Shown here in pieces: positions 1 to 64,000 of a stretch of DNA of 64,000 nucleotides. The stretch comes from Escherichia coli (GTDB taxonomy: Bacteria > Pseudomonadota > Gammaproteobacteria > Enterobacterales > Enterobacteriaceae): NCBI RefSeq assembly GCF_041248615.1, contig NZ_CP158426.1; one strand, written 5' to 3'. The notes below the pieces were generated by a model that was not told the origin of the DNA, made no database searches, and was given only the letters and a program-made list of their open reading frames with translations. The first letter of the stretch is position 1. Every line of letters begins with the position of its first letter. The position numbers were made by a program, and so were the translations under genes.

Positions 1-488
1 TCTTCATCGCACACCAGCCCGCCAGCAATCAGCGGTTGGCGGATTTTCTCCGTCACCCAGCCCAGCACTTTGGGCATACAGCCTGGCAGGATCTCAATAC
101 AATCCGGATTCGATTGCGCAACTTGCTTATCAATGTTGTGAAACGAAATTGAATCAACAATAAACAGGCGATGAATACAGAAAAAACCTTCCGCTCTTGC
201 TGCTTTCAGCATTGAGGCTTTGGTACTGATAATTCCGTCCGCCTCGGTCACCAGTTTCAAAAACTGAATCACCACTTCTTTATTTGACGCGCCTTCCAGC
301 AAATCAACATGAATAAAAGCATATTTTCCGGCATTTTTAATCTTTTTAACGATTTGACTAATGGTGCAGATATTGCCGTACAACACGGAAATAAACTGGC
401 ATTCAGAGTCGATTGCCAGTTGCAGGCTGGCATTATCTTTAACGGCAGCAATCACCGGATTCTGGCGGAGCAGGTGTAAGAGGGGCAT
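1..488 (-). CDS. ygcP: GlpP-like antiterminator-family protein, partial (start codon 488-486; C-terminus runs off the window edge)
   Basis: Hand translation of minus strand from ATG at 488 gives MPLLHLLRQNPVIAAVKDNASLQLAIDSECQF... with no stop to position 1; AAGGA RBS about 6 nt upstream; absent from ORF track because no stop lies in the window. Confidence 0.6.
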   Translation of the reverse strand, partial: MPLLHLLRQNPVIAAVKDNASLQLAIDSECQFISVLYGNICTISQIVKKIKNAGKYAFIHVDLLEGASNKEVVIQFLKLVTEADGIISTKASMLKAARAEGFFCIHRLFIVDSISFHNIDKQVAQSNPDCIEILPGCMPKVLGWVTEKIRQPLIAGGLVCDE

Positions 489-504
489 AAATTATCCTTA
501 TTAT

Positions 505-765
505 TTATCCAAAACGGTAGGTGATGCCGAATCCGGAAGGCGGATAGCGCCACTGTTGTAGTGTTGATTCGTCGCACAGCAAACGGCAGGTGCCACACTC
601 CAGGCAGCCGCGATAATCAACGCGTAAGTCACCTTCCGGTGTGAGCAAAAAAAGACCAGCCGGACAAGCGTTAATCAACCGTTGTACCGTCTGGCGCTCA
701 ACGGAGTCAGCCGGAACAATGTGCGGCGCATCGGCAACGCGCCAGAGATTACGGACTACAGACAT
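505..765 (-). CDS. ygcO: ferredoxin-like protein (FixX-like)
   Basis: ORF 505..801; CxxCxxCxxxC motif (CLECGTCRLLC); start trimmed to internal Met MSVVRN (86 aa), giving a 10-nt overlap with ygcN. Confidence 0.7.
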   Translation of the reverse strand: MSVVRNLWRVADAPHIVPADSVERQTVQRLINACPAGLFLLTPEGDLRVDYRGCLECGTCRLLCDESTLQQWRYPPSGFGITYRFG

Positions 766-2027
766 CGCAGACTCCTGATAACATCGCCCGCCAGATGCCA
801 CAGGCCGTGACGACGTAAATGACGCCAGAATAACTGGCGCAGCGGCGGAACAGGTTTATCACCCTGATCCCATAAATCACGGGAAATATCCTGCATTAAC
901 GCAGGCCACGCCCGATACCAGCCAGGTCGTTGCAAAAGCGCCGGAACATGCTGATAACGTTGTAGAACATCCCATAGCAGGCTGCGCTCGACGTTGTGAT
1001 GATAAAGCGCAAACAGATTTTGCGGCTCGCGGTGCTGGCAGGCGCTTATCAGCGTTTGTGCCGCCGCCTGCGCGCCAGTTAGCGCCATATCCATGCCGCG
1101 TACGGAAATTCCGGTATTGACGCAACTGCGCAACGCATCGCCCAGCAGCAGCCAGCCGTTACCGGCGTATTGCACCGGCATACTGTGCAAGCCACCTTCT
1201 GGCACCAGATGCGCACCATACTCCAGTGATTCCGTGTTTTTGATAAGCGGGCGCACTGCCGGATGCGTTTTAAAGCGAGCCAGCAGCTCGCTTGCCGGAA
1301 CACGACTTTGCGTAAGGGAAGAGAGCGGGCAAACAATCCCTAACGAGAGCGTTTGTTGATTAGTATAAAGAAATGCGCCGCCGGGTAAGTCATCACAGAT
1401 CCCGCCGCTGAACAGCAACGCTGCGCCTTCGTTATTCTCCAGATGAAAACGTTCTTCAATAGCGGATGTTTCCAGCGACAGCACTTCTTTGATCCCCAAC
1501 GCCATCGCTTCGCCAGCAGGACGAGTCACTAACCCGTGACGCTCAGCCAGGACGCTGTTGGCACCTTCTGCCAGCACCACATAACGGGCGCGGAGAATAT
1601 CGTCACCACAAATGACACCACACACCCTGCCGTTTACTTCATACAGCGCATCCACCGTCGCACCAGGGATGCATTCGACACCTTCTTTTTCGGCTTCGGC
1701 AACCAGCCACGGATCGAACCGTGCACGTAATACGCTCCAGGATTCACCGCCGGGCTGTAAGCTGGAAAACGTCGTTGCGCCATCCGGCGTTAACAGGGAA
1801 AGGCTTTCGTGAGTGATGCGTCGTTCAAGAGGCGCGGTCAGATGAAATTGTGGGAGGAGTTCCGCGAGCGCATGGGTGTATAAACGCCCGCCGGAAAGGT
1901 TTTTACTGCCGGGAATTTCAGCTCGTTCCAGTAACAGAACGGACAAACCTGCCCGCGCGCAGCGTAAAGCACAAGCGGTGCCTGCTATACCCGCACCAAT
2001 AATAATAATGTCGCAGTCGTCTTCCAT
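756..2027 (-). CDS. ygcN: FAD-dependent oxidoreductase (FixC-like)
   Basis: ORF 756..2057; N-terminal Rossmann motif IIIIGAGIAGT; start trimmed to MEDDCD (423 aa). Confidence 0.8.
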   Translation of the reverse strand: MEDDCDIIIIGAGIAGTACALRCARAGLSVLLLERAEIPGSKNLSGGRLYTHALAELLPQFHLTAPLERRITHESLSLLTPDGATTFSSLQPGGESWSVLRARFDPWLVAEAEKEGVECIPGATVDALYEVNGRVCGVICGDDILRARYVVLAEGANSVLAERHGLVTRPAGEAMALGIKEVLSLETSAIEERFHLENNEGAALLFSGGICDDLPGGAFLYTNQQTLSLGIVCPLSSLTQSRVPASELLARFKTHPAVRPLIKNTESLEYGAHLVPEGGLHSMPVQYAGNGWLLLGDALRSCVNTGISVRGMDMALTGAQAAAQTLISACQHREPQNLFALYHHNVERSLLWDVLQRYQHVPALLQRPGWYRAWPALMQDISRDLWDQGDKPVPPLRQLFWRHLRRHGLWHLAGDVIRSLRCL

Positions 2028-2104
2028 GTCGTGCCCCATATATCCAGAGCGCAACACCCTAACATAGCGTTACTTAAGGGAAATTGACCGCCGACACACT
2101 CTTA

Positions 2105-2470
2105 TCATTCGCCGCGATAGATGCAACCTGCGGTGCAGGTTTCTTTCACCATAACCGCACTTAACAGCGGAACAACCGGTTTAACCTGATCCCAAATCCA
2201 TTTTGCTAAAACCTCGCTGGTCGGGTTTTCCAGGCCAGGAATATCATTGAGATAATAGTGATCGAGGCGATCATAGGTTGGTTTAAATGCCGCTTTCAGT
2301 TCAGCGAAATCGATAATCCAGCCCGTATGCGGATCGACTTCCCCGGTAATTTCCAGTCGCACCATAAAGGAATGCCCGTGCAGGCGACCACATTTATGCC
2401 CTTCCGGGACGTGTGGTAAGCGGTGAGCGGCTTCGAAGGTGAAATCTTTAAATAACGTGGTGGACATCAT
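2105..2470 (-). CDS. queD: 6-carboxy-5,6,7,8-tetrahydropterin synthase
   Basis: ORF 2105..2554; QueD/PTPS-like sequence [35 protein letters not shown]; start trimmed to MMSTT at 2470 (121 aa). Confidence 0.85.
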
Positions 2471-2785
2471 AATTTCTCTACAGGACGATAAAACCGCCGT
2501 AGAGTACCGGAAAGGCTGTTTTTTCGCATTATCTAAAACGACTTTGTTGCGCAAAATCGCTGATTTATCTTATTGATGGGCAATATTCATTTGTTTTTCA
2601 TTGGGTTGGTTAATCTATTTTGTTGTTAAAGACTATTGCTAAAACAGGTTAGTCGATTTGGTTATTAGTTATCGCTATCCCGTCTTTAATCCACACCGTT
2701 CACCCCGTTAACCTTATCTTCTCTTCTGTTTTATGGGCGCTGACAGGGCGCAGAAACAGCTTTGCTTACTGGAACATAACGACGC

Positions 2786-4585
2786 ATGACGACACAGGTC
2801 CCACCTTCCGCGTTGCTTCCGTTGAACCCGGAGCAACTGGCACGCCTTCAGGCGGCCACGACCGATTTAACTCCCACCCAGCTTGCTTGGGTTTCTGGCT
2901 ATTTCTGGGGCGTGCTCAACCAGCAGCCTTCTGCGCTTGCAGCGACGCCAGCGCCCGCCGCAGAAATGCCGGGTATAACTATTATCTCCGCTTCGCAAAC
3001 CGGCAATGCGCGCCGGGTTGCTGAAGCATTACGCGATGATTTATTGGCGGCAAAACTGAACGTTAAGCTGGTGAACGCGGGCGACTATAAATTCAAACAA
3101 ATCGCCAGCGAAAAACTGCTTATCGTGGTGACGTCAACGCAAGGGGAAGGGGAACCGCCGGAAGAAGCCGTCGCGCTGCATAAGTTCCTGTTCTCCAAAA
3201 AAGCGCCGAAGCTGGAAAACACCGCGTTTGCCGTGTTTAGCCTCGGCGATAGTTCTTATGAATTTTTCTGCCAGTCCGGGAAAGATTTTGACAGTAAGCT
3301 GGCGGAACTGGGCGGTGAACGCCTGCTCGACCGTGTCGATGCCGACGTTGAATACCAGGCTGCTGCCATCGAGTGGCGCGCCCGCGTGGTTGATATTCTG
3401 AAGTCCCGTGCGCCTGTCGCGGCACCTTCGCAATCCGTCGCTACTGGCGCGGTAAATGAAATTCACACCAGCCCGTACAGCAAAGACGCGCCGCTGGTGG
3501 CGAGCCTCTCTGTTAACCAGAAAATTACCGGGCGTAACTCTGAAAAAGACGTTCGCCATATCGAAATTGACTTAGGTGACTCGGGCCTGCGTTACCAGCC
3601 GGGTGACGCGCTGGGCGTCTGGTATCAGAACGATCCGGCACTGGTGAAAGAACTTGTCGAACTGCTGTGGCTGAAAGGTGATGAACCTGTCACCGTCGAG
3701 GGCAAAACGTTGCCTCTGAACGAAGCGCTACAGTGGCACTTCGAACTGACCGTCAACACCGCCAACATTGTTGAGAACTATGCCACGCTTACCCGCAGCG
3801 AAACGCTGCTGCCGCTGGTGGGCGATAAAGCGAAGTTACAGCATTACGCCGCGACCACGCCGATTGTCGACATGGTGCGTTTCTCTCCGGCGCAACTGGA
3901 TGCCGAAGCGCTGATTAATCTGCTGCGCCCGCTGACCCCGCGCCTGTATTCCATCGCCTCCTCACAGGCGGAAGTCGAGAACGAAGTACACGTCACCGTT
4001 GGCGTGGTGCGTTACGACGTGGAAGGCCGCGCCCGTGCCGGTGGTGCCTCCAGCTTCCTCGCGGACCGCGTGGAAGAAGAGGGCGAAGTCCGCGTATTTA
4101 TCGAACATAACGACAACTTCCGCCTGCCAGCCAACCCAGAAACCCCGGTGATTATGATTGGCCCAGGCACCGGCATCGCGCCGTTCCGAGCCTTTATGCA
4201 GCAGCGCGCCGCTGACGAAGCGCCGGGTAAAAACTGGCTGTTCTTTGGCAATCCGCACTTTACGGAAGATTTCCTCTACCAGGTGGAATGGCAGCGCTAC
4301 GTCAAAGAGGGCGTGCTGACGCGTATCGATCTTGCCTGGTCGCGCGATCAAAAAGAAAAAATTTACGTACAAGACAAACTGCGCGAACAGGGCGCGGAGC
4401 TGTGGCGCTGGATCAATGACGGTGCCCACATTTATGTCTGCGGCGACGCTAATCGCATGGCGAAAGACGTTGAGCAGGCACTTCTGGAAGTGATTGCCGA
4501 ATTTGGTGGCATGGACACCGAAGCGGCGGATGAATTTTTAAGTGAGCTGCGCGTAGAGCGCCGTTATCAGCGAGATGTCTACTAA
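2786..4585 (+). CDS. cysJ: sulfite reductase [NADPH] flavoprotein alpha subunit
   Basis: 599 aa; flavodoxin-like N-terminal region then FAD/NADPH-binding C-terminal region; matches my recollection of E. coli CysJ; stop overlaps cysI start. Confidence 0.95.
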
Positions 4586-6297
4586 TGAGCGAAAAACATC
4601 CAGGGCCTTTAGTGGTCGAAGGAAAACTGACAGACGCCGAGCGCATGAAGCTTGAAAGCAACTACCTGCGCGGCACCATTGCGGAAGATTTAAACGACGG
4701 TCTGACCGGCGGCTTTAAGGGCGACAACTTCCTGCTGATCCGCTTCCACGGCATGTATCAGCAGGATGACCGCGACATCCGCGCCGAACGTGCTGAACAG
4801 AAGCTGGAGCCGCGCCACGCGATGCTGTTGCGCTGCCGTCTGCCGGGTGGCGTGATCACCACCAAACAGTGGCAGGCGATAGACAAATTTGCCGGTGAAA
4901 ACACCATCTATGGCAGCATTCGCCTGACCAACCGTCAGACGTTCCAGTTCCACGGTATTCTGAAAAAGAACGTCAAACCTGCGCACCAGATGCTGCACTC
5001 GGTCGGTCTTGATGCGCTGGCGACTGCTAACGACATGAACCGTAACGTACTCTGCACCTCGAACCCTTACGAGTCGCAGCTACACGCGGAAGCGTATGAA
5101 TGGGCGAAGAAAATCTCTGAACATCTGCTGCCGCGTACCCGCGCGTATGCGGAGATCTGGCTCGATCAGGAAAAAGTCGCCACCACCGATGAAGAACCGA
5201 TCCTCGGTCAGACTTATTTGCCGCGTAAATTCAAAACCACGGTAGTGATCCCGCCGCAGAACGATATCGATCTGCATGCCAACGACATGAACTTCGTGGC
5301 AATCGCCGAAAACGGCAAGCTGGTGGGCTTTAACCTGCTGGTGGGCGGTGGGCTTTCCATCGAGCACGGCAACAAGAAAACCTACGCCCGCACGGCGAGT
5401 GAGTTTGGTTATCTGCCGCTGGAGCATACGCTGGCGGTGGCGGAAGCCGTCGTGACAACTCAGCGTGACTGGGGTAACCGAACCGATCGTAAAAATGCCA
5501 AAACCAAATACACGCTGGAGCGCGTAGGGGTTGAGACGTTTAAAGCAGAAGTGGAACGTCGCGCGGGAATCAAATTCGAGCCGATCCGCCCGTATGAGTT
5601 CACCGGACGCGGCGATCGTATTGGCTGGGTTAAAGGCATTGATGATAACTGGCACCTGACGCTGTTTATCGAAAATGGTCGCATCCTTGATTATCCGGGG
5701 CGTCCGCTGAAAACTGGCCTGCTGGAGATCGCGAAGATCCACAAAGGTGATTTCCGCATTACGGCGAACCAGAATCTGATCATCGCCGGTGTGCCGGAAA
5801 GCGAGAAAGCGAAGATCGAGAAGATCGCCAAAGAGAGCGGGTTAATGAATGCCGTCACGCCGCAGCGTGAAAACTCAATGGCCTGCGTGTCATTCCCGAC
5901 TTGCCCGCTGGCGATGGCCGAAGCCGAGCGTTTCCTGCCGTCTTTTATCGACAACATCGATAATTTAATGGCGAAACATGGTGTCAGCGATGAGCATATC
6001 GTGATGCGTGTAACAGGCTGCCCGAACGGTTGTGGTCGCGCGATGCTGGCGGAAGTGGGCCTGGTGGGTAAAGCGCCGGGTCGCTACAACCTGCATCTTG
6101 GCGGCAACCGCATTGGGACACGTATCCCACGGATGTATAAAGAAAACATCACCGAGCCGGAAATCCTGGCGTCGCTTGATGAACTGATAGGGCGCTGGGC
6201 GAAAGAGCGCGAAGCGGGTGAAGGCTTCGGCGACTTTACGGTGCGTGCGGGCATCATTCGCCCGGTGCTCGATCCGGCGCGCGATTTGTGGGATTAA
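4585..6297 (+). CDS. cysI: sulfite reductase hemoprotein beta subunit
   Basis: 570 aa; siroheme/4Fe-4S cysteine cluster region ([10 protein letters not shown] ... TGCPNGCGR); 1-nt overlap with cysJ. Confidence 0.95.
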
Positions 6298-6370
6298 CCA
6301 TCAGCCCGGTCTTGTAGGCCCGATAAGACGCGTGAGCGTCGCATCAGGCAAGGCAAACAGTGAGGAATCT

Positions 6371-7105
6371 ATGTCCAAACTCGATCTAAACGCCCTGAAC
6401 GAACTGCCGAAGGTAGATCGCATTCTGGCGCTGGCAGAAACTAACGCCGAACTGGAAAAACTGGATGCTGAAGGCCGCGTTGCCTGGGCGCTGGATAATC
6501 TGCCCGGTGAATATGTACTTTCTTCCAGTTTCGGCATTCAGGCGGCGGTGAGCCTGCATCTGGTGAATCAGATTCACCCGGATATCCCGGTGATCCTCAC
6601 CGATACGGGTTATCTGTTCCCGGAAACCTACCGCTTTATTGACGAGTTAACGGACAAACTCAAGCTCAACCTGAAAGTGTACCGCGCTACCGAAAGCGCC
6701 GCCTGGCAGGAAGCGCGCTACGGCAAACTGTGGGAGCAGGGCGTTGAAGGCATTGAAAAGTACAATGACATCAACAAAGTCGAACCGATGAACCGGGCGC
6801 TGAAAGAACTGAATGCGCAAACCTGGTTTGCTGGCCTGCGCCGTGAACAATCCGGCAGCCGCGCCAATTTACCGGTGCTGGCAATTCAGCGTGGCGTATT
6901 TAAAGTGCTGCCGATTATCGACTGGGATAACCGAACTATTTATCAGTACCTGCAAAAACATGGCCTGAAATATCACCCATTATGGGATGAAGGATATTTA
7001 TCGGTCGGTGATACCCATACAACCCGTAAATGGGAACCCGGCATGGCGGAAGAAGAAACGCGTTTCTTTGGCTTAAAAAGAGAATGTGGGTTACACGAAG
7101 GGTAA
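6371..7105 (+). CDS. cysH: phosphoadenosine phosphosulfate (PAPS) reductase
   Basis: ORF 6218..7105 is 5'-over-extended; true start [15 protein letters not shown] at 6371 (244 aa), GAGG RBS upstream; C-terminal ECGLH motif. Confidence 0.9.
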
Positions 7106-7122
7106 ATATTGCCGGATAAATT

Positions 7123-7161
7123 AAACGCCTCTGTCAGAAATGATGGGGGCGTTTTTATTTT
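7123..7161 (+). terminator. putative rho-independent terminator of cysJIH
   Basis: 7-bp stem AAACGCC/GGCGTTT followed by TTTTTATTTT, 18 nt after the cysH stop. Confidence 0.4.
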
Positions 7162-7369
7162 GCGAGCAGCATTCCTGATTTTAAACGTGAACGCCGCTGG
7201 AAGAATTATCAGGTATAGAATGGCGTTGGGTGCTTGAGGCTGTCTGGCGTTAAGCATTCGCGAGGTTCCAGATGGACAAAAGCCCCAGGCGATATTTCTA
7301 TCAACCTGAGGCCAGCGTTCGAACCTAAGCAATTCGAATGTTAGTCTCTTCTTTGCAGGGAGGCAAGAC

Positions 7370-7522
7370 ATGCTGACAAAATATGCCCTTGTGGCAATCA
7401 TCGTACTGTGTTGTACAGTACTGGGATTCACGCTGATGGTAGGCGACTCGTTGTGTGAGTTGAGTATCAGAGAACGTGGTATGGAGTTTAAGGCAGTTCT
7501 CGCTTACGAATCGAAGAAGTAG
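7370..7522 (+). CDS. hokX: Hok/Gef-family small membrane toxin (type I toxin-antitoxin)
   Basis: 50-aa [53 protein letters not shown]: hydrophobic helix plus conserved C-terminal Cys/Glu pattern typical of Hok; GGAGG RBS; below the 60-aa cutoff of the ORF track. Confidence 0.7.
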
Positions 7523-7528
7523 CCACCA

Positions 7529-7548
7529 CGCGGGGGTAAAACCCCGCG
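7529..7548 (+). terminator. GC stem-loop at 3' end of the hokX transcript
   Basis: Perfect 7-bp stem CGCGGGG/CCCCGCG with 6-nt loop immediately after the hokX stop; no strong T-run, so it may be an mRNA-stability element rather than a terminator. Confidence 0.35.
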
Positions 7549-7555
7549 TATTGAA

Positions 7556-7716
7556 TTGTGATGGTTTGGTCTCCTGCACCCTTTTTTAATTTATATTGTT
7601 TATGTGAATATTATGCCTATGTTTATTATTTATATATATTACTGATGAAAATTATTTGATTATTCATAATGTAAATATTTTATTGAACGATATATATCAC
7701 AGATAATTTTTAATAT
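7556..7716 (+). promoter_or_regulatory. strongly AT-rich cas3 upstream/promoter region (candidate H-NS-silenced region)
   Basis: About 160 bp of very AT-rich sequence directly upstream of the cas3 ATG; promoter elements not individually resolved. Confidence 0.35.
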
Positions 7717-10416
7717 ATGCGTAAATATCCTTTAAGTTTACTGAAGGATAAAAATATTGTGACTTTTTTTGATTTCTGGGGAAAAACCCGACGCGGCGAG
7801 AAAGACGGGGGCGACGACTATCACCTTCTTTGCTGGCATTCGCTGGATGTAGCCGCGATGGGCTATTTAATGGTTAAAAGCAATTGCTTCGGACTGGCTG
7901 ACTATTTTCGTCAATTAGAGATTTCTGACAAGGAACAGGCGGCTCAATTTTTCGCCTGGTTGTTGTGCTGGCACGATACTGGTAAATTTGCCCGCTCATT
8001 TCAGCAACTTTACCTGCACCCGAAACTCAGGGTTCCGGAAGGTGCTAGAAAAAATTACGAAAAAATCTCTCATTCAACGCTGGGCTACTGGTTGTGGCAT
8101 CATTATTTAAGTGAATGTCAGGAGTTACTTCCTTCCTCTTCACTCTCTCCCCGCAAACTTACACGTGTAATAGCGATGTGGATGCCCATAACTACCGGGC
8201 ATCATGGTCGCCCGCCTGACCGTATTGATGAACTGGATAATTTTCTGCCTGAAGACAAAGCTGCCGCGCGAGATTTTCTTCTTGAAATCAAACCACTGTT
8301 TCCGCTCATAGAGATCCCCGCATTCTGGGATGATGATGAGGGCATTGAACTTATAAAACACCTTTCCTGGTATATCTCTGCAACCGTCGTGCTCGCAGAC
8401 TGGACGGGTTCGTCAACGCGATTTTTTCCACGCGTCGCACACCCAATGGATATTAAAGGTTACTGGCAGAAAACTTTAGTTCAGGCTCAAAACGCCTTAA
8501 CCGTCTTTCCTCTAAAAGCAAAAGTCGCGCCTTTCACCGGAATTAATACGCTGTTTCCTTTTATTGAGAATCCGACACCGTTACAGCAAAAGGTGCTGGA
8601 TCTGGATATCAGCCAGCCAGGGCCACAGTTATTTATTCTGGAAGATGTGACTGGCGCAGGTAAAACGGAAGCGGCGCTTATCCTGGCGCACAGGTTGATG
8701 GCTGCGGGTAAAGCGCAGAGTTTGTTTTTTGGCCTGCCAACAATGGCAACGGCCAATGCCATGTACGATCGACTGGTCAAAACCTGGCTTGCTTTCTATT
8801 CGCCAGAGTCCCGCCCCAGCCTGGTGCTGGCACACAGTGCCCGAACATTAATGGACCGCTTTAATGAATCACTCTGGTCCGGTGATTTAGTCGGGTCAGA
8901 AGAACCGGATGAACAAACGTTCAGTCAGGGATGTGCGGCCTGGTTTGCCGACAGTAACAAGAAGGCGCTACTGGCTGAAATTGGCGTCGGCACGCTGGAT
9001 CAGGCGATGATGGCGGTGATGCCGTTCAAACATAATAATGTGCGGCTTCTGGGACTGAGTAACAAAATCCTGCTGGCTGATGAGATCCATGCCTGTGACG
9101 CTTACATGTCATGCATTCTTGAAGGGCTGATCGAGCGGCAGGCGCGTGGCGGAAACAGCGTCATTTTGCTTTCTGCCACGTTATCTCAACAGCAGTGCGA
9201 CAAACTCGTTGCTGCCTTTGCGCGTGGTACAGAGGGCCAGCAAGAAGCTCCGTTCCTGGAAAAGGATGATTACCCCTGGCTGACGCACGTTACGAAATCC
9301 GATGTGCATTCACACCGGGTAGCGACGCGCAAAGACGTTGAGCGTAGCGTGAGCGTGGGTTGGCTTCATAGCGAACAAGAATGTATTGCGCGTATCGAAT
9401 CGGCAGTAAGTCAGGGGAAATGCATCGCCTGGATCCGGAATTCTGTCGATGACGCTATTAAGGTTTATCGTCAGTTGCTTGCCCGCGGCGTCATTCCTGC
9501 TTCCAGCCTTTCTCTTTTTCATAGCCGCTTTGCTTTTAGCGATCGCCAGCGAATTGAAACGGAAACGCTGGCACGCTTCGGTAAAAGTTGTAGTTTACAG
9601 AGATCATCACAAGTCATTGTTTGTACACAAGTAATTGAACAAAGTGTGGATATTGACCTGGACGAAATGATCTCCGACCTGGCCCCTGTTGATTTGCTGA
9701 TCCAGCGAGCGGGGCGATTACAGCGGCATATCCGCGATATTAATGGTCAGTTAAAGCGTGACGGAAAAGACGAGCGTTCTCCTCCTGAATTGCTGATTCT
9801 GGCCCCCGTCTGGGACGACTCTCCGGGTGATGAATGGTTTGGCAGAGCCATGCGTAACAGTGCATATGTCTACCCCGATCATGGGCGAATCTGGCTGACG
9901 CAGCGTGTGCTGCGTCAGCAAGGCGCTATTCAGATGCCACACTCAGCCCGGCTTCTGATTGAATCAGTCTACGGTGAGGACGTGGTAATGGCGGAAGGGT
10001 TTGCCCGCAGCGAGCAGGAGCAAGTGGGCAAATATTACTGCGATCGCGCAATGGCTAAAAAGTTTGTCCTGAACTTCAAGCCTGGCTATGCCGCCAATAT
10101 CAACGATTACCTTCCGGAAAAGCTGTCGACACGTCTGGCGGAGGAGTCTGTTTCCCTGTGGCTGGCTACCTGTATTGCCAGTGTGGTGAAGCCTTATGCC
10201 AACGGTGCTCACGCATGGGAAATGAGCGTTGTCAGAGTGCGTCGAAGCTGGTGGAAAAAACATCGGGATGAGTTTTCTTTACTGGAAGGGGAAGCGTTCA
10301 GGCAGTGGTGCATTGAACAGCGGAAAGATCCGGAGATGGCAAACGTGATTTTAGTTACCGATGACGAAAGTTGCGGGTATTCGGCTATGGAAGGATTGAC
10401 TGGCAAGGTTGGTTGA
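7717..10416 (+). CDS. cas3: Cas3 HD-nuclease/helicase, type I-E
   Basis: 899 aa; HD region near N-terminus (LCWHDTGKF), helicase Walker A (TGAGKTEAAL) and DEIH box (LLADEIHACD); position between cysH and cse1; N-terminus unlike K-12 YgcB as I recall it. Confidence 0.9.
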   Translation: MRKYPLSLLKDKNIVTFFDFWGKTRRGEKDGGDDYHLLCWHSLDVAAMGYLMVKSNCFGLADYFRQLEISDKEQAAQFFAWLLCWHDTGKFARSFQQLYLHPKLRVPEGARKNYEKISHSTLGYWLWHHYLSECQELLPSSSLSPRKLTRVIAMWMPITTGHHGRPPDRIDELDNFLPEDKAAARDFLLEIKPLFPLIEIPAFWDDDEGIELIKHLSWYISATVVLADWTGSSTRFFPRVAHPMDIKGYWQKTLVQAQNALTVFPLKAKVAPFTGINTLFPFIENPTPLQQKVLDLDISQPGPQLFILEDVTGAGKTEAALILAHRLMAAGKAQSLFFGLPTMATANAMYDRLVKTWLAFYSPESRPSLVLAHSARTLMDRFNESLWSGDLVGSEEPDEQTFSQGCAAWFADSNKKALLAEIGVGTLDQAMMAVMPFKHNNVRLLGLSNKILLADEIHACDAYMSCILEGLIERQARGGNSVILLSATLSQQQCDKLVAAFARGTEGQQEAPFLEKDDYPWLTHVTKSDVHSHRVATRKDVERSVSVGWLHSEQECIARIESAVSQGKCIAWIRNSVDDAIKVYRQLLARGVIPASSLSLFHSRFAFSDRQRIETETLARFGKSCSLQRSSQVIVCTQVIEQSVDIDLDEMISDLAPVDLLIQRAGRLQRHIRDINGQLKRDGKDERSPPELLILAPVWDDSPGDEWFGRAMRNSAYVYPDHGRIWLTQRVLRQQGAIQMPHSARLLIESVYGEDVVMAEGFARSEQEQVGKYYCDRAMAKKFVLNFKPGYAANINDYLPEKLSTRLAEESVSLWLATCIASVVKPYANGAHAWEMSVVRVRRSWWKKHRDEFSLLEGEAFRQWCIEQRKDPEMANVILVTDDESCGYSAMEGLTGKVG

Positions 10417-10513
10417 GATGCCTGCGACAGGGCTCTCTGAATAGTTGATACACCGAAAAGGATGGAATGATGGACAACCGACCTAGGATGGTCTTTTTTA
10501 CGAGAGGATGCGT

Positions 10514-12076
10514 ATGAACTCGTTTTCACTTCTGACAACCCCGTGGTTGCCCGTTCGTTATAAAGACGGAACGACAGGCAAACTGGCGCCTGTCGATCTG
10601 GCGGATGAAAATGTTGTCGATATTGCTGCGCCACGGGCAGATCTCCAGGGAGCGGCATGGCAGTTTTTGCTGGGGCTACTACAAACCAGCTTTGCGCCAA
10701 AAGATCATCGTCGTTGGGATGATATCTGGGAAGACGGACTGGAATCTGAAAAGCTACGGGAAGCATTGCTGTCCTTAGAACACGCTTTCCAGTTTGGGCC
10801 AGATTCCCCTTCATTTATGCAGGATTTCGAGGCGCTCACAGGAGATAAAGTTCAGGTCGCTTCGCTACTGCCTGAGATTCCCGGCGCTCAAACAACGAAG
10901 TTTAATAAAGACCACTTTATCAAGCGTGGTGTAACGGAATACCTGTGCCCACATTGTTCTGCGTTAGCTCTGTTCTCCCTACAGTTAAATGCGCCGTCAG
11001 GTGGTAAAGGCTACCGCACCGGTTTACGCGGCGGTGGGCCGATGACCACTCTGATTGAATTACAGGAATATCAGGGCAATCAACAAACGCCCTTGTGGCG
11101 CAAACTGTGGCTCAATGTGATGCCGCAGGACGAAGCCGACTTACCGCTACCCAAAAAATTTGACGATCTGGTTTTCCCCTGGCTTGGCCCGACGCGTACC
11201 AGCGAACTGGCCGGTGCGGTGGTAACCGATGATCAGGTTAATAAACTCCAGGCGTACTGGGGAATGCCGCGGCGTATTCGTATTGATTTTAATACCACGA
11301 CAGTCGGCAACTGCGATATTTGCGGCGAGCAGAACGACGCGCTCCTGAGCCTGATGACGACCAAAAATTACGGCGCGAATTATGCCATGTGGCAGCATCC
11401 CTTAACGCCTTACCGTGTACCCCTTAAAGAGGGCGGCGAGTTTTACTCGGTCAAACCACAACCAGGCGGTTTAATCTGGCGCGACTGGTTAGGCCTTATC
11501 GAAACGGGTAAATCAGAAAACAATACGGAACTTCCCGCGCTGGTGGTGAAACTCTTTAATGCCAGCAGTCTCAAGCAGGCAAAAGTGGGCCTGTGGGGAT
11601 TTGGTTATGATTTTGACAACATGAAAGCGCGCTGTTGGTACGAACACCATTTTCCGCTGCTGCTCGATAAAAAAGAAGGCCAGATACCGAAGCTGCGGCT
11701 GGCTGCGCAAACGGCTTCACGGATTCTGAGTCTGTTACGGAGTGCATTGAAAGAAGCGTGGTTCTCCGATCCAAAAGGTGCACGGGGTGATTTCAGTTTT
11801 GTGGATATCGACTTCTGGAACAAAACTCAGCATCGCTTCCTGAGGTTAGTGCGCCACATTGAAGAAGGTCAGGATGCGGATGAATTACTCAGCAAATGGC
11901 AAAAGGAAATTTGGTTATTCGCGCGTCAGGATTTTGACGAGCGTGTCTTCACCAATCCATATGAGCCCGTTGATTTGAAACGCGTCATGACCGCGCGCAA
12001 GAAATATTTTACAACATCGGCGGAGAAGCAAAATGCTAAAGCCGCCAGGGAGAAAAAGCAGGAGGCTGCTGAATGA
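10514..12076 (+). CDS. casA: Cascade large subunit Cse1 (CasA/Cas8e)
   Basis: About 520 aa ORF first in the Cascade operon; ORF track starts at 10508 but the second ATG (10514) has better GAGAGG spacing. Confidence 0.8.
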   Translation: MNSFSLLTTPWLPVRYKDGTTGKLAPVDLADENVVDIAAPRADLQGAAWQFLLGLLQTSFAPKDHRRWDDIWEDGLESEKLREALLSLEHAFQFGPDSPSFMQDFEALTGDKVQVASLLPEIPGAQTTKFNKDHFIKRGVTEYLCPHCSALALFSLQLNAPSGGKGYRTGLRGGGPMTTLIELQEYQGNQQTPLWRKLWLNVMPQDEADLPLPKKFDDLVFPWLGPTRTSELAGAVVTDDQVNKLQAYWGMPRRIRIDFNTTTVGNCDICGEQNDALLSLMTTKNYGANYAMWQHPLTPYRVPLKEGGEFYSVKPQPGGLIWRDWLGLIETGKSENNTELPALVVKLFNASSLKQAKVGLWGFGYDFDNMKARCWYEHHFPLLLDKKEGQIPKLRLAAQTASRILSLLRSALKEAWFSDPKGARGDFSFVDIDFWNKTQHRFLRLVRHIEEGQDADELLSKWQKEIWLFARQDFDERVFTNPYEPVDLKRVMTARKKYFTTSAEKQNAKAAREKKQEAAE

Positions 12077-12609
12077 GTATTGTAAAAGAGGAGCACAAAG
12101 CCACGCTGCGTAAATGGCACGAAGAGTTGCAGGAAAAACGCGGCAATCGTGCCAGTCTGCGGCGTAGCACAACGGTTAATGATGTTTGTCTGTCAGAAGG
12201 GTTTCGTTCTCTGCTGATGCAGACCCACACTTTGTGGAAAATTGAAGCACAAGAGTGGCGTTTTACCGCACTGGCGCTGGTCGCCGCAGTTAGCGCCAAT
12301 GTTAAAGCTATTGATGAACGGCAGCCTTTTGCCGCGCAGCTGGCGGCGGTAATGTCGGAGGGGCGTTTTACTCGCCTGTCGGCAGTAAAAACGCCTGATG
12401 ATTTACTGCGTCAGTTACGTCGCGCGGTCAAATTATTAAATGGTTCCGTCAATCTTATCTCTTTGGCAGAAGATATTTTCCGCTGGTGCCAGGAGAGCGA
12501 CGACCTGCTCAATCATCACCGCCGCCAGCAGCGGCCAACAGAATTTATCCGTATCCGCTGGGCGCTGGAATATTACCAGGCTGGCGACGCCGATAACGAA
12601 CAAAATTAA
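12073..12609 (+). CDS. casB: Cascade small subunit Cse2 (CasB)
   Basis: 178 aa; overlaps casA stop by 4 nt; position and size fit Cse2. Confidence 0.8.
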   Translation: MSIVKEEHKATLRKWHEELQEKRGNRASLRRSTTVNDVCLSEGFRSLLMQTHTLWKIEAQEWRFTALALVAAVSANVKAIDERQPFAAQLAAVMSEGRFTRLSAVKTPDDLLRQLRRAVKLLNGSVNLISLAEDIFRWCQESDDLLNHHRRQQRPTEFIRIRWALEYYQAGDADNEQN

Positions 12610-12623
12610 TAAAGGACTATCTC

Positions 12624-13679
12624 ATGACGACATTTATTCAGCTTCATTTGTTAACCGCTTACCCTGCTGCCAACCTTAACCGTGATGACACCGGTGCGCC
12701 AAAAACTGTGGTACTGGGTGGAGCAACGCGTCTGCGCGTTTCCTCACAAAGTCTGAAACGTGCGTGGCGCACTTCTGCACTTTTTGAACAGGCACTGGCG
12801 GGCCATATTGGTATTCGCAGTGGGCGTATTGCGCGTGAGGCGGCAACTATCCTGATTGAGAAAGGCATCGAAGAGAAAAAAGCCATCGAATGGGCGGCAA
12901 AAATTGCGGATTATCTTGGGAAAGCTAAAAACGACAAAAAACCAAAAGATCCGCTCACTAACGCCGAAACTGAACAGCTAGTCCATATCAGCCCGGCAGA
13001 ATTTGACGCCGTAAAAGCGCTGGCCCATCAACTGGCCGAAGAAAAGCGCGCGCCAAAAGAGGAAGATCTCGCTTTGTTACGTAAAGATCGCATGGCGGTA
13101 GATATCGCTATGTTTGGTCGTATGCTGGCGAATAAACCCGAATTTAATGTTGAAGCCGCCTGCCAGGTCGCGCATGCATTTGGTGTCAGTGAAACGATTG
13201 TCGAAGATGATTTTTTCACCGCCGTTGATGATTTGCGCCAGGCTTCTGAAGATGCCGGTGCCGGGCATCTTGGTGAAACCGGATTCGGTTCTGCGCTGTT
13301 CTACACCTATATCTGCATCGATAAAGATCTGCTGGTCGAAAACCTCGGCGGTGACGAAGCGTTAGCTAATCAGACCTTGCGCGCCTTTACGGAAGCCGCA
13401 CTTAAAGTCTCCCCAACCGGCAAACAGAACAGCTTTGCCAGCCGTGCCTACGCCTCCTGGGCGCTGGCAGAAAAAGGCACTGAACAACCACGCTCTCTGG
13501 CGGCGGCTTTCTATGAACCCATTAATGGCACCCGGCAGTTAGATGTGGCGGTGCAGCGTATTACAACGCTTCGCGAAAATATGAATACGGTCTATGAACA
13601 GAAGACCGAATGCGCAAGCTTTGACGTGATGAACAAACAGGGAAGCATGAAGGACGTGCTGGACTTTATCTGCGCGTAA
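12624..13679 (+). CDS. casC: Cascade backbone subunit Cas7e (CasC)
   Basis: 351 aa; N-terminus MTTFIQLHLLTAYPAANLNRDDTGAPK resembles the Cas7e N-terminus. Confidence 0.85.
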   Translation: MTTFIQLHLLTAYPAANLNRDDTGAPKTVVLGGATRLRVSSQSLKRAWRTSALFEQALAGHIGIRSGRIAREAATILIEKGIEEKKAIEWAAKIADYLGKAKNDKKPKDPLTNAETEQLVHISPAEFDAVKALAHQLAEEKRAPKEEDLALLRKDRMAVDIAMFGRMLANKPEFNVEAACQVAHAFGVSETIVEDDFFTAVDDLRQASEDAGAGHLGETGFGSALFYTYICIDKDLLVENLGGDEALANQTLRAFTEAALKVSPTGKQNSFASRAYASWALAEKGTEQPRSLAAAFYEPINGTRQLDVAVQRITTLRENMNTVYEQKTECASFDVMNKQGSMKDVLDFICA

Positions 13680-13689
13680 GGGGCGGCTA

Positions 13690-14436
13690 ATGAGCCAATA
13701 TTTGATTTTTCAGCTTCATGGGCCAATGGCATCCTGGGGCGTCGATGCCCCCGGCGAAGTGCGTCATACCCATGAACTGCCTTCGCGCTCAGCATTGCTG
13801 GGGCTGCTGGCTGCCGGGGTAGGGATTCGGCGTGATGATACCGAACGATTAAACGCGTTTAACCGCCACTATTCACTGGTGGTTTGCGCCAGCCGTAACC
13901 CGCGCTGGGCACGGGATTATCACACGGTCCAGATGCCAAAAGAGGTGCGTAAAGCGCGTTATTTCAGCCGTCGCGAAGAGTTGAGCGCCCCTGATCTTCT
14001 GAGCGCGATTATCTCCCGGCGCGACTACTACACCGATGCCTGGTGGATGGTGGCGGTGGCAACAACCCCCGATGCGCCTTACAGGCTTGAACAGTTGCAG
14101 GACGGTTTACGTCATCCGGTTTTTCCGCTTTATCTGGGGCGAAAAAGTCATCCGCTGGCGTTACCACTTGCGCCGTTACTGCTCGAAGGCAACGCGTCTG
14201 ATGTCTTACGTAACGCATACCAACAGTATCAGGATAGTTTCCGCGAACTGAAAGTCTCACTCCCGAAACTTCAGGATGAATGCTGGTGGGAAGGGGAACA
14301 CGACGGCCTGGTCGCGAGCAAAATATTACGTCGCCGGGATGTTCCTTTAAATCGTCAGCAGTGGCTGTTTGGGGAACGCACCATCAATCAGGGGCCGTGG
14401 CTCAGCAAGGAGGAACCATGTACCTCTCAAGAATAA
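13690..14436 (+). CDS. casD: Cascade subunit Cas5e (CasD)
   Basis: 248 aa; N-terminus MSQYLIFQLHGPMASWG parallels K-12 CasD MRSYLILRLAGPMQAWG. Confidence 0.85.
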   Translation: MSQYLIFQLHGPMASWGVDAPGEVRHTHELPSRSALLGLLAAGVGIRRDDTERLNAFNRHYSLVVCASRNPRWARDYHTVQMPKEVRKARYFSRREELSAPDLLSAIISRRDYYTDAWWMVAVATTPDAPYRLEQLQDGLRHPVFPLYLGRKSHPLALPLAPLLLEGNASDVLRNAYQQYQDSFRELKVSLPKLQDECWWEGEHDGLVASKILRRRDVPLNRQQWLFGERTINQGPWLSKEEPCTSQE

Positions 14437-15064
14437 CCTTACATACCGGCCAGCTTTCGCCTGCGCAGTTGCTGCATCTGGTGGATCGCGGTGAATATGT
14501 AATGCATCAGTGGCTGTGGGATCTTTTTCCTGGCGGCAAAGAAAGGCAATTTCTTTATCGTCGGGAAGAACTCCAGGGGGCGTTTCGCTTTTTTGTCCTG
14601 TCGCAGGAACGCCCGGCGGAAAGTGATATTTTCACCATCGAATGCCGACCATTTGCGCCAGAGTTGCGTACCGGACAATCCCTTTGTTTCAACCTGCGGG
14701 CGAATCCAACAATTTGTAAAGCGGGCAAACGCCACGACTTGCTGATGGAGGCGAAACGGCAGGTGAGGGGGCAGGTGGAAGGAAGTGATGTCTGGTTGCA
14801 TCAACAACAGGCGGCGCTGGACTGGCTGGCAGCGCAGGGGGAAAGAAGCGGTTTTACACTACTGGATACCTCGGTCGATGCCTACCGACAACAGCAACTG
14901 CGGCGGGAAAACTCCCGGCAACTGATCCAGTTCAGTAGCGTGGATTATACGGGGATGCTTACGGTCACCGATCCTGGGTTATTTCTGCAACGTCTGAGCC
15001 AGGGGTATGGCAAAAGCCGCGCGTTCGGCTGTGGTCTGATGCTGATCAAACCCGGAGCAGAGGC

Positions 15065-15068
<4 letters not shown>
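14418..15068 (+). CDS. casE: Cas6e (CasE) pre-crRNA endoribonuclease
   Basis: ORF 14280..15068 over-extended; start placed at MYLSRITLHTGQ (14418) with AGGAGG RBS at 14409-14414; 216 aa. Confidence 0.85.
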
Positions 15069-16278
<1,210 letters not shown>

Positions 16279-16374
16279 GTTATCTGTTCTTTAAAAATAA
16301 GGAAATGTTTTAATTTAGTTGGTAGATTGTTGATGCGGAATAAATTTTTTTAAAAACAGTTATGTATGCTTAGT
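16279..16374 (+). promoter_or_regulatory. CRISPR leader
   Basis: AT-rich 96 bp between cas2 stop and first repeat; leader-proximal end of the array. Confidence 0.55.
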
Positions 16375-17074
16375 GTGTTCCCCGCGTCAGCGGGGATAAA
16401 CCGGACTCAGTTTTTCCCTGCTGACCCTCCGAAGGGTGTTCCCCGCGTCAGCGGGGATAAACCGCCATGCCGCGCCAGCTCTGCGAAACAGCCCGCGTGT
16501 TCCCCGCGTCAGCGGGGATAAACCGATCCAAAGATAGTCGCCCCGATTGCCAAATTGGTGTTCCCCGCGTCAGCGGGGATAAACCGACGGTATTGTTCAG
16601 ATCCTGGCTTGCCAACAGGTGTTCCCCGCGTCAGCGGGGATAAACCGGCGGCACTAACGTGATAATCACGATCAATTATGTGTTCCCCGCGTCAGCGGGG
16701 ATAAACCGTGACGGTCCGAAAAAAGTTGGCTGAAGAAATTGTGTTCCCCGCGTCAGCGGGGATAAACCGGTTATTGCGTTTTCCTCACCTGCGGCGAGTC
16801 CGTGTTCCCCGCGTCAGCGGGGATAAACCGCATTCCGTGCAGCGGTCTGAATAATTGCCGCGGTGTTCCCCGCGTCAGCGGGGATAAATCGAGTAACGAC
16901 GAAAAAATACAGGCACGGGCCAGGTGTTCCCCGCGTCAGCGGGGATAAACCGATCCCCGCAGGTATCGCGCAGCTATCGATCGAGTGTTCCCCGCGTCAG
17001 CGGGGATAAACCGGACGCACTGGATGCGATGATGGACATCACTTGGAGTTCCCCGCCCCTGCGGTAGAACTCCC
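16375..17074 (+). CRISPR. type I-E CRISPR array: 12 repeats (29 nt), 11 spacers (all 32 nt), 61-nt period
   Basis: Repeat GTGTTCCCCGCGTCAGCGGGGATAAACCG starting at 16375, 16436, 16497, 16558, 16619, 16680, 16741, 16802, 16863, 16924, 16985; repeat 9 has C->T at 16889; degenerate terminal repeat GAGTTCCCCGCCCCTGCGGTAGAACTCCC at 17046-17074. Confidence 0.97.
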
Positions 17075-17094
17075 AGCTCTCATTTTCAAACCCA

Positions 17095-18132
17095 TCAAGA
17101 CGCCTTCGCCAGCTCCTTCACCAGCGGTAGCATTATCCGCATAACATCACGGCAGCGACGTTCTATTCTTCCAGGAAGTGCCTTATCAATATGTTGTTGA
17201 TTATCCAGTCTTACGTCATGCCAGCTATTTCCCGCAGGGAATGCAGCTGTTTTTGCGCGTTGCTGATAACCATCCTTATTCCCAAGATTCCAATTTGTTG
17301 CTTCTACCGAAAGTACGGCAATACCGGCTTTGTCGAAAACTTCGGCATCATTACAACAGCCAGTACCCTTCGGATAATTTTTATTCAAACCCGGATTGGT
17401 CGTTGCGGCAATTCCATGACTACGCGCAATTGCCAGCGCCCTGTCGCGCGTTAATTTCCTTACTGCTTCAGGGGTTTTTACACCGCTGTTGAAATACAAT
17501 TTATCGCCAACAATTAAGTTATCGAGATTAATCACCAGCAGCGTATTTTTCTTTTCGGTGTCACTCATCCGCTTGAGTAAATTCTCAGCGCCTAATTTCC
17601 CTTCCTCTTCGCCGCTGGTCGCCACAAATCGAATACCATACTCGGTAGGCGTATTTTTCAGGCGTTCTGCCAGTTCCAGCATGACACCTAAACCTGCAGC
17701 GTTATCATCCATTCCTTGTAACGTCAGTCCGCCGAGATTGGCATCGGCGTCAGCATCGCTCAGCGGGGCGTAAGTATCCAGATGCGCCATAATGATGATC
17801 TGCTGCGGCGCTTTGCCTTCATGAGCGGCAATCACCGTACTTCCCGTCACGTTATGCCAGCTCTTGCGATTATCGCGGGCGGTATAAATATACCGACTAT
17901 TAAATGTCCGAATATCACTGCGATAACCCATTTGCTGAAACTGTTGGCGAATATAATCGGCAGATAACATTTCTGCAGGAGTTCCGGTCATGCGTCCCGG
18001 AAAGAAAGTAGCAATATGTCGTGCCTGAGTATTAGCAAAATCGCCAGGTTTAGCTGACGAGGCGTGTACGGGGAGAATAAAGCATACGCCGAGCGCCAGG
18101 GCAGCGGTACGGTGGCGCAATGCGGAAAACAT
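17095..18132 (-). CDS. iap: alkaline phosphatase isozyme conversion aminopeptidase
   Basis: 345 aa with signal peptide and M28-peptidase-like core; convergent with CRISPR array. Confidence 0.85.
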   Translation of the reverse strand: MFSALRHRTAALALGVCFILPVHASSAKPGDFANTQARHIATFFPGRMTGTPAEMLSADYIRQQFQQMGYRSDIRTFNSRYIYTARDNRKSWHNVTGSTVIAAHEGKAPQQIIIMAHLDTYAPLSDADADANLGGLTLQGMDDNAAGLGVMLELAERLKNTPTEYGIRFVATSGEEEGKLGAENLLKRMSDTEKKNTLLVINLDNLIVGDKLYFNSGVKTPEAVRKLTRDRALAIARSHGIAATTNPGLNKNYPKGTGCCNDAEVFDKAGIAVLSVEATNWNLGNKDGYQQRAKTAAFPAGNSWHDVRLDNQQHIDKALPGRIERRCRDVMRIMLPLVKELAKAS

Positions 18133-18383
18133 AGTGAGTCCTTAAATACCATGCAAATTTTTTTACCGCCATAGTATGAAACTGCCGATGCGCTAAAACA
18201 ATTTCAAATCTTCCTAAACGCCCGAAATCCGGTGCCTTAAGCACTTTTTGATATTAGCTTTGCCAAATCGTTATTCCGTTAAGGAACTACTCATTCTAAT
18301 TGGTAATTTCATTCGTTCTCTTACGCTCCCTATAGTCGAAACATCTGATGGCAAGAAAATAGCGGTATTGCAAAGGAACGGTT

Positions 18384-19292
18384 ATGGATCAAAAACGACT
18401 TACTCACCTGCGGCAACTGGAGGCGGAAAGCATCCACATTATTCGCGAGGTGGCGGCAGAATTCTCAAATCCGGTGATGCTCTACTCTATCGGTAAAGAT
18501 TCCAGCGTCATGCTGCATCTGGCGCGCAAGGCGTTTTATCCAGGTACGCTGCCTTTCCCGTTGCTGCATGTCGATACCGGCTGGAAATTCCGCGAGATGT
18601 ATGAGTTCCGCGATCGTACGGCTAAAGCCTACGGCTGCGAGCTGCTGGTGCATAAAAACCCGGAAGGCGTGGCGATGGGGATTAATCCATTCGTTCATGG
18701 CAGCGCGAAACATACCGATATTATGAAAACTGAAGGCCTGAAACAGGCGCTGAATAAATACGGTTTTGATGCCGCCTTCGGTGGTGCACGCCGCGACGAA
18801 GAGAAATCCCGTGCTAAAGAGCGAATCTACTCTTTCCGTGACCGCTTCCATCGCTGGGATCCGAAAAATCAGCGCCCGGAGCTGTGGCACAACTACAACG
18901 GGCAAATTAACAAAGGCGAAAGCATTCGCGTCTTCCCGCTCTCTAACTGGACCGAGCAGGATATCTGGCAATACATCTGGCTGGAAAATATCGACATTGT
19001 GCCGCTGTATCTCGCTGCGGAACGACCGGTTCTGGAACGCGACGGTATGTTGATGATGATTGATGACAACCGTATCGACCTGCAACCGGGAGAAGTGATT
19101 AAAAAACGGATGGTGCGTTTCCGTACGCTGGGCTGCTGGCCGCTGACCGGTGCGGTGGAGTCAAATGCACAAACACTGCCGGAAATCATCGAAGAGATGC
19201 TGGTTTCCACCACCAGTGAACGTCAGGGTCGCGTGATTGACCGCGACCAGGCGGGATCCATGGAGTTGAAAAAACGTCAGGGGTATTTTTAA
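18384..19292 (+). CDS. cysD: sulfate adenylyltransferase subunit 2
   Basis: 302 aa; PAPS-reductase-like fold; followed by cysN. Confidence 0.95.
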
Positions 19293-19293
19293 G

Positions 19294-20721
19294 ATGAACA
19301 CCGCACTTGCACAACAAATCGCCAATGAAGGCGGCGTCGAAGCCTGGATGATTGCGCAACAACATAAAAGCCTGCTGCGTTTTCTGACCTGTGGTAGCGT
19401 CGATGACGGCAAAAGTACCCTGATTGGTCGTCTGCTGCACGATACCCGCCAAATCTACGAAGATCAGCTCTCATCGCTGCATAACGACAGTAAGCGTCAC
19501 GGCACCCAGGGCGAAAAGCTGGATCTGGCTCTGCTGGTGGACGGCCTGCAAGCTGAGCGCGAACAGGGCATCACCATTGACGTGGCTTACCGTTATTTCT
19601 CTACCGAGAAGCGTAAATTTATTATCGCCGATACCCCAGGGCACGAGCAGTACACTCGCAATATGGCGACTGGCGCATCGACATGTGAACTGGCGATCTT
19701 ACTGATCGATGCCCGTAAAGGCGTGCTCGATCAAACCCGTCGTCACAGTTTTATCTCCACACTGTTGGGGATCAAACATCTGGTCGTGGCGATCAACAAA
19801 ATGGATCTGGTGGGTTACAGTGAAGAGACGTTCACCCGTATTCGCGAAGATTATCTGACGTTTGCCGGGCAGCTGCCGGGTAATCTGGATATCCGCTTTG
19901 TGCCGCTCTCTGCACTGGAAGGCGACAACGTGGCTTCGCAAAGTGAAAGTATGCCGTGGTACAGCGGTCCGACACTGCTCGAAGTGCTGGAAACCGTGGA
20001 GATCCAGCGAGTGGTGGATGCCCAGCCAATGCGCTTCCCGGTGCAGTACGTTAATCGCCCGAATCTCGATTTTCGTGGCTACGCCGGAACGCTGGCATCC
20101 GGTCGAGTGGAAGTCGGGCAACGTGTCAAAGTGCTGCCCTCTGGTGTGGAATCAAACGTCGCGCGGATCGTGACTTTTGATGGCGATCGCGAAGAAGCCT
20201 TTGCCGGAGAAGCGATCACCCTAGTGCTGACGGATGAGATCGACATCAGCCGTGGCGATCTGCTGCTGGCGGCAGACGAAGCGTTACCGGCTGTGCAGAG
20301 CGCGTCGGTGGATGTGGTATGGATGGCGGAACAGCCGCTTTCCCCAGGCCAGAGTTACGACATCAAAATTGCCGGTAAGAAGACACGTGCTCGTGTTGAT
20401 GGCATTCGTTATCAGGTTGATATTAATAACCTTACCCAACGCGAAGTTGAAAACCTGCCGCTGAACGGCATCGGGCTGGTGGATCTCACTTTTGACGAGC
20501 CACTGGTGTTAGATCGTTATCAGCAAAATCCGGTTACCGGTGGGCTGATTTTTATCGATCGCCTGAGCAATGTGACCGTGGGTGCCGGTATGGTGCACGA
20601 GCCAGTTAGCCTGGCAACTGCTGCGCCATCTGAATTCAGTGCATTCGAACTGGAATTGAATGCCCTGGTTCGTCGCCACTTTCCGCACTGGGGCGCGCGC
20701 GATTTGTTGGGGGATAAATAA
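19294..20721 (+). CDS. cysN: sulfate adenylyltransferase subunit 1 (GTPase)
   Basis: 475 aa; GTP-binding motifs [18 protein letters not shown]. Confidence 0.95.
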
Positions 20722-21326
20722 TGGCGCTGCATGACGAAAACGTCGTCTGGCATAGCCATCCGGTCACTGTGCAACAACGCGAGCTACACCACGGTCATCG
20801 TGGTGTAGTGCTGTGGTTTACCGGCCTCTCCGGGTCCGGTAAATCAACGGTCGCCGGGGCGCTGGAGGAGGCGTTACATAAACTCGGCGTCAGTACGTAT
20901 CTGCTGGATGGCGACAATGTTCGCCACGGATTATGCAGCGATCTCGGTTTTAGCGATGCCGATCGTAAAGAGAATATCCGTCGCGTCGGTGAAGTGGCGA
21001 ATTTGATGGTTGAAGCCGGACTGGTGGTGCTGACCGCATTCATCTCGCCACACCGCGCCGAACGCCAGATGGTTCGTGAACGCGTAGGAGAAGGGCGCTT
21101 TATCGAAGTGTTTGTCGATACGCCGCTGGCGATTTGCGAAGCCCGCGATCCAAAAGGCTTATATAAGAAAGCGCGTGCCGGTGAACTGCGCAACTTTACG
21201 GGAATAGATTCCGTTTACGAAGCGCCTGAATCGGCAGAAATTCATCTCAATGGTGAACAATTAGTAACAAATTTGGTACAGCAATTATTAGATCTGTTGA
21301 GACAGAACGATATTATCAGATCCTGA
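20721..21326 (+). CDS. cysC: adenylylsulfate (APS) kinase
   Basis: 201 aa; P-loop GLSGSGKST. Confidence 0.95.
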
Positions 21327-21375
21327 GACACCACCGGGTTTCCATGCCCGGTTCGTCAAAGTAACAGGATCAAAT

Positions 21376-21699
21376 ATGCGTAATAGCCATAACATTACAC
21401 TAACAAATAACGACAGCCTTACTGAGGATGAAGAAACCACATGGTCACTGCCTGGTGCTGTGGTCGGTTTTATCTCCTGGTTATTTGCGCTGGCGATGCC
21501 GATGTTGATTTATGGCTCTAACACGCTGTTTTTCTTTATCTACACCTGGCCTTTCTTTCTGGCACTGATGCCTGTCGCGGTAGTGGTGGGGATTGCGCTG
21601 CATTCATTGATGGACGGAAAGCTACGCTACAGTATTGTTTTCACCCTGGTGACAGTAGGCATTATGTTTGGCGCACTGTTTATGTGGCTACTGGGCTAA
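21376..21699 (+). CDS. ygbE: small inner-membrane protein (DUF3561 family)
   Basis: 107 aa with hydrophobic segments; position between cysC and ftsB. Confidence 0.8.
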   Translation: MRNSHNITLTNNDSLTEDEETTWSLPGAVVGFISWLFALAMPMLIYGSNTLFFFIYTWPFFLALMPVAVVVGIALHSLMDGKLRYSIVFTLVTVGIMFGALFMWLLG

Positions 21700-21892
21700 T
21701 TTGTACTTTCTTGTCTCCTCTGTTCATAATTCAAACCGTAACTAATAATGAGATTATGTTCTGCACGCCCTGGGTATACGTAACAATGGACAAATGTGGT
21801 ACATTTGCCCGCGTTGTCGCGGTATCCCCAACAGAGGATGTAGAGTCGTCTTCGGATGCATGGGATGATGATGCCGTTTTTCAGGGGGCAGG

Positions 21893-22204
21893 ATGGGTAA
21901 ACTAACGCTGCTGTTGCTGGCTATTCTGGTCTGGCTACAGTATTCGCTGTGGTTCGGTAAGAACGGTATACATGACTATACCCGCGTCAATGATGATGTG
22001 GCGGCACAGCAAGCTACAAACGCGAAACTTAAAGCGCGAAACGATCAACTTTTTGCCGAAATTGACGATCTCAATGGCGGCCAGGAGGCGCTCGAAGAGC
22101 GTGCGCGTAATGAACTCAGCATGACCAGGCCGGGCGAAACTTTTTATCGTCTGGTGCCTGACGCGTCGAAGCGCGCACAGTCTGCGGGGCAAAACAATCG
22201 ATAA
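21893..22204 (+). CDS. ftsB: cell division protein FtsB
   Basis: 103 aa; N-terminal TM segment plus coiled coil. Confidence 0.9.
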
Positions 22205-22222
22205 ATCAGCCCGGGAATTAAC

Positions 22223-22933
22223 ATGGCAACCACTCATTTGGATGTTTGCGCCGTGGTTCCGGCGGCCGGATTTGGCCGTCGAATGCAAACGGAATGTCCT
22301 AAGCAATATCTCTCAATCGGTAATCAAACCATTCTTGAACACTCGGTGCATGCGCTGCTGGCGCATCCCCGGGTGAAACGTGTCGTCATTGCCATAAGTC
22401 CTGGCGATAGCCGTTTTGCACAACTTCCTCTGGCGAATCATCCGCAAATCACCGTTGTAGATGGCGGTGATGAGCGTGCCGATTCGGTGCTGGCAGGTCT
22501 GAAAGCCGCTGGCGACGCGCAGTGGGTATTGGTGCATGACGCCGCTCGTCCTTGTCTGCATCAGGATGACCTCGCGCGATTGTTGGCGTTGAGCGAAACC
22601 AGCCGCACGGGGGGGATCCTCGCCGCACCAGTGCGCGATACGATGAAACGTGCCGAACCGGGCAAAAATGCCATTGCTCATACCGTTGATCGCAACGGCT
22701 TATGGCACGCGCTGACGCCGCAATTTTTCCCTCGCGAGCTGTTACATGACTGCCTGACGCGCGCTCTAAATGAAGGCGCTACCATTACCGACGAAGCCTC
22801 GGCGCTGGAATATTGCGGATTCCATCCGCAGTTGGTCGAAGGCCGCGCGGATAACATTAAAGTCACGCGACCGGAAGATTTGGCACTGGCCGAGTTTTAC
22901 CTCACCCGAACCATCCATCAGGAGAATACATAA
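22223..22933 (+). CDS. ispD: 2-C-methyl-D-erythritol 4-phosphate cytidylyltransferase
   Basis: 236 aa; N-terminal [11 protein letters not shown] motif; ispDF operon. Confidence 0.93.
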
Positions 22934-23412
22934 TGCGAATTGGACACGGTTTTGACGTACACGCCTTTGGCGGTGAAGGCCCAATTATCATTGGTGGCGT
23001 ACGCATTCCTTACGAAAAAGGATTGCTGGCGCATTCTGATGGCGACGTGGCGCTCCATGCGTTGACCGATGCATTGCTTGGCGCGGCGGCGCTGGGGGAT
23101 ATCGGCAAACTGTTCCCGGATACCGATCCGGCATTTAAAGGTGCCGATAGCCGCGAGCTGCTACGCGAAGCCTGGCGTCGTATTCAGGCGAAGGGTTATA
23201 CCCTTGGCAACGTCGATGTCACTATCATCGCTCAGGCACCGAAGATGTTGCCGCACATTCCACAAATGCGCGTGTTTATTGCCGAAGATCTCGGCTGCCA
23301 TATGGATGATGTTAACGTGAAAGCCACTACTACGGAAAAACTTGGATTTACCGGACGTGGGGAAGGGATTGCCTGTGAAGCGGTGGCGCTACTCATTAAG
23401 GCAACAAAATGA
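22933..23412 (+). CDS. ispF: 2-C-methyl-D-erythritol 2,4-cyclodiphosphate synthase
   Basis: 159 aa; [12 protein letters not shown]...SDGDV motif. Confidence 0.93.
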
Positions 23413-24438
23413 TTGAGTTTGATAATCTCACTTACCTCCACGGTAAACCGCAAGGCACCGGGCTGCTGAAAGCCAATCCGGAAGACTTTGTGGTGGTGGA
23501 AGATTTGGGCTTTGAGCCTGATGGTGAAGGTGAGCATATTCTGGTTAGAATCCTCAAAAACGGCTGCAATACCCGTTTTGTGGCGGATGCACTGGCGAAA
23601 TTCCTGAAAATTCATGCCCGTGAAGTCAGCTTCGCTGGGCAAAAAGACAAACATGCTGTTACGGAACAGTGGTTATGCGCTCGCGTGCCGGGCAAGGAAA
23701 TGCCCGATCTGAGCGCCTTTCAACTGGAAGGCTGCCAGGTGCTGGAGTATGCGCGGCACAAGCGCAAGCTGCGTTTAGGCGCGCTGAAAGGTAACGCCTT
23801 TACCTTGGTACTACGCGAAGTGAGCAATCGCGATGACGTTGAACAACGTCTGATCGATATTTGCGTAAAAGGTGTACCGAACTACTTCGGTGCCCAACGT
23901 TTTGGGATTGGCGGTAGCAACTTGCAGGGCGCGCTGCGCTGGGCGCAAACCAATACTCCGGTGCGCGATCGCAATAAACGGAGTTTTTGGTTGTCGGCAG
24001 CCCGCAGTGCGTTGTTTAATCAGATTGTTGCTGAGCGCCTCAAAAAAGCAGACGTTAATCAAGTTGTTGACGGCGATGCGCTACAATTAGCCGGACGTGG
24101 TAGCTGGTTTGTCGCAACCACCGAAGAACTGGCGGAATTACAGCGTCGCGTCAACGATAAAGAGCTAATGATAACCGCCGCATTGCCGGGCAGTGGCGAA
24201 TGGGGAACTCAGCGTGAAGCGTTGGCATTCGAACAAGCAGCTGTCGCCGCAGAAACTGAATTACAAGCCTTACTGGTGCGCGAAAAAGTTGAAGCCGCGC
24301 GTAGAGCGATGCTGCTGTATCCGCAACAATTAAGCTGGAACTGGTGGGATGACGTCACCGTAGAAATCCGTTTCTGGCTTCCGGCGGGAAGTTTTGCAAC
24401 CAGCGTTGTCAGGGAACTTATCAACACAACAGGTGATT

Positions 24439-24458
<20 letters not shown>
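23409..24458 (+). CDS. truD: tRNA pseudouridine(13) synthase
   Basis: 349 aa; overlaps ispF stop. Confidence 0.9.
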
Positions 24459-25820
<1,362 letters not shown>

Positions 25821-25959
25821 AACGTGAGGAAATACCTGGATTTTTCCTGGTTATTTTGCCGCAGGTCAGCGTATCGTGAACATCTTTTCCAGTGTTCAGT
25901 ATGGTGCCTTGCACGGTAATTATGTCACTGGTTATTAACCAATTTTTCCTGGGGGATAA

Positions 25960-27099
25960 ATGAGCGCGGGAAGCCCAAAATTCACCGTTCGCCGCATTGC
26001 GGCTTTGTCACTGGTTTCGCTATGGCTGGCAGGCTGTTCTGACACTTCAAATCCACCGGCACCGGTCAGCTCCGTTAATGGCAATGCGCCTGCAAATACC
26101 AATTCTGGTATGTTGATTACGCCGCCGCCGAAAATGGGAACGACGTCTACAGCGCAGCAACCGCAAATTCAGCCGGTACAGCAGCCACAAATTCAGGCTA
26201 CTCAACAACCGCAAATCCAGCCAGTACAGCCAGTAGCTCAGCAGCCGGTACAGATGGAAAACGGACGCATCGTCTACAACCGTCAGTATGGGAACATTCC
26301 GAAAGGCAGTTATAGCGGCAGTACCTATACCGTGAAAAAAGGCGACACACTTTTCTATATCGCCTGGATTACTGGCAACGATTTCCGTGACCTTGCTCAG
26401 CGCAACAATATTCAGGCACCATACGCGCTGAACGTCGGTCAGACCTTACAGGTGGGTAATGCTTCCGGTACGCCAATCACTGGCGGAAATGCCATTACCC
26501 AGGCCGACGCAGCAGAGCAAGGAGTTGTGATCAAGCCTGCACAAAATTCCACCGTTGCTGTTGCGTCGCAACCGACAATTACGTATTCTGAGTCTTCGGG
26601 TGAACAGAGTGCTAACAAAATGTTGCCGAACAACAAGCCAACTGCGACCACGGTCACAGCGCCTGTAACGGTACCAACAGCAAGCACAACCGAGCCGACT
26701 GTCAGCAGTACATCAACCAGTACGCCTATCTCCACCTGGCGCTGGCCGACTGAGGGCAAAGTGATCGAAACCTTTGGCGCTTCTGAGGGGGGCAACAAGG
26801 GGATTGATATCGCAGGCAGCAAAGGACAGGCAATTATCGCGACCGCAGATGGCCGCGTTGTTTATGCCGGTAACGCGCTGCGCGGCTACGGTAATCTGAT
26901 TATCATCAAACATAATGATGATTACCTGAGTGCCTACGCCCATAACGACACAATGCTGGTCCGGGAACAACAAGAAGTGAAGGCGGGGCAAAAAATAGCA
27001 ACCATGGGTAGCACCGGAACCAGTTCAACACGCTTGCATTTTGAAATTCGTTACAAGGGGAAATCCGTAAACCCGCTGCGTTATTTGCCGCAGCGATAA
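25960..27099 (+). CDS. nlpD: murein hydrolase activator lipoprotein NlpD (LysM + M23 domains)
   Basis: 379 aa; lipobox LAGCS, LysM region, C-terminal M23 domain; directly upstream of rpoS. Confidence 0.93.
26155..26226 (+). repeat. in-frame 24-nt tandem repeat x3 within nlpD (QQPQIQPV-like linker)
   Basis: cagcaaccgcaaattcagccggta / cagcagccacaaattcaggctact / caacaaccgcaaatccagccagta. Confidence 0.8.
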
Positions 27100-27161
27100 A
27101 TCGGCGGAACCAGGCTTTTGCTTGAATGTTCCGTCAAGGGATCACGGGTAGGAGCCACCTT

Positions 27162-28154
27162 ATGAGTCAGAATACGCTGAAAGTTCATGATTTAAATGAA
27201 GATGCGGAATTTGATGAGAACGGAGTTGAGGTTTTTGACGAAAAGGCCTTAGTAGAAGAGGAACCCAGTGATAACGATTTGGCCGAAGAGGAACTGTTAT
27301 CGCAGGGAGCCACACAGCGTGTGTTGGACGCGACTCAGCTTTACCTTGGTGAGATTGGTTATTCACCACTGTTAACGGCCGAAGAAGAAGTTTATTTTGC
27401 GCGTCGCGCACTGCGTGGAGATGTTGCCTCCCGCCGCCGGATGATCGAGAGTAACTTGCGTCTGGTGGTAAAAATTGCCCGCCGTTATGGCAATCGTGGT
27501 CTGGCGTTGCTGGACCTGATCGAAGAGGGCAACCTGGGGCTGATCCGCGCGGTAGAGAAGTTTGACCCGGAACGTGGTTTCCGCTTCTCAACATACGCAA
27601 CCTGGTGGATTCGCCAGACGATCGAACGGGCGATTATGAACCAAACCCGTACTATTCGTTTGCCGATTCACATCGTAAAGGAGCTGAACGTTTACCTGCG
27701 AACCGCACGCGAGTTGTCCCATAAACTGGACCACGAACCAAGTGCGGAAGAGATCGCAGAGCAACTGGATAAGCCAGTTGATGACGTCAGCCGTATGCTT
27801 CGTCTTAACGAGCGCATTACCTCGGTAGACACCCCGCTGGGTGGTGATTCCGAAAAAGCGTTGCTGGACATCCTGGCCGATGAAAAAGAGAACGGTCCGG
27901 AAGATACCACGCAAGATGACGATATGAAGCAGAGCATCGTCAAATGGCTGTTCGAGCTGAACGCCAAACAGCGTGAAGTACTGGCACGTCGATTCGGTTT
28001 GCTGGGGTACGAAGCGGCAACACTGGAAGATGTAGGTCGTGAAATTGGCCTCACCCGTGAACGTGTTCGCCAGATTCAGGTTGAAGGCCTGCGCCGTTTG
28101 CGCGAAATCCTGCAAACGCAGGGGCTGAATATCGAAGCGCTGTTCCGCGAGTAA
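27162..28154 (+). CDS. rpoS: RNA polymerase sigma factor RpoS (sigma-38)
   Basis: ORF 27126..28154 over-extended; start at [17 protein letters not shown] (27162), 330 aa; sigma-70 family regions 2-4. Confidence 0.95.
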
Positions 28155-28170
28155 GTAAGCATCTGTCAGA

Positions 28171-28207
28171 AAGGCCAGTCTCAAGCGAGGCTGGCCTTTT
28201 TCTTTTG
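28171..28207 (+). terminator. rho-independent terminator after rpoS
   Basis: Stem AGGCCAG/CTGGCCT with loop, followed by TTTTTCTTTT. Confidence 0.6.
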
Positions 28208-28274
28208 TTTGGGAAGTCGGTGTGTTTTGTCGCCTGGATAAGACTCGTCAGCGTCCTACCCGGCAATCAGCATC

Positions 28275-28682
28275 CTATTTGCTCATCATCTTGCGCACCA
28301 ACTGCATAAACAGCTCCTTCTCTTCTGCACTCAAACGCCCCAAAAATTCCTCATCCACACTGTCACCAATGGGGATCGCCGCAGCAAGTACCTTTTCTCC
28401 TTCGGCAGTCAGCCAGACAAAGCGACGCCGCTTGTCAGCGGCGTCATGTTCACGTCTGACTAAGCCACGATTTTCCATTCTTGCCAACATTTCTGCCAGC
28501 GTTGCTTTGGTGCTGACTGCTGCTTCTATCAGTGCCACCTGTTCGATACCAGGCTTATCAGCAATGGCGCGCATCACCGCGTACTGTGGTTTGGTGAGGT
28601 TAGGTAACTCGTGCTGCCAGCGAGCCGTGTGCTGCTGAAAAAGCTGTCGTAACTGATGGAACGCTTTATTTCGTAACGCCAT
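28275..28682 (-). CDS. MarR-family (SlyA-like) transcriptional regulator
   Basis: ORF 28275..28715; winged-helix MarR-like region; start placed at MALRNKAF (28682), which has a GGAG RBS; divergent from ecdB. Confidence 0.8.
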   Translation of the reverse strand: MALRNKAFHQLRQLFQQHTARWQHELPNLTKPQYAVMRAIADKPGIEQVALIEAAVSTKATLAEMLARMENRGLVRREHDAADKRRRFVWLTAEGEKVLAAAIPIGDSVDEEFLGRLSAEEKELFMQLVRKMMSK

Positions 28683-28798
28683 GTAAACTCCGGGCAAACT
28701 ATCTGCCGCTATCATAGCGGTTTTTCAGTGACGAAGAAGATGTTGTTACTTTTCAGTGCTTGCCGCGATGAAAACAGAGGCGTATTTTAATAATAACG

Positions 28799-28810
28799 TT
28801 CGTATACGAA
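28799..28810. promoter_or_regulatory. perfect 12-bp palindrome TTCGTATACGAA; candidate MarR-type operator at the ecdB promoter
   Basis: Self-complementary 12-mer 19 nt upstream of the ecdB ATG in the divergent regulator-ecdB intergenic region. Confidence 0.35.
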
Positions 28811-28828
28811 TAATTAAGAGAATAAACA

Positions 28829-29422
28829 ATGAGACTGATCGTCGGGATGACAGGGGCTACCGGTGCGCCTCTTGGGGTGGCATTACTGCAAGCGCTGCGG
28901 GAGATGCCGAATGTCGAGACTCATCTGGTGATGTCGAAGTGGGCGAAAACCACCATTGAACTGGAAACGCCTTACAGCGCTCGCGATGTTGCTGCCCTCG
29001 CAGACTTCAGTCATAACCCGGCGGATCAGGCGGCGACCATCTCCTCAGGTTCCTTTCGTACCGACGGCATGATCGTTATTCCGTGCAGTATGAAAACGCT
29101 CGCCGGTATCCGTGTCGGTTACGCCGATGGCCTGGTAGGGCGCGCGGCGGACGTCGTGCTCAAAGAAGGCCGCAAACTAGTGCTGGTGCCGCGTGAAATG
29201 CCGCTTAGCACAATCCATCTCGAAAATATGCTCGCACTTTCGCGCATGGGCGTGGCGATGGTGCCGCCGATGCCTGCCTTTTATAACCATCCCGAAACGG
29301 TAGATGACATTGTCCACCACGTGGTAGCCCGCGTGCTGGATCAATTTGGCCTCGAACATCCTCACGCCAGGCGCTGGCAAGGATTGCCGCAGGCCCGGAA
29401 TTTTTCTCAGGAGAATGAATAA
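28829..29422 (+). CDS. ecdB: UbiX-family flavin prenyltransferase (aka pad1)
   Basis: 197 aa; UbiX/Pad1-like N-terminus MRLIVGMTGATGAPLGVALL; 1-nt overlap with ecdC. Confidence 0.85.
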   Translation: MRLIVGMTGATGAPLGVALLQALREMPNVETHLVMSKWAKTTIELETPYSARDVAALADFSHNPADQAATISSGSFRTDGMIVIPCSMKTLAGIRVGYADGLVGRAADVVLKEGRKLVLVPREMPLSTIHLENMLALSRMGVAMVPPMPAFYNHPETVDDIVHHVVARVLDQFGLEHPHARRWQGLPQARNFSQENE

Positions 29423-30849
29423 TGGCATTTGATGATTTACGCAGCTTTTTACAGGCGCTTGATGACCACGGCCAGTTACTGAAAATCAGCGAAGAGGTGA
29501 ACGCGGAACCGGATCTGGCAGCCGCAGCCAACGCCACCGGGCGTATCGGCGACGGCGCGCCCGCGCTTTGGTTTGATAATATTCGCGGCTTTATCGATGC
29601 CCGCGTGGCAATGAACACCATCGGTTCCTGGCAGAACCACGCGATTTCCCTCGGCCTGCCGCCAAACACCCCGGTTAAAAAACAGATTGATGAGTTTATC
29701 CGCCGCTGGGATAACTTCCCCATTACCCCGGAGCGCCGCGCCAATCCAGCCTGGGCGCAGAACACCGTCGATGGCGACGAGATCAACCTGTTCGATATTC
29801 TGCCGCTGTTTCGTTTAAACGACGGTGATGGCGGTTTCTATCTCGATAAAGCGTGCGTGGTTTCCCGCGATCCGCTCGACCCGGATAACTTCGGCAAGCA
29901 GAACGTCGGCATCTACCGCATGGAAGTGAAGGGCAAACGTAAGCTCGGCCTGCAACCGGTGCCGATGCACGATATCGCTCTGCATCTGCATAAAGCGGAA
30001 GAACGCGGTGAAGATCTGCCGATTGCCATCACCCTGGGTAACGATCCGATCATCACCCTGATGGGCGCCACGCCGCTGAAATACGATCAGTCTGAGTACG
30101 AAATGGCGGGCGCGCTGCGCGAAAGCCCGTACCCGATCGCCACCGCCCCGCTGACCGGTTTTGATGTGCCGTGGGGCTCGGAAGTGATCCTCGAAGGGGT
30201 TATCGAAAGTCGTAAACGTGAGATTGAAGGGCCGTTCGGTGAGTTTACCGGCCACTACTCCGGCGGGCGTAACATGACCGTGGTGCGTATCGATAAAGTC
30301 TCTTACCGTACCAAACCGATTTTCGAATCGCTCTATCTTGGTATGCCGTGGACCGAAATCGACTACCTGATGGGGCCTGCCACCTGCGTGCCGCTGTATC
30401 AGCAACTGAAAGCCGAGTTCCCGGAAGTGCAGGCGGTAAACGCCATGTACACCCACGGCCTGTTGGCGATTATCTCCACCAAAAAACGCTACGGCGGCTT
30501 TGCCCGCGCGGTGGGCCTGCGTGCAATGACCACGCCGCACGGTCTGGGCTACGTGAAGATGGTGATTATGGTCGATGAAGACGTTGATCCGTTCAACCTG
30601 CCGCAGGTGATGTGGGCGCTCTCCTCGAAAGTGAACCCGGCAGGCGACCTGGTGCAGTTGCCAAATATGTCCGTGCTGGAACTCGACCCTGGCTCAAGCC
30701 CGGCGGGGATCACCGACAAGCTGATTATCGACGCCACCACGCCTGTCGCCCCGGACAACCGTGGTCACTACAGCCAGCCGGTGGTGGATTTACCGGAAAC
30801 CAAAGCCTGGGCTGAAAAACTGACCGCTATGCTGGCCGCACGTAAATAA
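29422..30849 (+). CDS. ecdC: UbiD-family (prFMN-dependent) aromatic acid decarboxylase (aka yclC)
   Basis: 475 aa, UbiD-like; operon partner of the UbiX homologue. Confidence 0.85.
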   Translation: MAFDDLRSFLQALDDHGQLLKISEEVNAEPDLAAAANATGRIGDGAPALWFDNIRGFIDARVAMNTIGSWQNHAISLGLPPNTPVKKQIDEFIRRWDNFPITPERRANPAWAQNTVDGDEINLFDILPLFRLNDGDGGFYLDKACVVSRDPLDPDNFGKQNVGIYRMEVKGKRKLGLQPVPMHDIALHLHKAEERGEDLPIAITLGNDPIITLMGATPLKYDQSEYEMAGALRESPYPIATAPLTGFDVPWGSEVILEGVIESRKREIEGPFGEFTGHYSGGRNMTVVRIDKVSYRTKPIFESLYLGMPWTEIDYLMGPATCVPLYQQLKAEFPEVQAVNAMYTHGLLAIISTKKRYGGFARAVGLRAMTTPHGLGYVKMVIMVDEDVDPFNLPQVMWALSSKVNPAGDLVQLPNMSVLELDPGSSPAGITDKLIIDATTPVAPDNRGHYSQPVVDLPETKAWAEKLTAMLAARK

Positions 30850-30859
30850 GGAGAACAAG

Positions 30860-31096
30860 ATGATTTGTCCACGTTGTGCTGATGAACAGATTGAAGTGAT
30901 GGCGAAATCGCCGGTAAAAGATGTCTGGACAGTCTATCAGTGCCAGCATTGCCTCTATACCTGGCGCGATACCGAACCGCTTCGCCGCACCAGCCGCGAA
31001 CATTACCCGGAAGCGTTTCGTATGACGCAGAAAGACATTGATGACGTGCCAATGGTGCCGAGCATTCCGCCGCTGCTGGCGGAAGGTAAGCGTTAA
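30860..31096 (+). CDS. ecdD: small zinc-ribbon subunit of phenolic acid decarboxylase (BsdD/VdcD-like)
   Basis: 78 aa; CPRC...CQHC pair typical of the small D subunit. Confidence 0.75.
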   Translation: MICPRCADEQIEVMAKSPVKDVWTVYQCQHCLYTWRDTEPLRRTSREHYPEAFRMTQKDIDDVPMVPSIPPLLAEGKR

Positions 31097-31104
31097 TAAA
31101 AAGT

Positions 31105-31132
31105 GCCGGGTAGTGGCTTTGCTTTACCCGGC
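31105..31132. terminator. hairpin between convergent ecdD and pphB
   Basis: Perfect 8-bp stem GCCGGGTA/TACCCGGC with 12-nt loop, then CTCATTACTTTATTTTAT. Confidence 0.45.
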
Positions 31133-31136
31133 CTCA

Positions 31137-31793
31137 TTACTTTATTTTATAAAATGACAGCCGCCCGCTTTTCGGCGATCCGGTATCAATATAAATCTGG
31201 TTTGCGAACGTCTGAATGTTATCAAACATCATATGTCCAAATATAAAATAATCAGCGCCGTTTATTTGTTGTAACTCGCCATTAAGCGATTTCTGCACAC
31301 GATCAACAGGCCAGAGTAATTCTCTCTCCGCTATTTCTTTGCCAAAGAGATATTCACTCCCCGGATAATCTGCATGTGCGATGACATATTTTATTATGTC
31401 GTTAGTGATTTCAATAATATGTGGAAGGTGATGAAATTTCAGCAACAGATCTATTGCTTCTTGTTGTTCCGTCTCATTTAATTCAAAGAACCAGTCGCCG
31501 CCGCTGGCAAGCCACATATTGCCATCGCCGGTCGCGAACGCATCCAACGCCATCGCTTCATGGTTGCCTTTAACCGATGTAAACCAGGGCTGGTTTAGCA
31601 GGTGCAGCACGTTAAGACTCTCCGGCCCACGATCAATATTATCGCCGACAGAAATAAGTAAGTCGGCTTCAGGGCAAAAAGAGAGTTGATGTAAGCGGGA
31701 TTGTAATAATTGATAGTCACCATGAATATCACCAACGGCCCATATATGGCGATAGTGATGGGCATTGATTTTTTGATAGCGTGTAGATGGCAT
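31137..31793 (-). CDS. pphB: serine/threonine protein phosphatase 2
   Basis: 218 aa; metallophosphatase motifs GDIHG, GDNIDRG, GNHE. Confidence 0.9.
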   Translation of the reverse strand: MPSTRYQKINAHHYRHIWAVGDIHGDYQLLQSRLHQLSFCPEADLLISVGDNIDRGPESLNVLHLLNQPWFTSVKGNHEAMALDAFATGDGNMWLASGGDWFFELNETEQQEAIDLLLKFHHLPHIIEITNDIIKYVIAHADYPGSEYLFGKEIAERELLWPVDRVQKSLNGELQQINGADYFIFGHMMFDNIQTFANQIYIDTGSPKSGRLSFYKIK

Positions 31794-31898
31794 GGTTTTA
31801 CCCTGTAAAATAAGCTTTCCTATTATACAGGGTATTTTTATTTGATTCGTCAGTTGTCGTTAATATTCCCGATAGCAAAAGACTATCGGGAATTGTTA

Positions 31899-34460
31899 TT
31901 ACACCAGACTCTTCAAGCGATAAATCCATTCCAGCGCCTGACGCGGGGTGAGTGAATCCGGGTCCAGGTTTTCCAGTGCCTCGACCGCAGGCGACGTTTC
32001 TTCTGGCACTGACAGCAAAGACATTTGCGTACCATCCACTTGCGTAGCGGCGGCGTTCGGCGAAATGCTTTCCAGCTCACGCAGTTTTTGCCGTGCGCGC
32101 TTAATAACCTCTTTTGGCACGCCCGCCAGAGCAGCAACCGCCAGGCCGTAGCTTTTGCTCGCCGCGCCATCCTGCACGCTGTGCATAAAGGCAATGGTGT
32201 CGCCGTGCTCCAGTGCATCAAGATGCACGTTGGCGACGCCTTCCATTTTCTCCGGTAACTGGGTTAGCTCGAAATAGTGGGTGGCAAACAACGTCAACGC
32301 TTTAATCTTATTCGCCAGATTTTCCGCGCACGCCCACGCCAGCGACAGACCATCGTAAGTGGAGGTTCCGCGCCCAATCTCATCCATCAGCACCAGACTG
32401 TACTCGGTGGCGTTATGTAAAATATTGGCGGTTTCGGTCATCTCCACCATAAAGGTTGAACGCCCGGATGCCAGATCATCCGCTGCCCCTACGCGGGTAA
32501 AGATGCGATCGATAGGTCCAATCTCGACTTTTTGTGCCGGTACATAGCTGCCGATGTAGGCCATCAGCGCAATCAGTGCGGTCTGGCGCATATAGGTACT
32601 TTTACCGCCCATATTCGGACCGGTAATGATCAACATGCGACGCTGCGGCGACAGGTTCAGCGGGTTGGCGATAAATGGCTCGTTCAGTACCTGTTCAACC
32701 ACCGGATGGCGGCCTTCGGTGATGCGAATACCCGGTTTATCAATGAAGGTCGGGCAGGTGTAGTTCAGGGTATAGGCCCGCTCCGCCAGGTTAACCAGCA
32801 CATCAAGTTCTGCCAGTGCGCTTGCGCTCTGTTGCAACGCTTCCAGATGCGGCAACAGCAGGTCGAACAGCTCTTCATAAAGCTGTTTTTCCAGTGCCAG
32901 TGCTTTGCCTTTTGAGGTGAGAACTTTATCTTCGTACTCTTTTAGCTCTGGAATAATGTAGCGTTCGGCGTTTTTCAGCGTCTGGCGGCGCATGTAGTTA
33001 ATCGGTGCCAGATGGCTTTGTCCACGGCTGATCTGAATGTAATAACCATGCACCGCGTTAAATCCGACTTTCAGCGTGTCCAGGCCGGTACGTTCACGCT
33101 CGCGGACTTCCAGACGCTCCAGATAATCGGTCGCGCCGTCAGCCAGCGCGCGCCACTCATCCAGCTCTTCGTTATAGCCCGATGCGATAACACCACCGTC
33201 GCGCACCAGTACCGGCGGTGTGTCGATAATGGCCCGCTCCAGCAGATCGCGCAGTTCGGCAAACTCACCCATCTTCTCACGCAGCGCCTGTACCGGTGCA
33301 CTATTGACAGTTTCTAACTGCGCGCGCAGCTCCGGCAGTTGCTGGAAAGCGTGACGCATACGGGCCAGATCGCGTGGGCGAGCAGTTCGTAAAGCCAGAC
33401 GCGCCAGAATACGTTCCAGGTCGCCGACCTGACGCAGTACCGGCTGCAGCTCGGCGGTGAAATCCTGCAATGCGCCAATAGTTTGCTGGCGCTCAAGCAA
33501 GACGCGGGTATCGCGCACTGGCATATGCAGCCAGCGTTTCAGCATACGGCTGCCCATCGGCGTGACGGTGCAGTCGAGCACAGAAGCCAGCGTATTTTCC
33601 GCACCACCCGCCAGGTTCTGGGTGATTTCCAGATTACGACGCGTCGCGGCATCCATAATGATGCTGTCCTGCTCACGTTCCATGGTGATGGAACGAATAT
33701 GCGGCAGAGTCGTACGTTGGGTATCTTTCGCATACTGCAACAGACAACCGGCAGCACAAAGTCCGCGCGGCGCGTTCTCGACGCCAAAACCGACCAGATC
33801 GCGGGTGCCAAATTGCAGATTCAACTGCTGGCGCGCGGTGTCGATTTCAAACTCCCACAGCGGGCGACGGCGCAGGCCGCGACGGCCTTCAATTAACGAC
33901 ATTTCAGCAAAATCTTCTGCATACAGCAGTTCCGCAGGATTAGTGCGTTGCAGTTCTGCCGCCATCGTTTCCCGGTCAGCCGGTTCGCTCAGGCGAAAAC
34001 GACCGGAGCTGATATCCAGCGTCGCGTAGCCGAAACCTTTGCTGTCCTGCCAGATAGCCGCCAGCAGGTTGTCCTGACGCTCCTGCAACAGGGCTTCATC
34101 GCTGATGGTGCCTGGCGTAACGATACGCACAACTTTGCGCTCAACCGGACCTTTGCTGGTCGCCGGATCGCCAATTTGTTCGCAGATGGCAACGGACTCG
34201 CCCTGATTCACCAGTTTGGCGAGGTAGTTTTCCACCGCATGGTAGGGAATCCCCGCCATCGGGATCGGCTCTCCCGCCGAAGCACCGCGTTTGGTCAGTG
34301 AAATATCCAGCAGTTGCGATGCGCGTTTTGCGTCGTCATAAAACAGTTCATAAAAATCACCCATCCGGTAAAACAGCAGGATCTCGGGATGCTGGGCTTT
34401 CAGCTTGAGATATTGCTGCATCATGGGCGTATGGGCATCGAAATTTTCTATTGCACTCAT
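31899..34460 (-). CDS. mutS: DNA mismatch repair protein MutS
   Basis: 853 aa; Walker [10 protein letters not shown]; full-length. Confidence 0.97.
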
Positions 34461-34706
34461 GGGGTTATGTCCGGTTCCCTGATATTAAATGGGGTGTGAT
34501 GGTTTTTATTTTCGTTGTAATCACATAAGGCGCACATGATACCGGAGTTAATCATTTCAGGGGAAGAAGCGAACGGCGAGTTCTTGATGGTGATTCCGGG
34601 AAAGATGCTGTTTTGCAGCTTTTGCGTGATGATTATGAAGCAAGTACGCAAAATTGCGTCGGTTGAATAAACCTCCTCCTTCAGAGCCATAGTCCCCTTT
34701 CAAATT

Positions 34707-34729
34707 AAGTTGTAATATAAATACACCTT
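34707..34729 (+). promoter_or_regulatory. candidate NsrR operator upstream of ygbA
   Basis: AAGTTGTAATATAAATACACCTT, an imperfect 11-1-11 inverted repeat resembling the NsrR consensus as I recall it, 18 nt upstream of the ygbA ATG. Confidence 0.4.
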
Positions 34730-34746
34730 AAGAGTATGGAGGCAGC

Positions 34747-35091
34747 ATGTCCGGCAAGCGTATCTCTCGTGAAAAACTGACGATTAAAAAAATGATCGAT
34801 CTTTATCAAGCGAAATGCCCGCAGGCGTCAGCGGAGCCGGAGCATTACGACGCGCTGTTTGCCTACGCGCAAAAGCGGCTGGATAAATGTGTGTTCGGCG
34901 AAGAGAAACCAGCCTGTAAGCAGTGTCCGGTGCACTGTTACCAGCCTGCAAAGCGTGAAGAGATGAAACAGATTATGCGTTGGGCCGGGCCGAGAATGCT
35001 GTGGCGTCATCCGATCTTAACCGTGCGTCATCTCATCGATGACAAGCGTCCGGTGCCGGAGTTGCCAGAAAAATATCGTCCAAAGAAATAA
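34747..35091 (+). CDS. ygbA: nitrous oxide-stimulated promoter family protein
   Basis: 114 aa; cysteine pattern CPQ...CKQCPVHCYQ. Confidence 0.85.
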   Translation: MSGKRISREKLTIKKMIDLYQAKCPQASAEPEHYDALFAYAQKRLDKCVFGEEKPACKQCPVHCYQPAKREEMKQIMRWAGPRMLWRHPILTVRHLIDDKRPVPELPEKYRPKK

Positions 35092-35129
35092 ATCTGCCGG
35101 AGAGCCATACTCTCCGGCAAATAAGGCGT

Positions 35130-35558
35130 TTACGCTTTGGTGGCAATCAGGATGGCTGATGCTTTGATCAATGCAATAACGCGCGAGCCAGTGGTGAGTT
35201 TCATTTCATCCTGACTTTCATTTGTTACCACTGCCACAATTTCAAAACCCGCATCCGTTTTGATATGGACAGTGGCGTTCACTGCGCCTTCGGTGATTGT
35301 CGACACGCTGCCAGCAAACTGGTTGCGAGCAGAGAATTTCAGTCCACAGTCTTCCGTTGCCAGCGTTACCCACGGGGCTTTAATCAGGGCAATCGCTTCT
35401 TTCCCTTTCGCCAGACCCAGCGCTTGCTGGCTGCTGTGAGTCACAATTGCCACCAGCTTTGCACCACCTGCCAGCGTCAGTTCTACTTCGTCATTCACCG
35501 CGCCCATTGCTACTGCGCTAACTGTTCCGGTTAATTGATTTCTTGCTGAAACTGCCAT
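35130..35558 (-). CDS. molybdopterin/molybdate-binding protein, tandem Mop (TOBE) domains
   Basis: ORF 35130..35597; start placed at MAVSARNQLTGTV (35558) with AGGAGG RBS; two roughly 70-aa repeats (SARNQLTGTVSAV... / SARNQFAGSVSTI...). Confidence 0.8.
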   Translation of the reverse strand: MAVSARNQLTGTVSAVAMGAVNDEVELTLAGGAKLVAIVTHSSQQALGLAKGKEAIALIKAPWVTLATEDCGLKFSARNQFAGSVSTITEGAVNATVHIKTDAGFEIVAVVTNESQDEMKLTTGSRVIALIKASAILIATKA

Positions 35559-35602
35559 ACTGCCTCCTTTCATTGAATGTTGATCGAGTATAACCACATC
35601 TG

Positions 35603-37681
35603 TTAAATCAATGCCGATTTATCAATTCCCAGTCGCTTCATCCGTGACAGCAGAGTCGTGCGTTTCAGCCCCAGACGTTGCGCAGCGCCTTTAGGCCCGG
35701 CAACCACGCCGTTTGTTTCTTTCAGCACGCGAACAATCAACTGATATTCATCTTCGCCCTCCTGGGCGACAACCGTTGCGGCAGGCGGCGTTTCTGGTTC
35801 CGGTAAAACAATATCTGGCAGTGACAGCTGCAGCACGTTGCCGCGTGTTAGCAATACCGCGCGCTCGATGACGTTTTCCAGTTCGCGCACGTTACCCGGC
35901 CACTCCATGTTGCTCAAGGTGCGCAACGTCTCGGCAGGAATGCTGTCGATATTGCGCCCCAGACGACGGGCAATTTTGAAGGTAAAGGCTTTCGCCAGCA
36001 GCGGAATATCTTCCGGACGCTCGCGCAGGGGCGGCAGGTGGATCGGGAATACGTTCAGGCGGTAATAGAGATCGCTACGGAACTCTCGGTCGGCGACCAT
36101 TTTTTTCAGATCGCGGTTAGTCGCGGCAATTAAACGTACGTCCGTCTGAATGATTTTGTTGCTGCCGAGGCGTTCAAACTCCTGTTCCTGTAATACACGC
36201 AGCAACTTCGGCTGTAACTCCAGTGGCATATCGCCCACTTCGTCGAGGAACAGGGAGCTTTTATCCGCCAGTTCAAAACGACCAATGCGCTGGGCGCTGG
36301 CACCGGTAAAAGCCCCACGCTCATGACCAAACAGATCGCTCTCCAGCAATCCGGCAGGCATCGCCGCGCAGTTCATTTTTACCATGCGGCGATTATTACG
36401 CCCACTGAGATTATGGATAGCACGGGCAATCAGCTCTTTACCTGTACCAGTTTCACCGAGAATCAGCACGGTACTGTCGCTTTGCGCCACCATTTCAACT
36501 TGTTTAAGTACGCTGTACATGGCTTCGCTGCGGCCAATAATCTCGCCAAATTCACTATCAACATTGTTGAGCTGCTCGGTCAGGGCGAGGTTTTCATCAA
36601 CCAGCCGTTCTTTCAGACGATGGATTTCCTGATAGGCGAGGGCGTTATCGACAGCGATTGCCACACGTTCGGCAATCTGGCGCAGTAAATTCAGATTGGT
36701 AGTGGTAAACACTTTCTCTTCGCATTGCGCCAGTTTCAGCACGCCCAGCATGGTGTCGCCAGACATCAGCGGTAACAGGCACAAGGTTTGAATCTGGTTG
36801 CCCCAGGTGTCGAACAACATGCGTTCATAGGGGGCTAAATCGTCCCGCTCGTGGAGATTAATCAGCAGCATCTCTTTGCTTTTGAACACGCGTTCGGTGA
36901 GGGTTCCGGCTTCATCGACTTCGCTCTGTTCGTGGGCGGGATGCTGTTTATCAAGATAGTGAGTGGAGTAGATGTTGAGTTTGTTTTTACGGTGGCTGCG
37001 TAAGACGATGCTGATATCGTCAATGTCGAAGTAGTAATGGATTTCTTTGGCGACTTCGCTGACCAGTTCGTCCATATCCAGGCGGGAAAGCACCGCGTTG
37101 GTAATGGCAACCAGGATGCGGAAGTTATCGCGCTCCCGGCATAACAACTCATAGTCGACATTGTTAACGACGCGGCTCTGGATTTGTTCGGTGACGACAG
37201 AAACGATCTGCGTAAATGTTTGCAGACGATTGAACTCTTTTTCGCTCCAGGGGCGATCGTCATAACGAATAAATTCACAGCCACCAAAAATATGCCCTTC
37301 CGCCGCCAGTGGCATCAGGCAATAGTGACCAAATTTGGGGTATAGCCCACCTGCGGCCAGCTGCGGCCAGGTTTCACAAAATTCTTCGTAACTGCAATGC
37401 AGCGTATCAGGGCGCGACAAAATGCTGCGTACCGGACCGTGTGCCAGAACAGTTTCGTCTTCATATTTAATGGGGGTGTCTTTTTCACGCGATGCGTAAT
37501 AAGACGCACGTTGAGTCTGCGCTTGCCACAACACAATAGCCGCGTTGTCGGCGAGCGCAGAACGCTTTACCAGTTGCGAAAGAGCCTCACACAGCGAGGC
37601 CAGATCGGGCTGCTGCAATAGTGTCCGAGTGATGTCGAACAACCCTTGTTGTCCGAGATCACTCATCGGTGTATATGACAT
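35603..37681 (-). CDS. fhlA: formate hydrogenlyase transcriptional activator (sigma-54 enhancer-binding protein)
   Basis: ORF 35603..37717 over-extended; start at MSYTPMSDLGQQGLFDITR (692 aa); AAA+ sigma-54 activator motifs GETGTGKE and GAFTGA, C-terminal HTH. Confidence 0.93.
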   Translation of the reverse strand: MSYTPMSDLGQQGLFDITRTLLQQPDLASLCEALSQLVKRSALADNAAIVLWQAQTQRASYYASREKDTPIKYEDETVLAHGPVRSILSRPDTLHCSYEEFCETWPQLAAGGLYPKFGHYCLMPLAAEGHIFGGCEFIRYDDRPWSEKEFNRLQTFTQIVSVVTEQIQSRVVNNVDYELLCRERDNFRILVAITNAVLSRLDMDELVSEVAKEIHYYFDIDDISIVLRSHRKNKLNIYSTHYLDKQHPAHEQSEVDEAGTLTERVFKSKEMLLINLHERDDLAPYERMLFDTWGNQIQTLCLLPLMSGDTMLGVLKLAQCEEKVFTTTNLNLLRQIAERVAIAVDNALAYQEIHRLKERLVDENLALTEQLNNVDSEFGEIIGRSEAMYSVLKQVEMVAQSDSTVLILGETGTGKELIARAIHNLSGRNNRRMVKMNCAAMPAGLLESDLFGHERGAFTGASAQRIGRFELADKSSLFLDEVGDMPLELQPKLLRVLQEQEFERLGSNKIIQTDVRLIAATNRDLKKMVADREFRSDLYYRLNVFPIHLPPLRERPEDIPLLAKAFTFKIARRLGRNIDSIPAETLRTLSNMEWPGNVRELENVIERAVLLTRGNVLQLSLPDIVLPEPETPPAATVVAQEGEDEYQLIVRVLKETNGVVAGPKGAAQRLGLKRTTLLSRMKRLGIDKSALI

Positions 37682-37754
37682 TTTGTTCTTCCAGGAAAGC
37701 ACCGCAAAGCGGTGCAAAAGGTCATTGACTAACTATAGGAGATTTAGAATTTTA

Positions 37755-38765
37755 TTAGCATATACGCGGAAGCGGTTCGGCGTGTGGTAAATCGAGGGTT
37801 CGTTTCACGCCATACAGACCGGCAAGACGAACACCTTTACGTTCCACCACTTCACCAATCAGCGCCGCGTCTTTCCCCAGTGGATGGGAATGTAACGCTG
37901 CCAAAACTTGCTCTGCCGCGTTGCGTTCAACGGCGATCACCAGTTTGCCTTCGTTGGCAAAGTTAAGGGCGTCCAGTCCCAGCAGTTCGCAAACGCCGCG
38001 CACAGCAGGTTTAACCGGCAGTGCCGCTTCTGAAATTTCAATACCGCAACCGCAGGCTGCCGCGAACTCATGAACTACCGCGTTTACACCACCACGGGTG
38101 GCATCACGCAGCGCTTTCACGCCGGGAATGTCACGCAGCGTCTGAATAAGCGGCGTTAGTACCGCGCAGTCGCTGACCAGTTCGCCGTCCAGCCCCAGTT
38201 GCTCACGCAGGTTAAGGATAGTCGCCCCGTGGTCGCCGAGCGTGCCGCTAACCAGTAATACATCGCCTGCGGTTAGCGTCTGTGCGCCCCAGTGAATATT
38301 CGCCGGAATTGCGCCCATGCCAGCGGTGTTGATAAACAGTTTATCTGCCGCGCCGCGCTGCACCACTTTAGTATCGCCAGTGACGATGGCAATGCCTGCC
38401 GCGCGGGCGGTTTCTGCCATGCTGGTCACTACGGCTTTCAGTGTCTCCATCGGCAATCCTTCTTCGAGGATAAAGCCACAGGAGAGATAGCGCGGAATAG
38501 CGCCACTGACCGCAACGTCATTCGCGGTGCCGCAAATCGCCAGCTTGCCGATATTACCGCCAGGAAAGAACAGCGGGTCAATGACGTAACTGTCGGTGGA
38601 GAACGCCAGACGGTCGCCTTCCGCTACCAGCTGCGCCAGATCAAGACGGGCCTGATCTTCCTGCTCTGCCAGCCACGGGTTGGCAAAGGCTTCCATAAAT
38701 AGGCTGTTGATTAATTGCTGCATCGCCTGGCCGCCGCTGCCGTGGGCGAGTTGGATATTATTCAC
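37755..38765 (-). CDS. hypE: hydrogenase maturation carbamoyl dehydratase HypE
   Basis: 336 aa; terminal ...PRIC cysteine; hyp operon order. Confidence 0.92.
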   Translation of the reverse strand: MNNIQLAHGSGGQAMQQLINSLFMEAFANPWLAEQEDQARLDLAQLVAEGDRLAFSTDSYVIDPLFFPGGNIGKLAICGTANDVAVSGAIPRYLSCGFILEEGLPMETLKAVVTSMAETARAAGIAIVTGDTKVVQRGAADKLFINTAGMGAIPANIHWGAQTLTAGDVLLVSGTLGDHGATILNLREQLGLDGELVSDCAVLTPLIQTLRDIPGVKALRDATRGGVNAVVHEFAAACGCGIEISEAALPVKPAVRGVCELLGLDALNFANEGKLVIAVERNAAEQVLAALHSHPLGKDAALIGEVVERKGVRLAGLYGVKRTLDLPHAEPLPRIC

Positions 38766-39883
38766 GCTTCACTCTCCTGCTGACGATACTGATACCACGC
38801 GGCGCACGCTCCTTCGGAGGAAACCATCAGCGCACCAAACGCGGTTTGAGGATTACAGGTGTTACCAAACAGCGGGCATTGATGCGGCTTACATTTGCCC
38901 GTTAATACTTCGCCACAACGTGCGCGCGGGTCATCGCAGACCTGCTGCGGTGCCGGGCGGAAATGCGCTTCGGCATCGAATCGTTGATAATCCGGCGTCA
39001 GGTGTACACCAGAAGATTCAATCACGCCTAAGCCGCGCCATTCGCTGTCGCCGTTGACACAGAACACATCGGCAATCGCCTGTTGCGCCAGCAGGTTACC
39101 GGCATCCGGCACCACCCGACGATACTGATTCTCTACCTTGCTGTGGGCCGCTATTTTCTGCTCCACCAGCATCACCACGCCTTGCAGTAGATCAAGGGGT
39201 TCGAAACCAGCGACCACCAGCGGACGATGAAAATCGCTGGCGATAAAATTATAGGCATCAGTGCCGATAACCATACTAACGTGACCGGGCGCAAGAAACG
39301 CGTCGATACCGTTATCCGGCTCTTCCAGCAAACTGCGCAGCGTCGGGATAAGCGTAATATGCTGGCAGAAGAAGTAAAAATTCTGCACATCACGCGCTTT
39401 CGCCTGTTGCAGAGTGATGGCCGTCGTCGGCATGGTGGTTTCAAAACCTAAGCCGAAGAACACCACTTTGCGGGTTGGATTCTCCTGCGCCAGTTTCAAC
39501 GCATCCATCGGCGAGTAAACGATGCGCACATCGGCACCGCGTGCTTTTGCCTGCAACAGCGATCCCTGTTTCCCCGGCACGCGCATGGCGTCACCAAAGG
39601 TACAGAAGATGACTTCCGGATGACTGGCAATCTCCACGCAGGTGTCGATTCTACCCATCGGCAGTACGCACACCGGGCAACCGGGACCGTGGATAAACTC
39701 AACGTTTTCCGGCAGCAACTGGTCGAGGCCGAATTTAAAAATGGCGTGGGTATGACCACCGCACACTTCCATAATCCGCAGAGGGCGTTCGGCGGTGTAA
39801 GAGAGATGTGAAGCACGTTCGCGCAGATGCTCAATTAACTGCATCACCTGTTCCGGCGAGCGATATTCATCAACAAAACGCAT
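38762..39883 (-). CDS. hypD: hydrogenase maturation factor HypD
   Basis: 373 aa; CGxH and CPVC motifs. Confidence 0.92.
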   Translation of the reverse strand: MRFVDEYRSPEQVMQLIEHLRERASHLSYTAERPLRIMEVCGGHTHAIFKFGLDQLLPENVEFIHGPGCPVCVLPMGRIDTCVEIASHPEVIFCTFGDAMRVPGKQGSLLQAKARGADVRIVYSPMDALKLAQENPTRKVVFFGLGFETTMPTTAITLQQAKARDVQNFYFFCQHITLIPTLRSLLEEPDNGIDAFLAPGHVSMVIGTDAYNFIASDFHRPLVVAGFEPLDLLQGVVMLVEQKIAAHSKVENQYRRVVPDAGNLLAQQAIADVFCVNGDSEWRGLGVIESSGVHLTPDYQRFDAEAHFRPAPQQVCDDPRARCGEVLTGKCKPHQCPLFGNTCNPQTAFGALMVSSEGACAAWYQYRQQESEA

Positions 39884-40155
39884 TATTTTTCCTCGCCATA
39901 CAACAGCGCACCGACATCCGGCTCAACGTCAAACATGTTTTGTAAGGCGTCGAGAGTGTCGCGCGCTTCGGCTTCATTAATTACGCTCATGGCAAAGCCA
40001 ACGTGAACCAGTACCCACTGGCCCACGCGCGGCTGACCGTTTTCATCGCAGCTGCCGACTAACGTTAAATCGACATCGCGCTGAATGCCGCAGACGTCGA
40101 CTTTCGCCTGGTTGCCGTCAATGGTGCGGATCTGGCCGGGAACGCCTATGCACAT
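39883..40155 (-). CDS. hypC: hydrogenase maturation factor HypC
   Basis: ORF 39883..40182 over-extended; HypC must begin MC- ([14 protein letters not shown]), so start 40155, 90 aa. Confidence 0.9.
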
Positions 40156-41018
40156 CGCTGTGTCTCCAGCCAGTTCAGCCACTGGTCCATCCCTTCGCCG
40201 CTGGTGGCGGAAATAAGGATGATTTCAATTTCTGGATTGACTTCGCGGGCGCAGGCGATGCACTTCTCAACGTCAAAGTTGAGATACGGCAGCAAGTCAA
40301 CTTTGTTGAGCAGCATCAGCGAAGCTGCGGCAAACATATGCGGATATTTCAGCGGTTTGTCTTCACCTTCGGTAACGGAAAGCACCGCCACTTTGTGTTT
40401 TTCACCGAGATCGAAGCTGGCCGGGCACACGAGGTTGCCGACGTTTTCGATAAACAGAATACCGTTATCGTCCAGTGGCAGGCGCGGTGCGGCGTCGGCA
40501 ATCATCTGTGCGTCAAGATGGCAGCCTTTACCGGTATTCACCTGAATCGCTGGTGTGCCGGTAGCGCGAATGCGCGCGGCATCGTTCACGGTTTGCTGGT
40601 CGCCTTCAATAACCGCGCACGGAACGCTGTCTTTCAGGCGCATTAAGGTTTCCGTCAGCAGGGTGGTTTTACCGGAACCAGGGCTGGAAACCAGGTTGAG
40701 CACCAGTTGCTTGCGGGCAGCAAAGCGCGCGCGGTTGCGTTCAGCCAGACGGTTATTTTTGTCCAGCACGTCAATTTCGACTTCCAGCATCCGACGCTGG
40801 CTCATGCCCGGCGCGTGAGTACCCGCTTCGCCATGACCGTAATGCAGGTCGCCTTCTTCAGTCTGGCTGGGGGTAAATTCAGGCGCTTTAATGCCGGTGA
40901 TTTTCATCTTCGGGCGTGCCGCCGGGGCAAATGGCGCGCTACGAAACGCGGAATGAGGGTTATGTTCATCACCCTCGATATACAGGTTGCCTTCACCGCA
41001 ACCGCATGTTGTACACAT
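40146..41018 (-). CDS. hypB: hydrogenase nickel incorporation GTPase HypB
   Basis: 290 aa; N-terminal CTTCGC metal site, P-loop GSPGSGKTT. Confidence 0.93.
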
Positions 41019-41021
41019 CGC

Positions 41022-41372
41022 TCACTCCTGGTCTATTTCTATCCGCCGAATCTGTAAACCGTCGTCTGCCACAATCTGTAGCATGTCACCATGACACTGT
41101 GGACAGCGGCGGACGCGCTGGGTCAGTAGCGTCACATACTGTTGGCATGTTTCACACCAGCATTCGGCCTCTTGTTCTTCGAGGTGCAGTTTACAACCTT
41201 CCGCCACGCTGCCGCGGCAAACCAGATCAAAACAAAAGGCAAGAGAGCTGGTTTCGACACAAGAAAATGCGCCAATTTTGAGCCAGACCCCAGTTACGCG
41301 TTTTGCGCCGTGTTTTGCGGCCTGCTGTTCGATCAATTCCAGTGCCCGTTGGCAGAGGGTTATTTCGTGCAT
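41022..41372 (-). CDS. hypA: hydrogenase nickel insertion protein HypA
   Basis: ORF 41022..41384; start MHEITLCQRALELIEQ (116 aa); CxxC...CxxC zinc site. Confidence 0.9.
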   Translation of the reverse strand: MHEITLCQRALELIEQQAAKHGAKRVTGVWLKIGAFSCVETSSLAFCFDLVCRGSVAEGCKLHLEEQEAECWCETCQQYVTLLTQRVRRCPQCHGDMLQIVADDGLQIRRIEIDQE

Positions 41373-41402
41373 ATCGCCTCCCATTAACTATTGCCAGCTA
41401 CA

Positions 41403-41418
41403 AGCAATAATTGTGCCA
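41403..41418 (-). promoter_or_regulatory. sigma-54 promoter (-24/-12) for the hyp operon
   Basis: Minus strand reads TGGCAC-AATTA-TTGCT, a near-perfect sigma-54 consensus about 30 nt upstream of hypA. Confidence 0.6.
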
Positions 41419-41531
41419 GTGTTGATTATCCCTGCGGTGAATAATGTCGATGATGTCGAAATGACACGTCGACACGGCGACGAAATTCATCTTTAGCTTA
41501 AAAATCGCTTTAATAACAATTAATTAAAAGT

Positions 41532-41547
41532 TGGCATGGAAAATGCT
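41532..41547 (+). promoter_or_regulatory. sigma-54 promoter (-24/-12) for the hyc operon
   Basis: TGGCAT-GGAAA-ATGCT with GG-N10-GC spacing about 37 nt upstream of hycA. Confidence 0.55.
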
Positions 41548-41583
41548 TAAAGCTGGCATCTCTGTTAAACGGGTAACCTGACA

Positions 41584-42045
41584 ATGACTATTTGGGAAAT
41601 AAGCGAGAAAGCCGATTACATCGCACAGCGGCATCGTCGCCTACAGGACCAGTGGCACATCTACTGCAATTCGCTGGTTCAGGGGATCACGTTATCGAAA
41701 GCGCGCCTGCATCACGCCATGAGCTGCGCGCCGGACAAAGAACTCTGTTTCGTCCTTTTTGAACATTTTCGTATTTACGTCACCCTGGCGGATGGCTTTA
41801 ACAGCCACACCATCGAGTATTACGTCGAAACAAAAGATGGTGAAGTCAAACAGCGGATTGCGCAGGCGCAACTGAGCATTGACGGCATGATTGATGGCAA
41901 GGTCAACATCCGCGATCGCGAACAGGTTCTGGAACACTATCTCGAAAAAATCGCTGGCGTTTACGACAGCTTATACACCGCCATTGAAAACAATGTGCCG
42001 GTGAATTTAAGCCAACTGGTAAAGGGACAAAGCCCGGCAGCATGA
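41584..42045 (+). CDS. hycA: formate hydrogenlyase regulatory protein HycA
   Basis: 153 aa; first gene of hyc operon. Confidence 0.9.
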   Translation: MTIWEISEKADYIAQRHRRLQDQWHIYCNSLVQGITLSKARLHHAMSCAPDKELCFVLFEHFRIYVTLADGFNSHTIEYYVETKDGEVKQRIAQAQLSIDGMIDGKVNIRDREQVLEHYLEKIAGVYDSLYTAIENNVPVNLSQLVKGQSPAA

Positions 42046-42169
42046 GCTGAGGCTTTGCCCGTTTTGCAGGCGTTACGCCTGTTTGGGGATGGGCGTGTCG
42101 ATGAGTGTCGAAAATGACATTTCATCGGCATGTTTTCGTCAAAAATGACAATCACCTGAGGAATGCCTG

Positions 42170-42781
42170 GTGAATCGTTTTGTAATTGCTGACTCCACGC
42201 TCTGTATCGGCTGCCACACCTGTGAGGCCGCCTGTTCAGAGACGCATCGCCAGCACGGCCTGCAATCAATGCCGCGCCTGCGAGTGATGCTCAATGAAAA
42301 AGAATCTGCGCCGCAGCTCTGTCACCACTGTGAAGATGCGCCCTGCGCGGTGGTTTGCCCGGTTAACGCCATCACCCGCGTTGATGGGGCCGTGCAGTTG
42401 AATGAAAGTCTGTGCGTAAGCTGCAAACTGTGCGGCATCGCCTGCCCGTTTGGCGCAATTGAATTTTCCGGCAGCCGTCCGCTGGATATTCCGGCAAACG
42501 CCAATACCCCGAAAGCGCCACCGGCACCGCCTGCTCCGGCGCGTGTCAGCACATTGCTTGACTGGGTGCCAGGTATTCGCGCGATCGCCGTCAAATGTGA
42601 CCTTTGTAGCTTTGATGAACAAGGTCCGGCCTGCGTGCGGATGTGCCCGACTAAAGCCCTGCATCTGGTGGATAACACCGATATCGCCCGCGTCAGCAAA
42701 CGTAAGCGTGAGCTGACTTTTAACACGGACTTTGGCGATCTCACCTTGTTTCAGCAGGCTCAAAGTGGAGAGGCTAAATGA
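42170..42781 (+). CDS. hycB: formate hydrogenlyase subunit 2 (4Fe-4S ferredoxin)
   Basis: 203 aa; multiple CxxCxxCxxxCP motifs. Confidence 0.93.
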   Translation: MNRFVIADSTLCIGCHTCEAACSETHRQHGLQSMPRLRVMLNEKESAPQLCHHCEDAPCAVVCPVNAITRVDGAVQLNESLCVSCKLCGIACPFGAIEFSGSRPLDIPANANTPKAPPAPPAPARVSTLLDWVPGIRAIAVKCDLCSFDEQGPACVRMCPTKALHLVDNTDIARVSKRKRELTFNTDFGDLTLFQQAQSGEAK

Positions 42782-44604
42782 GCGCAATTTCCCTGATCAA
42801 TAGCGGCGTGGCGTGGTTTGTCGCCGCCGCTGTTCTGGCATTTCTCTTTTCTTTTCAAAAGGCGCTAAGCGGCTGGATAGCCGGAATTGGCGGCGCGGTG
42901 GGTAGTCTGTATACGGCAGCCGCGGGCTTTACTGTGCTGACTGGCGCGGTTGGCGTGAGCGGTGCGCTGTCGCTGGTAAGCTACGATGTGCAAATCTCTC
43001 CGCTTAACGCGATTTGGCTGATTACGCTCGGCCTGTGCGGTCTGTTTGTCAGCCTCTACAACATTGACTGGCATCGCCACGCGCAGGTGAAGTGCAACGG
43101 CTTGCAGATCAATATGTTGATGGCTGCCGCCGTCTGCGCCGTCATCGCCAGCAACCTCGGCATGTTCGTGGTAATGGCTGAAGTCATGGCCTTGTGTGCG
43201 GTGTTCCTTACCAGCAACAGCAAAGAGGGCAAACTGTGGTTTGCGCTGGGGCGTCTTGGCACTCTGCTGCTGGTGATTGCTTGCTGGCTGCTGTGGCAGC
43301 GTTACGGCACGCTGGATCTGCGCCTGCTGGATATGCGTATGCAACAGCTGCCGCTCGGTTCCGATATCTGGCTGCTCGGTGTGATTGGCTTTGGCCTGCT
43401 GGCCGGGATTATTCCGCTGCACGGCTGGGTGCCGCAGGCACATGCTAACGCCTCTGCGCCAGCTGCCGCGTTGTTTTCTACGGTAGTCATGAAAATTGGC
43501 CTGCTGGGCATTTTAACCCTGTCGCTGCTGGGCGGTAATGCACCGCTGTGGTGGGGGATCGCGCTGCTGGTGCTCGGCATGATCACCGCGTTCGTCGGCG
43601 GTCTGTATGCGCTGATGGAGCACAACATCCAGCGCCTGCTGGCTTACCACACCCTGGAGAATATCGGCATCATTCTGCTGGGGCTGGGCGCTGGCGTAAC
43701 GGGTATCGCGCTCGAACAACCGGCGCTGATTGCCCTTGGTCTGGTCGGTGGTCTGTACCATCTGCTTAACCATAGCCTGTTCAAAAGCGTACTGTTCCTC
43801 GGGGCGGGGAGCGTCTGGTTCCGTACCGGGCATCGCGATATCGAAAAACTTGGCGGTATTGGCAAGAAAATGCCGGTTATCTCCATCGCCATGTTAGTCG
43901 GGCTGATGGCAATGGCTGCGCTGCCGCCGCTGAACGGGTTTGCCGGGGAATGGGTTATCTATCAATCCTTCTTCAAACTGAGCAATAGTGGCGCGTTTGT
44001 TGCCCGTCTGCTGGGGCCGCTGCTCGCTGTGGGGCTGGCAATTACCGGTGCGCTGGCGGTGATGTGTATGGCGAAAGTCTATGGCGTCACGTTCCTCGGC
44101 GCGCCGCGTACCAAAGAAGCCGAAAACGCCACCTGTGCGCCGCTCCTGATGAGCGTAAGCGTGGTGGCACTGGCGATTTGCTGCGTCATTGGCGGTGTTG
44201 CTGCGCCGTGGCTGCTGCCGATGCTCTCTGCTGCTGTACCTCTGCCGCTGGAGCCTGCTAACACCACCGTTTCTCAACCCATGATCACGTTGCTGCTGAT
44301 TGCCTGCCCGCTGCTGCCATTCATCATTATGGCGATTTGCAAAGGCGATCGTTTGCCGTCGCGTTCCCGCGGCGCGGCCTGGGTGTGCGGCTACGACCAT
44401 GAAAAATCAATGGTGATTACTGCTCACGGTTTTGCCATGCCGGTGAAACAGGCGTTTGCGCCGGTGCTGAAACTGCGCAAATGGCTGAATCCGGTGTCGC
44501 TGGTACCGGGCTGGCAGTGTGAGGGGAGTGCGTTGCTGTTCCGCCGGATGGCGCTGGTTGAACTGGCGGTACTGGTGGTGATTATTGTTTCACGAGGAGC
44601 CTGA
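42778..44604 (+). CDS. hycC: formate hydrogenlyase subunit 3 (membrane antiporter-like)
   Basis: 608 aa polytopic membrane protein. Confidence 0.93.
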   Translation: MSAISLINSGVAWFVAAAVLAFLFSFQKALSGWIAGIGGAVGSLYTAAAGFTVLTGAVGVSGALSLVSYDVQISPLNAIWLITLGLCGLFVSLYNIDWHRHAQVKCNGLQINMLMAAAVCAVIASNLGMFVVMAEVMALCAVFLTSNSKEGKLWFALGRLGTLLLVIACWLLWQRYGTLDLRLLDMRMQQLPLGSDIWLLGVIGFGLLAGIIPLHGWVPQAHANASAPAAALFSTVVMKIGLLGILTLSLLGGNAPLWWGIALLVLGMITAFVGGLYALMEHNIQRLLAYHTLENIGIILLGLGAGVTGIALEQPALIALGLVGGLYHLLNHSLFKSVLFLGAGSVWFRTGHRDIEKLGGIGKKMPVISIAMLVGLMAMAALPPLNGFAGEWVIYQSFFKLSNSGAFVARLLGPLLAVGLAITGALAVMCMAKVYGVTFLGAPRTKEAENATCAPLLMSVSVVALAICCVIGGVAAPWLLPMLSAAVPLPLEPANTTVSQPMITLLLIACPLLPFIIMAICKGDRLPSRSRGAAWVCGYDHEKSMVITAHGFAMPVKQAFAPVLKLRKWLNPVSLVPGWQCEGSALLFRRMALVELAVLVVIIVSRGA

Positions 44605-44606
44605 GA

Positions 44607-45530
44607 ATGAGTGTTTTATATCCGTTAATTCAGGCGCTGGTGTTATTTGCCGTTGCGCCGCTGCTCTCCGGTATAACCCGCGTGGCGCGCGCCCGCTTGC
44701 ATAACCGTCGCGGGCCGGGCGTGTTGCAGGAGTATCGCGACATTATCAAACTGCTGGGCCGCCAGAGTGTTGGCCCGGATGCCTCCGGCTGGGTGTTCCG
44801 CCTGACGCCGTATGTGATGGTGGGCGTCATGCTGACTATCGCTACTGCGCTGCCGGTGGTGACCGTTGGTTCTCCGCTGCCGCAGCTGGGCGATTTGATC
44901 ACCTTGCTGTATCTCTTTGCCATCGCGCGTTTCTTCTTTGCCATTTCTGGTCTGGATACCGGTAACCCGTTTACCGCTATCGGCGCGAGCCGTGAAGCGA
45001 TGCTTGGCGTGCTGGTCGAACCGATGCTGCTGCTTGGTCTGTGGGTTGCGGCGCAGGTTGCCAGTTCCACCAACATCAGCAACATCACCGACACCGTTTA
45101 TCACTGGCCGCTGAGCCAGAGCATCCCGCTGGTGCTGGCGCTTTGTGCCTGTGCGTTCGCCACTTTTATCGAAATGGGCAAACTGCCGTTCGACCTGGCG
45201 GAAGCCGAGCAGGAGTTGCAGGAAGGGCCGCTCTCTGAATACAGCGGTAGCGGCTTTGGCGTCATGAAATGGGGTATCAGCCTGAAACAGCTGGTGGTGT
45301 TGCAGATGTTCGTCGGGGTGTTTATTCCGTGGGGACAAATGGAAACCTTCACCGTCGGTGGGCTGCTGCTGGCGCTGGTGATTGCCATCGTCAAACTGGT
45401 GGTTGGCGTCCTGGTTATCGCGCTGTTCGAAAACAGCATGGCCCGTCTGCGTCTTGATATTACTCCGCGCATTACCTGGGCTGGGTTTGGCTTTGCATTT
45501 TTAGCGTTCGTCTCCTTGCTGGCGGCGTGA
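44607..45530 (+). CDS. hycD: formate hydrogenlyase subunit 4 (membrane)
   Basis: 307 aa, NuoH-like membrane protein. Confidence 0.93.
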   Translation: MSVLYPLIQALVLFAVAPLLSGITRVARARLHNRRGPGVLQEYRDIIKLLGRQSVGPDASGWVFRLTPYVMVGVMLTIATALPVVTVGSPLPQLGDLITLLYLFAIARFFFAISGLDTGNPFTAIGASREAMLGVLVEPMLLLGLWVAAQVASSTNISNITDTVYHWPLSQSIPLVLALCACAFATFIEMGKLPFDLAEAEQELQEGPLSEYSGSGFGVMKWGISLKQLVVLQMFVGVFIPWGQMETFTVGGLLLALVIAIVKLVVGVLVIALFENSMARLRLDITPRITWAGFGFAFLAFVSLLAA

Positions 45531-45547
45531 TTAAAGAGAGTTTGAGC

Positions 45548-47257
45548 ATGTCTGAAGAAAAATTAGGTCAACATTATCTCGCCGCGCTGAATGAGGCATT
45601 TCCCGGCGTCGTGCTGGACCACGCCTGGCAGACCAAAGATCAGCTGACTGTCACCGTAAAGGTGAACTACCTGCCGGAAGTGGTGGAGTTTCTTTACTAC
45701 AAACAGGGTGGCTGGCTGTCGGTGCTGTTTGGCAACGACGAACGCAAACTGAATGGTCATTACGCCGTTTACTACGTGCTGTCGATGGAGAAGGGCACTA
45801 AGTGTTGGATTACGGTTCGCGTCGAAGTTGACGCCAACAAACCGGAGTATCCGTCCGTGACGCCGCGCGTTCCGGCGGCGGTGTGGGGCGAGCGCGAAGT
45901 GCGCGATATGTACGGTTTGATTCCGGTTGGTCTGCCGGATGAACGTCGTCTGGTGCTGCCGGATGACTGGCCGGATGAACTTTATCCGCTGCGTAAAGAC
46001 AGCATGGATTATCGTCAACGTCCGGCACCGACTACCGATGCTGAAACCTACGAGTTCATCAACGAACTGGGCGACAAGAAAAACAACGTCGTGCCGATTG
46101 GTCCGCTGCACGTCACTTCCGACGAACCGGGTCACTTCCGTCTGTTCGTCGATGGCGAAAACATTATCGACGCCGACTACCGCCTGTTCTATGTCCATCG
46201 CGGCATGGAAAAACTGGCGGAAACCCGCATGGGTTACAACGAAGTGACCTTCCTCTCTGACCGTGTGTGCGGGATCTGCGGCTTTGCTCACAGCACCGCC
46301 TACACCACGTCGGTGGAAAACGCGATGGGTATTCAGGTGCCAGAACGTGCGCAGATGATCCGCGCCATTCTGCTGGAGGTAGAACGCCTGCACTCGCATC
46401 TGCTCAACCTCGGCCTCGCCTGTCACTTTACCGGCTTCGACTCCGGCTTTATGCAGTTCTTCCGCGTGCGTGAAACCTCCATGAAAATGGCAGAGATCCT
46501 TACCGGTGCACGTAAAACCTACGGCCTGAACCTGATCGGCGGGATTCGTCGCGATCTGCTGAAAGATGACATGATCCAGACCCGTCAACTGGCACAGCAG
46601 ATGCGTCGTGAAGTGCAGGAGCTGGTGGATGTGCTGCTGAGCACACCGAACATGGAACAGCGCACCGTCGGCATTGGTCGTCTGGATCCGGAAATCGCTC
46701 GCGACTTCAGTAACGTTGGCCCGATGGTCCGTGCCAGCGGTCACGCCCGTGATACCCGTGCCGATCACCCGTTTGTTGGTTATGGCCTGCTGCCAATGGA
46801 AGTCCACAGCGAGCAGGGCTGCGACGTTATTTCCCGTCTGAAAGTGCGTATCAACGAAGTCTATACCGCGCTGAATATGATCGATTACGGTCTGGATAAC
46901 TTGCCGGGCGGCCCGCTGATGGTGGAAGGCTTTACCTACATTCCGCACCGTTTCGCGCTGGGCTTTGCCGAAGCGCCGCGCGGCGACGATATCCACTGGA
47001 GCATGACCGGCGACAACCAGAAGCTGTACCGCTGGCGCTGCCGTGCGGCGACCTACGCGAACTGGCCGACCCTGCGCTACATGCTGCGCGGCAACACCGT
47101 TTCCGATGCGCCGCTGATTATCGGTAGCCTGGACCCTTGCTACTCCTGTACCGACCGCATGACCGTGGTCGATGTGCGTAAGAAAAAGAGCAAAGTGGTG
47201 CCGTACAAAGAACTCGAGCGCTACAGCATTGAGCGTAAAAACTCGCCGCTGAAATAA
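45548..47257 (+). CDS. hycE: hydrogenase 3 large subunit
   Basis: ORF 45527..47257 over-extended; start at MSEEKLGQHYLAAL (569 aa); NiFe motifs RVCGICGFAH and C-terminal DPCYSCTDR. Confidence 0.93.
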   Translation: MSEEKLGQHYLAALNEAFPGVVLDHAWQTKDQLTVTVKVNYLPEVVEFLYYKQGGWLSVLFGNDERKLNGHYAVYYVLSMEKGTKCWITVRVEVDANKPEYPSVTPRVPAAVWGEREVRDMYGLIPVGLPDERRLVLPDDWPDELYPLRKDSMDYRQRPAPTTDAETYEFINELGDKKNNVVPIGPLHVTSDEPGHFRLFVDGENIIDADYRLFYVHRGMEKLAETRMGYNEVTFLSDRVCGICGFAHSTAYTTSVENAMGIQVPERAQMIRAILLEVERLHSHLLNLGLACHFTGFDSGFMQFFRVRETSMKMAEILTGARKTYGLNLIGGIRRDLLKDDMIQTRQLAQQMRREVQELVDVLLSTPNMEQRTVGIGRLDPEIARDFSNVGPMVRASGHARDTRADHPFVGYGLLPMEVHSEQGCDVISRLKVRINEVYTALNMIDYGLDNLPGGPLMVEGFTYIPHRFALGFAEAPRGDDIHWSMTGDNQKLYRWRCRAATYANWPTLRYMLRGNTVSDAPLIIGSLDPCYSCTDRMTVVDVRKKKSKVVPYKELERYSIERKNSPLK

Positions 47258-47266
47258 GGAATCGCC

Positions 47267-47809
47267 ATGTTTACCTTTATCAAAAAAGTCATCAAAACCG
47301 GCACGGCGACCTCGTCTTATCCGCTGGAGCCGATTGCGGTTGATAAAAACTTCCGTGGTAAGCCAGAGCAGAACCCGCAGCAGTGCATCGGCTGCGCGGC
47401 CTGCGTCAATGCCTGCCCGTCAAACGCCTTAACGGTTGAAACCGACCTCGCCACAGGAGAGCTTGCCTGGGAGTTTAATCTCGGGCGCTGCATCTTCTGT
47501 GGACGCTGCGAAGAAGTTTGCCCGACGGCGGCGATCAAACTGTCGCAAGAGTACGAACTGGCGGTGTGGAAGAAAGAAGACTTCCTGCAACAGTCCCGTT
47601 TCGCGCTGTGCAACTGCCGCGTCTGCAATCGTCCTTTCGCCGTCCAGAAAGAGATCGACTACGCCATTGCGCTGCTTAAGCACAATGGTGACAGCCGCGC
47701 GGAAAACCACCGCGAAAGCTTTGAGACTTGCCCGGAATGTAAGCGCCAGAAATGCCTGGTGCCGTCCGACCGTATTGAACTGACTCGCCATATGAAAGAG
47801 GCCATCTGA
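47267..47809 (+). CDS. hycF: formate hydrogenlyase subunit 6 (iron-sulfur)
   Basis: 180 aa; two 4Fe-4S motifs. Confidence 0.93.
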
Positions 47810-48576
47810 TGAGCAATTTATTAGGCCCCCGTGACGCCAACGGCATTCCGGTCCCGATGACGGTGGATGAATCCATCGCCAGCATGAAGGCGTCGTTACT
47901 GAAAAAAATCAAACGTTCTGCCTACGTTTACCGCGTGGACTGCGGCGGCTGCAACGGCTGCGAAATCGAAATTTTCGCCACGCTTTCGCCGCTGTTTGAT
48001 GCAGAACGCTTCGGCATTAAAGTCGTTCCTTCACCGCGTCATGCGGATATTTTACTGTTTACCGGCGCGGTCACCCGTGCAATGCGATCCCCTGCGCTGC
48101 GTGCGTGGCAGTCCGCGCCGGACCCGAAAATTTGTATCTCCTACGGTGCCTGCGGTAACAGCGGCGGGATCTTCCACGATCTCTACTGCGTGTGGGGCGG
48201 TACGGATAAAATCGTCCCGGTGGATGTTTATATCCCTGGCTGCCCGCCAACGCCTGCCGCCACGCTGTACGGCTTTGCAATGGCGCTCGGCCTGCTGGAG
48301 CAGAAAATTCACGCCCGTGGGCCGGGTGAGCAGGATGAACAACCGGCGGAGATCCTGCATGGCGATATGGTGCAGCCGCTGCGCGTGAAAGTGGATCGCG
48401 AAGCTCGCCGCCTGGCGGGTTACCGTTACGGTCGCCAGATTGCCGATGACTTCCTGACACAGTTAGGGCAGGGCGAAGAGCAGGTTGCACGCTGGCTGGA
48501 AGCGGAAAACGATCCGCGTCTGAACGAGATTGTCAGCCATCTGAATCATGTTGTTGAAGAGGCGCGTATCCGATGA
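47809..48576 (+). CDS. hycG: hydrogenase 3 small subunit
   Basis: 255 aa; NuoB-like CGGCNGC...GCPP motifs. Confidence 0.93.
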
Positions 48577-48983
48577 GTGAAAAGGTGGTGTTCAGTCAAC
48601 TGAGCCGTAAATTTATTGATGAGAACGATGCCACGCCCGCCGAGGCGCAGCAGGTGGTCTATTACAGCCTGGCGATTGGTCACCACCTTGGGGTTATCGA
48701 TTGCCTGGAAGCGGCGCTCACCTGTCCGTGGGATGAATATCTGGCATGGATTGCCACTCTGGAGGCGGGCAGCGAAGCCCGCCGCAAAATGGAAGGCGTG
48801 CCGAAATATGGTGAGATCGTCATCGACATTAACCATGTGCCGATGCTGGCCAACGCATTCGATAAAGCCCGGGCTGCGCAAACTTCGCAGCAGAAAGAAT
48901 GGAGTACAATGCTGTTAAGTATGCTGCATGATATTCATCAGGAAAACGCCATCTATTTGATGGTGAGGAGATTGCGTGACTGA
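48573..48983 (+). CDS. hycH: formate hydrogenlyase maturation protein HycH
   Basis: 136 aa; operon position. Confidence 0.9.
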
Positions 48984-49446
48984 CGTTTTACTCTGTGTTG
49001 GCAATAGCATGATGGGCGATGATGGCGCAGGTCCGCTGCTGGCGGAAAAGTGTGCCGCCGCGCCGAAAGGTAACTGGGTGGTGATTGACGGCGGTAGCGC
49101 ACCGGAAAACGACATCGTCGCTATTCGCGAACTGCGCCCGACACGACTGTTGATTGTCGACGCCACGGATATGGGGCTAAACCCCGGCGAGATCCGCATC
49201 ATCGATCCGGATGATATCGCCGAGATGTTTATGATGACTACCCATAACATGCCGTTGAACTACCTTATCGACCAGTTGAAAGAAGACATTGGCGAAGTGA
49301 TTTTCCTCGGCATCCAGCCGGATATCGTCGGCTTTTACTACCCGATGACCCAGCCGATTAAAGACGCCGTAGAAACCGTTTATCAACGACTGGAAGGCTG
49401 GGAAGGGAATGGCGGATTCGCGCAGTTAGCGGTGGAAGAAGAGTAG
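48976..49446 (+). CDS. hycI: hydrogenase 3 maturation protease
   Basis: 156 aa; N-terminus VLLCVGNSMMGDDGAGP typical of hydrogenase maturation endopeptidases. Confidence 0.92.
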   Translation: MTDVLLCVGNSMMGDDGAGPLLAEKCAAAPKGNWVVIDGGSAPENDIVAIRELRPTRLLIVDATDMGLNPGEIRIIDPDDIAEMFMMTTHNMPLNYLIDQLKEDIGEVIFLGIQPDIVGFYYPMTQPIKDAVETVYQRLEGWEGNGGFAQLAVEEE

Positions 49447-49506
49447 TTCGTAGACAAACATGTTCACGTTTTGGAATTTGGACGTGCAATTGTGACGTGT
49501 AGACAG

Positions 49507-49527
49507 GTGTTTACATATTGTGAACAC
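49507..49527. promoter_or_regulatory. imperfect palindrome GTGTTTACA-N3-TGTGAACAC; candidate antitoxin operator
   Basis: 9-bp arms with one mismatch, about 85 nt upstream of the HigB-like ORF; a related GTTCAC half-site lies at 49462-49467. Confidence 0.35.
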
Positions 49528-49612
49528 CCGTGTGATCAACTACTATAGAAAAATAAATCCGAAGGAATGGTAGTCCAGGTTTAGTCATTCAGGCGCTAAT
49601 AAGGAAGTTAAA

Positions 49613-49924
49613 ATGCACATCATTTCGAAAGCGCCATTTGAAGAGTGTGCGCGCAAATATCCTAACGACGCTCTGGCTCTACACTCATTGTATCGGGTTA
49701 TTAAGGAAACGGATTTTTCTACACCAGAAGAAATGCGAACGGCGTTTCCTAACCTCGACAATTTTAAATATCGCAACAAATGGTACGTTCTGGATGTCGG
49801 CGGGAACAATCTTAGGGTTATTGCCTACATAAACTTTGTTAATAAGCGGTTCTTTGTGAAGCACATAACGAATCACGCAGAGTATGACAAACTGACACGT
49901 TACTACAGAGAGAACAAAGAATGA
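49613..49924 (+). CDS. HigB-like type II toxin (RelE/ParE superfamily mRNA interferase)
   Basis: 103 aa; alignable by eye to K-12 HigB as I recall it (shared ...KYP...FPSLDNFKY...GGNELRVVA... pattern); AAGGAAG RBS. Confidence 0.8.
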   Translation: MHIISKAPFEECARKYPNDALALHSLYRVIKETDFSTPEEMRTAFPNLDNFKYRNKWYVLDVGGNNLRVIAYINFVNKRFFVKHITNHAEYDKLTRYYRENKE

Positions 49925-50340
49925 CTGCTAATGCTGCACGCGCTGTTAAAGCAACAAGAGAACTGGTCAATGCAGTCCCCTTTCTGGGAGGCAGTGACTC
50001 AGAAGATGATTATCGTGAAGCACTGGAACTGGTCGAATATTTGATTGAAGAAGATGACACCAATCCACTTATCGACTTTCTGGCGAGCCGCATTGCAGAA
50101 TATGAAAACAACAACGAAAAGTTTGCAGAGTTCGACAAAGCCGTTGCAGCAATGCCGGTTGGCGTGGCGTTACTTCGTACGCTGATTGATCAACATAATT
50201 TGACCTATGCGGATTTGAAGAACGAAATCGGCTCTAAATCTCTGGTCAGTCAGATTTTGTCTGGGCAACGATCCCTGACGATATCCCATATTAAGGCACT
50301 TTCAGCCCGATTTGGCGTTAAGCCGGAATGGTTTCTTTGA
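49921..50340 (+). CDS. HigA-like antitoxin (XRE-family HTH)
   Basis: 139 aa; 4-nt ATGA overlap with the toxin gene; resembles K-12 HigA as I recall it (AVPFLGG, GSKSLVSQILSGQRSLT). Confidence 0.8.
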   Translation: MTANAARAVKATRELVNAVPFLGGSDSEDDYREALELVEYLIEEDDTNPLIDFLASRIAEYENNNEKFAEFDKAVAAMPVGVALLRTLIDQHNLTYADLKNEIGSKSLVSQILSGQRSLTISHIKALSARFGVKPEWFL

Positions 50341-50366
50341 TTTTGACTGATGCCAAACCCAAGATT

Positions 50367-50391
50367 GCCCGATGCGCAACGCTTATCGGGC
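50367..50391. terminator. hairpin between convergent higA-like gene and ascB
   Basis: Perfect 7-bp stem GCCCGAT/ATCGGGC with 11-nt loop followed by TTTCCTGGTT. Confidence 0.4.
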
Positions 50392-50418
50392 TTTCCTGGT
50401 TCGTGCGACGGTAGTTAC

Positions 50419-53309
<2,891 letters not shown>

Positions 53310-53565
53310 CGGATTTTATCCTGTTATCAGTAGGGTAGATGTAGTTGTTATCAGTCGACGTGACGGAAAAATGCCGATGCTGAAACGGAATTAGGAAACC
53401 GGTTTCACAAAATCATGAATAGTTGTCACTAAATAAGCAAGAGAGTTAATTGTTCATTTTTTATATTTGTGAAACCGGTCACCTGAATATTTTTCCCGCC
53501 GATTGCGCAAGGACAATCGGCAAACGGTGCAGTACACTGCGTTGATTGCGTGTAAAGGGATGAAA

Positions 53566-54579
53566 ATGATGACGACGATGCTGGAAGTGGCGAAGCGCGC
53601 CGGGGTTTCAAAAGCGACCGTTTCCCGCGTGCTTTCAGGTAATGGCTACGTCAGCCAGGAGACTAAAGATCGCGTGTTTCAGGCGGTAGAAGAGAGCGGT
53701 TACCGCCCAAACTTGCTGGCGCGCAATCTGTCGGCGAAGAGTACTCAGACGCTGGGGCTGGTCGTGACCAACACGCTTTACCACGGCATTTATTTTAGTG
53801 AATTACTCTTTCATGCCGCGCGAATGGCGGAAGAGAAAGGGCGACAGTTGCTATTGGCAGATGGTAAACACAGCGCCGAAGAAGAGCGCCAGGCGATTCA
53901 GTATCTGCTGGATTTGCGCTGCGACGCCATTATGATTTACCCGCGTTTTTTAAGCGTGGATGAGATTGATGACATCATTGACGCACACAGTCAGCCGATA
54001 ATGGTGCTTAATCGCCGCCTGCGCAAAAACAGCAGCCATAGCGTCTGGTGCGATCATAAACAGACCAGCTTTAACGCCGTGGCAGAGTTGATAAACGCCG
54101 GACATCAGGAGATTGCTTTCCTTACCGGCTCGATGGATTCTCCCACCAGCATTGAACGTCTTGCCGGGTATAAAGACGCGCTGGCGCAGCATAGTATTGC
54201 GCTCAATGAAAAACTTATCGCTAACGGTAAATGGACGCCCGCCAGCGGGGCCGAAGGGGTAGAAACGTTGCTCGAACGTGGGGCTAAATTTAGCGCGTTA
54301 GTTGCCAGTAACGACGATATGGCGATAGGTGCGATGAAAGCGTTACACGAGCGCGGCGTAGCGGTGCCAGAGCAGGTGTCAGTTATCGGATTCGATGATA
54401 TCGCTATTGCCCCCTATATCGTTCCGGCGCTCTCCAGCGTAAAAATTCCGGTGACTGAGATGATTCAGGAAATTATTGGACGGCTGATTTTTATGCTCGA
54501 TGGCGGGGATTTCTCACCGCCGAAAACCTTCAGCGGAAAATTGATCTGCCGCGACTCACTCATTGCCCTTTCGCGATAA
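53566..54579 (+). CDS. ascG: LacI-family repressor of the asc operon
   Basis: ORF 53503..54579 over-extended; start at MMTTMLEVAKRAGVSKATVSRVL (53566) with AAAGGGA RBS; 337 aa. Confidence 0.9.
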   Translation: MMTTMLEVAKRAGVSKATVSRVLSGNGYVSQETKDRVFQAVEESGYRPNLLARNLSAKSTQTLGLVVTNTLYHGIYFSELLFHAARMAEEKGRQLLLADGKHSAEEERQAIQYLLDLRCDAIMIYPRFLSVDEIDDIIDAHSQPIMVLNRRLRKNSSHSVWCDHKQTSFNAVAELINAGHQEIAFLTGSMDSPTSIERLAGYKDALAQHSIALNEKLIANGKWTPASGAEGVETLLERGAKFSALVASNDDMAIGAMKALHERGVAVPEQVSVIGFDDIAIAPYIVPALSSVKIPVTEMIQEIIGRLIFMLDGGDFSPPKTFSGKLICRDSLIALSR

Positions 54580-54592
54580 ACATTGTCATCAC

Positions 54593-54627
54593 ATGTCATC
54601 GTCACTAGTGTCGATGACATCGTTTTT
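54593..54627 (+). terminator. 28-bp near-perfect palindrome plus T-run after ascG (terminator and/or regulator site)
   Basis: ATGTCATCG-N10-CGATGACAT with internal palindrome CACTAGTG, followed by TTTTT; 14 nt after ascG stop, about 100 nt upstream of hydN. Confidence 0.45.
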
Positions 54628-54727
54628 CCTGCATTGCAGAATTTAATTTCTTTAAATAACAGTAAATTAAAAACTGGCATGATTTGTGAATGTATCGGCG
54701 CATTAACTGTCATTGCTGGAGAATTTG

Positions 54728-55255
54728 ATGAACCGTTTCATCATTGCTGACGCGAGTAAATGTATTGGTTGCCGTACCTGTGAAGTGGCGTGCGTGGTTT
54801 CTCATCAGGAGAATCAGGACTGTGCATCGCTGACCCCGGAAACTTTTTTACCGCGAATCCATGTCATTAAAGGTGTGAACATTTCTACGGCAACAGTCTG
54901 CCGTCAGTGTGAAGATGCACCGTGCGCTAACGTCTGCCCGAATGGTGCTATCAGCCGTGATAAAGGGTTTGTTCATGTGATGCAGGAACGTTGCATTGGT
55001 TGCAAAACCTGCGTTGTGGCTTGCCCGTATGGCGCGATGGAAGTGGTGGTACGTCCGGTGATTCGCAACAGCGGCGCGGGGCTGAATGTACGGGCTGACA
55101 AAGCCGAAGCCAATAAATGCGACCTCTGTAACCATCGTGAAGACGGCCCGGCGTGTATGGCGGCTTGCCCGACCCATGCGCTGATTTGTGTCGATCGTAA
55201 TAAACTTGAACAACTGAGCGCAGAAAAACGTCGCCGTACGGCGCTGATGTTCTAA
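54728..55255 (+). CDS. hydN: electron transport protein HydN (4Fe-4S ferredoxin-type)
   Basis: ORF 54713..55255; start at [22 protein letters not shown] (54728) with GGAG RBS; 175 aa. Confidence 0.92.
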
Positions 55256-55407
55256 AAATCTTACAGAACTGTTCTGGTATCAAAGGAATTCCCGGAAATA
55301 TTCGTAGAATACGAAGCGGGCAGTATCGCCGACCTGTGACTGCCGGATGCGACGCGCTCGTGTCCGGCTGGGCGGGTTACGCAATTCATGATGGCGGGAA
55401 TAACTCA

Positions 55408-57648
55408 ATGGCAAAAAACACATCTTGCGGTGTCCAACTGCGTATTCGTGGCAAAGTGCAGGGCGTCGGTTTTCGTCCGTTTGTCTGGCAGCTGGCACAG
55501 CAATTAAATCTTCACGGCGATGTCTGTAATGACGGCGATGGAGTGGAAGTCCGGCTGCTGGAAGACCCGGAAACGTTTCTTGTGCAGTTGCATCAGCACT
55601 GCCCGCCGCTGGCGCGTATTGATAGCGTCGAGCGTGAGCCGTTTATCTGGTCACAACTGCCCACCGAGTTCACTATCCGTCAGAGCACAGGCGGAGTCAT
55701 GAATACGCAAATTGTTCCCGATGCCGCGACTTGTCCTGCCTGTCTTGCTGAAATGAATACCCCGGGCGAGCGGCGTTATCGTTATCCGTTTATCAACTGT
55801 ACCCACTGCGGCCCACGTTTCACCATTATTCGCGCGATGCCTTACGACCGCCCGTTTACCGTGATGGCGGCGTTTCCGCTGTGTCCGGCCTGTGACAAAG
55901 AATATCGCGACCCGCTCGATCGTCGCTTCCACGCCCAGCCGGTGGCCTGCCCGGAGTGTGGCCCCCATCTTGAATGGGTAAGTCATGATGAACATGCGGA
56001 ACAAGAGGCGGCATTACAGGCAGCTATCGCACAGTTAAAAATGGGCAACATTGTCGCCATCAAAGGGATTGGCGGATTTCATCTTGCCTGCGATGCACGT
56101 AACAGTAACGCGGTGGCGACACTTCGGGCGCGCAAACATCGCCCGGCGAAACCGCTGGCGGTCATGTTGCCAGTGGCTGACGGTTTACCAGACGCTACGC
56201 GCCAGTTGCTTACCACGCCCGCCGCGCCGATTGTGCTGGTGGATAAAAAATATGTACCTGAGCTTTGTGATGATATCGCCCCTGGCCTTAACGAAGTCGG
56301 GGTAATGTTGCCTGCGAACCCGCTCCAGCATTTGCTGTTACAGGAACTGCAATGCCCGCTGGTGATGACCTCCGGTAACCTGAGCGGTAAACCACCGGCT
56401 ATCAGCAACGAACAGGCGCTGGCGGATTTGCAGGGCATTGCCGACGGATTCTTGATACATAACCGCGACATCGTGCAGCGGATGGATGATTCGGTGGTGC
56501 GTGAAAGCGGCGAAATGCTGCGCCGTTCGCGGGGGTATGTGCCGGATGCGCTGGCTTTGCCTCCGGGCTTTAAAAATGTTCCGCCTGTGCTGTGTCTCGG
56601 CGCGGATCTGAAAAATACCTTCTGCCTGGTGCGCGGTGAACAAGCAGTGTTGAGTCAGCATCTGGGCGATTTAAGTGACGATGGCATCCAGATGCAGTGG
56701 CGCGAAGCGTTACGCCTGATGCAAAACATCTACGATTTTACCCCGCAATACGTTGTGCATGACGCACATCCGGGCTATGTCTCCAGCCAGTGGGCGCGCG
56801 AAATGAATCTGCCGACGCAAACGGTGCTGCATCATCATGCTCATGCGGCGGCGTGTCTGGCAGAACATCACTGGCCACTGGATGGCGGTGATGTCATTGC
56901 GTTGACGCTCGACGGTATCGGTATGGGGGAGAACGGCGCTTTATGGGGCGGCGAGTGCCTGCGGGTGAACTATCGCGAATGCCAGCACCTGGGCGGCTTG
57001 CCTGCAGTGGCGCTTCCGGGGGGCGATTTGGCGGCGAAGCAGCCGTGGCGTAACCTGCTGGCGCAGTGCCTGCGCTTTGTGCCGGAGTGGCAGAATTACC
57101 CTGAAACGGCAAGTGTGCAACAGCAAAACTGGAGCGTGCTGGCGCGGGCCATTGAGCGTGGAATTAACGCGCCGCTGGCATCATCGTGTGGACGTTTGTT
57201 CGATGCTGTGGCGGCGGCACTGGGCTGTGCGCCAGCCACGTTAAGCTATGAAGGTGAAGCGGCTTGTGCTCTGGAGGCGCTAGCAGCTTCATGCGACGGA
57301 GTGACGCATCCGGTGACGATACCGCTGGTGGACAATCAACTGGATCTCGCCACTTTCTGGCAGCAGTGGCTGAACTGGCTGGCACCGGTTAATCAACGCG
57401 CGTGGGCGTTTCATGATGCGCTGGCGCAGGGTTTTGCCGCGTTGATGCGTGAGCAGGCCACGATGCGCGGTATCACTACGCTGGTATTTAGCGGTGGGGT
57501 TATTCATAACCGATTGCTGCGTACACGCCTGGCGCATTATCTCGCTGATTTCACATTACTCTTTCCGCAGAGTTTACCGGCGGGTGATGGCGGCTTGTCT
57601 CTGGGGCAGGGGGTTATTGCTGCGGCGCGCATCCTGCATGCTGCATAG
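55408..57648 (+). CDS. hypF: [NiFe]-hydrogenase maturation carbamoyltransferase HypF
   Basis: ORF 55336..57648 over-extended; start at [25 protein letters not shown] (acylphosphatase-like N-terminus); zinc-finger CxxC pairs; about 746 aa. Confidence 0.9.
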
Positions 57649-57691
57649 TGGCGGATGTGGCGTAACTAAGCGTAAAAAGAGCGCGGACAGT

Positions 57692-57713
57692 CCCCTCGCC
57701 CTTTGGGCGAGGG
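57692..57713. terminator. hairpin between convergent hypF and norW
   Basis: 9-bp stem CCCTCGCCC/GGGCGAGGG with 3-nt loop. Confidence 0.45.
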
Positions 57714-57725
57714 AGAAAACCATGC

Positions 57726-58859
57726 CTACACCGGCAACGTTTTCAACAATCCAAACGCCTCTTTCATCCGATCCTCACTGACCACAAAGGCGCGAAGCTG
57801 GTCGGCATCATCAACACCGCGCGCCACCATTCCCTGGCGTTCGGTATTAATTTGCCAGCGTAAATCCTGACGCTGGGTTTCGCCTGCCAGATGCAGCGGT
57901 AATTCTGGCGTTTTGATTTTCACCAGCATCGCCGGGAGTTTCAGCGGCGTGTTATTGCCGAGAAGATTTTTTGCCAGCACCATCGCGCTAAGTTGAATCG
58001 GCTGGAGGAACGGCAATACCTGACCGTTAATTTCCGTGCAATCGCCCAGCGCATAAATATCGGCATTACTGGTTTGCAGATAACTATCGACGCAAACGCC
58101 GCGATTAATCGTCAGCCCGGCGCGTCGTGCCAGGGCGGTTTCCGGGCGCAGTCCGGTGGCGGCAATTACCGCATCCACTTCGATGCTGCGCTGGCGGTCC
58201 AGCGTTGCCAGAATGCCAGAATCCGTTTTTTCCAGCCCCTGCAACTGAGATTTTAACAGCAGATGAACGCCAATCTCCGTCAACCGATGCTGCAAGCGGC
58301 TGCTTACTTCCGGTGGCATTAACGATGCCAGAATACTGGCAGCGTTGTCGATTAGCGTGACCGCTTTGCCTGCACGACAAAAATCCATCGCCAGTTCGCT
58401 ACCAATCAAGCCACCGCCAACAATCAATACGCGTCGGGCATCCCGCAGTTGCGTTTCACAGGCGCGATACTCTTGCTGACTATTTAATGTCAGCATTAAC
58501 TCACGCCCAGGCACTGGCGGGACAAAGGCGCTGGCTCCGGTTGCCAGCACTAACTTGTCGTATTGCCACTGATTATTCTGACTTTTCACCACATGGGCTT
58601 CGGCATCGATATCCGTCACCCAGGTGTGCGGAAACAGGTGCAGATTAAACTGCTCGGCAAATTCACCCGCCGTCTGGCGGGTAAGGTCATCGGCACGTTG
58701 CCCCTGGCTGATAACATGGCTGAGATCCGGTTTGTTGTACTCATCCATGCTGTCGGCGGCAATCAGAGTTAATGGAATACTGGCGTCCTGTTTGCGAATA
58801 TTTTTCACCAGTTGGCGGGCGGCGAAGCCCGAACCAATGATCACAATGCCGTTGCTCAT
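57726..58859 (-). CDS. norW: NADH:flavorubredoxin reductase
   Basis: 377 aa; FAD motif [10 protein letters not shown]; overlaps norV stop. Confidence 0.93.
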
Positions 58860-60295
58860 TTTGCCTCCGATGCCAGTTCGTCAAAGACGTCTTTGCCGAG
58901 AGAGCATTCCGGGCACAGGAAGTTATCCGGGACTTCACTCCACGGCGTTCCTGGCGCAACGTCCTGCATTGGCTCGCCTTTTGCCGGATCGTAAATCCAC
59001 TGGCAGACGCTGCACTGCATCCGTGGGCCGAGGTCAGCCGTCGTGTTGGCAGAGGTTTCTTCTTTAACCACCGTATTCACCGTGCTCTGCGGCAGCGGCG
59101 CGAGCGCCCACTGACGGGCGATTTCGCGACCGTGTTCACGGCATAACTCCAGAGCGTCCTGGTCCGGTCGCCATTTGGCTTTCAGGCTAAGCGACATTTC
59201 GAAACCTGCATCCTGCAGGCGTGTGGAAAGACGATCCACCGCACCGCCGCTCCAGCCGTGAGAGCCGAAAGCACTGGCGCGTTTGTTACGGAAGCGTAAA
59301 CCAGTCATCTCCTCCACCAGCCCGGCGATTTTCGGCATCATCACATTATTCATCGTAGAAGTGCCGACCAGCACGCCTTTTGAGCGGAAGACATTGGTCA
59401 GGATTTCGTTTTTATCGCTTCGGGCGACGTTGAAAATTTTCACCGCCACGCGTGGGTCGGTTTCCGCAATACCCTGGGCGATAGCATCGGCCATCATGCG
59501 GGTATTATTCGACATGGTGTCGTAGAAAATGGTGATTCTGTCTTCCTGATAATCCGCCGCCCATTTCAGGTACAGCTCGACAATTTGCGTCGGGTTATCG
59601 CGCCATACCACGCCGTGAGAGGTCGCTATCATATCGACTGGTAAGTTAAAGCCCAGGATCTCGGTAATTTTCGGCGTTACCAGGCGGCTGAACGGCGTCA
59701 GGATATTGGCGTAGTAACGCTGGCACTGCTCGAAAAGCTCCGTCTGATCCACTTCATCGTTGAACAGATGCTCGTCGCAGTAGTGCTGACCGAAAGCATC
59801 GTTACTGAATAGCACCGCGTCGCCTGTCAGGTAAGTCATCATGCTGTCCGGCCAGTGCAGCATTGGCGTTTCGACAAAAATGAGCTGTTTGCCGTTGCCG
59901 ATATCCAGTGTGTCGCCAGTTTTCACCACATTAAAATTCCACTCCGGATGATGGTGATGACCATTTATCGAGTCGATAGCGTTGGCAGTACAGTAAATCG
60001 GCGTATCGGGAATTTGCGCCATCAGTTCGGTCAGCGCCCCGGCGTGGTCCTCTTCAGCATGGTTAATCACGATGTAATCGATATCCGCCAGATCGATTTC
60101 ATTACGCAGGTTCTGCACAAATTCGCGGCTGAATTTATGGTCAACGGTGTCGATCAGCACGTTTTTTTCTTCGCGGATGAGGTAGCTGTTGTAGCTGCTG
60201 CCGCGCAGCGTTTTATATTCCGTGCCGTGAAAATCACGCACTTCCCAGTCACGTTGACCAACCCAATGAATGTTATTTTTCACCACAATAGACAT
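58856..60295 (-). CDS. norV: anaerobic nitric oxide reductase flavorubredoxin
   Basis: 479 aa; metallo-beta-lactamase-like domain, flavodoxin domain, C-terminal rubredoxin CxxC...CPEC. Confidence 0.95.
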
Positions 60296-60342
60296 AGCAA
60301 CCTCAATTTATTCAGCGTGTTCTAAAAAGATGTCTTGCTAAT

Positions 60343-60358
60343 TGCAGATTGCGTGCCA
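60343..60358 (-). promoter_or_regulatory. sigma-54 promoter (-24/-12) for norVW
   Basis: Minus strand reads TGGCAC-GCAAT-CTGCA about 45 nt upstream of norV. Confidence 0.6.
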
Positions 60359-60413
60359 GTTTTTTATCTGATTGTTTTTACTCTATAAATAAAATTATGC
60401 TCATTAATGAGTA

Positions 60414-60469
60414 GTCAAAATGACTATCAATCAAATGGTCGATATGACAATATCTATAGTCAAATTGAC
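60414..60469. promoter_or_regulatory. three NorR enhancer sites (GT-N7-AC)
   Basis: GTCAAAATGAC (60414-60424), GTCGATATGAC (60438-60448), GTCAAATTGAC (60459-60469). Confidence 0.7.
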
Positions 60470-60481
60470 AGTGAGGCAAAG

Positions 60482-61996
60482 ATGAGTTTTTCCGTTGATG
60501 TGCTGGCGAATATCGCCATCGAATTGCAGCGTGGGATTGGTCATCAGGATCGTTTTCAGCGCCTGATCACCACGCTGCGTCAGGTGCTGGAGTGTGATGC
60601 CTCTGCGTTGCTACGTTATGACTCGCGGCAGTTTATTCCGCTTGCCATCGACGGGCTGGCGAAGGATGTACTCGGTAGACGCTTTGCGCTGGAAGGGCAT
60701 CCACGGCTGGAAGCGATTGCCCGCGCCGGGGACGTGGTGCGCTTTCCCGCAGACAGCGAATTGCCCGATCCCTATGACGGTTTGATTCCCGGGCAGGAGA
60801 GTCTGAAGGTTCACGCCTGCGTTGGTCTGCCATTGTTTGCCGGACAAAACCTGATCGGCGCATTGACGCTCGACGGGATGCAGCCCGATCAGTTCGATGT
60901 TTTCAGTGACGAAGAGTTACGGCTGATTGCCGCGCTGGCGGCGGGAGCGTTAAGCAATGCGTTGCTGATTGAACAACTGGAAAGTCAGAATATGCTGCCA
61001 GGCGATGCCGCGCCGTTTGAAGCGGTGAAACAGACGCAGATGATCGGTCTGTCGCCAGGTATGACGCAATTGAAAAAAGAGATTGAGATTGTGGCGGCGT
61101 CCGATCTCAACGTCCTGATCAGCGGTGAGACGGGAACCGGTAAGGAGCTGGTGGCGAAAGCGATTCATGAAGCCTCGCCACGGGCGGTGAATCCGCTGGT
61201 CTATCTCAACTGTGCCGCACTGCCGGAAAGTGTGGCGGAAAGTGAACTGTTCGGGCATGTGAAAGGAGCGTTTACTGGCGCTATCAGTAACCGCAGCGGG
61301 AAGTTTGAAATGGCGGATAACGGCACGCTGTTTCTCGATGAGATCGGCGAGTTGTCGTTGGCATTGCAGGCCAAGCTGCTGCGGGTGTTGCAGTATGGCG
61401 ATATTCAGCGCGTTGGCGATGACCGCAGTTTGCGGGTCGATGTGCGCGTGCTGGCGGCGACTAACCGTGACTTACGCGAAGAGGTACTGGCAGGGCGATT
61501 TCGCGCTGACTTGTTCCACCGCCTGAGCGTGTTTCCACTTTCAGTGCCGCCGCTGCGTGAGCGGGGCGATGATGTCATTCTGCTGGCGGGGTATTTCTGC
61601 GAGCAGTGTCGTTTGCGGCTGGGGCTCTCCCGCGTGGTATTAAGTGCCGGAGCGCGAAATTTACTGCAACACTACAATTTTCCGGGGAACGTTCGTGAAC
61701 TGGAACATGCTATTCATCGGGCGGTAGTGCTGGCGAGAGCAACCCGCAGCGGCGATGAAGTGATTCTTGAGGCGCAACATTTTGCTTTTCCTGAGGTGAC
61801 GTTGCCGCCGCCAGAAGTGGCGGCGGTGCCCGTTGTTAAGCAAAACCTGCGTGAAGCGACAGAAGCGTTCCAGCGTGAAACCATTCGTCAGGCGCTGGCG
61901 CAAAATCATCACAACTGGGCCGCCTGTGCGCGGATGCTGGAAACCGACGTCGCCAACCTGCATCGGCTGGCGAAACGTCTGGGGCTGAAGGATTAA
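60482..61996 (+). CDS. norR: NO-responsive sigma-54-dependent transcriptional regulator
   Basis: ORF 60407..61996 over-extended: it would run through the three NorR sites; start at [18 protein letters not shown] (60482) with GAGG RBS; 504 aa; GETGTGKE and GAFTGA motifs. Confidence 0.9.
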
Positions 61997-62958
61997 ATAA
62001 TCCCGGCCTGATAGAAATCCTGCAGGTTAATTGCGCCGGTGAGTTTGCCGTTTTCATCCACTACCGGTGCGGCAGTGATTTTGCGCTTCATCAGGATCTC
62101 TTTGGCGTCGATGGCGCGACTTTGTGCCTGTAATGTGGTGCCGCCTGTCGTCATCGCTTCATTAACTGGCGTGGTGAGTGCGCCGCCGCCAACCAGCCAG
62201 CGACGTAAATCGCCGTCGGTAAAGACGCCTTGTACCTGTTGTTGAGCGTCACATACCGCCACCAGCCCCAGACCAGTGCGGCTGAGTTCCAGCATCGCAT
62301 CCATCACGCTGGCGGTTAACGCTACTTGTGGGATAGCGTCATCACGACGCATCAGATGATGCACTTTATTCAGCAAGCGAGCGCCCAGTGCTCCTGCAGG
62401 GTGGGAGCGGGCAAAATCTTCTTCATTAAATCCGCGCGCCTGCATGACCGCCATCGCCAGCGCGTCACCCATCATCAGGGTATTCACGGTGCTGGAGGTC
62501 GGCGCAAGGTGCATCGGACAGGCTTCGCGTTCTACGGAGATATCCAGCACCGCTTTTGCCGCCAGGCCCAGCGGTGACGTCGGTTTGCCGGTCATCGCCA
62601 GCAGCGCGATAGATTTATCTTCCAGACGCGGAATAATCAGATCCAGTTCCTTCGCGCCACCGGAGTAAGAGATAAACAGCATCACATCGCGGCTTTCAAT
62701 CATCCCCAGATCGCCGTGCAGTGCTTCTGCCGGATGGACAAAAAAAGCCGGTGTGCCAGTGCTGGCAAGCGTTGCGGCGATTTTCTTACCAATGTGGCCC
62801 GATTTGCCAATTCCCGAAACCACCACTTTGCCTTCGCAGTGCAGGATGATATTGGCGGCGCGAACAAAATCATCGCCCAGACGTTCCGGTAAACGGCTTG
62901 CTTCCTGCAACTCCAGCATTAACGTCTGACGTCCCGCGTTCAGTAGTGCTTCACTCAT
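61993..62958 (-). CDS. gutQ: arabinose 5-phosphate isomerase (SIS + tandem CBS)
   Basis: 321 aa; SIS domain [14 protein letters not shown]; overlaps srlR and norR ends. Confidence 0.92.
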
Positions 62959-63724
62959 TGCTCTCTCCGGTTATGATCACATCGATCCCTTTCTTTTCCA
63001 GCGCCTGACGAAACGCTGGATCGATACCTGCGTCGGTAATTAGCTTATCGACGCTTTCAAGACTGCAAACTACGTTGGGGCTTTTACGGCCAAACTTTGA
63101 TGAGTCTGCCATCAAAATCACTTCGCGCGCGGCATTGCACATTGCCTTACTGACGGTATAAACCTCGTTGAACGTGGTTACGCCCGCATTGAGATCGATG
63201 CCGTCGGTGCCCATAAACAATTTATCGAAGGTGAAATGCTCGAAGGCATTCTCTGCCAGTTGCCCGTGAAATGAGGCCGATTTTTTACGAAATGTTCCGC
63301 CTGGCATCAGGATAGTTTGTTCGTTATCCAGTTCGGATAGCGCATTGACGATATGCAGACTGTTGGTCATCACTGTGATGTTATTAAAGCGCGAGAGCAG
63401 GGGAACCATCTGCAAAACGGTACTGCCAGCATCAAGAATGATCGAATCGCCATCATGGATAAAACTAACGGCAGCTTCTGCAATCAGCTCTTTCTTGTGG
63501 GTGTTGATGAGTGTTTTATGATCGATAGGCGGATCGGATTCCTCTTTATTCAACACCACTCCGCCATAAGTACGAATGACGGTTCCGGCATGTTCCAGAA
63601 TGACCAGATCTTTGCGAATGGTTGTGCCTGTGGTGTCAAAGTATTGCGCCAATTCTTCAACCGAGCATTTACCCTGCTTTTGCAGATACTCCAGAATGGC
63701 GGCCTGACGCTGACGAGGTTTCAT
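62951..63724 (-). CDS. srlR: DeoR-family glucitol operon repressor
   Basis: 257 aa; N-terminal [32 protein letters not shown]. Confidence 0.92.
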
Positions 63725-63790
63725 GGGCGTGATTACCTGATTTAGGTTTCAAAATGATAACTTCGCAAGCAAGTAACATTCACAACGAAA

Positions 63791-64000
63791 TTATCCACGT
63801 TTCAGTTTAAGCGCCAATGATAGAGCATTCTGTGATAGTGGATCATGGGGAAAGATCACATCGGGCTGTAAATCACCCGCATACATACCGGTAATTGCGG
63901 GAATTTTTTGTGGTCGGGCGAAGACGGTCAGTCCTTTCATAAACAAGGTGTCGACGATGCGTTGCTGATCGTCCAGGGCGATGGCGACCACGACCCGCGG
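63791..64000 (-). CDS. gutM: glucitol operon activator GutM, partial (5' end beyond window)
   Basis: Minus-strand frame is open to the window edge and ends in ...LSLALKLKRG; matches the GutM C-terminus as I recall it. Confidence 0.75.
   Translation of the reverse strand, partial: PRVVVAIALDDQQRIVDTLFMKGLTVFARPQKIPAITGMYAGDLQPDVIFPHDPLSQNALSLALKLKRG

Follow-up and report, generated by a model that had tools for sequence, protein, structure and literature searches.

Promoters controlled by NorR have been described in several proteobacteria and share a layout in which tandem GT-N7-AC repeats lie upstream of a sigma-54 promoter. This layout is found at norVW of Salmonella, Erwinia and Vibrio, at hmp of Pseudomonas and V. 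cholerae, and at norAB of Ralstonia. These promoters differ in their target genes and in how many sites they carry; NorR2 of the Vibrionales, for example, has two tandem sites at hcp. NorR-regulated promoters usually adjoin a divergent norR gene (PMC1274295, PMC2831303). The underlying mechanism is common to NtrC at glnAp2, NifA at nifH and FhlA at hyc/hyp: an AAA+ hexamer sits on the enhancer, IHF helps the DNA to loop, and ATP drives the remodelling of the closed complex. The NorR system differs from these relatives in its strict need for three sites and in that its enhancer DNA serves as a ligand that activates the ATPase (PMC2831303). Compared with other enhancer-binding protein systems, the NorR enhancer is also unusually close to the start codon of its own regulator, lying immediately upstream of it.

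The norR–norVW region of E. coli K-12 is reportedly the subject of work by Tucker et al. in 2004, Gardner et al. in 2003 and Hutchings et al. in 2002. The region analyzed here belongs to a 64,000-nt stretch of E. coli DNA, referred to below as the window, and represents the same locus as in K-12. Positions 60296–60481 coincide exactly with the 186-bp intergenic region between the divergent genes norV and norR. An 801-bp query around it matches many annotated E. coli chromosomes at 100% identity; in these the flanking genes are norV and norR, and the neighbors in an annotated identical strain are hypF, norW, gutQ and srlR. Compared with K-12 MG1655 the intergenic region carries one changed base (window 60401, T here and C in K-12), which sits in an AT-rich spacer outside every motif, and functionally nothing notable differs. 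The features discussed below are as follows, each with the evidence on which it is based.

58856–60295, minus strand: norV, encoding the flavorubredoxin NO reductase (479 aa), first gene of norVW (ORF list, RefSeq annotation of a 100%-identical strain, NF003954)
60301–60304, minus strand: Shine-Dalgarno sequence of norV, GAGG, 5 nt before the ATG at 60295 (sequence)
60343–60358, minus strand, read from 60358 to 60343: sigma-54 (-24/-12) promoter of norVW, TGGCACGCAATCTGCA (sequence, PMC1274295, conservation)
60360–60413, no strand assigned: AT-rich spacer between promoter and enhancer, with a conserved T-run/ATTG(A/T)T block at about 60360–60379 (alignment, PMC2831303)
60407–60481, plus strand: spurious, non-coding 25-codon upstream extension of norR over the three NorR sites (Shine-Dalgarno signal, GC3, periodicity, stop codons)
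60414–60424, no strand assigned: NorR enhancer site 1, GTCAAAATGAC (sequence, primer and oligonucleotide match, conservation)
60438–60448, no strand assigned: NorR enhancer site 2, GTCGATATGAC (sequence, primer match, conservation)
60459–60469, no strand assigned: NorR enhancer site 3, GTCAAATTGAC (sequence, primer and oligonucleotide match, conservation)
60473–60476, plus strand: Shine-Dalgarno sequence of norR, GAGG, 5 nt before the ATG (sequence, anti-Shine-Dalgarno energy, alignment)
60482–61996, plus strand: norR, 504 aa, with GAF, AAA+ sigma-54 activator and lid domains (RefSeq, Pfam, NF003451, alignment, periodicity)

We consider it about 97% probable that 60296–60481 is the divergent control region of norVW and norR, that norR is read from the ATG at 60482, and that the 529-aa reading frame extending further upstream is accidental. 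The region, its sites, the promoter and the norR start were already known in full detail, and the reference annotation uses 60482. It is a textbook model of enhancer-dependent sigma-54 activation that already serves as an NO biosensor part, and the analysis adds no new biology. On the norV side, the assignment of the gene is supported by a match of its reading frame to the NCBIfam model NF003954 (1046.6 bits, covering positions 1–479 of 479). The CCTC columns corresponding to its Shine-Dalgarno sequence are mostly kept in an alignment of 25 genera.

The norVW promoter reads TGGCAC-GCAAT-CTGCA on the strand of norV, with the GG at 60357/60356 and the GC at 60345/60344, giving a GG-N10-GC arrangement. 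This is the minus-strand TGGCAC-N5-CTGCA element that had been claimed for the intergenic region; it is present at 60358 to 60343 and is identical to the published sigma-54 promoter of norVW. TGGCACGCAATCTGCA has one mismatch to the TGGCAC-N5-TTGCW consensus. The published table for E. coli norVW lists the sigma-54 site TGGCACgcaATcTGCA at -64 (PMC1274295), which agrees with the start of the element 63 nt before the norV ATG (60358 - 60295 = 63). The dependence of this promoter on sigma-54 is documented experimentally: without sigma-54 no open complex forms on norV promoter DNA (PMC2831303), a peak in RpoN gSELEX falls in the norR/norV spacer, and norV of Salmonella was up 16-fold in a sigma-54 regulon experiment (PMC3844500). 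The pattern by itself carries little weight, with five matches in the whole window at up to one mismatch against 2.3 expected, which alone is not significant. Two of the other sigma-54-like matches are TGGCACAATTATTGCT at 41403–41418 on the minus strand, just upstream of hypA, and TGGCACATCTACTGCA at 41653–41668 on the plus strand, inside the start of hycA according to the annotation of a collinear strain. Both lie within the divergent hyp/hyc region that is controlled by FhlA.

All three enhancer sites are inverted repeats of the form GTC-N5-GAC and thus fit the GT-N7-AC description. Their centers are 24 and 21 bp apart, about two helical turns each, and the center of site 1 is 62 bp from the GG of the -24 element. 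The original prediction of three evenly spaced GT-N7-AC sites was therefore right about their presence and place, while the spacing is only roughly even. The three repeats are the published NorR enhancer sites 1–3 of norVW. The mutagenic primers used for sites 1, 2 and 3 by Tucker et al. 2010 carry these exact sequences (PMC2831303), the 21-bp NorR1 oligonucleotide of that study matches site 1 exactly, and its 66-bp NorR123 oligonucleotide maps to 60409–60474 with zero mismatches. In their supplementary table, Rodionov et al. 2005 place the E. coli norVW NorR sites at -179, -158 and -134 (PMC1274295), and the three sites in the window together with the sigma-54 16-mer are the same four sequences as tabulated there. 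The one major peak in NorR gSELEX falls in the norR/norV spacer. Changing GT-N7-AC to GG-N7-CC in any single site abolishes induction of a norV-lacZ fusion, and all three sites are essential in vivo, for ATPase activity and for open-complex formation (PMC2831303).

A fourth GTC-N5-GAC repeat, GTCACGTTGAC, occurs at 60248–60258 inside norV, over Gly-Gln-Arg-Asp codons near residue 13. About 25 of the other loci carry it too, at -234 to -238, and it does not figure among the published NorR sites. It probably reflects coding constraint in norV.

For a wider comparison, 80 orthologous loci from other Enterobacterales were fetched, and the counts are given for 79 or 76 loci. The three NorR sites are found at exactly -68, -44 and -23 from the norR ATG in 73 loci, the window included. 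Entropy is zero in the GTC and GAC columns and 1–1.9 bits in the spacers between them. The TGGCAC of the -24 element is present in 76 of 79 loci and lies 60–63 bp from the center of site 1 in all but one. An ATG is aligned at the norR start in every one of the 79 loci, preceded by a nearly invariant GAGG. The conserved blocks in the 25-genus alignment are the norV start and its Shine-Dalgarno sequence, the -24 element, the T-run/ATTGAT block, the three sites, the GAGG and the ATG. The identity, positions and conservation of these elements and the norR start codon are direct results of the present analysis.

The -12 element is less uniform. Among 76 loci it is CTGCA in 29 (Escherichia, Salmonella, Citrobacter, Kluyvera and others) and TTGAT in 39 (Klebsiella, Enterobacter, Raoultella and others); both forms retain the TG, CTGCA also has the canonical GC, and TTGAT is without the canonical C of the -12 element. 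It is conceivable, if rather unlikely, that this split sets closed-complex stability, leakiness or the NorR-dependence of NO detoxification differently in the two groups.

The position of the norR start requires separate consideration, since an in-frame ATG at 60407 opens a 529-aa frame that passes through all three NorR sites and is the longest mechanical ORF. That the supplied norR ORF runs through the sites is evident from the ORF list. The original prediction held that the sites force a shorter start at 60482, with a ribosome-binding site and a product of 504 aa. The first step of this argument is invalid when taken alone. Regulatory sites can sit in coding DNA, so binding sites cannot by themselves force a start. 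The shorter start is nevertheless right on other grounds: of the original argument, the ribosome-binding site and the predicted length hold good, and comparison across loci settles the start at 60482. The frame 60482–61996 comprises 1,515 nt or 504 codons' worth of protein and is preceded by GAGG 5 nt before the ATG; RefSeq, the NorR family model and the residue numbering in the literature all agree with it. Choosing the longest ORF lengthens norR by 25 spurious codons that run through the NorR enhancer, and the motif-based correction agrees with the curated annotation.

Several lines of evidence support this assignment. In RefSeq, norR starts at the position equivalent to window 60482 both in an identical strain and in K-12 (1,515 nt); for the identical strain the mapping places the norR start at locus position 2983, with the start of the match at 2501 corresponding to window 60000. 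The NCBIfam NorR equivalog model NF003451 scores 825.9 bits against a cut-off of 476, and its positions 2–511 of 512 align to residues 26–528 of the long ORF. Comparison with characterized NorR gave the same result: the published residues R75, R81, D96, D99, C113, D131, F264, G266, S292 and Q304 all fit the numbering of the 504-aa form, and none fits the 529-aa form. The GAFTGA motif spans 262–267 in the 504-aa numbering, and this form begins with MSFSVD. Pfam recognizes GAF, Sigma54_activat and AAA_lid_14 domains in the norR ORF, with GAF beginning at residue 47 of the long ORF and no Pfam domain over its first 25 residues; HTH_8 was not listed for the norR product at E ≤ 0.001. The 20 nt before 60482 can form an anti-Shine-Dalgarno duplex of -6.5 kcal/mol, which is in the top 5% of window positions. 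Finally, the column entropies by codon position in 73 ungapped loci are 0.28, 0.18 and 1.01 bits for norR codons 2–25, compared with 1.25, 1.18 and 1.02 bits for the upstream spacers. This codon-position pattern indicates that coding constraint starts at 60482.

In view of the above, the alternatives can be weighed. Translation of NorR from the ATG at 60407 as a 529-aa protein, with the enhancer sites inside its coding sequence, is favored by the frame being open from 60407 in the window, in K-12 and in the 3,763 of 5,426 complete E. coli genomes (about 69%) that carry the exact 33-mer with TCA at 60431–60433. With an extension open in so large a share of the species, the sequence by itself leaves translation from 60407 permissible in this strain. 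However, the same codon is TAA in another E. coli, in an Escherichia sp. and in one contig that bears the label Citrobacter and shows 99% identity to E. coli, and it is TAG in E. albertii; some Escherichia have GTG or ATT in place of the ATG at 60407. At least 616 of the 5,426 genomes, the type strain ATCC 11775 among them, have the TAA version, which closes the frame; the roughly 1,050 genomes with other variants fall outside both the TCA and the TAA counts. None of the six RefSeq records listed for the TCA and TAA searches has an annotated CDS over the extension. The 20 nt before 60407 show no anti-Shine-Dalgarno pairing (+1.6 kcal/mol), GC content is 0.25–0.33 over the extension versus 0.5–0.68 in the gene, GC3 is 0.28 versus 0.62, and the extension is without codon periodicity. 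Indels between the Shine-Dalgarno sequence and the ATG of norR in other genera are not multiples of three, which also argues against the 529-aa protein, as do the family model, the RefSeq start and every published residue number, all of which begin the protein at 60482. The comparative data refute the 529-aa form as the main NorR product, and we regard its chance of being correct as very slight. The evidence thus supports the ATG at 60482 as the true start of norR, the extension from 60407 not being part of the gene.

A milder version holds that both starts are used, so that in strains with an open frame a longer transcript would give a minor, N-terminally extended NorR. The open frame in this strain is consistent with it, and no transcription start was found that would exclude a transcript from upstream of 60407: the literature covered, genome-wide transcription start studies included, yielded neither a mapped norR or norV transcription start nor native NorR N-terminal data. 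Against it stand the missing ribosome-binding signal at 60407, the lack of conservation of the 25 residues even within the species, and the failure of any domain or family model to span them. A minor extended product is therefore quite improbable, though a little less so than exclusive use of 60407. The least probable view, to the point of being negligible, is that the motifs are functionless chance matches in AT-rich intergenic DNA. It draws on the window-wide counts, in which neither the sigma-54 pattern nor GTC-N5-GAC is enriched (14 of the latter found against 11.5 expected), and for that reason cluster statistics and conservation were used instead. Three GTC-N5-GAC repeats within 60 nt arose in only one of 300 Markov-simulated 64-kb windows, and 20,000 simulated 186-nt sequences of the same dinucleotide composition as the intergenic DNA did not yield the three-site cluster once. 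Cores that are invariant over about 25 genera between variable spacers form the stronger argument against chance. The mutagenesis and footprinting published on this exact sequence decide the matter, and the mutagenesis refutes the chance-match explanation. The reading as a norVW/norR control region with norR starting at 60482 is accordingly retained.

A related observation concerns other genera. In most genera outside Escherichia, an ATG in the norR frame stands 30 nt (10 codons) ahead of the start of the gene and falls between sites 2 and 3; it aligns to window 60452–60454, where E. coli has ATC. With this ATG in frame, the longest-ORF rule would over-extend norR there too.

The spacer between promoter and enhancer is reported to bind IHF in E. 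coli, the binding being placed between the norV promoter and start site and the NorR sites (PMC2831303). A search of 60359–60413 in this E. coli sequence for the IHF consensus WATCAANNNNTTR with up to one mismatch gave no match, and matches between sites 1 and 2 occur at chance frequency. At the conserved ATTGAT block a perfect IHF consensus, on the minus strand only, is present in 25 of 76 other loci, while E. coli has ATTGTT. As the E. coli spacer is without a good IHF consensus, IHF binding rests on the cited footprint. A consensus scan of the plus strand detected no sigma-70 promoter for norR. Manually picked candidates such as TATAGT at 60455–60460 were rejected, as they have no credible -35 element. 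A sigma-70-like TTGTCA-16-GATAGT at 60450 to 60423 on the minus strand points to norV and overlaps NorR sites 1 and 2; it is at chance level. An Rfam scan of the intergenic region returned only a match to a eukaryotic snoRNA with E = 0.92, attributable to chance.

How the region operates is taken from published work on this same sequence, which covers the binding of NorR, the requirement for each of its sites, the dependence on sigma-54, the part played by IHF and the sensing of NO. In this picture NorR, a 504-aa enhancer-binding protein of the GAF-AAA+-HTH type, binds the three GT-N7-AC repeats as dimers, and the repeats with their flanking DNA provide a scaffold for a NorR hexamer. Bending of the AT-rich spacer by IHF, as reported, then lets the hexamer meet sigma-54 RNA polymerase in the closed complex at 60358 to 60343. 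Binding of NO to the iron of the GAF domain, for which R75, D96, D99, C113 and D131 are given as ligands in the literature, releases the AAA+ ATPase. The freed ATPase then remodels the closed complex, after which norVW is transcribed leftwards.

With 13 bp between the end of the enhancer and the norR ATG, bound NorR plausibly also limits transcription of norR and may in this way repress its own gene. Hutchings et al. in 2002 are said to have reported results in support of such an effect.

Some other features of the window may be mentioned. A sok antitoxin RNA (Rfam RF01794, 111.7 bits) is found at 7228–7385 on the plus strand and is part of a hok/sok-type locus on the chromosome, flanked by cysH and cas3. 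When compared with strain CFSAN061763, the window is without a block of about 6 kb (ygbN, ygbM, otnC, otnK, ltnD and ygbI) between rpoS and mutS, at about 31108–31138, and the type I-E CRISPR array differs at about 16375–16403. The norV–norR region is 100% identical between the two, compared with 97–98.5% identity elsewhere.
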